A stretch of DNA of 64,000 bases from Octopus vulgaris (lineage: Eukaryota), in assembly GCA_951406725.2 (NCBI GenBank), contig OX597815.1, positions 174,530,001 to 174,594,000 on the forward strand. Reading direction: 5' to 3'. The position numbers and the translations under genes were made by a program. Below are positions 1 through 64,000 of the stretch, piece by piece. Under the pieces are notes generated by a model that saw only the letters and a program-made list of their open reading frames with translations, did no database searches and had not been told where the DNA came from. Each line of letters begins with the position of its first letter. Position 1 is the stretch's first letter.

Positions 1-180
1 TATCCTATGTTCAAGGTGTGTGCATAGTCTACCTGGCTCTTACCCAAAGCCTTGTACAATTTATAGATATTGTCTTTTATGAGGTGACGATACCACTTAC
101 ATCTAACATTTAACTTGAGTCATTACAAAAACTTTATCTAGCTTCTGCCTGCACCAGGCCTGGTGTTTTTCAAGAAAAAT
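1..180 (-). mobile_element. Degenerate CR1/L2-type LINE RT fragment
   Basis: Reverse strand gives a frameshifted LYKAL..RARLDYA-like peptide typical of the CR1/L2 ORF2 C-terminal region. Confidence 0.35.
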
Positions 181-678
181 CTAGCACATATTTATTCCAA
201 ATGGTTGGTTACTGACCAATTTCACCACTCTTAGTTATTTTCTGTAGCTTTCTAAAGGAACAACACTTGTGAAGAAGTGTTTGTATTTTAAATCAGAAAT
301 CTACAAGAGAACTAAATGTAGAAAAGATCAGAACAGAACATCTAGACATGTAAATAGAATACTTTTAATCTCTTGCAGTAGGTATTTCCTATAGAAATAG
401 GTATTTCCTATAGAAGGGGTTAATTGACTTTTGTAATTCTTTTCTTTTTTTTGCGTAGAATTTTCTGAGCATTTTCTGCATCAGAATTTCAGTAACACTG
501 TTCTTTCTTTTGAATTTTAACTTTATTTTTGAACTATTTCAAGCTAACTATCAAGTTTATTATTTGTTGCATATATACACTGTAAGTAGTTGTACTATTC
601 AAAATTATTACATTTGGAATAGTAGTGTGTGACAAGGCACCCTGAACTATCAACTTTTCATATAACAACAAATGTGTA

Positions 679-680
<2 letters not shown>

Positions 681-730
<50 letters not shown>
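681..730. repeat. (AT)n microsatellite
   Basis: Perfect dinucleotide run. Similar runs occur at ~998-1028 and ~26963-27002, (ATT)n at ~14867-14935, and (CAT)n/(GT)n throughout. Confidence 0.98.
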
Positions 731-734
<4 letters not shown>

Positions 735-993
735 TTTTGTTTTGCAACTATGGTAAGACACAGTATTGACTTATAAACCTGTACTATGGTGCATTGTTAG
801 GTCATTTGTAGGATCAACAAAAAAAGTACTCCATCCAGTGAGAAATAATTATCATATAATATAAACAGGATTTAAATGCAAGGAATGATTGCCCAATAAT
901 ACATGTCACATTATACAAGCTTTTCTGACTATTGTGTTATCTGATGCATGAAACCTATAGCAGCTCACATTAAATTTTGTATATACCAAGTGA

Positions 994-1031
<38 letters not shown>

Positions 1032-1719
1032 TTTATCAACCATACTATTGGATGCACTGACAACAATGCAATTCCTCACATTATTTTATTTTAGCTTTCA
1101 AATGATGCCACTCTGTTGGCTAGGTGGGCAGACTTTATATATATATATATGAGAGAGAGAGAGAAAAGAAAAAGAGAAATGAAGTGCAAAAGGCAAAAGC
1201 TTTCTTTTGATATCAGTTATAATTCCATTTAAGGGTTGTTTTATGAAAATATGCTTTATTTATTTTTGTCTTATATTTTTAAACAAATAGTTTTATATAT
1301 CAGGGAAATAATTATTTGCTTTTACTGAAAAATGCTTTTAATATATAAAATTTGATGACTAGAACTACTTTTATAATAATATACCTGCTGTTTCTAACAC
1401 TTGTAGTAGGAAATAGATCTGACTGGCAGACTGTCAAGTCGGATGTTAGCAGTGGCTATTCATAAAATATCAGTTCACTTTTGTCTGACTTCAAATTTCC
1501 AAGATGGTAAAATCCTTACTTTGTTGACTTTTACAACAGTTGGAGTACTTATTGTATTTATGGTTTGCTGCACTTAGCCAAAAATAAATTAAAATGTTTC
1601 CTTCAAGGTTAATTTATTCTAAAGCACCTGAAGCCATTTATATACTTATTGAACTACATTTTAAATATATATTTAGGCTGATATGTTCACATGCTTGAGT
1701 GTGTTTTGATGTGAGAAGA

Positions 1720-1857
1720 TTGATTGCTGTGAAGGGCATCCAGCTGTAGAAACCATACCAAACCAGACAATGGAGCTTGGTGCTGCCTTCCAGCTTGCCA
1801 GCTCCTATCATACCATCCAGTCCATGGAAGCCAGATGTTAAATGATGATGATGATGA
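1720..1857 (+). mobile_element. 3' end of RTE-type LINE/SINE with (ATG)n tail
   Basis: gaagggcatccagctgtagaaacc...gatgttaaatgatgatgatg; reverse complement of the 3' UTR of the RTE element at 10189-10350. Confidence 0.7.
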
Positions 1858-1962
1858 CTGAGGAAATATATTACTATGGTTCATCAGATCTACTGTTTCT
1901 TATAATGATGCTTAAACAGTCCTCTGTGTGTGTGTGTGTGTGTGAATGATTAAATGTCTATA

Positions 1963-2125
1963 AGGTGCAGGAATGGCTATGTGATTAAGAAGTTTGCTTC
2001 TCAGTCATATGGTTTTGGGTTCAGTCCCACTGTGTGGTATTTTGAACAAGAGTCTTCTGCTATAGCTCTGGGCCAACCAAGGTCCTTGTGAACATATTTG
2101 GTAGATAGAAAGTAAAAAAAGCCTA
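1963..2125 (+). mobile_element. tRNA-derived SINE (family B)
   Basis: A-box-like tggctatgtgattaag, B-box-like gggttcagtccc; homologous minus-strand copy at 57454-57762. Confidence 0.75.
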
Positions 2126-2409
2126 TTGTATATGTATCAATATATCATTGGCCTCTTTCAGTTTCTGTCTACCAAATCCACTATACGTGTGTGTATGTAG
2201 AAGGGTGCTTCCTTGTCTTTACATCACATGATAATTGTAAATGAGCATCACCATTATACAAGTGAAACATGTCTGGCCATGGAAAGATATTACTTTACTT
2301 GGAGACAGGTTGCTGACAAGAAGGGCATTTTACCATAGAAAATCTGTCTTGATGAATCCTGTCTGGCTCATGGAAAAGTAGATGTTAAAATGATGATGAT
2401 GATGAAAAC

Positions 2410-3260
2410 AGAGAGGTCAGAAAGGATGCAGGAAAGGTAGAACTAGGAATTCCTTGGATGTATGTGGATCTTGACCTTACACACTAGTTTGCACCCATGA
2501 AGAAGGCATCTCACCACTTGCTACTGAACTTGAGGCAACTCACAAACTAGTCTGTCCCAAGCTTCCACCATCAGGATGTAACTGTTGGACCTCTGCAGAT
2601 TATCCCCTAGGTGAGCATTGCATACATAAGAGCATAGTATATAAATGTGAGATAGTAACACATAATAGTAGTAAATTGTATATTGGCACCATATTTAACT
2701 CTGTGAAACAACGTATTTCTTTGCTGAGGTCTCATCCAGGGACTTAAACACATCTGAACTACAGCTGACATGGGGACATAGCAACACAATTCTCATGATT
2801 CTTGTACACCTAGTGCAATTTTGTAATATCTTCTATCTGAACACCCCTATCTGTATACTCATGCACAAAGCCTCTTTCTGATCCTATACACCTATGTATA
2901 TACCCTGACTGTACTTTTCTCTACTACTTTTTCATGGTATACTAGATTATTGCAGTACTAGGAATAAGTCATGTGATACTGGATTATCAGTTGCATCCAC
3001 AGATCTGAATGTTATCTGATCAAGTATGCACAGCACTCAGAACAAATCACCTGATTGCACATAACTATATACTCTTCTGTGGAATGTACCGTGTATCCCC
3101 TACAACTGCTAACTAAGCAGGCTTATTGACTTACAAAATCAGAATGACTTATTTGGATGATTTATCATTGTTTAATGAATACCACAGAACTACACCTGTA
3201 TGCAACATAAGGTACACACTGAGGGAGGAGCAATGTAGCTTTAGAAAGTTTGGCACAATA
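2410..3260 (-). mobile_element. Highly decayed RTE-like LINE remnant (endonuclease/linker region)
   Basis: Reverse strand shows frameshifted peptide resemblance to RTE ORF; no intact frame. Confidence 0.3.
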
Positions 3261-4357
3261 ATATGGTGGTATTTGCTCATATGTATGTGTGTGTGTATGT
3301 ATATGTATCAATATGCATGTATATATACCAATATGCATGTCAAGAGGCTTCCATGAACATATATGTATATACATAGGTATCTATGAATGTGTGGATCTCT
3401 TATTATAAAAGGCAGATTTTATCTGCCTCCCTTTGTCTCTTATAGAAATCTACAATATAGGATTTCTTCAATTACAATTTACCTAGCATTTTTAAGAGTA
3501 GAATACATCGGGTCGTGCCAGGTCCAGTTTTTCAAATTTCAACCCCAATTAAGCAAAATTTCGAGAAAACTCACATTGTGGTGTGTAAGTGAAGTGCTTT
3601 TCTTAGTGTGGGCTACAGCACACACACACACACACACAAAAACGGAGCGATCTGCTTCACTCATGCTATCACCCTAATTTCTCCTCCTTTCTCTTTGCAA
3701 GTGTGCAACGATTAAAGTGAAAGTATTTATATAAAACGGATCACTCATGCTATCACCATAATTTCTCATACTTTCTCTTTGCAAGTGTACCTTAAACTGC
3801 TACTCAAAAAAAAAAACACAGCAAACAGAAACAAATAAATACATAACGATTTACTCCTCACACAATTTCTTCAATTAGAGTTTACCTATGATTTTTCAAA
3901 GTACTTCCATTCGGTCATGACATACAAAATTTCTTTCAATTTCACCCCCATTTCAGAAAAAATTCGAGAAAACTACCATTTCACTTCAAAGCCTTTACTC
4001 TGCATATTACTCCCACTTCCTATTTACACACATAGACACGCAAATATATAAATAAAATTGTAAGCTAACGTGTGAGTGTGTGCGTGTGTGTGTGTGAGGG
4101 TGCGTGTGTGTGTGTGTGTGCGTGTGTGACAGGGATGAGCCAGTCAGACTGGTCATCCTTTTTGCTACACCACTGGTTTTCAGTTCATATTCATCAAATT
4201 AATATTCACAACAAGAAGGCCTATTCATTATTATACATCAGTTCCACACATTTACCCTGGTTCCATTTCGGACAACTGCACAAACATTTGCCATTTCGCA
4301 CATGTATGTAAACAAATTCCTTTCTTAAAAATTTCAATTCATTTTATTTTTCAATTC

Positions 4358-5044
4358 ATACAGAGTTTTTTAGGACGAATATAAGATCTAAAGTATATCC
4401 AAGTAGCAGAAACATCGCCCAAAAGTGTATATAGATATTTAAATGTATTTATATATTCAACTATACACTGATGTATGTATAATGTGTGTGTATATATTTC
4501 CATAGAGGTAACCATTCACTCCATACAAAGTTATTTAGGACGAATATAAGATCTAAAGTATATCCAAGTAGCAGAAAGATCGCCCAAAAGTGTATATAGA
4601 TATTTAAATGTATTTATATATTCATCTATACACAGATGTATGTATAATGTGTGTGTATATATTTCCATAGACGTAACCATTCACTCCGCACAAAGTTTTT
4701 TAGGACGAAAATAAGATCTAAAGTTATCTCTAAGTAGCAGAAAGATCGCCCAAAAGTGTATATAGATATATAAATGTATTTATATATTCATCTATGCACA
4801 CATGTATGTATAACGTGTGTGTATATATTTCCATAGAGGTAACCATTCATTCCATACAAAGTTTTTTAGGACGAAAATAAGATCTAAAGTTATCTCTAAG
4901 AAAAAGAAAGATCGCCCAAAAGTGTATATAGATATTTAAATGTATTTATATATTCATCTATACACACATGTATGTATAATGTGCGTGTATATATTTCCAT
5001 AGAGGTAACCATTCAATCCATACAAAGTTTTTTAGGACGAAAAT
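4358..5044. repeat. Tandem minisatellite, 4 units of 165-166 bp plus partial, inside Helitron
   Basis: taggacgaa anchor at 4371, 4536, 4701, 4867 and 5033. Confidence 0.97.
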
Positions 5045-5292
5045 ATTTATATATAAAAGAAAGGTTGTGTGTCTGTCTACTCCGATTTAGATTCATAACT
5101 ACTCCCACATTTTGCGATGCAGTTTAACCAAAACCGGGTATCTTATAGTCGTGATTCATATCGAGCCCTTCTGGGTATTAGCGCGCGTCTACAATGGGTC
5201 TACGATTTTACAAATAATTTACCATCATTTTTTTCCATTTTAATGCATATTCTTTTTAATAAAGGGAAGTAACTCTCAAACTTCACACCAAT

Positions 5293-5814
5293 ATGCGTGC
5301 TCATATGCAACGTAATATCACATCAGCAGCATTTCCTCACACCCTCCTTGCACTTGGCGAAGGCAAAATACCAGGGGATGAAACTGGTAATATTGCCATC
5401 GATTCCATTTGTACCTTTGTTAAGACGCCTTCTGATCTCAGAGATGCAGTGTTCCCAGATCTACAAGCTAATTATCAGAATATGGACTGGATTGGCCAAA
5501 GGGCTATTCTGACCCCGAGGAATAAAACTGTTCACCATATTAATGATGAAATGCTAAAACTCATTCCTGGGGAAGTCTATGTATATCAGTCTATCGATAC
5601 AACTCCTGACCCAGAGGACGTCATCAACTATCCAATAGAGGTACTCAATTCCTTTGAGCACCCCGGACTACCACCACACTTTCTCAAACTTAAAGTTGGT
5701 GCCCCTATAATGCTCATCAGATATTTGGTTCCCCCAAAACAATGCAATGGCACACGTTTGATCGTTAAGTCCTTATCTCGCACCGTAAACTTATATCAAT
5801 ATTTGCCTGAATAA
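5293..5814 (+). pseudogene. Helitron RepHel PIF1-like helicase fragment
   Basis: RAILTPRN...IN...LIPGE..Y.S.D...YPIEVLNS...GLPPHFLKLKVGAPIMLIR.L....CNGTRLIV: canonical Helitron/PIF1 helicase motifs; truncated at both ends. Confidence 0.9.
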
Positions 5815-5902
5815 TCATCATAATTCAGTGCAATCATTAACAGTACTTTCAAGCAATTCAGCCCCGAGCAACGCCGGGCAATTCTGCTAGTATGGTATAA
5901 GG

Positions 5903-6102
5903 CAGTGGTTCCAAAGTGAGTGACACAACCACCTTGGGGACAAGGTGATAATGGAGTGGTCAAAGGGGGTCAATGGATGTAAAAAAAAATACAAAATAAT
6001 GGGTTAAAGTGGTCTATGTTTGTGGTGGTGGTGAGTGGGAGGGCTAGGAATGTGGCCTGGGTGCCAAGGGGACAGCAACGTGAAAAAGTTTGGGAACCAC
6101 TG
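5903..6102. mobile_element. hAT-type MITE
   Basis: TIRs cagtggttccaaa / tttgggaaccactg; 8-bp TSD gtataagg / gtataacg (7/8 match). Confidence 0.8.
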
Positions 6103-7281
6103 GTATAACGGATATTAAGTAATGGGGTGGAGTACACCTCTCCCAGCACTGCGTACAGAAATTCTTTATCATCAGTGAGCAAACAGTTTGAAGCTGATGC
6201 CATAAACTTGACAATTAGTTGACCACAAGCCTCTCTGACCTTGATTTATGACAAAAATGCTACTACTTACTGCAACTGCTATTCCTGCTACAGGTATTAT
6301 TGTTGCTAATATCATTGTGATAGTATTTTGAGTTTGTTGTTGTTGTTGAGGTGTTTGATGCTGGAACCAGCTTATCTATGTAACTACTGGGCTCCCACAG
6401 GACCTTCTTTTGGGACATAAACTGTGAAGGGCATATATTTTACTTTTTCTTCTTTCCTGCTGGTTCATTGTATTCTTCACAGTGAAGGTAAGTTATTTCT
6501 TAACTTGCTCTCCACAGAGAGAGAGAGAGAAATGTTAGATTTAGCTTTAAACATATATGACATTTATACCTTCATAATAATATAATCAAGTATAGGGAGA
6601 ATGTTTTCACCTTCATAATACTTTACTAATATATAAACAAATGTGTCATGAAAGCTTGGTAATGAAACAATTTTTAGCAATAGTCATGGGAAATTTAAGT
6701 GTCCTCAGATATGTATGGATCAGGAGGTTTCAGATCAGTGACAAAAAATCAGTCATGTAATTTATATATCCTTATCATAATAACTAGCAAAAAAAAAAAA
6801 AACACCCTCTATTTTATTTATTTTTTGTTTTGTTTTCTGTAGTATAAATATTGTATTTGTATGGTTTGCAAAAAGAGAAAACTTATTTTTTGAAACAACT
6901 TTATTCTCAATGCTGCAAAGTCCAATAATATACTTTTAAGTACCGTATTCATTATGACATTTTGATAAAAGTGAGATCTGTTTCCAGCACTTCTTTTCTC
7001 CTATAAGATACTTGAAATCCTGACATTTATATCAGAAACAGTGCTTGACTTTTGTTACTGAATCAATGAGTTAAACTATAGATGTTTGAAACCTCACACC
7101 AGAAGGAGCAAAGCTGAACATCTCACTGACTACAAAGGCATTGCAATTTCCACAGATTCTGTAGTAACAAAAAATATATGTGCATTCATTATCAGAAGAT
7201 ATTGAGTACATAATCTGTATTTAAAGAAAAATTCTTTGATTATATTACCGATGTAATTGGTATGTTTTTATCTCAACACCA

Positions 7282-7458
7282 TCTCTCAAACTAGCTTTCA
7301 ATTTACAAATAGAATAACCAATAAGTTATTCTCTGTTATTTTCTGTGTTGCTGTCAGTTGATGGAGGAAGTTCCTCCGCCAACTGATAGCAACACAGTTT
7401 GAAAATAGAGAAAATAACTTACTACTTATTCTATTTGTGAATTGGTAGAAATTGAGAG
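7282..7458. repeat. Long imperfect palindrome (~175 bp)
   Basis: Centre ggaggaa-g-ttcctcc; inner arms ctgtgttgctgtcagttg / caactgatagcaacacag; outer arms caatttacaaatagaataa / ttattctatttgtgaattg. Confidence 0.92.
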
Positions 7459-7499
7459 AAATTATTGATGATAGATGAGCTATCACATGTTGATAGTGG

Positions 7500-8700
7500 A
7501 GAAAAGGTATTGCCTAAGTCAAGCATTTCCAAGATTGGTGAGATTTCATGCAGTTGATGCTGATGTTTAGTTTAAACATCTGTAAGTTAACAACTAAAGG
7601 AAAAACAGGAATCCCATAGGTTAGCAGTTATGGTGGGGAAATATTTAGTGAGGAATCCAAGAACCAGTTGGTTGGTTGGCTTGGGTAGAGGGAGATTAGA
7701 ACAAAGGCTATTCAAATAACAGTAGAACAGAGCATTTGTTAGCCAGTAGTTGTAATATATTGTGGAGTGAATCTTTGTTAATCAATGAGATAGCTTTCTT
7801 TTGTATGCAGTTTAGTTTGTTTGTATGTTTGTCAACTATGTCCCAAGTATGTGAGCAGTAAAAAATCAGTGATTCATCAAGACTGAAGAATTTTCAAGTC
7901 CAGAATGAGAAGCAGTTTTTGAGATGGTGCTTGTTATATGTGTGAAGTCACCATAAGAACTTAGCTTAGAGCGTGAGACTTCAATGGTGATTTGTTTTAA
8001 TTGTGTGCTGGTCATGTGTGAGTTTATGAGTAGAACAAGACTGTTTCCTTGATATACATAGAGTGATTCTGTCATTGCCTTGTGCTGTTGAAGGAGTGTA
8101 GATTATCTTGTCCCTATTGAAGGTTGTTTTCAATTTCTATAATCATGGTTAGTGTAGATCAGGTATAATATGCCTGAGTTGCATGGGAAATCATTAAAAG
8201 AATGTAGAATGTGGAAACAGAGCTTAATATTGGAGTATACCAGATTTGGTAGAGAGTTGGTGGGAAACAGTACAAAAAACTTCCAATTCAGTCCAAGTGA
8301 TGAGAGACAAATAAAATCCATGTTAGGGCAATTTATACATAGATGTCATACCAAATAACTACATGTAAGGAAAGTTACTGTTGTGGCCACTCTTCTTGTT
8401 GGGTTGTAACTATCATGGAGTTTTCACACTTGGTTACTATATGCATTTGGTGGCAAGATGGGTGGAATGAAGGAGGGTTTGGACAGAAGTTTGTTGTGTA
8501 TGTGCAACACAGAGATGAAAAAAAATATGGTGGTTTTATCAGCAGGGATGCTGAGTGTTGCTTACAAAGCCAGCTTGGTTGAGGAGTGGAAGATAGAAGG
8601 ATTGTGTAAAATTGTTAAAAGAGACTCTCTTGGCACAGAACCAGAAGGTTCTACTGGTTTGGGAGTGGAGAAAATTGAATAAAAATGTAGAATTTGTTTT
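7500..8700 (-). mobile_element. Decayed Penelope-like element (GIY-YIG endonuclease region)
   Basis: Reverse strand has SGILYLI...GTR..TLLQQHK and WDIVDK...ESYLI-like segments resembling GIY-YIG motifs; many stops and frameshifts. Confidence 0.45.
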
Positions 8701-9295
8701 GTTTTGTTTTGTTTTTTAAATATAAAATAGAAAATATTTGCAAAAATTGATATAGAATCCAAGTCTATTATTGAGGAAGACATGGTTCACGTGTACCTAA
8801 AACAATGATGGATCCTTTATCTGGGTGCTCAACTGGCTAGAAACAGCAGCCAAGTCCCCATCATGTCATGGTTTATTGTTTTAAAAAAAGGACACATTAG
8901 ATAAAAAAGAGGAAATGGTCACTGTTGGAATGCCTTGATGAAAGGTCAGTTCAGTCAGAGATGACTTGAGGTTAACAACAGTATGAGATTTTTAATTATA
9001 ACACATTTTGGAAAGCTTCTATAAACATATTTAGGTTACTCACTTTAATGTTCACTATTTAATTAAATTTGCTCTTCCTTAGATATTTTCATCCAAAGAA
9101 TATTAAAATATTTTCTGTGTGCTAACTATTAATTAATATTTATGCATTTCTACTTGAAAATTTAATTCTAAAGTTCAAAATAATAGCTTAGTCAACGAAA
9201 AATTTCTTTCTATAAAAGTAATGATTTCTAACATTAGCACGAGGCCTTGGATTTTTGCAGAGGGGTATAGCCAATTTGATTAAGCCCACTGCTTA

Positions 9296-9578
9296 GGTCT
9301 GTTTTGAGCCCTAGGACTCTCAGAAGGACAGAGCTTACCCCAGTTTTCATGATGTATAAATGACAGAGATTACAATATTCACCCACTGAACAGAATCCCA
9401 GTTTGCTGCAGGATTAACTTCCCAGTTATTGCTGGAACCCATTTACAGCTGAGTGGACTGGAGCAATGTGAAACGAAGTGTTTTGCCCAAGAATACAACA
9501 TACCACTTGGTCCAGGATTTGAAACTACACTCTTACAATCATGAATACAACACTCTAACCACTAGATTATGCGCCTTT
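9296..9578 (-). mobile_element. tRNA-derived SINE (family C-related), nested in a decayed family-A SINE
   Basis: Reverse strand begins aggcgcataatctagtggttagagtg (tRNA head); related to 20423-20632; flanked by pieces of a family-A SINE (~9230-9290 and ~9590-9710). Confidence 0.65.
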
Positions 9579-10188
9579 ACTGCTTGGCTAATACTTGTTT
9601 TCACATACTGGTGAAAGATGAAAGATACAATTAAACTCAGAACATAAAGGAAGTTACTAAATATTATAAGACTTTGTCCATCATTCTACCAGTTCTGCCA
9701 ATCCTCCGCCTACTATCTAGTAATAATAAAATAGATACTATATCAACTAAAATTGGAGGAGTATCTTAGATATAGAGTGTCGAACAGACTGAATTCTTCA
9801 CATAGCAGTTTAGTGGCTCATGGTCTTCAGTTTGAATTCTGCCACATCAGTCTTTCAGTAACAATTATTTAATAAAAGTAACTGATTTTCTCCTCTCAGG
9901 GGTTTGGTAACATGAAGAGTATCTACTTCTCTTCCAAAAATATGGTTAGCAGTTCCTGGGAAAAAATGAGAACCCTGTAATTAACCTTGAAGAGGCAATA
10001 AAGTGAAAACAATACCAAAAAAATTATACTGGTGTTGTCTGTGCTTATAAGAAAGAACTAGTCTTCTTTATTTTTATTCTGTTGTAGATTCTATTATAAC
10101 TGGCCATTGCATTATGAATAATTAACAGGCATATAAAATAAGCATAATAATTAATGAAGCCTATGAGATTGAATCACTAACAAGATAG

Positions 10189-11360
10189 TCATCATCATCA
10201 TCGTTTAACGTCCGCTTTCCATGCTGGCATGGGTTGGACAGTTTGACTGAGATTTGGCGAGCCAGATGGCTGCACCAGGCTCCAATCTGATCTGGTAAAG
10301 TTTCTACAGCTGGATGACCTTCCTAACGCCAACCATTCTGAGAGTGTAGTGGGTGCTTTTATGTGCCACTGACATAAGGGCCAGTCAGGCGGTACTGGCA
10401 ACAGCCATGCTCAAATGGTGTTTTTTATGTGCCACCTGCACAGGAGCCAGTCCAGCGACACTGACAACAACCTCACTTGAATGTTGTTTTTCACGTGCCA
10501 GTATGGCGACGCTGGTAATGATCATGCTCGAATGGTGCTTTTTACATGCCACCAGCATGGAGCCAGTCAGCGGCCCTGGCAACGATCACCCTCAGATGGT
10601 GCTCTTAGCACACTAACATGGATGCCAGTCATGCAGTGCTGTCATCACATTTGATTTCAATTTCACTTGCCTCAACAGGTCTTTGCAAACAGAGTTTAGT
10701 GTCCAATGAAGGAAAGGTACGCATAAGTGGGCTGGTTACATGACTGGCATAGGCCACGGGATATGGTCTCACTTAGCTTGCCAGGTCTTCTCAAGCACAG
10801 CATATTTCCAAATGTCTCAGTCACTAGTCATTGCCTCGGTGAGGCCTAATGTTCGAAGGTTTTGCTTCACCACCTCATCCAGGGTCTTCCTGGGTTTACC
10901 TCTTCCACAGGTTTCCTCAACTGCTATGGTGTGACACTTTTTCACATAGCTATCCTCATCCATTCTCACCACATGACCATACCAGTGCAGTCGTCTCTCT
11001 TGCACACCACATCTGATGCTTCTTAGGTCCAACTTTTCTCTCAAGGCACTTACACACTGTCGAGTATGCACACTGATATTACACATCCAGCGGAGCATAC
11101 TGGCTTCATTTCTTGCAAGCTTACGCATGTCCTCAGCAGTCACGGCCCATGTTTCACTGCCATGTAGCATGGCTGTTCGTACACATGCATCATACAGTCT
11201 ACCTTTTACTCTGAGTGAGAGGCCCTTTGTCACCAGCAGAGGTAGGAGATATCTGAACTTTGCCCAGGCTATTCTTATTTTAGCAGCTACACTTTCGGAG
11301 CACCCACCCCAGCTACTGACTTGGTCACCTAGGTAATGGAAGCTATGAACTACTTCTAGT
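10189..11360 (-). mobile_element. 5'-truncated RTE-clade LINE with (ATG)n tail
   Basis: ORF 10817-11233 (KGRLYDACVRTAMLHGSETW...RLHWYGHVVRM...GRGKPRKT) is the RTE ORF C-terminus; long 3' UTR ends in catcatcatcgtttaacgtcc on +. Confidence 0.9.
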
Positions 11361-11544
11361 TCAAATCTTTCTAGAGCACTGTTGGCTTCAGTTTACTTGT
11401 TTTAAAACACAGAACCACTCTTACACAGCTGAGTGTTTATCATTAAAAAGGGCATTCAGCTGTAAAACAAATAATCCAGCTCTTAGTTATTCACAAGCTT
11501 TTTCTTATACAGCTTGATAACATATAATCATGCATTAAGCTTAT

Positions 11545-11970
11545 TGTTTAAAGGTTCCATGTAATCACAAGTGCCCTTAGGAGCTGCCTGAACTCCTTTG
11601 GCACTAGAACACTTTGGAGGATTACGGGTTACCTTGGTTGGATTTCGTATTCAGCCAACAACTATACTCAGAAACTGGGATGCATCCTGCTAATTGTATG
11701 ATTTGGGAGCATCAGCTCAGATAGTTTGGTCATGTTGCTCAATTTTCTGAGTTGAATGCTGCATGTTGTGTTCTCTTTGCTGAGGATCCAGTTGAAGTGA
11801 AAGCTTGTGTAAGTCAGCCAGATGCTACATGGTCACAGTGGATGAGGAAGTATCTCACTGAGGTGGATGACTGACTGAGACACTGCTCAGAGAGTTGCCC
11901 AGGATGACCCAAGCAAATACCAACAAATGGCGGATGCAACTTGCACATGCCCCCTCCATGCCTGACCTGT
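11545..11970 (+). mobile_element. Decayed RTE-type LINE 3' end (second family)
   Basis: LNSFGTRTLWRITGY...LYSETG...QLR*FGHVAQ peptide remnant; ends cctgacctg. Confidence 0.6.
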
Positions 11971-12059
11971 AGTCATATGTAGACACAGACATCCTCTCCA
12001 TCCTTTCACTTTCTGCCCTTCAGAACATCAAGAATGTGACAGTCAATGAAAGGATGGAC

Positions 12060-12210
12060 TGCACTAGCACTAGGAGAGTGCTTTATTGACTCTCACCAAA
12101 AGATGACCTGTAAAGTGGACTTTGACAGGATTTGAACTCAGAATGCAGAGAGCCAGAACATATTGCAATGCATTCTGTCCTATGCACTAACAACTTTGCT
12201 TATCAACTGC
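12060..12210 (-). mobile_element. Decayed family-A tRNA SINE
   Basis: ggatttgaactcagaatg (reverse B-box) and taaagtggactttg match family A. Confidence 0.55.
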
Positions 12211-12624
12211 CAAGCAAAGAAACAATATATCTAAACACTAAAGAGGTATAATTTATGATAAAGCCATGCTTAGACACAATTTCAGTTCTTGACTACAACT
12301 GAAGAAAAAAAGAAAAGAAATTCTTGTGTGAGTTTTAGTTTTATATCACTGCAGTTCCACATAACCCGAAGGTAAATGTCAACAGTCTATTATTGTTATT
12401 AAAGTCTGTTATTGTTTTAATAATACTATAATAGTACAAGAATCTGTAGTGTTAAAAAACTGGACTGTACATTATAAAATCCTCAAGATGGTAAGTAACA
12501 CTCAGTCTCCCTGCTGATAAAACAACCATTTTGGGGTTTTTTTTCTTGTTAATTTATAACTTACTACTCTCCAAAACCTTATTCTTTTATTTTCTCTTTT
12601 TTTTTATCTTTTGTTTATTTCAAG

Positions 12625-12848
12625 GTGTGGCCCTCGTTTTGAAATATGTAATCAAAGGTTTAAAAGTTGCCAAAGCTGAGTTTGATAGTGATGGTAATGC
12701 AACAGGACAATTACGGGAATTACTGGATTACCTGGAAGCCGTTGATACTTTAAAGCATTCAACAGATGACCAACAAGTGGCACGTCTTGTTGAGCAACAT
12801 CAGTTATCCTATGAGCATATACCAAGTATACATCTCAACTCCTCTGAG
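12625..12848 (+). CDS. RO60: Ro60/TROVE2-like RNA-binding protein, first visible coding exon (TROVE domain); upstream exons outside window
   Basis: ttcaag|GT acceptor, gag|gtaag donor. Translates (G)VALVLKYVIKGLKVAKAEF...LLDYLEAVDTLKHSTDDQQVARLVEQHQLSYEHIPSIHLNSSE, aligning with vertebrate Ro60 GLAIVTKYITKG...LLKYLEAVEKVK...[21 protein letters not shown] as recalled. Confidence 0.9.
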
Positions 12849-12905
12849 GTAAGACCAGCAATTATTTTTTTTATGTAATTTCACCACTGTTTAATCAATT
12901 AAGCA

Positions 12906-13000
12906 TTAACCCTTTTGATACCAACCCACCTGAGAACTCCCATGATTCTATGACACAAACTTCCTGTTTTAAAGTGATCTAAATTAAAGCTTTCCATTAT
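12906..13000. mobile_element. Truncated TTAA-target (piggyBac-like) MITE
   Basis: ttaa-cccttttgatacc...ttcctgttttaaagtgatct shared with copies at 29249, 33040 and 38206. Confidence 0.65.
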
Positions 13001-13154
13001 GAAGCATTATACAGAGATCAGAATATGTTGTGTTTATTTTGCAGTCTAGTCTCTTCATATATAACTAAAAATTATAATATATGAACATAGTATATTCATA
13101 TATAACTTTGTTAACATAGAACATTGGCATCCAGTAAGCCTTCATTCTCCCATA

Positions 13155-13454
13155 TTTACAAGGCGTCCCCAAAGTCCATCCCCTCCTCACCGTGGTGGGG
13201 ACGCTGGCAACGGGTAGTGTCAGAGCTATGCCATCGGGAACTTCAGTTCCTGGTAGGGCCACCCAAGGTGGATTGGTCTGACACCGAGTGGTATTAGGAC
13301 CACAACCCGGCAGACAGGGCTCTGGTAAAAATCCTCGGAGTGTCTGCTTCGGCAACTAGCAGCTCCTCGGTCGTTCTGTCCCTGTTCTGTCTGCGGACAA
13401 TCTGCGGCAAACAGGATGTCTCCACATGTGAGATTGTTGGGGACCGCTTGTGAA
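13155..13454 (+). other. GC-rich (~58%, counted by hand) highly base-paired element containing an RTE-5'UTR-like motif
   Basis: Multiple perfect helices (see findings); core agagctatgccatc...agggccacccaaggtggattggtc recurs at 43904-43959. Confidence 0.6.
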
Positions 13455-14654
13455 ATCCACATATTCCCACGAAACTTCTTCCATGAGTAGAAGAAGCTGA
13501 CTCAACCTGCCCAGGGTGAATGTCGCCACAAGTACAAGTACATATTTACAAGAGGCATTCATCAACCCTATATAGTTTGGGTATAAAGTTTGGTAGGGAA
13601 GCATAGTCAGTCTAATCAACCCAAGTATTTGACTGATGCTTATTTTATCAACATTGGAGAGATGAAGAGTAAAGTTGACCTGGTCTATGTTTGAACTCAA
13701 TATATAGTGATAATACTGTTAAACATTTAAAACTGATGGTATATCCTTTTAACTTCTTGATCGATCTTCAGTAAGTGAAAAATGGATAAGTTATATTAGC
13801 GTTCTGAAATGTTGCAAATGTATATATGTTACATCAACATTTACTTTCAAGGACTTTAGCTATAAAGAAGCTGTGTTTCTTGTATAGCGAAAAAGATTTT
13901 CAGTTTAACAATTTTTGTTTTACTATTTACATATGTTGGTGGGACATACAATCTGTTATGAGGCACAGAATGTTGCTTCTAATGGTTTATAAAATATTAT
14001 TTAGGTTTTGAAAAGTTAGGGGTTCAGACAGAGCTGGTTCAATATACAATAGATCCAATCAGTCAATTTCAGATTCAACTTACTTGTATTATTTCTGTGT
14101 TGTACAAGCCAGTATATGCTTGCAATGTATTTAGTCACATTGACACTGAAATCTATACCCTTTTACTCTTTTACTTGTTTCAGTCATTTGACTGTGGCCA
14201 TGCTGGAGCACCGCCTTTAGTCGAGCAAAATCGACTGTTTCCATAGGTATTCATGAAACTTCTGTCAGGACTTGTGACTAACAAACAGCATCAGCAATTT
14301 GAGAAACCAATGAAAACATAGTTTCCTGCCTTCAATTGGAAGGTCAACTGCCACAGTCATATATTAAAAACATAAGTGCCTTTCAAGGAGATTATTTGTA
14401 AAAGAAAGGGATATTTCCCCTTATAAGTGTATTAACAAAGTAACCAAACATAAACCAATTTCTAATTGAATTTATGTCTAGCATTAATAGTTTCATGATT
14501 TCTATCCTCTTTTTTATAGTAGTGGTGCAATGACTGCTTGTAAAATGTCTCCAGCCTCAGTATACTATTCTGCTGCCATAGAAATAGATGTCATTCTTGC
14601 CTCTCTGTTATCTTTGAAACATATGTGAATATCTTTGTTTATTATTATTATTAA

Positions 14655-14865
14655 GACAGTAAGCTGGCAGAATCGTTAGCATGTTGGGTGAAATGCTTTG
14701 TGGTATTTCATCTGTTGCTATGTTCTGAGTTCAAATTCTGCCAAGGTCGACTTTGCCTTTCATCCTTTTGAGGTCGATAGATTAAATACCAGTTGAGTAC
14801 TGGGGTCAATATAATCAATCTACTCCTCCCACAAAATTTCACACTTTGTGCCTATAGTAGAAAGG

Positions 14866-14909
<44 letters not shown>

Positions 14910-16158
14910 CACCATCATCATTATTATTATTATTAAGGCAACAAGCTGGCTGAATCATTAGCACACCAGTCAACATGCTTAGCAGCATCTTGTCCATCTT
15001 TATGATCTAAGTTCAAATTCTGCTGAGGTCAACTTTGCCTTTCATCCTTTCAGGGTCATTAAATTAAGTACCAGTTATGCACTGCAGTTGATGTAATTAA
15101 CTAGTCCTCTCCCCACAAATTTCAGACCTTGTGCCTTTAGTAGAAAGGATTATTATCATTATAATCAAGGCTGCAAGCTGGCAGAATCGTTAGTATGCCA
15201 GGCAAAATGTTTAGTGGCATTCTATCCATCTTTGTGATGATGATCATCATCATCATCGTTTAACGTCCGTTCTCCATGCTAGCATGGGTTGGACGGTTCG
15301 ACCGGGGATCTGGGAAGCCAGAAGGCTGCACCAGGCTCCAGTCTTATCTGGCAATGTTTCTACAGCTGGATGCCCTTCCTAACACCAACCACTCCGTGAG
15401 TGTAGTGGGTGCTTTTTACGTGCCACCTGCACAGGTGCCAGGCGAGGCTGGCAACGGCCACGGTCGGATTGGTGTATTTTATGTGCCACCGGCACGGAAG
15501 CCAGTCGAGGCGGCGCTGGCATCGGCCACACTGAGTTCAAATTCTGCCGAGGTCAACTTTGCCTTTCATCCTTTTGAGGTCAATGAAATAAGTACCAATT
15601 ACACACTGGGGTCGATGTAATCAACTTGCCCCACCTCAAAACTTCAGACCTTGTGCCTATAGTAGAAAGGATTATTATTATTATTATTTCTTTCAATTTT
15701 GTTTCCATTTCTTGCTGAGTGTCTTCTCAACTTGTAGGGCAAAGAAATTCACTGTATACATTGATAAGCCATTAAATCAAACATTTCAGATTGTTCATTT
15801 TCAAAATGAATTGAGGTTATGTGGGGGGGGGGGAACAAATCACATGGGTGGTAATCATTCTCAAAGCAACAATGCTCTTCTCAAAATGTGTAACATGTCA
15901 GTTAAAACAATCTTTTGCTCTTGTTGTTGTTGCTGCCGCTGTTGCCATCATTGTCATTGAGGCTGAAAGCTGGCAGAATTGTGAGCACACCAAGCAAAAT
16001 GCTTCTTCATGTTCTCAGTTCAAATTCTGCCATGGTTGACTTTGCTTTTCATCGGGGTGGGGGGGGATTAAATAAGTACCAGTTGAACACTGGAGTTAAT
16101 GTAATCAGTTTATCCCCTCCCTCGAAATTATTGGTCTTGTACCTATATTAGAAAGGAT
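14655..16158 (+). mobile_element. Cluster of four direct-orientation family-A tRNA SINEs (Nin-domain-like) with (ATT)n tails
   Basis: Copies at ~14655-14868, 14937-15152, 15169-15672 (interrupted) and 15961-16158. Each has agctggcagaatcgttag (A box), gagttcaaattc (B box) and gaggtcgactttgcctttcatcc...aagtaccag body. Confidence 0.9.
15236..15530 (-). mobile_element. RTE LINE 3' UTR fragment inserted inside a family-A SINE
   Basis: catcatcatcgtttaacgtccgttctccatgctagcatggg... homologous to 10189-10450; splits the SINE between its A and B boxes. Confidence 0.85.
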
Positions 16159-16233
16159 TATTGTTATCATTGTTATTGGTGCTGATATTTAATATTTGAT
16201 TCTCCTGCTTTGGTTTTCTTTTTGTAATTTTAG

Positions 16234-16385
16234 GTATGGAACACTCTTGCATATAGACTGCCTCTGCCTATGTTGTTACAAAATATTTCCAAGATCGCAA
16301 GTCAGGGTTTGTTAGAACCAACTAATGACACATCTAAACACATTATTGAACGACTAAAGAATACCGATGAAATCCTTTCTAGCAA
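16234..16385 (+). CDS. RO60: Ro60-like coding exon (TROVE domain)
   Basis: ttttag| acceptor, aa|gtgag donor. VWNTLAYRLPLPMLLQNISKIASQGLLEPTNDTSKHIIERLKNTDEILSS vs Ro60 [29 protein letters not shown]...; phase 0 in, phase 2 out. Confidence 0.9.
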
Positions 16386-16932
16386 GTGAGTTTAGAATAA
16401 AACTGGATTTGCTTTAAAAAGATATTGGTTCAGTTTGTTTCTTTTTGCTTTTTAGGATTTTTTTTTAATTTTATTTTATTAACATCAAATTTTCTAATAA
16501 CAGTAACATAAACATCATCAGTACATTTGGGAGCTATGCTATTTTCTAAATTGCATATTGTATTCTTAAAGTATTTTAGAGTTTGATTTGCAATTCAGTT
16601 TTTGTTTCCTTAAAAATGATTCTGCTAAAATATATTTGGAAACAGTCTAGCCAAAATGATATCAGCATTTAACCTTTGAATAATATTGATTGGCGGTGCC
16701 AGTCAGTTTGAATCTAATTCTTATTCTGCTTTCAGTTACTAGAATAGAAAACCAGTTTCCTTTATTTAAAACATAGACTACTAGACTTCTATTTGATAAA
16801 AATATTCATATCTCATTGTGACTTTGTGGGAGAACTCACTTAAGCAAAAATGGGCAACCCGCTAACTTAGAAATATAGAAATAATGAGCTGTAAAAGAAT
16901 CATTCCATTACCATGGTTTTGTTTTTTGACAG

Positions 16933-17059
16933 GATACATCCTTACTCAGTACTTATTGCTCTTCGTACATATGAACAAGGCAAAGGTTTACGGCGCAAAT
17001 GGAATCGCATCCCTCAAGTTGTAGAAGCTCTTAACTTCACGCTAAACACTGCTATTCAG
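16933..17059 (+). CDS. RO60: Ro60-like coding exon (end of TROVE domain)
   Basis: tgacag| acceptor, cag|gtaag donor. (K)IHPYSVLIALRTYEQGKGLRRKWNRIPQVVEALNFTLNTAIQ vs Ro60 [26 protein letters not shown]; phases compatible. Confidence 0.92.
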
Positions 17060-17539
17060 GTAAGGTATTTCCTCACTGAATTACTTCTTTAATAAAAACA
17101 TTGTAAGTGCAAGTTTGTAAGACAGAAGAACCTGGTTACTGAAAAGTGAAGATTGATGAATTAAAAAAGAAGAAATGAATATGATATTCTGAATGAATCT
17201 TATATTTTAAGAATTGCACTTTTGTTAGTAGAAGGATCATTAAAAATCAATATCATTTTGTATCTAAAAAAAATAAGAGAGACAATTGTAATTATGTAAT
17301 GACAATTTACCCCATGACAATGGATGTTTATCAGGCAACTAGTCTACACTAACAGTAATCATCTCAGCTGAGGTCAGCACTCAGCACACAACAATGGTTC
17401 AGTCTATATTTATGTTAATCACTATAAAGCAAGCACTGTTTATGTATGTAAACTGTTATCACTGGGCCAAACACTCCTATGGTATTACTGCTGGAATAAG
17501 ATAACCCAACAGTGTAAGTCAGACAAATACTGAATATTG

Positions 17540-18770
17540 GCTTAACAAAACATCAACTTTGGTATGGTGAATATGAAAACAGTGTATTACATAATGGGAC
17601 ATGACAGTCTGTGCATATATATCTCATCTCTTTGTGGCGACTGTGCACTGCACACACAGCACATCATTTTGACATGTTCTTTTATTTGGTTGGTGGAATT
17701 GCAAGGGAAACATGTCCATGTCCCTTGATGATTGGGCGCAGGGTAGGACCAGCATGTGAATGCCCCCATGAACAGTATGGTTGAAAATCCAAAACTCCTA
17801 TTATTTCTTTCACAAGCAACTCACAAAATATTAGTCCATCTCACACACCACCAAGCACTTGCCATATCAAAAACGAATTTACCAATGTCATGTCTACCAT
17901 GTATAAAAAAAGCTTCTTATACCATTTCACAAATTTGTACACTGATTTGTGTGTTGACACCAGTTGATCAGAATTATCGATGCCATTTATTGTGTGATTG
18001 TACACCAACACCAAAGTCAGTATCATTATTGGATTTCCGGTCTCACTCTTGTAATCACCAATACCACAGTTTTAAAATTATTATGGTGATGAAGCCTCAA
18101 AATGAGTTGGAAATATTTACATAAGAAATCTAACAAGCCTATCAGATTCCTTGAAATTTGCAAAATGGCCTCTATACATACCAACACTGAGTGATAGTGG
18201 ATATTTACACCAACCAGCACAAAAACCAGGGTATATAAAGCCATTTATATTTAAACTATCAGATTTAAAGCAAGTACACAGCATGCATAAATTTACATCA
18301 GCTGATGTCATTGGGGTTAATGACATCTGGAATATACTTTATAGTTCTTCGTTTGGTGGATGAATTCAAGTAAAGAAATTGTATTGTGCATATTAACAGA
18401 AGATTGTTTCTTTATTAAACCTAACTAAACACAAAACTCTCCCATCTTAGCAATTTTTGCTAACCACTCACTAAAATTCAGTATGGTTGAAAATTCCAAA
18501 CTTCTATTATTTCTTACACAAGCAACTAAGAAAATGTTAGTCCATCTCCCACACCACCAAGCATATGCCATATGAAAAGCGAATTTACTAATGTCATATC
18601 CACCACATATAAGAAAAGTTTCTCATACTGTTTCACAAATTTGTGCACTGATTTGTGTTGACGCCAGTTGATCAGAATCATCAACACCACCTCTTGTGTG
18701 ATTGTACACCAATCTCACAGTTGGTTTCATTACTGGACTTCCAGTCTCATCTCATAACCATATCGTATGG
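17540..18770 (-). pseudogene. Decayed piggyBac transposase fragments with an internal ~285-bp duplication
   Basis: YNHT..G.DNSDQL...KWYKKLFLYMVDM..VNSF (third catalytic Asp region) plus Cys-rich C-terminus CCVC; 17774-18060 is duplicated at 18479-18760. Confidence 0.75.
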
Positions 18771-19743
18771 TGGGTAGGGGTTTGCATCATAAAAGATTGC
18801 ATTCCTCTGCAAAAATGGTTTTCTGACACAGGATGCTGATTGAATAGTTAAAAGCAAATCAATACTGTATCTGCTAGTATACAAGTTACTATAGTACACA
18901 GTGTAAGCATACAATCATTGTAACTATTTTTCCAAATTCGACTATATTTCATATGAAACGTCTGGTCATCCAAAGTCATTTTGGTGTATAAGCCAACAAT
19001 ATGGTTGTAAATTTATGGTATAAAAAATTTGATTTGTTTGTTGGAAAATACAATAGTTTATCAACCAAGGCAATACCTGAAATTTTTATTCATTCCAAAT
19101 ATTAACTAGCTTAAGTTAACCACACATTAATTTTTAATTTATTCACTCCAATTTGAATTAATACAGTTGAGTCCTTCCAATGTTTCTACATTTAACCAAT
19201 ATTGTGGCATCTAATTTCTTCATCAATGGAAGATAATTAAAGAAATTAAATTCTCCAAATATTGATCACTGAACTTATCTAAACAGTAATAACCACAGAT
19301 GAGTCCTACACCATCCCACAATATAACCAATATTGTGACTTTTTCCTTTTCTCATCATAGAAAGATGATTAATGAAATTGAATTCCATCAACCGTCACCA
19401 TTGGACTGATGTAAAGAAGGATAACTCTTGAATGTTTCTTTGAAGCAATTGTCCTCATCCACATGTTAAGATTCTATAAAGATTACTTAGAAAAATAGCT
19501 TGCTTGATAAATATCTATATATCTTCTGATAGTCAATATTCCTTTTCAGTGTATATTTGTAGACTCTGACACATATAGGCACATTCTTTATTTTCTCTCT
19601 CTTGTAATTGATGTCTTCAACTTCACAACTGATTTAATATTACTTCATTCAAACTCCATTTTCTATTTTTTATTTTAATTAAATTCATTTAGCCTAAATA
19701 CTTGATAATGAATTTAATTTTTGTTAAAATCTTTTCTTAATAG

Positions 19744-19989
19744 AATGTGCCACGCACCGGTAAACGCTTTCTTGTTGCTGTAAAGGCAGACGACAATGTA
19801 TTCCGCAATGCAGTCCGAGGAGCACCAGTCATCTCTACAAAACTGGCTGCTGCCTTAATGTCAATGATTATTGCACACAAAGAAGATGACTTTCAACTAC
19901 TATTGTTATTGCCAGCGGTTGCACTTAATTTAAAAATTACACCAAATATGCAGCTCTCAGAAATTTGTGATCTAATTTGCAGTTTCCCA
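19744..19989 (+). CDS. RO60: Ro60-like coding exon (start of vWA domain, degenerate MIDAS)
   Basis: aatag| acceptor, cca|gtgagt donor; 82 codons NVPRTGKRFLVAVKADDNVFRNAVRGAPVISTKLAAALMSMIIAHKE...ICSFP vs Ro60 TVEPTGKRFLLAVDVSASM...AAAMCMVVTRTE. Confidence 0.9.
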
Positions 19990-20100
19990 GTGAGTGCCTC
20001 AAATTTGTTATTCTTAACTCATTCATAATTACCTTCTGTTTATATTAAATAAGTTTCTATCATGGTCACTGTATTTAATGTTGTTTCTCTCTATTTATAG

Positions 20101-20270
20101 TTGCTGCAAAATGCTAGAGATCTGTCTTTGCCTGTCAAGTGGGCCATTGCTAAAAAATCCCTTATTGATGTATTTCTTGTGATTACTGATTGTAGAGAAT
20201 GCATCAGTGATATTTCTCCAGGAGAAGCTATGAAATTGTACAGAACAAAAATGGACATGCCTAATGCAAA
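20101..20270 (+). CDS. RO60: Ro60-like coding exon (vWA domain)
   Basis: ttatag| acceptor after a 111-nt intron, aa|gtaat donor. LLQNARDLSLPVKWAIAKKSLIDVFLVITDCRECISDISPGEAMKLYRTKMDMPNA vs Ro60 GGTDCSLPMIWA...DVFIVFTDNE...ALREYRKKMDIPAK. Confidence 0.9.
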
Positions 20271-20422
20271 GTAATATATTTTCTCTGTATAATATGTTGT
20301 ATATCATCATCGTCATAGTCATCATCATCATTATTATCATCATCATCATCATCTAATGTCCCATGTTCCATGCTGGCATGGATCAGATGGTTTAGATAAG
20401 GATCTTTCCCAGGTTATATAAA

Positions 20423-20632
20423 CTCATGGGGCCAGTTTCCCGGTTTCTGTGGCACATACATTTTCCCATGATGGAATACCAGTCCATTGCAGGATTACTC
20501 ATTTTTGCTAGCTGACTCGTCTGGAGCAACGTGATATAAAATGTTTTGCTCAAGGACACCACACGTCATCCGGTCCAGGAATCAAAACCACAATCTTAGG
20601 ATCACAAGTCCAACACCCAAACTCCTAAGCCA
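20423..20632 (-). mobile_element. tRNA-derived SINE (family C-related), nested in an RTE 3' UTR fragment
   Basis: catggggccagtttcccggtttctgtgg matches the reverse complement of the 42551 SINE tail; flanked by RTE 3' UTR pieces (~20330-20400 and ~20635-20770). Confidence 0.65.
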
Positions 20633-21199
20633 AATAGGATCTGGTGAGTCCTAGGACTGCATTCATGCTCCACTATCTACTTTAATATGGTTTTCTTGCC
20701 AACCACGCTACAGTGTGTACTGAGTGCTTTTTTTCCCCCTGCTGCTGGCACTATTGAGGTTGCCATCCAGCTCACAAGTGTACAAAACTCAAGGAGAGTG
20801 GTGGCAGGGGGGGACAGGTCCTTATGCTAAATGAGATTAAAGTATGAGAGAAGAGGTTGAAGTAGAGCAGCTTCTTGTTGTAGAGGAGCTACATTGCTAC
20901 TCACATTCAGGGGAAAAGGCAAGAATAGATCAGTAGTAATTGCAAGGAGATAAAAAGTTGTGATGAGGTGCCCAAATGCCACCTCAAGGTATGAGGTGAG
21001 AAGTGACTCAGTGTCCAGGTAGTACCTCAGTGATAACACACTATTTTAAAGACAGTGTATTTAGTACTGACATTGGAGTTAATTGTATTTGATCTTTAAT
21101 TAGTGCATATTCTTGTATATATGTGTTTATTGAAATTTATCATTGAAATTAAAGTACCAAATATTTAACAGAATGTAAGCATGTGTTAACAGAGCCCTT

Positions 21200-22040
21200 G
21201 CTGTCCCTCATTCTATTTACTCCAGTAAATCCAAAGTTTGATTTTGTGCCTCAGTCCCTTCCTTCTGTAAATCAATAACTTGCTGTCACATCCAAACAAC
21301 CCTTCTTACAGAGCTGCCATTCATTCCTTCCTGACATCCCCCAACCATGCTTCATCCACTTGCAACCTACACACCTCACACCAAACCTACACTGATTCCA
21401 TGTACAATGTCTTTGAAAGCTTCTCCCAATGGAGATATGTCAATCTTGTTTTCAATAGCAAGAAAACACAAATGTTAATCTTCAAAACAAAAAGACATCA
21501 TTGTACTCCTACCCACTAAGCTAGAGCTTTCAAAATCACTCCAGTTGTGTTTCACTTTCGCCAAGAATCTTTCTTGGCAAAAACAAATTCTTAGCCTGGA
21601 TTTCATCTTAACAACTAGCCCTTGTCTTCAAGGCCAGAAGACACTTTATCCCTCAACAGTTATTGATACTCTTAAAGGCTCGAGTGAGGCCTACAACAGA
21701 GGATTACTCTCACATCTGGGACACTGCTGCTGCTACACAACACACACAGATATCCTAGAATGTATCCAGAAAAGGATTGCTCACCTAATTAGTATGAAGA
21801 CACTTCCAGATACATTCTAGCCTCTGGCCTACGTGTACACTATTTCCTCTGCCTTTTTTACTGTAACTGTAAATGGCCTCTGAACCTCAGTACTATCTGG
21901 GCTCTTTCCATGTCCACTCAGGCATTGCCAGACTACTTGTTTCTACTCCTCTCATCACACAGGCTCTACACCAGTCACTATACCCATTTCTTCTTTCCCA
22001 GAATATCAACCCTCTGTAATTCCCACCCTGCTCATATTCT
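21200..22040 (+). mobile_element. Decayed CR1/Jockey-group LINE RT C-terminal remnant
   Basis: W..VNLVFNSKKTQ, LSWQKQI, YSHIW and LECIQKRIAHLI motifs across frameshifts. Confidence 0.6.
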
Positions 22041-24453
22041 TCCTTAAAAACATACCCAGTCTGCTATACAACCAGAAGGAAGTCTAAATGAAAAGAAATA
22101 TTTTTAAGAAAAGAGCATATAAAGACCACTATTTTTATTAAGTCAAGCAACCATGTGGAGACACTATCATTCGCTCACACACACATATGTATATGTATGT
22201 ATGCATACATAAGATAGTTGAGTAAGATTTCACAGCTATTCTGCCAGGTTCAAAGATTTGGCTGTGTGAGCAATATGCATTATTTTTTGCAATGTTAATA
22301 TTGCATCATCATCATCATTTACTGTCCAATGTCCATGCATGTTTACTTTGACATGGTTTCTAAGGTTGGATACCCCTCTTAATGCCAACCACTTTACAGA
22401 GTGTATTGGGTTGTTTTGTTTTTTTTTCATGCCACTAGCACTAGTGAAGATTACCTCATAACTTCCAGGGCTGAAACATAAAGTGGCTCCTCTAACTGAG
22501 GGAGAACAAAAGAGAGAGGGTGCAATGTTCTGAATGGGATGAATGAGAGTGCATTGATTCTAGATTTGGGTAAGATGAGAGGAACAGATTTATAGTTGTG
22601 ATAGAGTGATAATAGAAAGAGTAACAGAGTAGTAGAATAGGAAGTATTTAGGAGAGAGCATGGTAGGGGACAGGAGAAAGGCATCTTGTTAATAGCAAGG
22701 GTTATAGAGAAAAACGGAATAGAGAGTATGAACAGAAGTTGAGAAATCTTGAGAGATATGTGTGTGTGTATTTTTATAACATTTTCAAGTCTCCCTGTTA
22801 GAATGAGTTTGACAGTTCTTCATATCTGGAGTTTTGCATAAATGACAAGAAAAAGTGTTTAAAGTTTGATGCTATATGACTTTTAGTAAGTTATGTAGCT
22901 ATTTAAAACGAGAGTAATAGCTACACCTCTAAATATAGTTTGAACTGTTTTCTGGCAGTGCTCCAACATAGCCAGAACAACAGTAATTTGAACTAAGAGA
23001 ATAAATTTAGCCATTCATGTATAAATTTGACACATCTTTGACAAATTAATCATTCTTGTCAAACTGTTTCCTTGCTTTAAATTACACACTCCTCTTTAGT
23101 AATTGAGCAAAACTTAAACTAGAAACTGATAAACCCCTGATTCTCTGAAAATATTAAAATTCTGGTTGGGACAATATTGAATATTGATGACAATGAAGAT
23201 AGTGGTAATTCTGTTGTACAAGTCAATTATTAGATCTCTTATAATATCTTTGGGTCAGCTAGTATATTTCTGGTTGAAGAAACAAAGCTAAATAGTAACA
23301 AAGTAATTTAAAGGTTACAGTCCAAATTAACTATTAATCTTAGTAATATTTAACTTTGGAAGATTCAGATTATTTTAGCAGCGCTACTATAATTTTATAT
23401 AAAATATATATTTAGTTGCCTCACCCAGATATGAACTTCAAAGTGATTTTTACTTCTTTAAATACAAAAATATAAAAGTGACTTTAAATTATCACCATGT
23501 AGTTTTAGTATACAACTTGCTTTGTACTTTGTATGTCTTTGACTAAATTCCAATTGTCATGATATTAATTATGCAAAGGCATATTACCTTTTGTGCTGGA
23601 GAGATATATTCTCCTAAGATTTATTACATAGACACAAGGTTGCATATTTTTAGAAGAAAGAGTAAATGAGAATGTATGGTCCTCATGCCTTCCTCTATGA
23701 CAGTAACAGCATGAGTGAAGGGAAAAGTTACATTCCCAGTGTTCAGCTTGCCACATTGAACAGCCAAGGGATCATTCCTCTCCATTTTTTCTGATTGACA
23801 TTTCATGTTTTACTACCATTTATAAGTTATTTTAGAAACTACAGATCATGTGGCCTATTGTAAATGTTTCTTCATATTAATCTGTTTTTGTAGACTTATG
23901 TTAGGGCTGAATAACTTTCACAGCCATCATAGCTTTACAAAATTCATCCCCATAAATGTTTGGTATTTATTTTGTTACTCCCAACAATCAGAAGGAAAAA
24001 AACCATGAAAACCTAATTGAACCTTGAGAAGGTTTCAACTAGAATCCATGAAGCCTCAAATTCCCTAAAAATATTAAAATCTTATGGGTGACAATACTGA
24101 TTATTGTTGACCAGAAAGAGAGTGATAATTCTGTTGTATAGTTTGTCAAAATAGCTACATGTAACTTGATGGCATTTTCTTTTGAAAGAGAGAAATTCTA
24201 GTCAAATCACAGAGAAAGTCGTTTTCTTTTGCAATTTTTTAGTGTGTGTGTGAAGATGGTCATTTATTCATATTTATATGAATGAATACTGAAAATATTA
24301 GTAATAGTAATAGACTTATTAATAACAGATATAACATTTATACATACCTTATTTTACAAACAATTGTTTTCCATACACATGAATATTGTATATTTATTTA
24401 TAAACATTAATACTGTTGTCAGTTTGATTTACTTCAATACTTTATTATTTCAG

Positions 24454-24586
24454 GTATATTAACTGTGCTATATCCACCAATAGATTAAGATTTGCTGACC
24501 CATCTGATAATGGCATGTTAGATGTTGCTGGTTTTGATGAGAATGCACCACGTGTCATCCATGATTTTGTTTTAGGAAATCTCTGA
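24454..24586 (+). CDS. RO60: Ro60-like terminal coding exon with TGA stop
   Basis: tttcag| acceptor. (K)YINCAISTNRLRFADPSDNGMLDVAGFDENAPRVIHDFVLGNL* matches the Ro60 C-terminus (IADPDDRGMLDMCGFD...VIRNFTLDMI*). Confidence 0.93.
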
Positions 24587-25247
24587 GTTTCAAACTACAC
24601 TGTTCCATGATTGCTGCTGGCACCAAAAAAGAAAACTTTCTCTCCACATCCACTACTGCCAAATATGTCCTTGTCAAGGCTTATTTCCTAAGTTTTCCTC
24701 CACTCCCAGCGGCAGATTTTAACCTACAGCTGCCTTGTCAGTTTGGCAGTTTTAATTCGACGCATTCTCTCACAATTCTACACTATGATAGACATTTGTA
24801 CCAATTCTGATTTTTTTTTAATTACCTCAGACTGCTATTTTGTGATATCTTTTTAGAATTCCTTCAATATGAGAAGTTTGCTCTTTTAAACTTTTCTTAT
24901 TTTTTAACTGAACTGAATTTTTATTATCAGTGTTATGGCATCGAAGGTTTTTACTTCTGGAATGGCTATGACATGTGGTGTGCAACCATACTAAACTTAG
25001 CTGAAAAAGCTTTAAAAAAAAAAGGGGGAAACATGCTTGTTGTTGTTTTGCTTTGTTTTGCTATTCTTTTTTATGATAAATGAGTTATTGACTGTTTCTG
25101 CTGAGTTATACGTGGTGTTACAAAGCTATCTATTTTAAACTCTTAAATGCTGACTCTCTTCTCACCTCAGCAGGGCATTTGGTGAGCAGCAGAAAGAAGT
25201 CTGTATTTACCACTTCTGGCAATGAAAGAGATGAAATTATTTACTGT

Positions 25248-25253
25248 AATAAA
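25248..25253 (+). terminator. Candidate proximal polyadenylation signal of Ro60-like gene
   Basis: AATAAA ~660 nt after the stop, with T/GT-rich sequence downstream; the hexamer is common by chance in AT-rich DNA. Confidence 0.35.
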
Positions 25254-26954
25254 CTATTAAAAAGTATTTACACACCCAAGCACTCACTTGAACATTTGTC
25301 GTCTTATTGTTTCCCTTCTCACTTCTGCCTCTTGTATTAGTTATGCTCTCATTTCTCCATTATGTTTTCTGTACTCTTTACTGTCCTGTAATAAATTTTC
25401 TTTTCTCTACTAATTGGGGTTCATACACCTATTCACCAGTTCTCTTTCACCTTATGATATTCTTCAATTTCTTCTCCATCTACTAGCCCCAATTATCCCA
25501 CATCAAATATTTCAACATCACTTCTAGTTATATTTCATAGGTTTTTCCTATGACAAAATTTCCGATATATTTCCAAGATGAAAAGATCCCTTCTCATTAC
25601 CCCACAAATTTATACCCAAAATTTTATATAGTATCATTAGAATGATGAACTATACTACAAGCCAAGCAATATATATGCACTTATGTGTGTGTATAAATAT
25701 TTGAACATTTTAGAAAAAATTCTTAATACAGTCAAAATATTTGAAAAACGATTTTTTTTTAATTAAAAATTATTAATTATATAAGAAATCTTTTTTAAAA
25801 AATAACATTAATGGAGACCTGATGATGAAAGTGCTCACAGAAAGACTTTCTGTATTCAGTTTTTCAAATATACATAGTATCCACATACTACATGTATTTG
25901 AAAAGCTGGAAAGAATGAAAGTACTAACACAAAAACTGTGTTACTTTCTATGTAGTATATATACATATATATATATATATATGAGTGTGTGTGCATATGT
26001 TATACACACACTTGCACACATGCACATGTATATACACACGCATATATATAATGAATCCTTCCATTTTATATATCACTATTTTTGAGTGCTTATTTCTTCC
26101 AATACTTCTGTGTTGAACACTGGTACATGGAGTAAATAAAACATTAAAAAAAATCTATTGAAACTTCAATTATATTATTCATTGTGTATTGTGCAAAAGT
26201 GGAGTGAGTGTGAAGAAACTGGTTTTCTTCTAATAAAGGATGGGAATTTAAATTTGGCTTTAAAAAAACCTTCAGTTAATGTAAAATCCCCAAAAAGAAG
26301 TGTACTGACTCTTCATAAAATCTAGTCTTAAGTTTATAGTTTTTTGGTGTGTTTTTTAGTTATATCACAAAAGAATGAAACAAAAAAAACTATTTTTGTT
26401 TTTTATTTCCTATTCTAAGATATTTTTCTACATGCATGAACTTCCTTCCTAATGTTATAATTCCTTGAGTACAAATTATCTTTTGGTTTGAGCTCCTGCT
26501 CAATCATAATCCTCGCTGTAGCTTTTTGTACTACCACTAATCTCTTGTTATCTCTCTTTAACTGGTGTTCATTGAGTCACCCACACAAGCATGGCAGAAT
26601 TTTTTTTTTTTGTTCATTGTTATCATGTTACCACACATTGCAAGAAGCTGTTATTACTTTTGATGAATTTTTTTATTTTACCTTTTCAATGTCTTGAATA
26701 TTGTTATATGTATTGCATGCATTCCTAATTTTGTGAGGATTGCTCATTTCTTAATATACTGGGTTTTTTTTCACAGCATACTTTCTCTCTCACACAAAGT
26801 CTCCCATTATATGTGTATGTATTCATAATGTATAGCATATGTGTGTTTGTGTACACATACACATACAGACACGTATATATGCATTCATACATTCATTCAT
26901 ACATACATATATATATATACACACACACACACACATATGTACATATACATATGT

Positions 26955-27006
<52 letters not shown>

Positions 27007-27008
27007 TA

Positions 27009-27871
27009 TATGAGGTCTGATCAATAAGTTTCCAGATTGTTGCCATAGTAATGAAGCTAAAGCATGCAGGGTGAAACCGCTTGGCAAAGATTGACCTTGA
27101 TCTCTACAGTGCATGCACACTAAGTTTTAACGTTCTAGCTCACTTCCACTATTTACAGCAGTGCTTGGAGGGAAGGTGTGTAATATGTGATCGTTGCATT
27201 GACCATGACAGGAAAAGTTATCATGCCGATACCTGTTCAAAGGCCTATACAAAGTTGCAGAAAGTATATGAGCCGCACAGAAGTGTACAAGTGGTTCAGA
27301 TGTTTCCAAGATGGCTGAAAAAATGTTGATATTATCTCAGTAGAACTGAGGAAAATATCGCAGATGCACGTGCAACTGTGAGGGAAAATTGTCGAATCAC
27401 TATCTGTGAGTTATCAGAGGATGTGCAGATCAGTTACAGTTCAGTTCAGTCCATTATTACTGAAGATTTGGGTATGAGATGTGTGTCTGCCAAGATTGTG
27501 CTGAAACTGTTTTCAGCTGACCAAAAAGACACTCTCGCTTCAATTGCACAAGATCTCCTTGATAGTGTCGTGAACAATGCAAACTTTTTGAAAACTTTGT
27601 GTAGACCTCTGAGCAGGTATCGCCAAGCTTTTGGCAAAATTTGATGCAGATTTTCTGCTCAACTTTCTCTGTCATGATCAATGCAATGATCTCATGCTAC
27701 ACACCTTCCTTCCAAGCAATGCTGTAAACAGTAGAAGTGAGCTAGAACATTAAAACTTGGTGCGCATGCACAGCAGAGTTGAAGGTCAATCTTTGCTAAG
27801 CAGCTTCACTTTGCATGCTTTAGCTTCATTACTATGACAACAGTCCAGATACTTATTGATCAGACCATGTA
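27009..27871. mobile_element. Fold-back mariner derivative made of two 5' ends
   Basis: ~210-bp inverted arms 27009-27220 and 27660-27871 start ta(t/c)..ggtctgatcaataagt. The + strand encodes the mariner N-terminal HTH region (RITICELSEDVQISYSSVQSIITEDLGMRCVSAK); the - strand encodes MTEKVEQKICIKFCQKLG. Confidence 0.85.
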
Positions 27872-29248
27872 TGTGTGTGTATATATATATATATACACAT
27901 ATGTGTGTGTGTATGTGCATGTTTGTATAACTATATATTATGTGTGTATACAAAAATATACATACACACACACATACACACTTGAAAGAAGATTCAGTGA
28001 TAGAAATTTGAGAGCAATTTTTCAGCATAAAATTTGAAAGTTTAAATGTATGACACAATTTTCATTAAATTATTTGTTTCTTCTGGCTTTTTTGTTTCTT
28101 TTGGGTTTTTTTATATTTTTTTACACAGAAGAGGGGACATGTTTTATTTTCGTTTGATATGAAATACTTTAAAAAGCAGAAAATTTGAATAGCTTATAGT
28201 AGCAAAGAAAATCCAACTTTAGAATCAGCACTTCTTTCTGTCCTGTTTTTAATCTTCCTTCTACGTGTTGAATATCTTAAAAATTTAAATATGTACTAAA
28301 TTTCTAATTTGTTTTATTCTTATCCATAAATAATATCACATCTAAAGATAAAAATGCTAGCATCAATAGCCAGAAAGTTACCACCATGAAAATAGCTTGT
28401 TTAGATTAGAAAATATTGAAAGTAAGATATATATAAATTTTTGTTACTATTTTGTCAGTAAAAATGAAACAATACTATATGTTCATCTGATCCAGTTTAG
28501 AAATTATATTTTATTTCTATGAAAATATTTCTGGAAAATATTTTTAAAACTTCACTGTTTAGTTTTACTCTTAGCAGTGCAGCATTCCTTTATTTTTGAA
28601 TGCAGTTTTGTTTTTTGTTCCTCACTTTCTTTCTCTGAAATGTTTAACACAGTAAACTCGAGCTATGCTAAATCTCACCTTCTTTGCATTCCATCTAACA
28701 TTGCTTACTGTAACCTTTTTTTTATTTTTCTTTGTGGTCCAATACAATAACTCTTTTCAAGTATTGTGTGATAATATTTTAATCCATCACTAAATTCTAT
28801 GAATTTCTGTATTTTTGATTTTAAGTGGCTTTTTAACTAAATATATATTTAATTGATTTAAATTAGCTCTTTCTGTATTCTGATTTCACAGCCGAAATGG
28901 AATTCAGTAACATATATTTTAGCTTAATTAAAAGGTTCACACCTGACATAACACTGATTATTCCAGATATTTAGCAAAAAAAAAAGAAGCTTTTACCAAA
29001 TGTTTTAAAGATTTTACAGTAAAGTTTAGATTAATTTTGCATTTATTTATTTGATAAACTTTTTTTTAACCTTTATGCAACAACAAAAGGGTATTGAAAT
29101 TAAATTTTAAAACCAGATATGCAGTTTTTCTTTGAATAAAATTTTTAAAAGCAAGCTCAAATTCTTTAAGGTTAATTAATATTTCACAAAATTGGAAAAT
29201 TTTAATGCACAGTTTGATTCTATTTGTTTTTTAATCTATTTCTGTGTT

Positions 29249-29474
29249 TTAATCTGTTCAGTACCAATCTGCCTGAGATCACTGTGGGCCTGTAACACAA
29301 GCTTCCTGTTTTAAAAGGATCTAAATTAAAACCTACCATCAAAATTTCATTATAATTTATGTTCCAAACACCAGCTTAATAATAACAGTTATTTTATTAA
29401 ATTCTTCAGTATCTTAAAAATTAATTGGAAGAAAGGAAGTAAATTTCAACTGAATTATAGTAACAAAGAGTTAA
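29249..29474. mobile_element. TTAA-target MITE
   Basis: ttaa...gtaacaaagag-ttaa; internal similarity to 33040 and 38206 copies. Confidence 0.65.
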
Positions 29475-32400
29475 TACATCTTCAAAGGATTTAACATTTT
29501 TATTTAAACTGCTATTATCAAATTTTCAATGAAGTAAATTATTAAAACATTTTAGATCAAAATTTGTTAATCCCGAGAATGAAATAGTTTTGAGAGTTCT
29601 ACATATTTGACTTGATTTGAAATCATGTTTTGGAACTGAAACAACTAAGTCATGGAAAAACCATTTTAGCTATTTAAAAGTACACACTAGTTATTATATT
29701 CAGTTTTCATTTATGACTTAATAGTACTGTCTTTTATGAAGTGCCGAAAAGTTTCATCACACTTCTGCATCCTGGTCACTGAAGCAGTTCCACCTCATAA
29801 AATAGATTTATTTTTGTTATTGTAAAAGGCATTGCAATGCAGTAATAAATTCTTAAATTGAGTCCTTGGTCTGGTTTCAGTTTCTACCTGGATCAATTTT
29901 ATTTATGTCTAATATGATTGGACTATCATCACTTTCCTTTCCTGTTTTTAATTTTACTGACCTGTTAATCAACTTCACTACTTTGTAAAGAAAATTATTA
30001 TTAATCCATTTGCACCAAAGAGTTGTTGACAATACCTGAAATTTCTTTTATAACAAAATCAATTAAAAAAAAAAATGCTGAAACTCCTCTCATTTTAAAA
30101 ATTCATTTCAAGTATTATGTTTGATCTGCTTTAATATAGTAGCCATTGTACATGCAGCCAGAAACTGGTTATGATAGAATTTAATAGATGTGATTGCCTG
30201 GCTTAATAAATGTTTGGAAAGGAGTTATATTTTTGTAAGTAATTAACATTTATTTTTAAAAACGGAATTAATTACAGCTTTCCTCTTTAGTACTTAATTC
30301 ATATTTTACTAAATTTTAGTGTATTTATCTGCTATCTTGCATATTCAAAATAAAAATATATTATTCCTCACCTATACTTTTAATCGAATGTAATATTTCA
30401 TCATTAAGGAGTTTTTCTAGAAATAATTCTACTCAATAGTCCATGGCTTAGTTTGTATTGTTACATGTTCACTTTAAGAACAGCATGACTGTTACATATT
30501 CCAGTGCAGTGAAGTTGTTATAGACTAGAGGCTTTATAATATTCAACTTAGACCTTTAGCTTTTTTAATACAAAACTTGCTATGGCTAATTTTGCATTTC
30601 ATCCTTTGTAATTGGTAGAAGTAATACCAATAGATTAAGTTTGTCAATCATATCCTCTTTCTAACTTAAAAGAATTTTTTTTAAAAAAGAAATTTGTACC
30701 AAAGAAAACTCATTACTTCATATTTTCATGCCAACATGTCTCACATTCTTTTTAACAATTTTATATCAGCATACAGTAAATGGTCATTTTTATTTACTTA
30801 AATAGTAAAGACATAACCATTACCTTTTCCTAACAAGGATTTGAGGTGAATGAGCAAAATATTCTAGTCAAATGCTCTTTCTGATACATTTGTTGTGTCA
30901 TAAGCACTTTCATATATTCTGTGTAAGTGTTTCATATTTTAAGTCTGTTTATTGTGGTTTAAAGGTTTACAACACCTAGTTCAGAACTGGGTTTTCCTAA
31001 TGATCTGCTTGTCTAAAAACCACATTAGTTTGATAATGCTTAAATTACATTGATGTATTCAATTGCTTTCAGTATGACTAAAATTTTAAAATTTCAATTA
31101 AGTATTTGAAAATGCCAAATTCTAGTAATTAAAACTTGTCAGTGTAAGATTCTCTTGTCAAACATCTAAAATCTCCATGCTCTTTATGCTACTTGGACAA
31201 CATAAATGGTATCTTTTCCAATTTATCTAGTTTCTTCAATAAAAGTGTTCAGAACACTTGATTTATATTTTTTTTCAAACTTACATCACTTACATTTAAA
31301 ATTGATGAAACACATATAATTTGATTTCTTAACTTTTGTAATTAAGCTATTGACAAACTATCAATATTCCTTGTTTTTTAATTATTTGATGCATATAATA
31401 ACCATCTCCTTGCATTAATAGTTCAACTGAATTTTTTATTTGCATTGGATTTTGTGTTTAATACTGATAGGTAAAGCTTAAAATTTATAAGAATCTTTTT
31501 TCAGCTTTGTTGAGTCAGCTTCATGAAATTGAAACATGTCTGGAGCTGTCTCTTGTACTTACCAAAATTATTTAAAATATTAGTCATTAAGCTTTTCCTC
31601 ATCACATAGATGTTTTAATTAACTGCCTAATGTTTGTTACAATAAATATGCTAACTTAACTATCATTCTTCATATAAATGGTATCTCTGAGTAATTAGCC
31701 TCAGTGGTTAAGTTCCATTTATATCTATCTTACAAGTAAGTTTCAAAAGAAGAAATTTCATTTCTTTTAATACTTTACTAAAATAGCTATAAAAGTCAAA
31801 TTATCTGCCAAACATATTAAATATTTTTCATTTTGAATAGATTTAGTAGCTGTTACCTTTCTTAATTCTGAGTATTTATTATAATAATTTATTAAAAATA
31901 CTAATTAAGCTTGTTTTTGTTGGCACCAGCCTTTTATGTCTCATTCTCCACTGAAGTGGAATTGCATTTCAATTGGTATACTTGAAGTTAAAAGAAAATT
32001 CAAATTAATTCTGTAATAATTGGATTTAATTTAGCTTTTAAATATTTTCGTTGACAATCACATTTGTATTTTGGAAATAAATATCTTACGCTATCTCCTT
32101 CAAAAGCATCAAAATTTGTTGAAATTCTTCATCCAAAGCCAAATGGTGGTTAGCATAAACGCTTTTCAAATGTAACTCTCAGTTTTGTACCACGTAATAT
32201 ATCTCATGTTTTGTTTTTAATTCTACTTTAGAAAGCTTCAAGCAGCTAAAATTTCATGCCCAAATGCCATTACATTTTTTTTTAATTAAAATTTCAAATC
32301 AAACCGTTATTATATGCAGTGCCTTAAGATTTGAAGATTTGTTAATTTCCATTTTCCCAACTTTCATTCACAAACATTTTAAAACTGTAAATGTTTAGAT

Positions 32401-33039
32401 TCTCTACAATTACTGTGGTATTTAGAATTGATCAACATATTAAATATAAGATATGATACACTTGAAAATTGAAATGTTGGCACATTTTTTATCAACATAA
32501 AGTTTGAGCCCTTAATTATTGAAGTTAAAATAATAACACTAAAAATAGGGTAATATGCAAAGTCAGGACCTTAAATTTTGTTTCATCACAAAATAAGAAA
32601 AGAAAGAAAATTTGTTTTCAAACATTTTCCAAATCATTATTAAAAATGAAAATTATAAATCTTAAATCATTTTTATCTCTATTTCATTTGTTTTTATGGT
32701 GTACCTATCAAAATGTATAACAATGTTACTTTTGTGATAGACAATAGTAAATGTGGCTGCCTATCATGTGGATAAATTATTGGATTGGATGGTGTGCAAG
32801 GCAAGTAACTGGATTGTTCTAATAAGTCATCATAAGTTTTAACGAAGAAAGAAAAAATTATCAATCTCTATAAGAATATTCTCAAATGTCCAAAAATCAA
32901 AGAAAATTCATCAAAGTTAAAAAATATTGGAATTTCCAATTTTGGAAAAATGTAACTATTATAAATAAATAAAAAATTATAACTTTCTGACTGTTATACA
33001 AAGTGATGAAGTGTCACTGGCCAAATGATCTGTCCTTGT

Positions 33040-33266
33040 TTAACCCTTTTTATACCAATACTAAACTGTTTGATACCACCTCTGGTCTATGTTAAAAAAA
33101 TTCCTATTTTAAAGTGATCTGAATCAAAACCTTGCACCCAACTCATATTTATGTTCTAGACTTCAGTTTAATATTGAATTATTGTACTAAATTCCTTTAT
33201 TATTTTCAAAATTAATTGAAACAAAAGCAATGTATCTCAACAGAAATATAGTAACAAAATGGTTAA
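33040..33266. mobile_element. TTAA-target (piggyBac-like) MITE
   Basis: ttaa-ccctttttatacc ... gtaacaaaatgg-ttaa; TTAA at both ends. Confidence 0.75.
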
Positions 33267-36200
33267 CACCACATTGCTCACATACCACTGATATTCCACA
33301 TGCATTTGTTTATATGCCCTGCTATGTCAATAAATAGGTCATATCAATGAACCTTGCATAAATCTAAGCATCTCAAATGTTGCAAAATTTGGGGCCCTTA
33401 TCAAAGTATATTACCTTGAAATGTATTTATAAATTCCAAAAAGTAAATAAAAATGTGTTTCTGAACCTAAATGTTGTTGCATTGGAAATATTTTGTGTTA
33501 TTTTTACAAACAAGAATCAATAAACTATGAATTAGAACTAAAGTGCTGTATTCTAAATCATAAATTCTCATTCTATATCCATTTGATTCTCTAACTATTA
33601 AAACTTTTTAGTTGTGTTCTAAATAAAGAAATTATGATTTACTATATTATTTTTCTGAAAATTGTGTCATCACCCCTATTTTATTTTAAATTAATATTTA
33701 TGTTGTTTATTTTTATTTCTAATGAAAAATGTAATCTGGAAAATTTTGTACATGGGTCTTTAGTTTTTGTTTAATTTTTGCTTTAAAGATAAATAAGTGA
33801 AAAATGAAAACAAAATGTGTATCTTCAAGTTTATTTTTGAATTTTGTAATGAAATGCATATCTACAGACATATGAACCCAAACAATAAAGAGAAATACAT
33901 TGGGTCCACAATATAATATATATATATGCTAAAAATTTTATAGCATATAAAACTTTAATATAATTTATTAAAATACTGAAATATGCATAGTATACATACA
34001 TATATAAAGTATTCTATGGTTTTGTTTGTTTGTGCAATCAAAGTTGTAAACCCTAAGCACAAGAAAAATATTATCAAAAATAACTTGGTTTGGAAAGAGA
34101 AAAACCTGTTTTATTTGAGGTAAAATGTCTCACTTCATAGCTATTATCATGGAATCTTTATATTTCTATAAGTGTGTATATAAAACTTTATGTGTATTAA
34201 ATACACATCGATTTATAGTAATGCTACAAAATTATATTTGTATATTATTATGCATATATATTATTCTTTTTGGGGTATAGCCATCCAAATATTCATATGA
34301 TATTACATACATGTTTAATATTTCTGTTATATACAAGCAAAAAAATGTATTGCAAAGTGAGTTCCTATGTGTAAATATATGCATATCTTACCCAATTGTT
34401 ATTTATCAATTTTATAAATGAAATCTGTCCTCAATCTATGGGAAAATGTTAGAGTTGCAATCCAGGTTTATTTTACTATTTTCAAGCTGTGTGATTGTGC
34501 ACATCATGTGTGTGTGTATGTTTTTAACATATATATAATGTACACATATATATATATGATATGTATGTCTGGGTGTGTGTATGTATATATATATATACAC
34601 ACTATGTATATGCAATGCAAGTAGCATACATTTTATTTTGTATATAAATAATAAAGATATAGGGACACAACCAAAAAGTGTATGTATAGTTACCCTCTGA
34701 GGTATGATTCACTCATGAAGACAAGTTTCTAATTCATTAAAGTATTAAGTGCTTAACGATAAATTTTCATTTTTTTTTTCTCTCATTTCTCCTGAATTTA
34801 AACATAAAATCTGAGAAGCAATTATTATTTCTAAATAATTATGCAAATTTAATTAGTTTTCCATAATTTTAAAATACCAAATTATTGTTTCAGATATTAC
34901 TAGCTCATCATTTTTAAAATAAGTAATTTGTTTCAAGTTACAAGAAATGAGAATTCATGACTGAAGAGTGAACTTGAAAAACATCTCAGCTGAAGATAAA
35001 GGTGTATGTGTGCATGCATGCAGTTATTTTAATGAAACAAAGTGGGGAAACAATGCAATCTTTATTACTAGATATTAAACAAAATATCTAATAAAATCTC
35101 TTGACATTAGGTGCAATATTTAACTTTCATAGCTCTTCAATGATTATCAGCCCCTTCTCCAGGAAGTCAAGCATTCTGTTTTGTGATAAAACAATTATTT
35201 ATTTCATTTCTCCATAAAAGTTTTATACTGACTCGACTACTATATTTAATGACAACATGCTTAAAAATTATGTTACCCCTACTTCCCTAAAGAGCAATAT
35301 AAACGAATCACTGCACCCAGTATCAGGAGATTTTATGAGATTCTTTAAGGTCTAATAATATAGATTGTCTTGCCACCCAGAAAATAACTGCATACATATG
35401 TAAAAAGCTGTATTGTCTACAAAACATTTACAACTATTGAGCATTCTGTATTAAGCATGTATTTATGGAATAGTTGCAATATTGATTGTATTATGAGAAA
35501 ACTTCAATTATTTAAAATTTCTTCTAGAAAGAAATTTAAGTGCTTTTGAAAAAAACTGCCTAAAAGAGCTTTGAATATTTATCATAAAATGGGTAAAAGT
35601 GTGTTTCGTAGTTTTATATGCCTTCTTTGCCAAGCTTATAATTTTAACATAAAATCATAGTATCAGAGATTTATAAAATAAAAATTTGAATTAGTTTCAA
35701 TAGTGCCTTTTTATGTGAAGTTTCGACATATCCACTCACACATCTCTAAATTCTTGGAAAATTTGCAGCAGTTGTTCTCAACAAGGTATAGATAAGGGAG
35801 TACATTCATAAAGAGTTGAAAATATGCTTCAAAGAATTAGATACTACAAATTTTGTCAGTATTGGTAATAGACATTTCTTAAATGAAAAATTATATCTGA
35901 AATCCTTTTAAAAGAGTATTCTTAAGGCTACAAAAAATTTATATATATATTTTTTAAATATATTCAAAGAATAAAGGATACTTAAGATTCTCCTAATAAA
36001 ATTTTAAATAAATCAATTAATTTTGATTTTTAAGGAAATGTCTGTATTTATCTTTTCTAGTTATTAAAGATTTATTTGCAAAATATTCCTTTTAAATGGA
36101 GTTTTTTATATTTTGTTTCATTTTATAGAAGTGTTTTGGCAAATTGATTAAGATTCTGAGCAGTTGAGCTGAACATTAAATCTGAAACTTATTAACACCA

Positions 36201-36480
36201 CATCAATTTTGATTTTTTATAAATTTGGTTGCAGAAAGAACAGCAACCATATATATTTATTTACTTCAGTTTTCCCCAACTTACAAGTTAATTGTAAGAA
36301 AAGAAAAGGTATTAAGAGGAAGTTTGAAATAGATGTATTTATGAAGAGGAACAATTGAGTTAAGTGTTTAGTATAGATCTAATGCAGAGTGAGAGTGACA
36401 CTAGAATCCACAGAATAAGACATATACATTACGTAGACGTGGGAGAAGATATAAAGTTTGTTAATTCAGAAACAATTCTG

Positions 36481-36697
36481 ATATTGGTTTCAAATTTTGC
36501 ACAAGGCCAGCAATTTCAAGGATTGGGGTAAGTCAATTATATCAACCCCTGGATTCAAATGGTATATATTTTATTAACCCCAAAAGGATGAAAGGCAAAG
36601 TCAACCTCAGCGGAATTTGAACTCAGAACATCAAGACGGACAAAATGTCACTAAGCATTTTGTCCAGTGTGCTGACAATTTTACCAGCGCACCACTT
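36481..36697 (-). mobile_element. Family-A tRNA SINE
   Basis: Reverse complement of the family-A consensus (ggatgaaaggcaaagtcaacctc...ggaatttgaactcagaac). Confidence 0.88.
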
Positions 36698-36722
36698 TAG
36701 AGGCAATTGTTATATTAGTAAA

Positions 36723-36935
36723 GGTATGAGCTGGCGGAATCGTTTGCATGCCAGGCAAAATGCTTAGCAGCATTTCATCCATCTTCACATTCTAAATTCA
36801 AATTCCACTGAGGTTGACTTTGCTTTTCAGCCTTTTAAGGTCAATAAAATAAGTACCAGTTGAGCACTGGGTCAATATAATCAACTTACCCTTCCCTGGA
36901 ATTGCTGGCCTTGTACCAAAATTTGAAACCAATAT
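36723..36935 (+). mobile_element. Family-A tRNA SINE, head-to-head with previous copy
   Basis: gagctggcggaatcgtt...ccaaaatttgaaaccaatatt. Confidence 0.88.
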
Positions 36936-38205
36936 TAATGAAAGAATTAGAAGATAAAAAATACAGGTTAACAATTGATCATTAGCTGAAGAAACATTTT
37001 TGTATACAGAATGTCTGCTAAGCTAAACTGAATCACAGTTACAGTCAGCGAAGTTAATAGAGTGTGATCCTGCCTATGAAAGACTGATACTTTGTGTGCT
37101 AAGCATTGCTCTTTCTCATGGACGCTTAACCCTCAATAATTCATCAGTGTAAATTGTAAGATTTTTTATATAAGTAAAAAGTGCTTTGTTGTGTTGCAAT
37201 AATAAACTTAAATCCTTGTATTTACAGATGATAACAAAAGCAATTCCCCTCTATGCTTCCTTGAATTACTAAATAAAATGGAATTTTCAGTTGTGTACTA
37301 ATGATATGGGACATTATTTATAACTGCATCTTTGTAAAGGTTTCTTTTCAAATTTAATAGAAAATTTGAAGATAAACAACCATAATCTAAACCCATTATT
37401 TTGAGTTAACAAAGAATACTCTAAGTAGTTGATGCACTTGTTAGAAGTAGTAGTCAAATTTACCTCAAATCACATCATATCATCTTGAAAAAAGTGTAAC
37501 ATTTTGTATGTTCCTGACATGAGCATCCTAGAAAGTTTGAATGCCGGGGACAAATTTTTTCAGGTCATTATGGCTGGAACCATTTGATCAGAGATAAACT
37601 AGGGTATTATTTTCTGTTCATTCTTCTAGTTCAAGTCTATTTACTAAGCAATATTTTTTTTTTGGTAAAAAATAAGACAAACACCTGAGCCTATTTGAGA
37701 AATCCATTTAACTGTTCTTCCACAGAATGAGCTCTCTCAAAGATCTAAAAACACTCCAAAGATCCTTAAAATTTTCGGTAGTGGGGGACACCAGGACAAG
37801 AATATATCACAATTCAGAGCTAATACACATGTGCTGCCTCTTATCTGTCAATGGTTTCCTTCTTAGAATGCCTAACAATCTTATTTCATTGTAAAAAGGT
37901 TTTTTAATAGATGAATGCTAGAATTCAATGGGTATGTATGTTTGTAAACTTTTGTTTTCTGAATATCTTCAGCTGTAACTCTTAATATAAATCTCAAACT
38001 AAACTCTTTCTTTTGTAACATTTTTTTCTCAGCTCTTTCATATATGCTGTCAAAGAATTTTCATATTATCTCAAACCCACTCAAGATTAGGAATTAAATT
38101 GGCAGCAACAGCTCTGCTACATGCTAAAAGTTACATGTTTATGCATATTCCAAAATTAAAATGTCTATAAGAATATACAGCATAGATGATGTAGCCAGAA
38201 ATATT

Positions 38206-38434
38206 TTAACCTTTTTGGATGCCAACTTGTCTGAGACTGTATCTAGTTTCATGATACAAAACCTTGCTTTTTAAAGTGTTCATATTTAATTAAGATTTTC
38301 CATTATAATCTTATGAAGAACCTTTTTCAAATTAGTTGCTTTACCAAAGTTCTTCAAATTCTTCACTAATTTCAAAATTAATTGAAGCATGTAGGCAGTG
38401 TATTTCATTAGAATTATGGTTACAAAAGGGCTAA
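38206..38434. mobile_element. TTAA-target MITE
   Basis: ttaa-cctttttggatgcc ... ggttacaaaaggg-ctaa; same family as 33040. Confidence 0.7.
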
Positions 38435-39029
38435 GAAGAGAAATCTTTGTTTTCCTATATTGAAAAATGCATTAGCTACATAAAACCATAGGCAGGATCA
38501 CACTCTATTAACTTCTATTAGTGTGAAGAGCCATCACCTGAAGATATAGCAAAATTAATATTTTAAAACTTCCCACTCACATTTTTACACGTATCTTTAC
38601 ATGTGTGTGTGTGTGTGTGTGCAAATGTTTATTGTCTTATTGGTTTCAGTCAGTGAAGTTACTTGAGTTTGGTACATAGTTTATGAAATGGCCAACTTTT
38701 ACTTCTAAAGGGTTGTAACTTATTGACCAACCAATTTACACCAGTTTTCACAAACACAATGAAAGATAAATCTAAAAAAAAGTAGGCGAGCTGCTACAGC
38801 AGAGATGTGATGGAGGGGAGTCTGTACCAGACTCTTCACAGGCCAAGAACACATGCAGAAATACTTCTAGGTAGGTAATAGTGCTGGAACGGGAGGAGTA
38901 AGTATATTGTTGACAGAGAAATGGAGTAATTGAAGTAGTCAGAGCAATCAGACTTAGACTAGTCATTGCCAACACTACAGTAACAGTGACTTCTGCTAAT
39001 ATACCATAATCAAAACTGATAGATATAAG

Positions 39030-39865
39030 ATAGTATCAAAAAGTTCCTGGACTATTTCTGCAGCATGCCAACAGATGGCAGCATGTAGTTGTGTGCACAG
39101 TGAGAGCTAGCAGTGACCGTCATAAGGCAGTGTGCCAAGTGACAGCCCTGTGATTACTTTGCAAGTTGTGAAATTTGTGTTTTTGTGATCACATGTATGC
39201 TGTGGTCTGTGATTTTTGTCATGGACAGGAAGTTGGAACAATGAGCCAATGTGATATTTTGCATTAAACTTGGGGAGTCTGCCACAAAGAGATTGAGCAT
39301 GCTTCAGCAAGCTTACGGTGAGGCAGTGAGCAATATGCAATGTTTTGAGTGGCACAGGCTCTTCAAAAGCTGCATGACAGAGCTGCAGTGCAATCAAGAG
39401 TATGTTCATCATATTTTTTTTTTTGACATCCATAGTATTGTGCATCAAGAATTCATCCTCCAGGGCCAGACCATCAATTAAGAGTTCTACTGCAATGTTT
39501 TGAAGTGTTTGAGGGAGGGGATTCAGCAAAAGTGATCAGATCTGTGGAGCACAAAGAATTGGATTCTTCATAACAACAATGCACCCTGTCACCAAGCTCT
39601 CCTCACTCATTAGTTTCTCACCAAAAACAACAACTACACCTGTCCTATTCACCAGATTTAGCACCTGCAGACTTCTATCTCTTCCCCAAGATGAAAATGC
39701 AGCTCAGCGGTTGCTGTTTTAACACCATTGTCAAGATCCAGAGCAAACCACTGAAGGTCCTCGGCTCATTTACAGAAAACAACTCTCAAAAGTGGCAGAA
39801 ACGCTGGGACCATGGTATTGCTGCACAAGGTAACTATTTCAAAGGAGATGATGTTAAAACTTAGG
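39030..39865 (+). pseudogene. Internally deleted mariner (DD34D) transposase pseudogene
   Basis: MDRKLEQ*ANVIFCIKLGESAT...QAYGE; FFDIHSIVHQEF..QGQTIN; WILHNNNAPCH; PYSPDLAPADFYLFPKMK; RWDHGIAAQGNYF; multiple stops. Confidence 0.9.
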
Positions 39866-40199
39866 TAAATAATTTCGTTTTTGGATTTGGTTTACAAGAT
39901 TTTTCAAGTGAGTTCGTGTTTTGAAGCATATTCTGTTGCGTCGGGGTGAGTCATCCACCGGTAAAATTTCCACTTATTTCTTATTTTTATTTTCCTAAAA
40001 TAGTCTTATTTTTTATTGAACATAACTAGTCCAGGAACATTTTGATACCACCTTATAAGCAAAAGGGTTTTATTTTGCTTTTCTGTCAGGTTGTCTTGCA
40101 GATCACCTTAGTAACAACCAACAGTAACATTGCTAGTGATTTAAATGGACACAGTAACAATGATAGCAGTTTCAATATTCATGGAGGTTATATTTGTGG

Positions 40200-41680
40200 T
40201 ACACAGAATGAAAAGGAACCAAGGTCCTATGAGCTCTATGATTAGGTCATTTCCATCACAGAAAACTGATCAATTTGTTGAACTTTACCTGATCACTTAT
40301 CACTTGGGTGAATGCATAAGCCAGATACACTCCTTACTCACTATAAGAGGACAGATAGTTGTGAATACTGAGTCTTTTCCTGGAAAAATGTACCAATCAG
40401 CATAGAAATCAGTGAAATCAAAACAAGAGCTAGATAAACCCAGAGAGACAAGCCAATTTGGAGAAAGAATGGAAACTGAAAGTTCCTTTGGCTTAATATA
40501 GCTTCAAAGAAGTATTAAGTGAGATTATGATGACCAGAAGGAGATAGAGGTTTATCACACAAAAGACAACTGGGACTTTCTACAAGACAACCAGTTCTCT
40601 AAATGGAATAAGTTCCCAACCAACAAAGTGATATGGTGGTGGAATGGTATAGTGGCTTGGACCATAAAAGCTAAGAGAGGATTCTAAAAAGAATGGAAGA
40701 AATTGGGCAATTAAGAACAGTATCGGGTATCTGGAAGAGAAGCAAGATATCAAGTTTGCTTAACAAGGACAATTACTGAAAGTAAGCATTTTGCCAATGT
40801 TCTGCATTGTTAGCCTTTAAAAAATGGAAAGCAGTGAGCTAGTGTGAATAAGAACACTGCATACAGGCATAATGTAGTGGATAAGAATACTGGTTGATAC
40901 TGTGCAGTCACTTAGAAGCCCTGAGGCAAGGCACTGAGGTGAATCACAAAACACCTGTAGAAGGCTACAACTGATACAGCCAAAACATAGTGAAAGCAAT
41001 AATCAAGATGAGGACATCATTCTAACTAATATTTTGATTCATTTTACAGAAGGGAGGGAGGGATGGTTGGTTGGCTGGTTGGTAATTTTATGTGGGTGCA
41101 CAAGAGATGCAGTGGGATCAACAGGCAGACAGTCAGAAAAGAAAGGTGCCCATTTATTATCAGATCAAGTACATATATAATAGTTTTTTTCAAATAGCTG
41201 GAAAGCTTCCTAGAAGTAGATTCTGTTACTCAGGTGATCTGATTAATTGTTGAGGTAAGTATTCTGAAAGAATAGTAGTCAGAGTGAAAAGAAAGAGGAA
41301 AAAGTTCAGTGAATTATTATTCCTACTGCCAACAAAAATAATAAAGAACAAATTTTATGATACTTGTGCATAAAATGTAATATTGCATAAACTTTCAATG
41401 CAGTGGATAAGGCTGGAGAGAAATGAGGTAACCATGCTCTACTGGATATGTAATGTTAGAGTAAACGAACTACAAAGTACAAATTAGTTAAGAGGTAAAC
41501 TGATAATAAAATGAATCATCTATAGTGTGCTACTGAACAAACTGCACTGGTACACACATGTGATACATATGAAGGGTGACAGTTGAATGAAAAAAATGCC
41601 AGGAGATACAAATGGAATTTAATTGCAGTGGAAGACTTGGGAAATGTTATAAGATGATTTCAGAAGGCTAAACTTCATGA
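40200..41680 (+). mobile_element. Highly decayed RTE-like LINE remnants
   Basis: WWWN...TIKAKR..*KEWKK peptide remnant typical of the RTE linker region; no intact ORF. Confidence 0.35.
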
Positions 41681-42550
41681 TAGAAATAATAATGGACCAA
41701 AACATGTGGTGCTGCAAAGTTTCCATCTACCAAATTTCTGTTGCAAAGTATTGGTCAACTTAGAGCTATAATAAAAGACTTGCTGAAAATGGCACTCTGT
41801 GACATTGTACCCAGAGCCATATGATTCCAAAACAAACATCTTAATTAGAAAATATAGAGAATAAGGATGATACAAAAAAAAAAAAATCAAGGCAATACAT
41901 AGGGGAAATGATGGAAAGAAAGAAAGAGAACACATACAGATAAAGATTGTATTCTTGGTTCAAACCTCACAAATGTTAATTTGCTTTTCATCTCTCTAGA
42001 ACCAATAGAATAAACTACTGGTTTATATATATACTGAGATAAATTCAATTACATGTGTGTGTGTGTGTGTGCATGCGTGCATGTGTGTGTGTCTGTGTGA
42101 GCATGTGTGTGTACATGCATGCATGTATGTGTGTATATAATGATATTCACATATATACACTTATGCACATTCACACATGTATAAATATATAATTACATTT
42201 TATAGATTTATTGTTTTAACAAATAATCTCCACTTTTACTAGTAGCTTTTTGTACAATAAATATTATGAATCTATAAATGCAAAAAAATAATTTTAGAAT
42301 GATCCTTTTCAATTCAAACATTAAGAAATTTGATTCATAACAGTTAAAATTATTTCTCCTTGAAATATGATATCAAAGAATTAGAAGTAGAAAGAGCAAT
42401 CAAATGTCATATGATTGTAAGTGAGAATAAACATATGTAACTTGGCTTTTGTTAACATGTACTGGTATTTAAATATGCATACATGCTAATATAATCCACA
42501 ATTAAAGTAAAGAAATAAAGAAATTCTCTATCTGCAAAACCAGAAATATG

Positions 42551-42862
42551 TGGAGGTGCAATGACCCAGTGGTTAGGGCAGAGGACTTGCAGTTGGAGGA
42601 TCGCAGTTTCGATTCCCAGACCAGGCGTAGTGTGTGTTTATTGAGCGAAAACACCTAAAGCTCCATGAGGCTCCAGCAGGGGGTAGTGGCAACCCCTGTT
42701 GTACTCTTTCGCCCCAACTTTCTCTCACTCTTTCTTCCTGTTTCTTGAGTAATGCTGCGATGGACTGGCAGCCCGTCCAGCTGGGGGGAATACATACACC
42801 ACAGAAACTGGGAAACCGGGCCCATGAGCCTGGCTAGGCTTGAGAAGGGCACAAAAAAAAAA
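42551..42862 (+). mobile_element. Full-length tRNA-derived SINE (family C) with poly(A) tail and TSD
   Basis: Head gacccagtggttagggcagaggacttgc...gtttcgattccc; body tgcgatggactggcagcccgtccag; A-tail; TSD cagaaatat at 42541-42549 and 42863-42871. Confidence 0.85.
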
Positions 42863-43844
42863 CAGAAATATAGTGTACCACATGAGATACATGGAAGGGC
42901 AATATAAAGACACCATCACAACCCATATAGGAGGAACAATTTGCAGTGTATGTGAAAAGAACACAAAACACTGGCAAGAATATAATGAAGCAGATATCCA
43001 TACTCGATCAAGATGCAGTAGAAAAACAATGGATTAATAAAAGAATAAGTAAAAATTCTTCCCATGCATCCAAAAGGCCCAACATTAATTCAAATTATAG
43101 AGGCTGTATGAATACAGGAAAAAGATACTGACACTCTTCCCAGGCATACCCAATAGAAAGCGTTGCGTTCCTTTACTAATTGCTTGCCACTAAGCCTTGC
43201 ATGTACACTCATTCTGCACCTCATATAGTAACTCTCTCTGTATCTCTCCTTTCCTCTCTCTCTTTATACAATGTAAAGTGTGATTGGAGAAATCAACCAA
43301 CCAGTTAGTCAACCAACATTTACATCAGCTATTTTATATATATGTATATATAAGTGTTATTAATGTCAAGTGAATGGGAAAGGAGTGCTCAATGCATATC
43401 GTAGAGGATATAGTTTCTTTATTAAAAGTGAAACAAAGAGCCTGTCTTGTGACTCAAGTTTTGTGCCAGTACATCATCAGGCATGAAGCTTGAGTAATGA
43501 GACAAATTCTCAGTTTTAATTGTATTTGTGTGTGTGTGTGAGAGAGAGAAAGAGTTAGTTGAAAAAATTTGGAGTTGAATTGAGAAGAGAATGTTATTTG
43601 TTATTTTGAATCTATATGTGTGTATATATGTAAGTATGTATGTATGTGTCAGTAGGAGTGGATCTGTGATGAATTTTTTGAGGCTTGGTTAGAGGGGGAA
43701 AAAAACAGAACAAAGAAAGAAAGACAGACAAGAAGAAAGAAAAAAGACAAAAGAAAACTGATCTCTTATAAGGTATGTATGATACAATTTTAGCCATGGC
43801 TTTCTGGTTTCACACAAATTTTAACAGAATACACTATTTTAAAG

Positions 43845-44313
43845 AAGGCCACCACAAGGTCTGGTTCTTGTAATGCAATAGTTTGTATGTCTCAATGACT
43901 ATAAGATTTATGCCAGCAGTGTGCAAGCTCCTAGCAGGGCTTCCTATGCTAGACAGGTCAAAGGATAGAGACCGAACTAATATGGTCCACTTCTTTTCAG
44001 AGGTAAAAACAGACTTGCATAAGGCTAACACCTATACCTAGAAAAAAAAGCAAAGTTATAGAAGCATCAATGATTATTCAAAACCAACAGTACCCAGGAG
44101 AAAGAAGCCTTACCTCAAGGAAACACATGACCTGGAACCCACAAGGGATGTGGAAGAGAGGTTGCTCTAAAAATAGCTGGAGACAGGATACTGAGGCAGA
44201 GCTGATAATGCAGGGACTCATCTGTAGAAATGCAGAAAAGATAGGACTGAGTTGAGAATTATGATGAGAAGTTGTTGATTGTCTAGGTTCCACTGGGAGC
44301 TAAGAACTTAAGT
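43845..44313 (+). mobile_element. Bipartite non-autonomous RTE derivative (5' UTR joined to ORF 3' end)
   Basis: 5' part has the RTE-5'UTR-like motif (aatgac...tatgccagc...agggcttcctatgctagacaggtc); 3' part encodes TWNPQGMWKRGCSKNSWRQDTEAEL (RTE C-terminus WNPQGKRKRGRP). Confidence 0.7.
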
Positions 44314-44862
44314 ATTTTAAAGGTGAGGGAAAATAAGTTTTGGAAAAGCACCACTAAATGAATTTAATAACAAGTCTCCACAACTAAGATTTCAAAATTA
44401 TCATACTATTTATATGCTTGCATTAATTAGTAAATCGGTCACTTTAAAATGCAAATGTGAGTAAGCTTCAAACCCTAGACATGAATGTCATGCCTTTATC
44501 AGAAGTAACTGTTTTTTCTTTTGTTGCTGTTTTTAAATAATTGTAATGAAGCTAGATAAATTAATTTCACAATTGATAATTATATATATTGTAGTTACAT
44601 AAAGAGATGATATGATCAACTAACATAAATAACTAAAGAGTATTGTTACTTATAACCCACTTTTCAGGTGAGTGAAGAGGAGATGCTGTAATCTGCTAAC
44701 CTAATTAAACTTGAACTTTGGACTCAAGGCATGTCAAAGTAACTTTACCTGCCAAACTATATCTTAGATAACGACACATACAACTGAGTTAGAAAAATAA
44801 ATATCACAAATGATCTTATAGTAACCATAACTAAAGAAGCACATACAGAGAACTCTTTTCTC

Positions 44863-45006
44863 ATGGAATCAACTCACCCCAAATCATCTCTTCTTGACCA
44901 GAATAATGAACTCTACTCAAATGTGTTCACAGAAATTCCACCTCAACCTAAAATTGCAAAACCAGGTCATTTAACAGAAGAGCAAATAAAGAAATTCTTC
45001 GATGAG
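44863..45006 (+). CDS. PhyH-family Fe(II)/2OG dioxygenase, coding exon 1
   Basis: ATG at 44863; MESTHPKSSLLDQNNELYSNVFTEIPPQPKIAKPGHLTEEQIKKFFDE then gtaaat donor. LTEEQIKKFFDE|GFLIV is the typical PhyH-domain N-terminal motif. Confidence 0.85.
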
Positions 45007-46419
45007 GTAAATTAATTCTCTTACATATTTTACAATATCCATTCATCATTATAATCATAATTGCTTTCCTGTGTAAAAAGGGTAGGATTCTTATGTAATA
45101 CTGTTTATGTAATAGCTGTCATTGATCAAAAAAGTTTTTTTCAAAATTGGTATCACTCCCACTTATCATTCTGGTATTAGATATTTACAGTGAAAATTTG
45201 AATTATAAAAGAAGCACGATCAATTATTACCATCATCATTGTCATCGTCATCATTGTCATCATCATCATCATCATCATCATTTTTATATTTGTTTTCCCT
45301 ACTGGCAGGATTTTGATGTGTTGTCATGTTCCATGTCAGTCCTTAATAGGTGTTGCTGCCTTTCTAGGGGGTCAAAGGATTGTGCCTTGCTCATACATTC
45401 GATTTTTGGCATGGTTTCTGTTGGATGCTCTTCTTAAAACTAAATACTTTACAGAGTGTACTGGACTCGTTTTATTGCAACACTTAACACTAGAAGGGTT
45501 GTCATACTCTTCACCAAACTAAAAGGGTCTCTCGATCTTATGCAACCTTCACTCATCTACCATTCAATTTACAGTCTCCACATTCTGTATTTAATTGTTG
45601 CACTCATACTAGTTAGGTTGCCTTGAACTCCTCAAAGTTAAAGATTGCCCACAAGCTAATGAGATTTCTGTTCATTCAAGACAATATACCCAAAATAGTA
45701 AATAGCAGATAATAGGAAAAGAACCAGGATGAGTGGTGGAAGGGATGGGAAAGTGTACCACATGAGATACATAGAAGGGCAATATAAAGACACTATCACG
45801 ACCCATATTAGAGGAACAATATGTAGAGAGAAAGAGGTGTGAGTAATGGAAGGGAGACATGATGGGAGTTATGTGTTTGCTACTATGAAAGAGAACTCTT
45901 GAGAGGAATAGTAACAGAAATGAGTAAGAGTTACAGACAGCAGATTTCAGTAATGACTGATTGGATGAAATGGAGTGATGACTGATGACACAGAATGGGT
46001 GATTGTAGAGCATATTGGTTTCAAACAAATCTGATGCAGTCCCACATGTATAGGTATCTTAATGGGACAAAGTGATAAGGATTGTCAGTGGGGGAAGAAT
46101 AGGGGTGAGTGGAGATAGGTTCTGTGCTTTCACTTTACCCAGGCAGTATGGTGTAGTGAATAAGAGTGTCAGAGAGATGACAGGATCAGGGACAAACTAA
46201 TGCCATACCTACTTACAAAGGTTGCTTGGTACAATAAATAGACAAGAAGATGAATGGAGAGAAAATAAGTGATAAAAGATGAGTAAGAACAAGCTGAGAG
46301 ATAGAGATGAAAGGAAATCCAAAAGGTGAACAACAGCAGATAGTGATTTAACAGGGTCACACTGGGTAAGACACTAAATATGTAAATATATTATACCTTT
46401 CAGCTGCTATTCCTCTCTC

Positions 46420-47610
46420 CATTTTAATGTTCATTTCACCATAACTACATGGGGATGGGTCTTCTCCAGTTAGTGTAGTCTTTTGTCATCTCCTATGAGA
46501 GGCAAAGCATTCTGACATCATTCTTAAATACTTCATCCCATGTCTTCCTATGTCTGTTTCTCTGCTTCACAGTTTCCATCTATTGTGAGTGCCTTTAATT
46601 TCTTTATGCGGTTGTCATCTTCCCTACGCATCACATGTCCATACAACTTCAGTTTCCTTTCTTGCACACTACATCTAATTCCTATCATATCCATTTTTTT
46701 TTTTCTCACCTCACTTTTGTCCCACCAATCATACATACTATCATTACAAATGCAATGGAGTATGCTCACTTTGTTACTTTCAAACCTTCACAAATCTGCA
46801 TTTAATGTCCATGGTTCACCTAGCAGCATCACATTTTGTAAACAAACATCATACAGTCTGACGTTTACCTGAGAGAGAAACTTTGTAACCAAAAGAAATA
46901 AAAATTACCTGAACTTTTTCCAGTCTATCTTACTCTGGTCACTGTTCTTTCAGAACACCTAGCTCCACTGCTAATTTGGTCACCTAGATAACAAAAGCTG
47001 TCAACTACTAAAAGCTGCCCAGGCATTTGAGAGAATCTGTTTCACAGTTCTTTTAGTGTTTACTACTTTTGTGCATCCATCTTATATGAAGTTCACCTTC
47101 TTTGTTAATCTGTTATCTCACTACATCTCTTGTGTATCCCTGGTTTACTCTGGGTACAATATAGAATTTCTATGTCTCCTTTATCACAAATCATACGTAG
47201 CTATTTCCTTGGTGTTATCAGAGACTTGTCTTCTTTCTAACTAAAACTTTAATCTTTGCTATGAGCTGAAAACTTAGGTAAAGAGAATGTGACTGAGGAT
47301 TGAGCCATAACGAACCCCTATTTGCATATTAAATTCATTGCTGTATTCACTATTCACTCTTACTTTGCCACCCACTCCTGTTTTCATGATCCTCACAAGA
47401 CATTCATGTAGCCTTCTTTAACAGCCACTAAATTACAGAGCATAAAACCCTATTAAAAGCCTTTGTAAGATCAACAAATATTAGGTATAACAGCTAAGTT
47501 TTTGTCAAGTTTTACAGTTTTCTTTCTAGGAAGAGGGCATCAGTACCTCTTCCTAACAAATCCAAACTGCATCTCATCAAGGTTAATTCTGTCTCTAATC
47601 ACTTGTGCTA
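46420..47610 (-). mobile_element. Decayed RTE LINE (RT and C-terminal region)
   Basis: ORF 46548-46769 (GIRCSVQERKLKLYGHVMRREDD) homologous to 10817-11233; further RT remnants (FVDLTKAF, GVRYGSIL). Confidence 0.75.
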
Positions 47611-47673
47611 TATAACCTTTTCAATCATTGCTTTCTAAAACATTATATATCATTCTCTTCTATTTAATATCAG

Positions 47674-47791
47674 GGTTTTCTTATTGTGAATGATATTTTC
47701 ACACCTGAAGAACTTCAACCATGTTGTAATGACATTGAAATCCTAGTTGACAATCTGGCACAGAAACTGTATGAAGCAGGGAAAATTAATG
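47674..47791 (+). CDS. PhyH-family dioxygenase, coding exon 2
   Basis: atcag| acceptor, g|gtatgt donor; GFLIVNDIFTPEELQPCCNDIEILVDNLAQKLYEAGKIN. Confidence 0.88.
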
Positions 47792-48432
47792 GTATGTTTT
47801 AGTAAGATTGATTCCTTTCATGCACCTTACATACTAATTTCCCACTCAAGGTAGCAAATTTTTTCCATACCACTTTATTAAAATGCAGTATAAATTCAAA
47901 TTTTGTACAAAACAAATTTGATTGTTAAACTATTCCATGTACTTTTATTTCCAACCTACTCCTTTCTTTCTCTCTTTTCTTAACTCATCTGTTACTTATT
48001 TAAGTCTAACAAGTAGTTATAAAAGGATATGAAAAGTTCCTATTTGCAAGTGGAACCACTTAAAGCACAGAGGAAAGCAAAAACATTTCAATAAGAGCCA
48101 AAATGACCATCAAGTGCTTGTTGGTTCATGCAATTTCCATCACAGAATAGTTGTCAATTTTTTTTTTTTTTTTTTGAGCAACACTACTTTTTATTTTAAT
48201 GGCACTATTAAATATATCCATATTTACTTTGTAATTATGCTACTAGTTGTGAAGTGACACTCATAAATAAATTTTACTCTTTATGCTATTGTACCCATTT
48301 TCACTGATCTTCATGTACACTTCAGCTTCCATTTCTAGACAAATCTCAGTTCTTATTCCCAGTTCTCTTTCTTTTTATTGCTCGGTACTTTGAAACAATT
48401 AACAAATTAATCATTGAAGAGATACCATACAC

Positions 48433-48918
48433 CAGTGCTTCTCAAACTATCTGATGTGGCATACCAGCAGCTTTTTTTCCCAATGTGCCAGGGACCAGTA
48501 ATAGTTCTTAGTAATATTTCTTAGAAGATGGTGAACTGGCAGAATCGTTAGCACGCTGGACGAAATGCTTGGTGGTATTTCACCCGTTGCTACATTCTGA
48601 GTTCAAATACAACTGAGGTCAATTTTGCTTTTCATCCTCCCCTGAAATTTCAGGCCTTGTGCTTATAATAGAAAGGAATATTTATTAGTAATATTAATTT
48701 ATACCGGAAACAATATATTTAATGAATACAATAAAAGTGCATAATTTCTTTTATCTTATATTTATTTTGTAAACAAATAATACAATATTACATAAGCATT
48801 TCATAAGCATTTTATAAGCATTTTATGTTTCTTTCTTTTCTGGAAACTCACCACACACTGGCAGCTGATGGCTAATAGACTGGTGGCAGTCCATAAGTCA
48901 CCACTTTGAGTAGCACTG
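48433..48918. mobile_element. hAT-type MITE with nested family-A SINE (48528-48678)
   Basis: TIRs cagtgcttctcaaa / tttgagtagcactg; perfect 8-bp TSD ccatacac at 48425-48432 and 48919-48926. Confidence 0.9.
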
Positions 48919-49953
48919 CCATACACCTTTCTGAATAACGCAATTGGCCAGCTTACTAACTGGATATATGAACAACAATTTTATTGCTGTTTATTGTGTC
49001 TCTACTAAAAAGAAAACATTTAAAACAGATACTGTAATAAAATCCATTTACTCTCCTATAAATAGGAGATTGGAAACTAACAATTGTTTAATTAGATTGC
49101 AATACTGATAAAATTCTCCCACAACTTGAATGATTTATCCTAGGTATATCAGGAGTCTAATAACCATTATTACTTTCATGTACATAGGGCAAGATAGTGA
49201 CATAGCCCATCCTTCTCAAATTTATACCCCAAAAACTACACCTGCTGCAAATTAATAAAACACTCATGAATTTTTCAGTGTTATCAATATTACAGCGGGG
49301 AACTATTTCTAGCCTGTGACAGCTTTTTTTATGAACTATATTTGAGATTTAATATAGGGATTTGTGACAGGATACAGACCAACAACATCATGTCCATCAG
49401 ATATCCAACATTCTCGGCCATCATGAAGATTACACTGCATGTTGGCAACATTTTCAATGGTGCATTGATGAGTAAATGAGTTATGGAACATCAGTAATAC
49501 AATTTTAGAAATTCCTATGGTAAATCATTTAATCAGTCAGTTTCTAAACAATATTTTATGTGAGCAACTCAAGGCATATCTGCCATATAATTCTCAAATT
49601 TGCATTTTCATTAATTTTTTCTTTTAGCATTTTTAAAAACCAATGAGTCAATAATATTATTAACATTTTTTTTGTTTAGAATATAACACTTCTCTCATAT
49701 TCTGTCTGCTATTTCTGAAAATATTATAATTTTACATGCTCATACTTTTGAGTATTTGAGTATCATTTATTCATTACTACTGCATATGTTAGATAAACAT
49801 GTTGTTTAAGCTCTATGCATTTTGTACATCCTCTTTAGTAGTTGTGTTGTTCCTTCTTTACACATCTTCAAATCTTTGTCATTTATCTGTCAATGTTCCC
49901 TCTACTATCACATTTGTTTTATCACTCAAAAACATTCAAAACATTATTTCTAG

Positions 49954-50054
49954 ACCTTCATGAAGACTGTGGATTATTTCAAAGATTGACAGAGATAGAC
50001 AAGGAATTTTCGGGAGCATCTATTCTTATCTTCAAATCTCAGAAGTTGACCAAG
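49954..50054 (+). CDS. PhyH-family dioxygenase, coding exon 3
   Basis: ttctag| acceptor, aag|gtaatt donor; (D)LHEDCGLFQRLTEIDKEFSGASILIFKSQKLTK; phase 1 in, phase 0 out. Confidence 0.85.
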
Positions 50055-50126
50055 GTAATTGTTTCATGTTTCATGTAATCATAGAAAAATTGAAAATGTC
50101 TTGATAGTTGAAGTTTTAAGGTGATG

Positions 50127-50330
50127 TTAGTTAGTTAGTTAGTTAGTTAATTTGGCTCAAAAGCAAATAGCAAGGCCATGTAGGGGGACATGGAGTTAAG
50201 TACAGGGTGGTGTTCATGTAAAGAGTTCAGGCCACTTCAGGTCAAGGGAGGCTTTGAACAAAGCGGTCATCGGTATCTTCACCATCTCGTCTGGCAGCTT
50301 GTTCCACGGATCCGCAACCCGGACGGAGAA
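50127..50330 (-). mobile_element. CR1-type LINE 3' end with (CTAA)n tail
   Basis: Reverse strand encodes FSVRVADPWNKLPDEMVKIPMTALFKASLD (CR1 ORF2 terminus); (ttag)n on +. Confidence 0.85.
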
Positions 50331-50530
50331 TTATTCCTGTAAATAATGACTTCATTGACATTTTTCTATAAACATTTTTCCTCTACAACATATTAATCAA
50401 CCACCCTGACATAATCTCTGAAATCAATATTTTTTTCGTGAAGCTGTTGTCAGAGAGGAAACTTCTTTATACTTTTATTACTTGTGTCTGCATTTACTAC
50501 AGAATTCTCAGCATTGTCCACTAGTATGAG

Positions 50531-50561
<31 letters not shown>

Positions 50562-50620
50562 GTTAATTTAGTGTTAACTGCCAAAAAAAGAGTACTCCTC
50601 AATACCATAACAGAGATTTG

Positions 50621-50830
50621 TCATCATCATCATCATCATTCTCATCATTTAATGTCTGTTTTCCATGCTGGTATGGGTTGGACAGTTTGACAGGAGCTGG
50701 CAAGCAGAAGAGCTACATCAGGCTCCAATTATCTGTTTTGGCATGGTTTCTGTGGCTGGATGTCCTTCCTAATGCCAACCATTTTACAGAGTGTACTGAG
50801 AGCTTTTTATATGGCACCAACACAGCTGCT
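50621..50830 (-). mobile_element. RTE 3' UTR fragment
   Basis: catcatttaatgtctgttttccatgctggtatgggttggacag; further copies near 22303, 45260, 51300, 58590 (-) and 58975-59150 (+). Confidence 0.75.
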
Positions 50831-51891
50831 TGTTATGTGATCCCAGCATAGGTGTTTTCTATTTTGGTTGAGTATATGTACGTGTACGTATATATATGTG
50901 TGTATGTATGTAGTTAAAAAGTTCACTTCCTAACAACATAGTTTCAAATACAGTATTAACAAAGGATGCAAGCATTAGAGTGAATCCCAGAAAACTAGTG
51001 CTCTTCAAACAAAGTATTGTGTTGGTACTTATTCTGCCCTGAGTTACAAGAACACTCTCCTATTACTCTCGCTATTGTAAAAGCAATCAAACATTGACTC
51101 ATGGGAAACCTGTAACTGACAGTGCAAATTGCAATATAAAAAAAAATTAATGACTAATTTTTAATTCTTGATTGTCATTATTTAAGTACTCTCACAGCAT
51201 TAAAGATCTCAGAGAAAATGATGATCATCACAACTTCCATTTCCTCATCATCATCATCGTCGTCATCATCATCGCCATCATCATCATCATTGTTGTCATC
51301 GTCATCATCATTTAATGTTTGCTTTCCCTGCTGGAATGAGTTTGACAATTTTGCCAACTTTAACATGGTTTGTACAGCTGGATGCCCTTCCAAATGACAA
51401 CCACTTTACAGAGTGAACTGGGTGCTTTTTACTTGGCATCAGCACCAGTGAGATCACCAGTGCAAGGTAAGACCTCTTCAACTGAGAGGGAAGTAATATG
51501 GATGGGGATGGCTTTGTGTAAGTTGATGAGAGGCAAGAGCATGATAGAGGGACGGAAAAAGGAGTGTTGCAGTACAGGAGACATGCAGCTATCACAGCTG
51601 GAAAAAGAGAAAAGAGAGGAGAAAGAGAGATGGTGAAGAAGATATATCCCATAACCTAATAGAAGTATTTCTTTTCTGAATTGATATCACTGCATCCATT
51701 AAGCAGTCCATCAGAAAATACAGATATTTGATGTTTGATTCAATATTTTTTTAACCTTTGTGCAAAGTAAATAATTTATTAATTATGTATTTTTAAAATA
51801 TTATATTCACCCTTTTTAAAAATATATCCAACATTTTTTTACTTCTAAAATTATTCCCTTTGTTTTATTTACAAATTTGTTATCACAAAAG

Positions 51892-52033
51892 AGTTTCCAA
51901 AACCTTTGGTCCAATGAAAGATTACTGAATATTGCTGAACAGATTTTGGGACCAGAAGTTTCTGGTCACCCAGTTTGGAACCTTCGTCCTAAAATTCCAA
52001 ATTCTAAAATTGTACAAGTTCCATGGCACCAAG
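51892..52033 (+). CDS. PhyH-family dioxygenase, coding exon 4
   Basis: Weak aaaag| acceptor, g|gtaac donor; SFQNLWSNERLLNIAEQILGPEVSGHPVWNLRPKIPNSKIVQVPWHQ supplies the first iron ligand His (WHQ|D). Confidence 0.85.
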
Positions 52034-52898
52034 GTAACATATATATATATATATATATTTTTTTTTTTTTCTGGTTGATGGTAGAGAGGTTTTTTTTTTT
52101 TATTAAACATTTTGGGATATTTAATTATGTCACCTTATTTCCTGAATTCAAATCCTACAAGGTCCAACCTTGCTTTCCATACTGTTGGTTCTCAGGGCGA
52201 AATATATCAAACAGTCACGGAAATCATTCCAAACATGGAATCATGGTTTACAGTCAACAGGTTTAGCATGGCAAATGAGATTAGCACAAAATTTCTTTGT
52301 CATCTTAAAAGTGAGCTTACTCAAAATATAGGAAAGGTATACTTAGAAACTCAGTACTGTACACTTAGTTCAAGAAATGGTACCTCAGAAATGTAGCAAA
52401 ATCCCTGATAGACTATAAGAAAACCTGAACTTCAGATCTTGTAGATTTGTTGGAATAATTACCAAAACAGATACCCATGAAACAAAATCTTTGAACTCCT
52501 CATTAGATATAGCTGATAGTTTCTTTCATCTGAATTATCAGTAAGCAACAAAGGATTCCTCTTTGGATGAAGGCAATTTCTATAAAGCATTTGTAAGAGG
52601 TGTTACTGCAGCATAGTAAGATGTGGAAATAAAAGTGGAAGATTTGTGGAGACTAAAAAGAAATGAGAAAAACAGAAGTCTCCTTCCCTCTGCAAGGGAA
52701 GTAAGAAAATAGCCATGTTTTAAAGGCTTTAGCTGACATAGGTAGGAGACATATATATGTTGACATGAGATGTAAATGGGTGAAAATAGCTGAAAAGGTA
52801 TCATGTATTGTTAATGAAGGAATATATTTTAATATTTGAATTACCTGTACAAGAAATCAATATTTTTCTATGTAAGCTATTAATATTTCATTACTTTA

Positions 52899-53105
52899 GG
52901 CTGTGCAGTGGCAAATTGTTTGCATGCCAGGTGAAATACTGGCATTTCATCCATTTTCACATTCTGAGTTTACATTCTGCTGAAATTGATTTTGCCTTTC
53001 ATCCTTTTTGGGTCAATGGAGTACCAATTGATCACTGGAATTGATGTAATTGACTTACTTTTCTCCCTAATTTTCTGATTTTGTGCAAAAGTTTGAAACC
53101 AATAT
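52899..53105 (+). mobile_element. Family-A tRNA SINE (decayed)
   Basis: attttgcctttcatcctttttgggtcaat...tttgaaaccaatatt. Confidence 0.75.
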
Positions 53106-53157
53106 TTCATCACTTAATTTATTCACTGAAATGATAGTTTAATTTTTTTTTTTCCAG

Positions 53158-53252
53158 ATAGCGCCTATTTTGATCCTGATTCTTATGATCATATGATACT
53201 GACTGCATGGATCCCATTCTTGAATACCAATGCTAGAAATGGAGGCATGCAA
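53158..53252 (+). CDS. PhyH-family dioxygenase, coding exon 5
   Basis: ttccag| acceptor, caa|gtaaat donor; (D)SAYFDPDSYDHMILTAWIPFLNTNARNGGMQ completes WHQD (HxD) and the WIP...NG motif of PhyH domains. Confidence 0.9.
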
Positions 53253-53934
53253 GTAAATAATTGTTTAATATCATTTTCATGTCAAAATTTTGAAAGAATC
53301 ATTACAGGTATCACTATAACCATAGTTGTATTGACACTGTTCTCATCACTATTCATCATCATCTCATCACTGTTCTTGTCAACTGAACCGTGCTGCAATT
53401 ATTGAATTTCATTCAAGAAGCAGAGACTTGGTTCCAACTCTTGAAACGTTGGTCTGTTTAAGTGAGGTATGTTGTGATTTAGGTATATGTGTGCAATGTA
53501 AAAGATTGCATCATGTAGGCCTTGCAGGTTGAGCAGTGTCCAATATGTGTTTGGGGTTAGGAATGAAGGAAGAATAATTAGTTAGTTCTAAGTTGAGCCA
53601 AGTTGAAGTTGAGTGTGCCTGGATAGTGTATTTGCATTTGTGCTGATGAGTTGGGAAAATGTTTCATAATTTATTGGGTGAATGGTTTGTGAAGTATATT
53701 TGTACTGTTTGTATATATGTTGCTTGGAGGTTTTCTTTCATTTGACCATGACTTTGAATATAGTAGTCACAATAACATAAGTATAGTGACAGAAATTATC
53801 TTTCAAAATTTCAATAATAGGAATGTCTGAGAAAATTGTTGTGCATTCCTATTGTTTTACTGTATTGTCTCCTATTTCTAGTTGAAAGTCATAGCCCTGA
53901 ATACTTTAAAATGACTCTGTTCTGCCTTTAATAG

Positions 53935-54040
53935 ATGGCTCGCTATGGTCATCGCACTGGAAAGGTTGCTCACCATACTTGCAGCCCTGGAGATACATGG
54001 TATGTCGATCTGGCTGAAGAAGAAATGCAAAAAACATTAG
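53935..54040 (+). CDS. PhyH-family dioxygenase, coding exon 6
   Basis: aatag| acceptor, g|gtaag donor; MARYGHRTGKVAHHTCSPGDTWYVDLAEEEMQKTL (GHR at the position of the usual GSH motif). Confidence 0.87.
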
Positions 54041-54651
54041 GTAAGAATTTACTTCAACTGTGACTATCACAGGACAATTTCTTGTGATGTTGAGATATTC
54101 ATGACTTTACAAAAGTTATTATGAAGTGGTGTTTCTTGTTTAAATCTTTGAAATTTTGTAAGGAAAACTCATATACCAACTACTTATAACTTCTTGTATC
54201 ATTTCCACTTGTAAGTATTGCAGAATATTAAGCTCTCACTGAGCTGAATCTATGACTTAGTTTCAATTCTTAGTCTGAATGATTTAATTTATACTGATGA
54301 TATATTTTGGAGCAGCATAAACATCATAACTTTATTCTTCATCCAAAAAGTCACATACAACTGAATACAGCTACAGAAAGATAGGAGTCTGCTAATCTAA
54401 TCTACTCTTGACACATTATGTCAAGACAAAGATTTCAGTTGTCACTTCAATCCAAGGAGACATGAGAAATTACAACACAATTGTATTCTGTATTTTATTT
54501 ACATTCCATTGTACTGAAAACAAGCACTAGATCACAAGTAAAATAACAGACTAAATTAATTGAGAAAATGAGGCATACTTTTCTTGATTGTAAAATCTTT
54601 ATCCTTCCATGATTCATATAATAAATTTGCATACAATAAGCAGTTTAAAAT

Positions 54652-54715
54652 TTGGTGATAACTAGTATTTCATGTCCAATACTTGGTGATAACTAGTATT
54701 TCATGTCCAATACTT
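54652..54715. repeat. Perfect 31-bp tandem duplication
   Basis: ttggtgataactagtatttcatgtccaatac x2. Confidence 0.95.
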
Positions 54716-55871
54716 CCTTAATATATGATGCTTATACAATAGTTCCCAAAATAAGTAGACAACTTGAATTCTACATCAATGCCAAACAAAGTGTTGTTTT
54801 CTTCCTATAATGAAATGTCTGCTGTGCTGGTATCAAAAACATATGATTGACTACTTCTATATTACATTCAGTTTAGTGCATCTATAGCTACATGGATAAA
54901 AAATTCTCTTTCACATGGTTTCAGATTTGAACACTCACCATGTCACCTTAAGCAAGTCTCTTTCACCATAATCTTGGATCAACCAAAGCTTTCTGGGTTA
55001 AATTTAGGAGATGAACTGTGAAACTTATCAGAGGGAGAATTTTTGATCTTGAGTAATAGACATCATTAGTCATCTGGTTTAATAACACCACCAGGCTTTT
55101 GAGTGCTTTTAATGGAGTATACTGTTTCAAGCCTTCAAGCCAGGACTCAAATCTGAAGATAACTTCCTCCTCTTAGTCTTCTCTTCTCTTCAGACACTAC
55201 ACCTACAAGTATCAGTAATCACAAACCTCCATGCCTAAGTCTGAAGATTCACGGTTTTACTTAGGAGCAATGGTTTCCTGTTGGTTACTTTGCTAGTCTT
55301 TCTCAAACATACCATTGAAGCACAAAGCCTATCTAAGCATTGGACAGTGAGATTGGTTCATGTAACATCAAGATTTGTCCACATATCAGTTGGCTAGTGT
55401 AACACATGTCTAGAATCAGCCTTCTTCCAAGTCCTTTGTACCTTAGTCACAATGTTGTCTCTCACCATTTCACCTATACTAACATCTCAGGCCAGAGCAG
55501 ATCTGAGAGTAGTAGTAACTAACAGATGAATCCATCCTACACAAAACTCCTAAACTAGAGCCTCACCCCTGGATGCAGTATAATGTGTTGCCCCTACAAG
55601 TCTTAGATGACTTGAAGAAGGTTCATGGCTGCTGGCCTTTCTCTAGTGACTTACTTAAAAAATGTATTTTGATTCAGATAACTCAACATCATTCATAACT
55701 TTATAACTATAGACAATACAATATATTTACTATATATGGCATCCCCTATGTATGGCTTGTAATTATATATTAGCAGAATTTCATTTAGATGATAGTCAAA
55801 TTTAATCTAAATATAATAAATCTAATAATCTTATAATACTCAATATGATTTTTAATTTTTATTATCTTCAG

Positions 55872-55956
55872 GTGTTGATTTAGAGAGAGATATTATAACT
55901 TGCCATGTTCCTTATGGTGGAATGCTCCTATTTCAAAATATCACACCACATCGAAG
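55872..55956 (+). CDS. PhyH-family dioxygenase, coding exon 7
   Basis: cttcag| acceptor, ag|gtaaat donor; (G)VDLERDIITCHVPYGGMLLFQNITPHR(S) carries the distal iron ligand His. Confidence 0.9.
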
Positions 55957-56065
55957 GTAAATATCTCAAATTTCAACTGAAAATAATGCTGGGATATTAA
56001 ATTATGATAGGTTTTGTGAAACCTTCCATGAACCTTTCAGGTATTTAATATTTTGTTTAGTTTAA

Positions 56066-56651
56066 GGTGGCAAGCTATAAAAAAACGTTAGCACGCCAGG
56101 TGAAATACTTAGCGTTATTTCGTATGCTTTTACATTCTGAGGTCAAATTCTGCTGAGGTCGACTTTGCCTTTCATCCTTTTGGAGTCAATAAAATAAGTA
56201 CCAGTTGTGTACTGGGGTCGAGCTAATCAACTGGCCCCCTCCCCATAAAATTTCAGGTTTTGTGCCTAGAGTAGAAAAGAATATTTTGTTTAGTTTTAAG
56301 GGATGATCTAGAACCTGAAAGAAAAGTACAATTAATTCTGTATTTTTTTTTTATGTAAGTTTTATCTGTATTATTTGGCATATATTTACTTTCTTTGAAA
56401 TTAAGGATCTCTGTTCAATATTAACATTCTTTACGGCAGTGAGCTGGCAGAATCATTAGCATGCTGGGCAAAATGCTTAGCAGCATTTCATTCGTCTTTA
56501 TGATCTGAATTCAAATACCACCAAGGTTGACTTTGCCGTTCATCCTTTCAGGGTCAATAAAATTAGTACCAGTTGAGCATCAGGGTCGATGTAATCAACT
56601 TACCCCTTCCCCCAAACTTGTTGGTCTAGTGCCAAAATTTGAAACCAATAT
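56066..56651 (+). mobile_element. Two family-A tRNA SINEs (56066-56282, 56435-56651)
   Basis: Both carry the gaggtcgactttgcctttcatcc-type body and aagtaccagttg. Confidence 0.88.
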
Positions 56652-56843
56652 TTATATTTTTTAGAAATCATTAATACAACAGTTATATCTAAATCCATTC
56701 AACCAAAAATTTTTTTTATATTTCCAATAAGTCAGCTCTATTGATTGTGATTGTTAGAAGAAGATTAATGATTAGGTTTGAAATTTCCCAATTATATTTT
56801 TGAACCAATCTTAATAACAGATCATCTTTTGTTCTTTTCACAG

Positions 56844-57039
56844 TTTGTTAAATATTTCAAATGATGTGCGTTGGAGTGTTGATTTACGGTGGCAATCTCC
56901 AAAGGAAAAATGGGGATTTTATAATCTCCAAGAAGGAATACTAATGAGATCAGAAAAACAGCCAGATTTAGAACCAGACTGGGAAAAGTTTCTTTCAACT
57001 GACCGTAAAACTGAGTGGCAAAAACGTTATTCTAAGAAG
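56844..57039 (+). CDS. PhyH-family dioxygenase, coding exon 8
   Basis: tcacag| acceptor, aag|gtatat donor; LLNISNDVRWSVDLRWQSPKEKWGFYNLQEGILMRSEK...KRYSKK with 2OG-binding RxS (RWS). Confidence 0.9.
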
Positions 57040-57453
57040 GTATATTTAATATTTTGCTATCTATAGGTGATAAACTGGCAGAATCATTAGACTGTCTCAG
57101 GGTATTTATTACACCTCTCTATACCCTTGTTTCAAATCTCACTGAAGACAGTTATAGCTTTCATACTTTTGAGATCAATACAAAAGTATAATCTATGATG
57201 GAGGATAGGCATAACGGTAAGAACATTGGGTCAGATAGTTATACTGGCTCTTTATGTTCTAAGTTCGAATCCTACTATGGCCTACTTGGGTGATAGACTT
57301 AACCTGCTGTCTGCTTTAAACCCCATCACCTGGCACCTTTAGTATTTGGACAAGGTTTCTGGAGTTTAACACTTTCTATCAAGTGTAATGCTCATTTATT
57401 TAAATAGCTTTGAATTAATTATGCATTATCTTGTAGCTTTGATCAACAAGATA

Positions 57454-57762
57454 CTCTTTTACTTGTTTCAGTCATTTGACTGCAGCCATGCTGGAGCACT
57501 GCCTTTAGTCGAGCAAATCAACCCCAGGACTTATTCTTTGTAAGCCTAGTACTTATTCTATTGGTCTCTTTTGACGAACTGCTAAGTTACGGGGTTGTCA
57601 AGCGATGTTGGGGGGACAAACACAGACACACACACATATATATACGATGGGCTTCTTTCAGTTTCTGTCTACCAAATCCACTCACAAGGTGCCATGCAGT
57701 GGGACTGAACCCGGAACCATGTGGTTGGTAAGCAAGCTACTTACCACACAGCCACTCCTATG
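57454..57762 (-). mobile_element. Family-B tRNA SINE
   Basis: gtgggactgaacccggaaccatgtggttggtaagcaagctacttaccacacagccactcc is the reverse tRNA head; tail tactcttttacttgtttcagtcatttgactg also occurs at 14161-14235. Confidence 0.88.
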
Positions 57763-58589
57763 CATGATTTTTTTTATGCAATAGGAAATATCATTTCATT
57801 TCATTATTTATATGGTTATCTCTTTTATCTGTATGGAATTTAGATGATATTTAGGATAACAGAGTATATATAAATGCATCAAACATTTTATAATTAATTT
57901 ACATTAATACCAACCCTAGTAAACCGATAGTCATTTCTAGCTTAACCATATGAATACAGGTTTATAGAGATATTTTTTACTTGATAGCCAATCATTGGTA
58001 TTTATTAACCCTGATAAAATATTAACTCTGAATATGGAGGAACAAAACTAAATACTGTCAGGCATTTGGTTTGTACTGTTTTTGTAATTCATTACCTTTC
58101 AATAAGAAAGTACAGTGGTACCCACAGGTCAGAACAATGCAAGTCAAAAAAAGAAAAAAGACTTATCTGATTCCAGTATTATAATAATCCTTATACAACA
58201 GTGGTGTCCCAGTATGACTGCAGCTTTGAAGCTGAAACATTTTTAAAGATTTAAAGGTTTATATCGCTTTGCCTCTGCACACAGTCTGTCTGACAAATCT
58301 CTCCCGAGCAACTACTCTTCCTAACACCACTACTCCAGCTGTGTTCCCTTCTGTCCCCATCTCTATCCATCTACCACTCCCCTCTCACATTCTCACTAAT
58401 CTGTTTACTTACCCATCCACCCTGTCCAATCCTCTCTATCATTTTTCTTAAATTCACCTTCTCGTAACTTGAGGGTATTTGAGACACATATTCACCACTA
58501 TCTTGCTTTTCCAACTAAGGTAGCCATATATTTTCTTCTACAGCAAAACACTTGTTGCAGTTCCTCTATCATACTTCAGCCTCTCAACA

Positions 58590-58890
58590 CATCATCATCA
58601 TCGTTTAATGACCGTTTTCCGTGCTAGCACGGGTTGGATGGTTCGACTGGGGTCTGGGAAGCCAGGAGGCTGCACCAGGCTCCAGTCTGATCTGGCAGTG
58701 TTTCTACAGCTGGATGCCCTTCCTAACACCAACCACTCCATGAGTGTAGTGGGTGCTTTTTACATGCCACCGGCACAGGTGGGGGCTGGCAGCGGTCACG
58801 ATTTGTTGGTGCTTTTTATGTGCCACCGGCACAGGTATCACAACTACAATTTCCATTTGATATTTATTTTGATGATGTACTTGACTCGGC
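58590..58890 (-). mobile_element. RTE 3' UTR fragment
   Basis: Near-identical to 15243-15430 and 10195-10370. Confidence 0.85.
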
Positions 58891-59464
58891 ATAAAACCAC
58901 TCTGATCAATACACATCAGTCAGTTGAGTGGGATGTAGTATTGTCTTGTGAGTCTTCTCACTAATAGTGGTGTCATGCAAAATGTGTCCAGTACATTCTG
59001 TAAAGTGGTTGGTGTTAGGAAGTGCATCCAGCTGTAGAAGCCATACTAAAACAGACATTGCAGCTTGGTGCAGTCCCCTGGATGGTCATATCCTGTCAAA
59101 CTGTTCAATCTAAGCCAACATGGAAAATGGATGTTAAATGATGATGATTATAATAGGTTGGAGCTTTGGATAAAATACCTCGTAGTTGCTTAGCTATGGC
59201 TCTTTACATTGAGTTTAAATCCTGCAGTGATCAACATTGCCTTTCATTCTGCTTTGATCAATGAAATAAAGTACCAGTCAAGAACTGGAGTTGATGTCAC
59301 TGACTAACCCCTCCTTCTTCTCACAATTGCTATCCCCATATCTAAATTAGAAACATTTATGCAATAATTATTGTTCCTATTTTTAATATCTTTTCTCTTG
59401 TGTAAGACATCAATATCAGAATAAGAAATCAATAGAATTATTTAACATTGCTTTTATTCAACAG

Positions 59465-59587
59465 GATGAGAACACTGATGATGAATTTAACACCTGTGTA
59501 TCAGGCCCATGGTTTAATCGATGGGAGATAGTTCACCGCAACAGACACATCAAGAGCTTCCGGTTTGATAATGAAGAAGCTAACTAA
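59465..59587 (+). CDS. PhyH-family dioxygenase, terminal coding exon 9 with TAA
   Basis: caacag| acceptor; DENTDDEFNTCVSGPWFNRWEIVHRNRHIKSFRFDNEEAN*. The nine exons sum to 1110 nt (369 aa plus stop) in one open frame. Confidence 0.82.
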   Translation, partial: DENTDDEFNTCVSGPWFNRWEIVHRNRHIKSFRFDNEEAN

Positions 59588-59722
59588 CATTTGAAACCAT
59601 CAATACATTTAAAAATCAAGTAGTTAATGTTTTCTCTCTGTCACTAGACCAAGTTGCTGACAACATTACAGTTTAAGATAAAATGGTACATCTGAATTAT
59701 TGTTAATGTTGTGCTTAATTGA

Positions 59723-59728
59723 AATAAA
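59723..59728 (+). terminator. Candidate polyadenylation signal of PhyH-family gene
   Basis: AATAAA ~135 nt after the stop, followed by T-rich sequence. Confidence 0.45.
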
Positions 59729-62700
59729 ACCAGTTTAATGTTTTAAATTATATTAAGAAATGTAAAGCTTTAATCTTTTTTTTAAAATTTGGATACTAAT
59801 GCACTTCTATAGAGGTCATAAATTTTTGTGAAACATTAAATGCATCTTTAAAAATAAATGCTAAGAAAAGAACTGAAATATGTTTAACACAATGAACATA
59901 CAAAATTTCAAAAATACTTTCTTTTTTATTTTTCTATTATTTTTGTTTTATTTTAGAGATTTTGTTAGATATCTCAAAAAATATCCCAATTTCCAATAAT
60001 GTTCCTATTTTCCACCATAATATCAAGGTTCTAATCATGACTTCGATAAAATTTTCTTTCCATTAACTGTTTGAAGATGAAGCCTACTAATATAGAAAAA
60101 TATAGAGTTATTTAAAATTACGTAAAATAAGATATATATGCATCTCGACAGATTAATTCTTTCATGTTTCTAACACAAAAAGGCAAGTCAATTTAAAAGC
60201 CATTGTGCATTAGAAATTTTGCTGAATGTAAAGTAAATCCTACAGATGGAGGATTCTAACTACTAATACCTCACATTTAGACAATTTTACAACAATGCAT
60301 TTCATTTTATGTTTTCCTTTGTGATTCGAAATTAATTTGTATGTAACAGTTTTGAAGCAATCAAACAAGTTTTAAATTCAGTACAAATAATAACAATAAA
60401 AAGCCATTGACAAATACAAATTGAATTTATTGTAGAAAAAAAAGTGAGCAAATATGTGAGTGAGTCATCAATCATCTCCAAATATTATTGAGATGTTTTA
60501 ATGTAGGAAATCACAGCAACTGTTCATATATTCTTTTTTTCATTTTTATTTATTTTTTTTTTACAAAAGTCAACAATTAATTAACTTCTGTGGAATATTG
60601 AAACAGAATGTCAAAATTTAAAAATATATTTATACAGAAAAATTTCATTAAATAATATAAATTACTTTGTCTTTTTTAATGAATATAACTCATAGAAAAA
60701 CTTTACTTTTGAATTTTCCTTAATCACCAATAGTTGATGTGATATATATGTGTTGCAATATTACGATTTTTAATTACTAATGGAGATTCAGATAAAGGAT
60801 CAGATCTCAAAATAAGTGTAAAAACATTAAAACATGCAAAAAAAACTAATATACAATACTGATAACAAACAGCTTGACTAGATTGTTAATATTATTGAAT
60901 AAATACTGTAGAAAATTATGAAAACCAAAAATAGTACATATTAGAAGTGTTAAATATCTTGAATACTGGTGCTACAAGAGAATTTTTTTTTATTAAGAAC
61001 ATTTTGTATGCCGTATTCAGTACATGCATATTCTAAAATGAGCCATAGATTGGAGGCTGGGTTCACAACCTGCTTTTGATTCCTATTTTAATCATTTCAC
61101 TTCACTAATGACACATGTCTGGATATTACACAAAGTTTTCAGCATTGTCTTAGAAAAAAAAAAAGCATTTTAAAATATAGAAATCTAGAATCCAAAGGTA
61201 CTGGAAGTTGTCTGCATCATCAAAAATTAATCCATAAGCGTTCAGAAAGTTGAATGCCATGTTAAGTGAAAGACTGCTCTTTCAAGCATTCTTTATTTAT
61301 ATATTTATATATATATATTATACCTTTGAAACCAGTTACTTTTTTTGATATGTAATAAATATGGTACCTAAACATTTATTTACTCTATTTTATTATGGTG
61401 TGATGAGCTCAACCAATTATTTTAGCATGGATTAAATCTCATTTTGTCATTGATGTTGAATGCTGAAAATATTTTAATGTTGTACAGTACAGTTTTGTTT
61501 AAGATATATTACTGAAAGTAACTTCAGGAATAGTTTTTAACAGAGAAGATGAGGTCAAAGAAAGTCTTGAAATGATACTGGATTTAGGAATATTACTGTT
61601 CCAAACTAAACAAGAAGGACTAACAAGAAAATAAGAAAAATCTTTAATAAGAAACAATTAAACTAAAACACAGCCATGGTTTGTGCATACATACATATAA
61701 TTTTGTAATTCTTTCTTGTATTCTATTGAATGTTATGCTAAAAATGTCTATGTGAAACACTGAAAGAAATGGAATTATTTCCTTTAAAAGCTTACAAAAA
61801 AGGGGTCTTCAAACACATCATTTAGTTGTTATGTCTTTCAGATTGCTTACAGTGGGGAGAGGGAAATTTTTGTAAAGAATGGAAAGCAAGCCATTATATT
61901 GATGGTAAAACCAGAGTTATGTTCATTCGATATGTAATTGTTAAAGAATCAACAGATCATTTTTTTAATAGATGAAACAAATTTCATAAATGGTATTTCA
62001 TAAATAAAAGTCTAAAATTATAAACAAACAATAAATAGTGATAGACATTCTGACTTAACAATGACCATCATGAGCAGTAACAAACGATGAAAGGCAAACA
62101 ATTTACAAACATCAACCCCATCCAACCTGACAAGTTAGTGCTCATGCTGGACTAAAAGCTAAAAGGCTTGAAAAGTATCTTCAGTTTAGAATAAAAAATA
62201 TTGACTACACAAGAATGCAAGAAAAGATATTTCAAGTAATATCATGTCCCTTCTTAAGATTTTTAAGAAGCCTTATATCTCAAGCAGAAGAGAAAAAAAC
62301 ATGAAAAAATGTGCACAGATTTGTAGAAAACCTAAAGTACAAGAATTCTGAAAATTACATTAGAATTTCAAAAGCAACTCTGAAACAATATCTTTAAAGA
62401 AAGTTACTGGCCTGTTCAACTACCAATTTAAATGTTTTAGTTCATATCATTAAAGGAGAAAGGAGTAATTTTTAAAATAACTAAAAGGCAAAAAACAAAA
62501 GTTGGTGCAAAGCTAGATTGACTGCAACAATCAAACATAAGTGACCTCATTACCAGTAAATGGAAACATTTTTCAATAGAATGTTAAAGTAGAAAATGAA
62601 AGGCATCAACTGGAAGAGACGAAAAATACAGGCTGAAGTTGAAATTAGGTAGAAACAGATATTCATGCAAAGAAACGGGTTGGCTGGCCAGCAGAACAAC

Positions 62701-64000
62701 CATGTGTACATTATAGCATAAAGAATAGACTTTGATAAAGGCAGAAATGCTTCCTAGTATAACAGCAAGCAATATATCATTTAAGGCACCATCTTAAATG
62801 TAATCTATTTAAGAATGACTGTTAAAATAAAACATTTCAGTTATGGAATCATCCTCATGAAAAAAAAAAAGCTAAAATAACCACAATATTGTTGAAGGTT
62901 CTAAGGTAAGATATCATGTATTTTTTACACAAATAAAGTTTTGATATCTGATGTACAAATCTACCTTCAATGATGATATACAGAAAACAAAAAGTGTTGC
63001 TGCAAGAAGACTTTAGTGAATTATTCAACTCATAAATTAGAACCTTTTAACACCTTAAAGTTCTTATAAGGTTCAACACCAGTCATCACTATCAGTAGAT
63101 ATATTATTACAGGGCAGAAAATATCTGAATGCTATCAAAGTTATAAAATACAAAGAAAATTTAGCTAAACAGTTAAACAAAAGGAAGCATGTTCAATCCT
63201 TATTCAAAAATTTATTTCATTTAACAAAGTGCTTCCATTTTATTATAAGCTGCCTATAATTTAAATGACACTAACATGGTAGAAAATATCAACAAAAGAG
63301 GTGATATTTAGTAGATCAAAAAATTTCTCGGTACAATGATTCAGTTATAGTATACTCCAAATAGATAGCCATCAATTTACCTATTTTTTTCAACTATTTA
63401 TAATGTAATAATAAGGAATCAAAATATAATTAACATTGTAATTAATTTCAGATCTTAACAATAAAGATCTGTATGCCATATATTTCAGAATACTCAGCAG
63501 ATTCATCCAACTTCTTAATTATAAGTCATATCATTATTTTTTTAAAAAATAGCTTCAAAATTTTTTGTGAGATTAATATGCAGTTACCCAAAGGCTATTT
63601 AAGAAAACTTTGGAGGAAAATCACAATGTAGTAAAAACTCCCAATACAACTGAAGCTTAGATTTAAATCATTATTTCACTCTCTGATACAACAAAGCATT
63701 CTTTGGGAGTACTTAATAATTACACCAAGTGGACTTCTCAATTTTCAGAGAATACTAAATTGTTCATTTCTTATCAGTATATTTGTAATTTCTTCAATTC
63801 AAAGTCAAAAAAGTAAAATACATGAAATTTTACTTACATCTATTAGAGATGAAATACCATTTCATGTAGAAACAGATGATTCTCAAACTATCTCATGAAT
63901 ACTTTTACATCAAAAAACTACCTGTTACCTTTTTCTTAAAAACACTGACAACTAATGTAATTTTCCAAACATAAGGAAAGAAACCTTTGCTAATGTCAAT

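What the first reader, a model, noticed from the sequence alone, without database searches (positions are those of the whole stretch)
13155..13454. Self-closing ~300-nt structured RNA element in the Ro60-like intron: candidate RTE-associated ribozyme or structured mobile RNA
Seen: ~58% GC in an AT-rich intron. The ends pair (tttacaaggcgtccccaa 13155-13172 with ttggggaccgcttgtgaa 13437-13454), and gcgtcccca can alternatively pair perfectly with tggggacgc (13196-13204), i.e. mutually exclusive folds. Internal helices: gtgtcaga/tctgacac (13217-24/13277-84), ccatc/ggtgg, gggaac-ttca-gttcct, ggg-cca-ccc, gtggt/accac, cgggt/acccg, gcagaca/tgtctgc, cctgtt/aacagg. The junction core (GAGCUAUG...AGGGCCACCCAAG...UGGUC) resembles the 5' UTR motif I recall from RTE LINEs such as BovB and Expander/Rex3, and recurs at 43904-43959 with compensatory changes (ccatc/ggtgg to ccagc/gctag). 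Known: some RTE 5' ends carry HDV-like or twister ribozymes, but this core matches no consensus I know. Inference: an unclassified functional RNA fold, possibly self-cleaving or an RT-recognition element, here without an attached ORF.
Basis: partly seen in the sequence, partly recalled or inferred. Interest (0 to 1): 0.75.

Follow-up and report, generated by a model that had tools for sequence, protein, structure and literature searches.

The report
Ribozyme-headed mini RTE jumping element
This is one of many genomic copies of a shortened jumping gene whose front end is predicted to fold as a known type of self-cutting RNA (hepatitis-delta-like ribozyme); the 'unclassified core' is a conserved branched domain sitting inside that fold, whose job is untested.

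Summary
The helices are real, but the unit is not a self-closing 300-nt RNA. It is a 378-nt non-autonomous RTE retroposon (13163-13540). It has a 12-bp target-site duplication, an empty site in a related species, 1327 search candidates in the genome, and a parent LINE that supplies its 5' UTR and last 54 nt. Its first 163 nt read as an HDV-like nested double pseudoknot, and the predicted cut (before G13163) is the element's 5' boundary. In 50 RTE-type 5' ends from metagenome contigs, found by the core alone, the flanking P1, P2, P3, P1.1 and P4 covary and the catalytic C is kept in 48 of 50. The end-to-end helix is half chance pairing with the target-site duplication and is not conserved. The 43904 motif belongs to an older, separate family. 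This copy has lost the top P2 pair and may be weak or dead. Cleavage is untested. RTE HDV-like ribozymes and bipartite RTEs are published, and this scan noted such elements in two other genomes. The P4 domain was not found described, but the key paper could not be read.

The parts
13151..13162 (+).
   Evidence: empty site with one copy in run X20
13163..13540 (+). Whole non-autonomous bipartite RTE retroposon, 378 nt, sense in a Ro60 intron
13163..13325 (+). Predicted HDV-like ribozyme; predicted cut between 13162 and G13163
   Evidence: cleavage not tested
13163..13204 (+). P1 (13163-13170 with 13197-13204, 8 bp), P2 5' strand (13176-13183), P3 (13184-13186 with 13194-13196, U-U at the base), L3 (13187-13193)
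   Evidence: compensatory P1 sequences in subfamilies A, B, C (read by eye)
13205..13210 (+). P1.1 3' strand UG (pairs C13188 and A13189) and J1.1/4
   Evidence: CA/UG kept in A, B, C (27 and 30 of 30); G-C versus A-U swap in the outside set
13211..13309 (+). Enlarged P4: basal stem 13211-13215 with 13305-13309, enclosing the core domain and a side hairpin (13288-13303)
13217..13284 (+). Conserved RTE 'core' domain in P4: stem, 6x5 internal loop, stem, three-way junction with a variable hairpin and a 3-bp triloop hairpin
   Evidence: same motif in named RTE 5' UTRs
13310..13325 (+). J4/2 with predicted catalytic C13311 and A13314, one extra C13315, then the P2 3' strand; G-to-A at 13316 breaks the top P2 pair in this copy
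13326..13486 (+). Rest of the LINE 5' UTR up to the LINE's likely start codon (ATG 13483-13485); includes a hairpin predicted to sequester C13311 and the distal strand 13437-13447
13487..13540 (+). Last 54 nt of the parent LINE: final codons, 3' UTR and ACAAGT-type repeat tail
   Evidence: 89-96% identity to LINE 3' ends
13541..13552 (+). Right copy of the target-site duplication
43850..43995 (+).
12624..12851 (+). Upstream Ro60 exon (context)
   Evidence: contigs of four runs guessed to be RNA stop at these borders

Best explanation
The stretch is the front four-fifths of a 378-nt internally deleted RTE retrotransposon, whose first 163 nt are predicted to fold as an HDV-like ribozyme that likely cuts the element out of a host read-through transcript just before G13163. 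Shown: high-copy family, duplication, empty site, parent LINE sharing both ends, 5' boundary at the predicted cut, covarying pseudoknot. Inferred: an intact copy is transcribed from a host promoter; the pseudoknot closes when the P2 3' strand emerges and C75 (13311) catalyses the cut; the parent's endonuclease/RT protein binds the 3' 54 nt in trans and copies the RNA by target-primed reverse transcription, giving the 12-bp duplication. The conserved P4 domain is most likely a peripheral module that serves the RNA after or during folding (protein binding or translation start in the parent, or stabilising the fold), not a second catalytic site. A downstream hairpin and the distal strand are predicted to compete with the active fold, so cutting is likely co-transcriptional. 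This copy is probably a neutral, partly decayed insertion.
For: Family: 1327 candidates, 40 scored, non-self hits 92-96% identical; 30 aligned copies average 96.8% to their majority. Insertion: 12-bp duplication; a contig of run X20 (another species label) runs from 13150 straight to 13541; duplications of 7 nt or more in 20 of 30 copies. Parent: L096 and L097 carry nt 1-324 at 87-88%, endonuclease and RT matches, then nt 325-378 at 93-96%; the related LINE L061 has RVT_1 at E 2e-35. Boundary: commonest base at -10..-1 is 30-57%, G at +1 in 22 of 30, 29-30 of 30 from +4; in the outside set conservation also starts at P1 position 1. Fold: subfamilies A, B, C have three different, fully paired P1 stems, the same CA/UG P1.1, and J4/2 CAGA, CCAA, CUAA. 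In 50 non-redundant metagenome loci found by the core pattern alone, 30 of 41 pairs change on both sides (shuffles 18.4 +/- 2.1, 0 of 500) and pair types are 77 versus 58.6 (0 of 500); P3 shows U-A 29 / C-G 15 and P1.1 G-C 42 / A-U 3; C75 in 48 of 50, A78 in 45 of 50, L3 U in 49 and G in 42 of 50. A model built from those loci finds only two places in the window, 43841-43999 and 13223-13278. Published RTE consensus ends have the L3-like word at position 20-24 against 25 here.
Against: No cleavage assay and no raw RNA reads. Deviations from the standard fold in subfamily A: P1 of 8 bp, U-U at the base of P3, P2 of only 4 bp plus 3 after a loop, one extra base after A78. Subfamilies B and C appear to start with C, not G. 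This copy fails my own strict descriptor because of G-to-A at 13316; only 17 of 127 loci pass. Among the 30 own-genome copies the number of pairs changed on both sides (5 of 42) is not above shuffles (90 of 500). The Rfam hit is far below threshold. The outside model matches this element over the core only, not full length. The outside sequences are related, decayed genomic copies, and the structure was drawn on one of them. Nested folding predicts C13311 paired once 200 nt are made (unpaired probability 0.002) and the 5' strand captured by the distal strand at 290 nt (0.99). The 30 copies were best-scoring hits, which favours full 5' ends. RTE clade was assigned from architecture and the shared 5' motif, not from a tree.
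Confidence: 0.82

Rival explanations
1. Same element, but in this octopus-like lineage the ribozyme is a relic: the fold is kept for protein binding, RNA stability or translation, and the 5' end is made by an internal promoter.
For: U-U in P3, short P2 and 8-bp P1 in subfamily A; predicted competing folds; L1Tc has a promoter in the same 77 nt as its ribozyme (PMC3185411, passages).
Against: C75, A78, the L3 U and G and P1.1 are kept across three subfamilies while neighbouring bases change. Active R2 ribozymes tolerate P2 and P3 mismatches (PMC3774820, passages). One extra base after A78 is also usual in the outside set.
Confidence: 0.15
2. The inner core is an independent, new self-cleaving or ligand-binding RNA that merely sits inside an HDV-like frame.
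For: Its unpaired bases are conserved from insects to mammals although P4 is called highly variable in R2 ribozymes; it matches no Rfam family; it persists in a tRNA-headed SINE body (SINE2-1_EC).
Against: No element boundary or break clustering was seen inside the core. Wherever the flanks were intact it sat in P4 of the HDV-like frame. Its conservation in my outside set is partly forced by the search pattern.
Confidence: 0.07
3. A self-closing 300-nt RNA (circular or MITE-like unit) as first read, with two mutually exclusive functional folds.
For: The minimum-energy fold of 13155-13454 closes end to end; in subfamily A the 5' 10 nt pair with the distal strand almost as well as with the P1 strand (-16.3 versus -17.9).
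Against: The outer 8 pairs use target DNA and are an outlier among 27 copies; the element runs 86 nt further and ends in a LINE tail; the distal pairing is not kept in B or C; the duplication is LINE-like.
Confidence: 0.02
4. This copy has been co-opted to regulate Ro60 by cutting its pre-mRNA, as proposed for the CPEB3 intronic ribozyme.
For: Sense orientation in a Ro60 intron; C75, A78, L3 and P1.1 intact in this copy.
Against: Young insertion, absent in run X20; neutral-looking CpG decay including the top P2 pair; one of many copies.
Confidence: 0.04

Closest known systems
Bipartite non-autonomous RTE LINEs (RTESINE1/2, WALLSI3, Bov-A, RTE-N2_Lch; Kojima 2018, PMC5786205; main text parts 1-4 of 5 and supplement passages read)
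   Same: 5' end plus 3' end of an RTE LINE, ORF deleted, no tRNA head, microsatellite tail; same 5' UTR motif in named RTEs
   Different: That paper treats the motif as sequence similarity only and mentions RTE ribozymes by citation; this family is not named in the parts read
HDV-like ribozymes at RTE 5' ends (Ruminski et al. 2011; not held, known only through PMC5786205, PMC6765202 and PMC3774820 passages)
   Same: HDV-like fold at the exact 5' junction of an RTE element
   Different: Cannot say whether their RTE examples carry this P4 domain; here P3 has a U-U base, P1.1 is CA/UG and P1 is 8 bp
R2 SIDEs of Drosophila (Eickbush and Eickbush 2012, PMC3414825; abstract read)
   Same: Ribozyme plus 3' end of a LINE, mobilised in trans
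   Different: R2 is rDNA-specific and low copy; this is APE-type, dispersed, with over a thousand candidates
L1Tc/NARTc ribozyme (PMC3185411; passages read)
   Same: HDV-like ribozyme heading both a LINE and its deleted derivative; downstream sequence inhibits cleavage
   Different: 77-nt minimal fold with short P4 and shown promoter activity; activity demonstrated there, not here
Perere-3 twister variants (PMC8501958; passages read)
   Same: RTE-clade element with a 5' ribozyme
   Different: Twister class; no twister match here

Membership tests
Bipartite non-autonomous RTE LINE | 5' part matches the 5' end of an autonomous-type LINE | tested here: met
   nt 1-324 match L097/L096 at 87-88%
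Bipartite non-autonomous RTE LINE | 3' part matches the same LINE's 3' end with a microsatellite tail | tested here: met
   nt 325-378 at 93-96%
Bipartite non-autonomous RTE LINE | Target-site duplication and empty orthologous site | tested here: met
Bipartite non-autonomous RTE LINE | Parent belongs to the RTE clade by RT phylogeny | not tested
   Endonuclease plus RT in about 3.3 kb and 5' motif shared with named RTEs; no tree built
HDV-like ribozyme | Five helices P1, P1.1, P2, P3, P4 in nested double-pseudoknot order (PMC6326823 passages) | tested here: met
   in the window copy the top P2 pair is lost
HDV-like ribozyme | Catalytic C75 and A78 in J4/2 | tested here: met
   C13311 in 30 of 30, A13314 in 29 of 30; kept in B and C; 48 and 45 of 50 outside
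HDV-like ribozyme | U and G of L3 able to form the reverse wobble | tested here: met
   U13187 30 of 30, G13192 27 of 30
HDV-like ribozyme | P1.1 of one or two pairs between L3 and the strand after P1 | tested here: met
   CA/UG here rather than the CC/GG of HDV; G-C to A-U swap in 3 of 50 outside loci
HDV-like ribozyme | P1 of 6-7 bp, P2 of at least 5 bp, P3 of 3 bp | tested here: inconclusive
   Subfamily A: P1 8 bp, P2 4+3 bp, P3 with U-U; such mismatches occur in R2 ribozymes; the outside set is mostly standard
HDV-like ribozyme | Predicted cut coincides with the element's 5' junction | tested here: met
HDV-like ribozyme | Mg-dependent, C75-dependent self-cleavage | not testable with these tools
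   needs a bench assay
Rfam ribozyme families (HDV, CPEB3, drz-Agam, twister, hammerhead, pistol, hatchet) | Score at the family's gathering threshold | tested here: not met
   0 hits in the window; best 15.6 of 44 bits
tRNA-derived SINE | tRNA-like head upstream of the LINE-derived part | tested here: not met
   The element matches the LINE from its first base
MITE or self-closing circular RNA | Element-encoded terminal inverted repeats at the true ends | tested here: not met
   The ends are 13163 and 13540; the outer pairs come from target DNA

The most novel reading that the evidence does not exclude
A large branch of RTE retrotransposons, from insects to octopus to BovB, carries an HDV-like ribozyme whose P4 is not a dispensable stem but a conserved three-way-junction module that recruits the RTE protein or the ribosome. 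Together with pairing between the start-codon region and the last codons it would define the minimal cis-acting RNA and explain why RTEs keep spawning bipartite mini-elements and SINE bodies.
Probability: 0.3. Interest if true: 0.7.

Novelty: new member of a known kind. Interest (0 to 1): 0.36.

Why it matters
As an element it is ordinary: a young retroposon copy in an intron. The useful part is the structural reading of a 5' UTR motif shared by many RTE LINEs and some SINE bodies. If the P4 domain has its own role, it gives a testable function to a motif so far recorded as sequence similarity. It also bears on RTE-based gene-insertion tools, whose UTRs are being optimised empirically (PMC13708176, passages).

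Tried and rejected
Rfam at gathering score: nothing. Twister, pistol, hammerhead and a second HDV fold starting near 13309 were considered by eye and dropped; the last is a plain hairpin. Expression: no RNA holder listed on record. Four runs guessed to be RNA hold contigs of the family and of the Ro60 exon, but contigs of a repeat cannot show ends, strand or level. Searching for the parent with a LINE 3' piece gave mostly 5'-truncated copies; the start of the ORF found it. Within-family differences are post-insertion decay and give no covariation. RNAalifold cannot model the pseudoknot and returned a different nested fold. My HDV descriptor hit 1 of 20000 element shuffles and once in 20 shuffled windows, but it was written after seeing the element, so this is weak. 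Pairing of the start-codon region with the LINE 3' end ranked 2 of 601 windows in L061, 23 of 521 in L097 and 133 of 597 in L096: mixed. A TROVE search did not map the next Ro60 exon. Eight paper searches listed no description of this family or of the P4 domain. Three primary or review papers (Ruminski 2011, Webb 2009, Webb and Luptak 2011) were not held, so their figures and supplements may already show the domain.

Full report
Observation. The strings and helices quoted are present. 13155-13454 folds at -126.8 kcal/mol, z -3.86 (minus strand -2.54); GC is 56.3%. The upstream exon is Ro60 on the + strand. Rfam gives nothing at gathering score in the window. Below threshold the top hit is an HDV-type model at 13163-13224, E 2.6, which gave the lead.

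The unit. In the 30 fetched copies the family ends in an ACAAGT-type tail. Here a 12-bp duplication flanks 13163-13540; duplications of 7 nt or more were found in 20 of 30 copies, 15 of these ending within 3 nt of +1. A contig of run X20, labelled as another species, joins 13150 directly to 13541, the empty site. L096 and L097 are decayed 3.0-3.3 kb LINE copies with nt 1-324 of the element at the front, endonuclease and RT matches in the middle and nt 325-378 at the end. So the element is a LINE 5' UTR up to the start codon joined to the LINE's last 54 nt.

The closing helix. Its outer 8 pairs use the target duplication; other copies give 1-5 (27 of 30 scorable). The inner part pairs well in subfamily A but not in B or C. 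It may act as a late competing fold in A, but it is not the conserved structure.

The ribozyme reading. Nt 1-163 give P1 13163-70/13197-204, P3 13184-86/13194-96, L3 13187-93, P1.1 13188-89/13205-06, P4 13211-15/13305-09, C75 at 13311, A78 at 13314 and P2 13176-83/13316-25. These match the features listed in PMC6326823 (passages), except that P1.1 is CA/UG. Two older subfamilies, B and C, have different but fully paired P1 stems, the same P1.1, changed L3 middles and J4/2 words CCAA and CUAA against CAGA; this was read by eye from majority lines. On 30 hand-picked copies (12 of 30 A, 10 of 12 B, 8 of 15 C; half of P1 and the P4 base left out because the alignment registers differ) 95.9% of cells pair, but the 5 pairs changed on both sides are not above shuffles (90 of 500). 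Sequence upstream of G13163 is not shared among copies, so the predicted cut is the 5' boundary; these copies were best-scoring hits.

Outside test. A pattern for the core alone returned 99 or more metagenome loci, 80 listed (hosts not determined). 68 had enough flank and 50 remained at 90% non-redundancy, including several with damaged 5' ends. Nine of the 80 match the endonuclease start within 500 nt. The flanks, which the pattern did not constrain, covary as the HDV frame predicts: 30 of 41 pairs change on both sides (18.4 +/- 2.1 in shuffles, 0 of 500) and pair types are 77 against 58.6; P2 has 8 of 9 such pairs, P4 4 of 5, P3 2 of 3, P1.1 1 of 1. C75 is present in 48 of 50, and conservation starts at P1 position 1. 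Caveats: related sequences, a structure drawn on one member, and core bases fixed by the pattern. A covariance model from this set finds two places in the window: 43841-43999 full length and 13223-13278 core only; it scores all 19 own-genome loci tried. The 43904 motif belongs to a separate, older family with the same layout.

Literature. Kojima 2018 (PMC5786205; parts 1-4 of 5) describes bipartite non-autonomous RTEs and cites predicted RTE ribozymes. Its supplement shows the core in BovB and in RTE-7_PM, RTE-4_PM, RTE-14_Lch, RTE-3_Crp and RTE-60_LMi, with an L3-like word at position 20-24 in three of the RTE consensus ends shown and a C75-like word downstream. PMC3774820 (passages) says cleavage coincides with the 5' junction in RTE, that P4 is highly variable in R2, and that P2 and P3 mismatches occur. 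PMC6765202 (passages) says RTEs lack promoters and are co-transcribed from introns. PMC3185411 (passages) shows downstream inhibition in L1Tc. PMC3414825 (abstract) describes R2 SIDEs. PMC4908430 (part 1 of 4), PMC8501958, PMC13708176 and PMC13282606 (passages) were also read. Ruminski 2011, Webb 2009 and Webb and Luptak 2011 were not available. Eight searches listed no account of the P4 domain.

Mechanism. Shown: family, boundaries, parent, conserved fold. Inferred: host read-through transcription, cleavage before +1 once P2 closes, mobilisation in trans by target-primed reverse transcription. Nested folding gives P1 at probability 1.00 in the first 60 nt, but pairs C13311 into a downstream hairpin by 200 nt and captures the 5' strand at 290 nt, so cutting is most likely co-transcriptional. 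This copy keeps C75, A78, L3 and P1.1 but has lost the top P2 pair and fails my descriptor; I put its own activity at about one in three. The role of the P4 domain is open; protein or ribosome binding is my best guess because it is conserved where P4 normally is not.

A lead from an earlier scan note (e1-9964135) was partly tested. Many distinct deletion junctions in A and B fall between a pyrimidine run before the start codon and a complementary purine run in the last codons, though my anchors favour such cases. Pairing of the two LINE ends ranked 2 of 601, 23 of 521 and 133 of 597 in three LINE copies.

Verdict. A new member of a known kind: a ribozyme-headed bipartite RTE. Interest 0.36, carried by the conserved P4 domain and not by this copy.

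Noticed in passing
L034, L038, L043, L044, L046, L053, L057, L117-L127 and window 13475-13496: Many different deletion junctions lie between two complementary 7-nt runs, one before the LINE start codon and one in its last codons; the two LINE ends pair best of all windows in L061 but not clearly in L096.
   Followed up: partly
L013, L018, L054, L097, L118: Tandem 5' duplications of the ribozyme part (57 to about 187 nt) in front of full elements; in L018 an inner repeat has an intact predicted ribozyme.
   Followed up: no
window 43850-44290 (+): Older RTE-type family, 788 candidates; its P3 also seems to start with U-U, as in subfamilies A-C.
   Followed up: partly
L032/L061, L055, L115: Some subfamily-C copies have a standard A-U at the base of P3 but share a different upstream flank that does not supply P1 or P2; possibly a composite with another LINE.
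   Followed up: no
L031, L037: Two further own-genome RTE-type families with the full ribozyme-plus-core layout (77.8 and 111.9 bits).
   Followed up: partly
window 14160-14230 and 12884-13011: Two other repeats in the same intron; the first has extreme depth in DNA contigs.
   Followed up: no
window 10817-11392 (-), 5263-5814 (+), 27330-27644 (+): Remnants that look like an RT C-terminus (tblastn E 3e-8 to L061), a Helitron/PIF1-type helicase and a mariner transposase; the last two labels are recalled, by eye.
   Followed up: no
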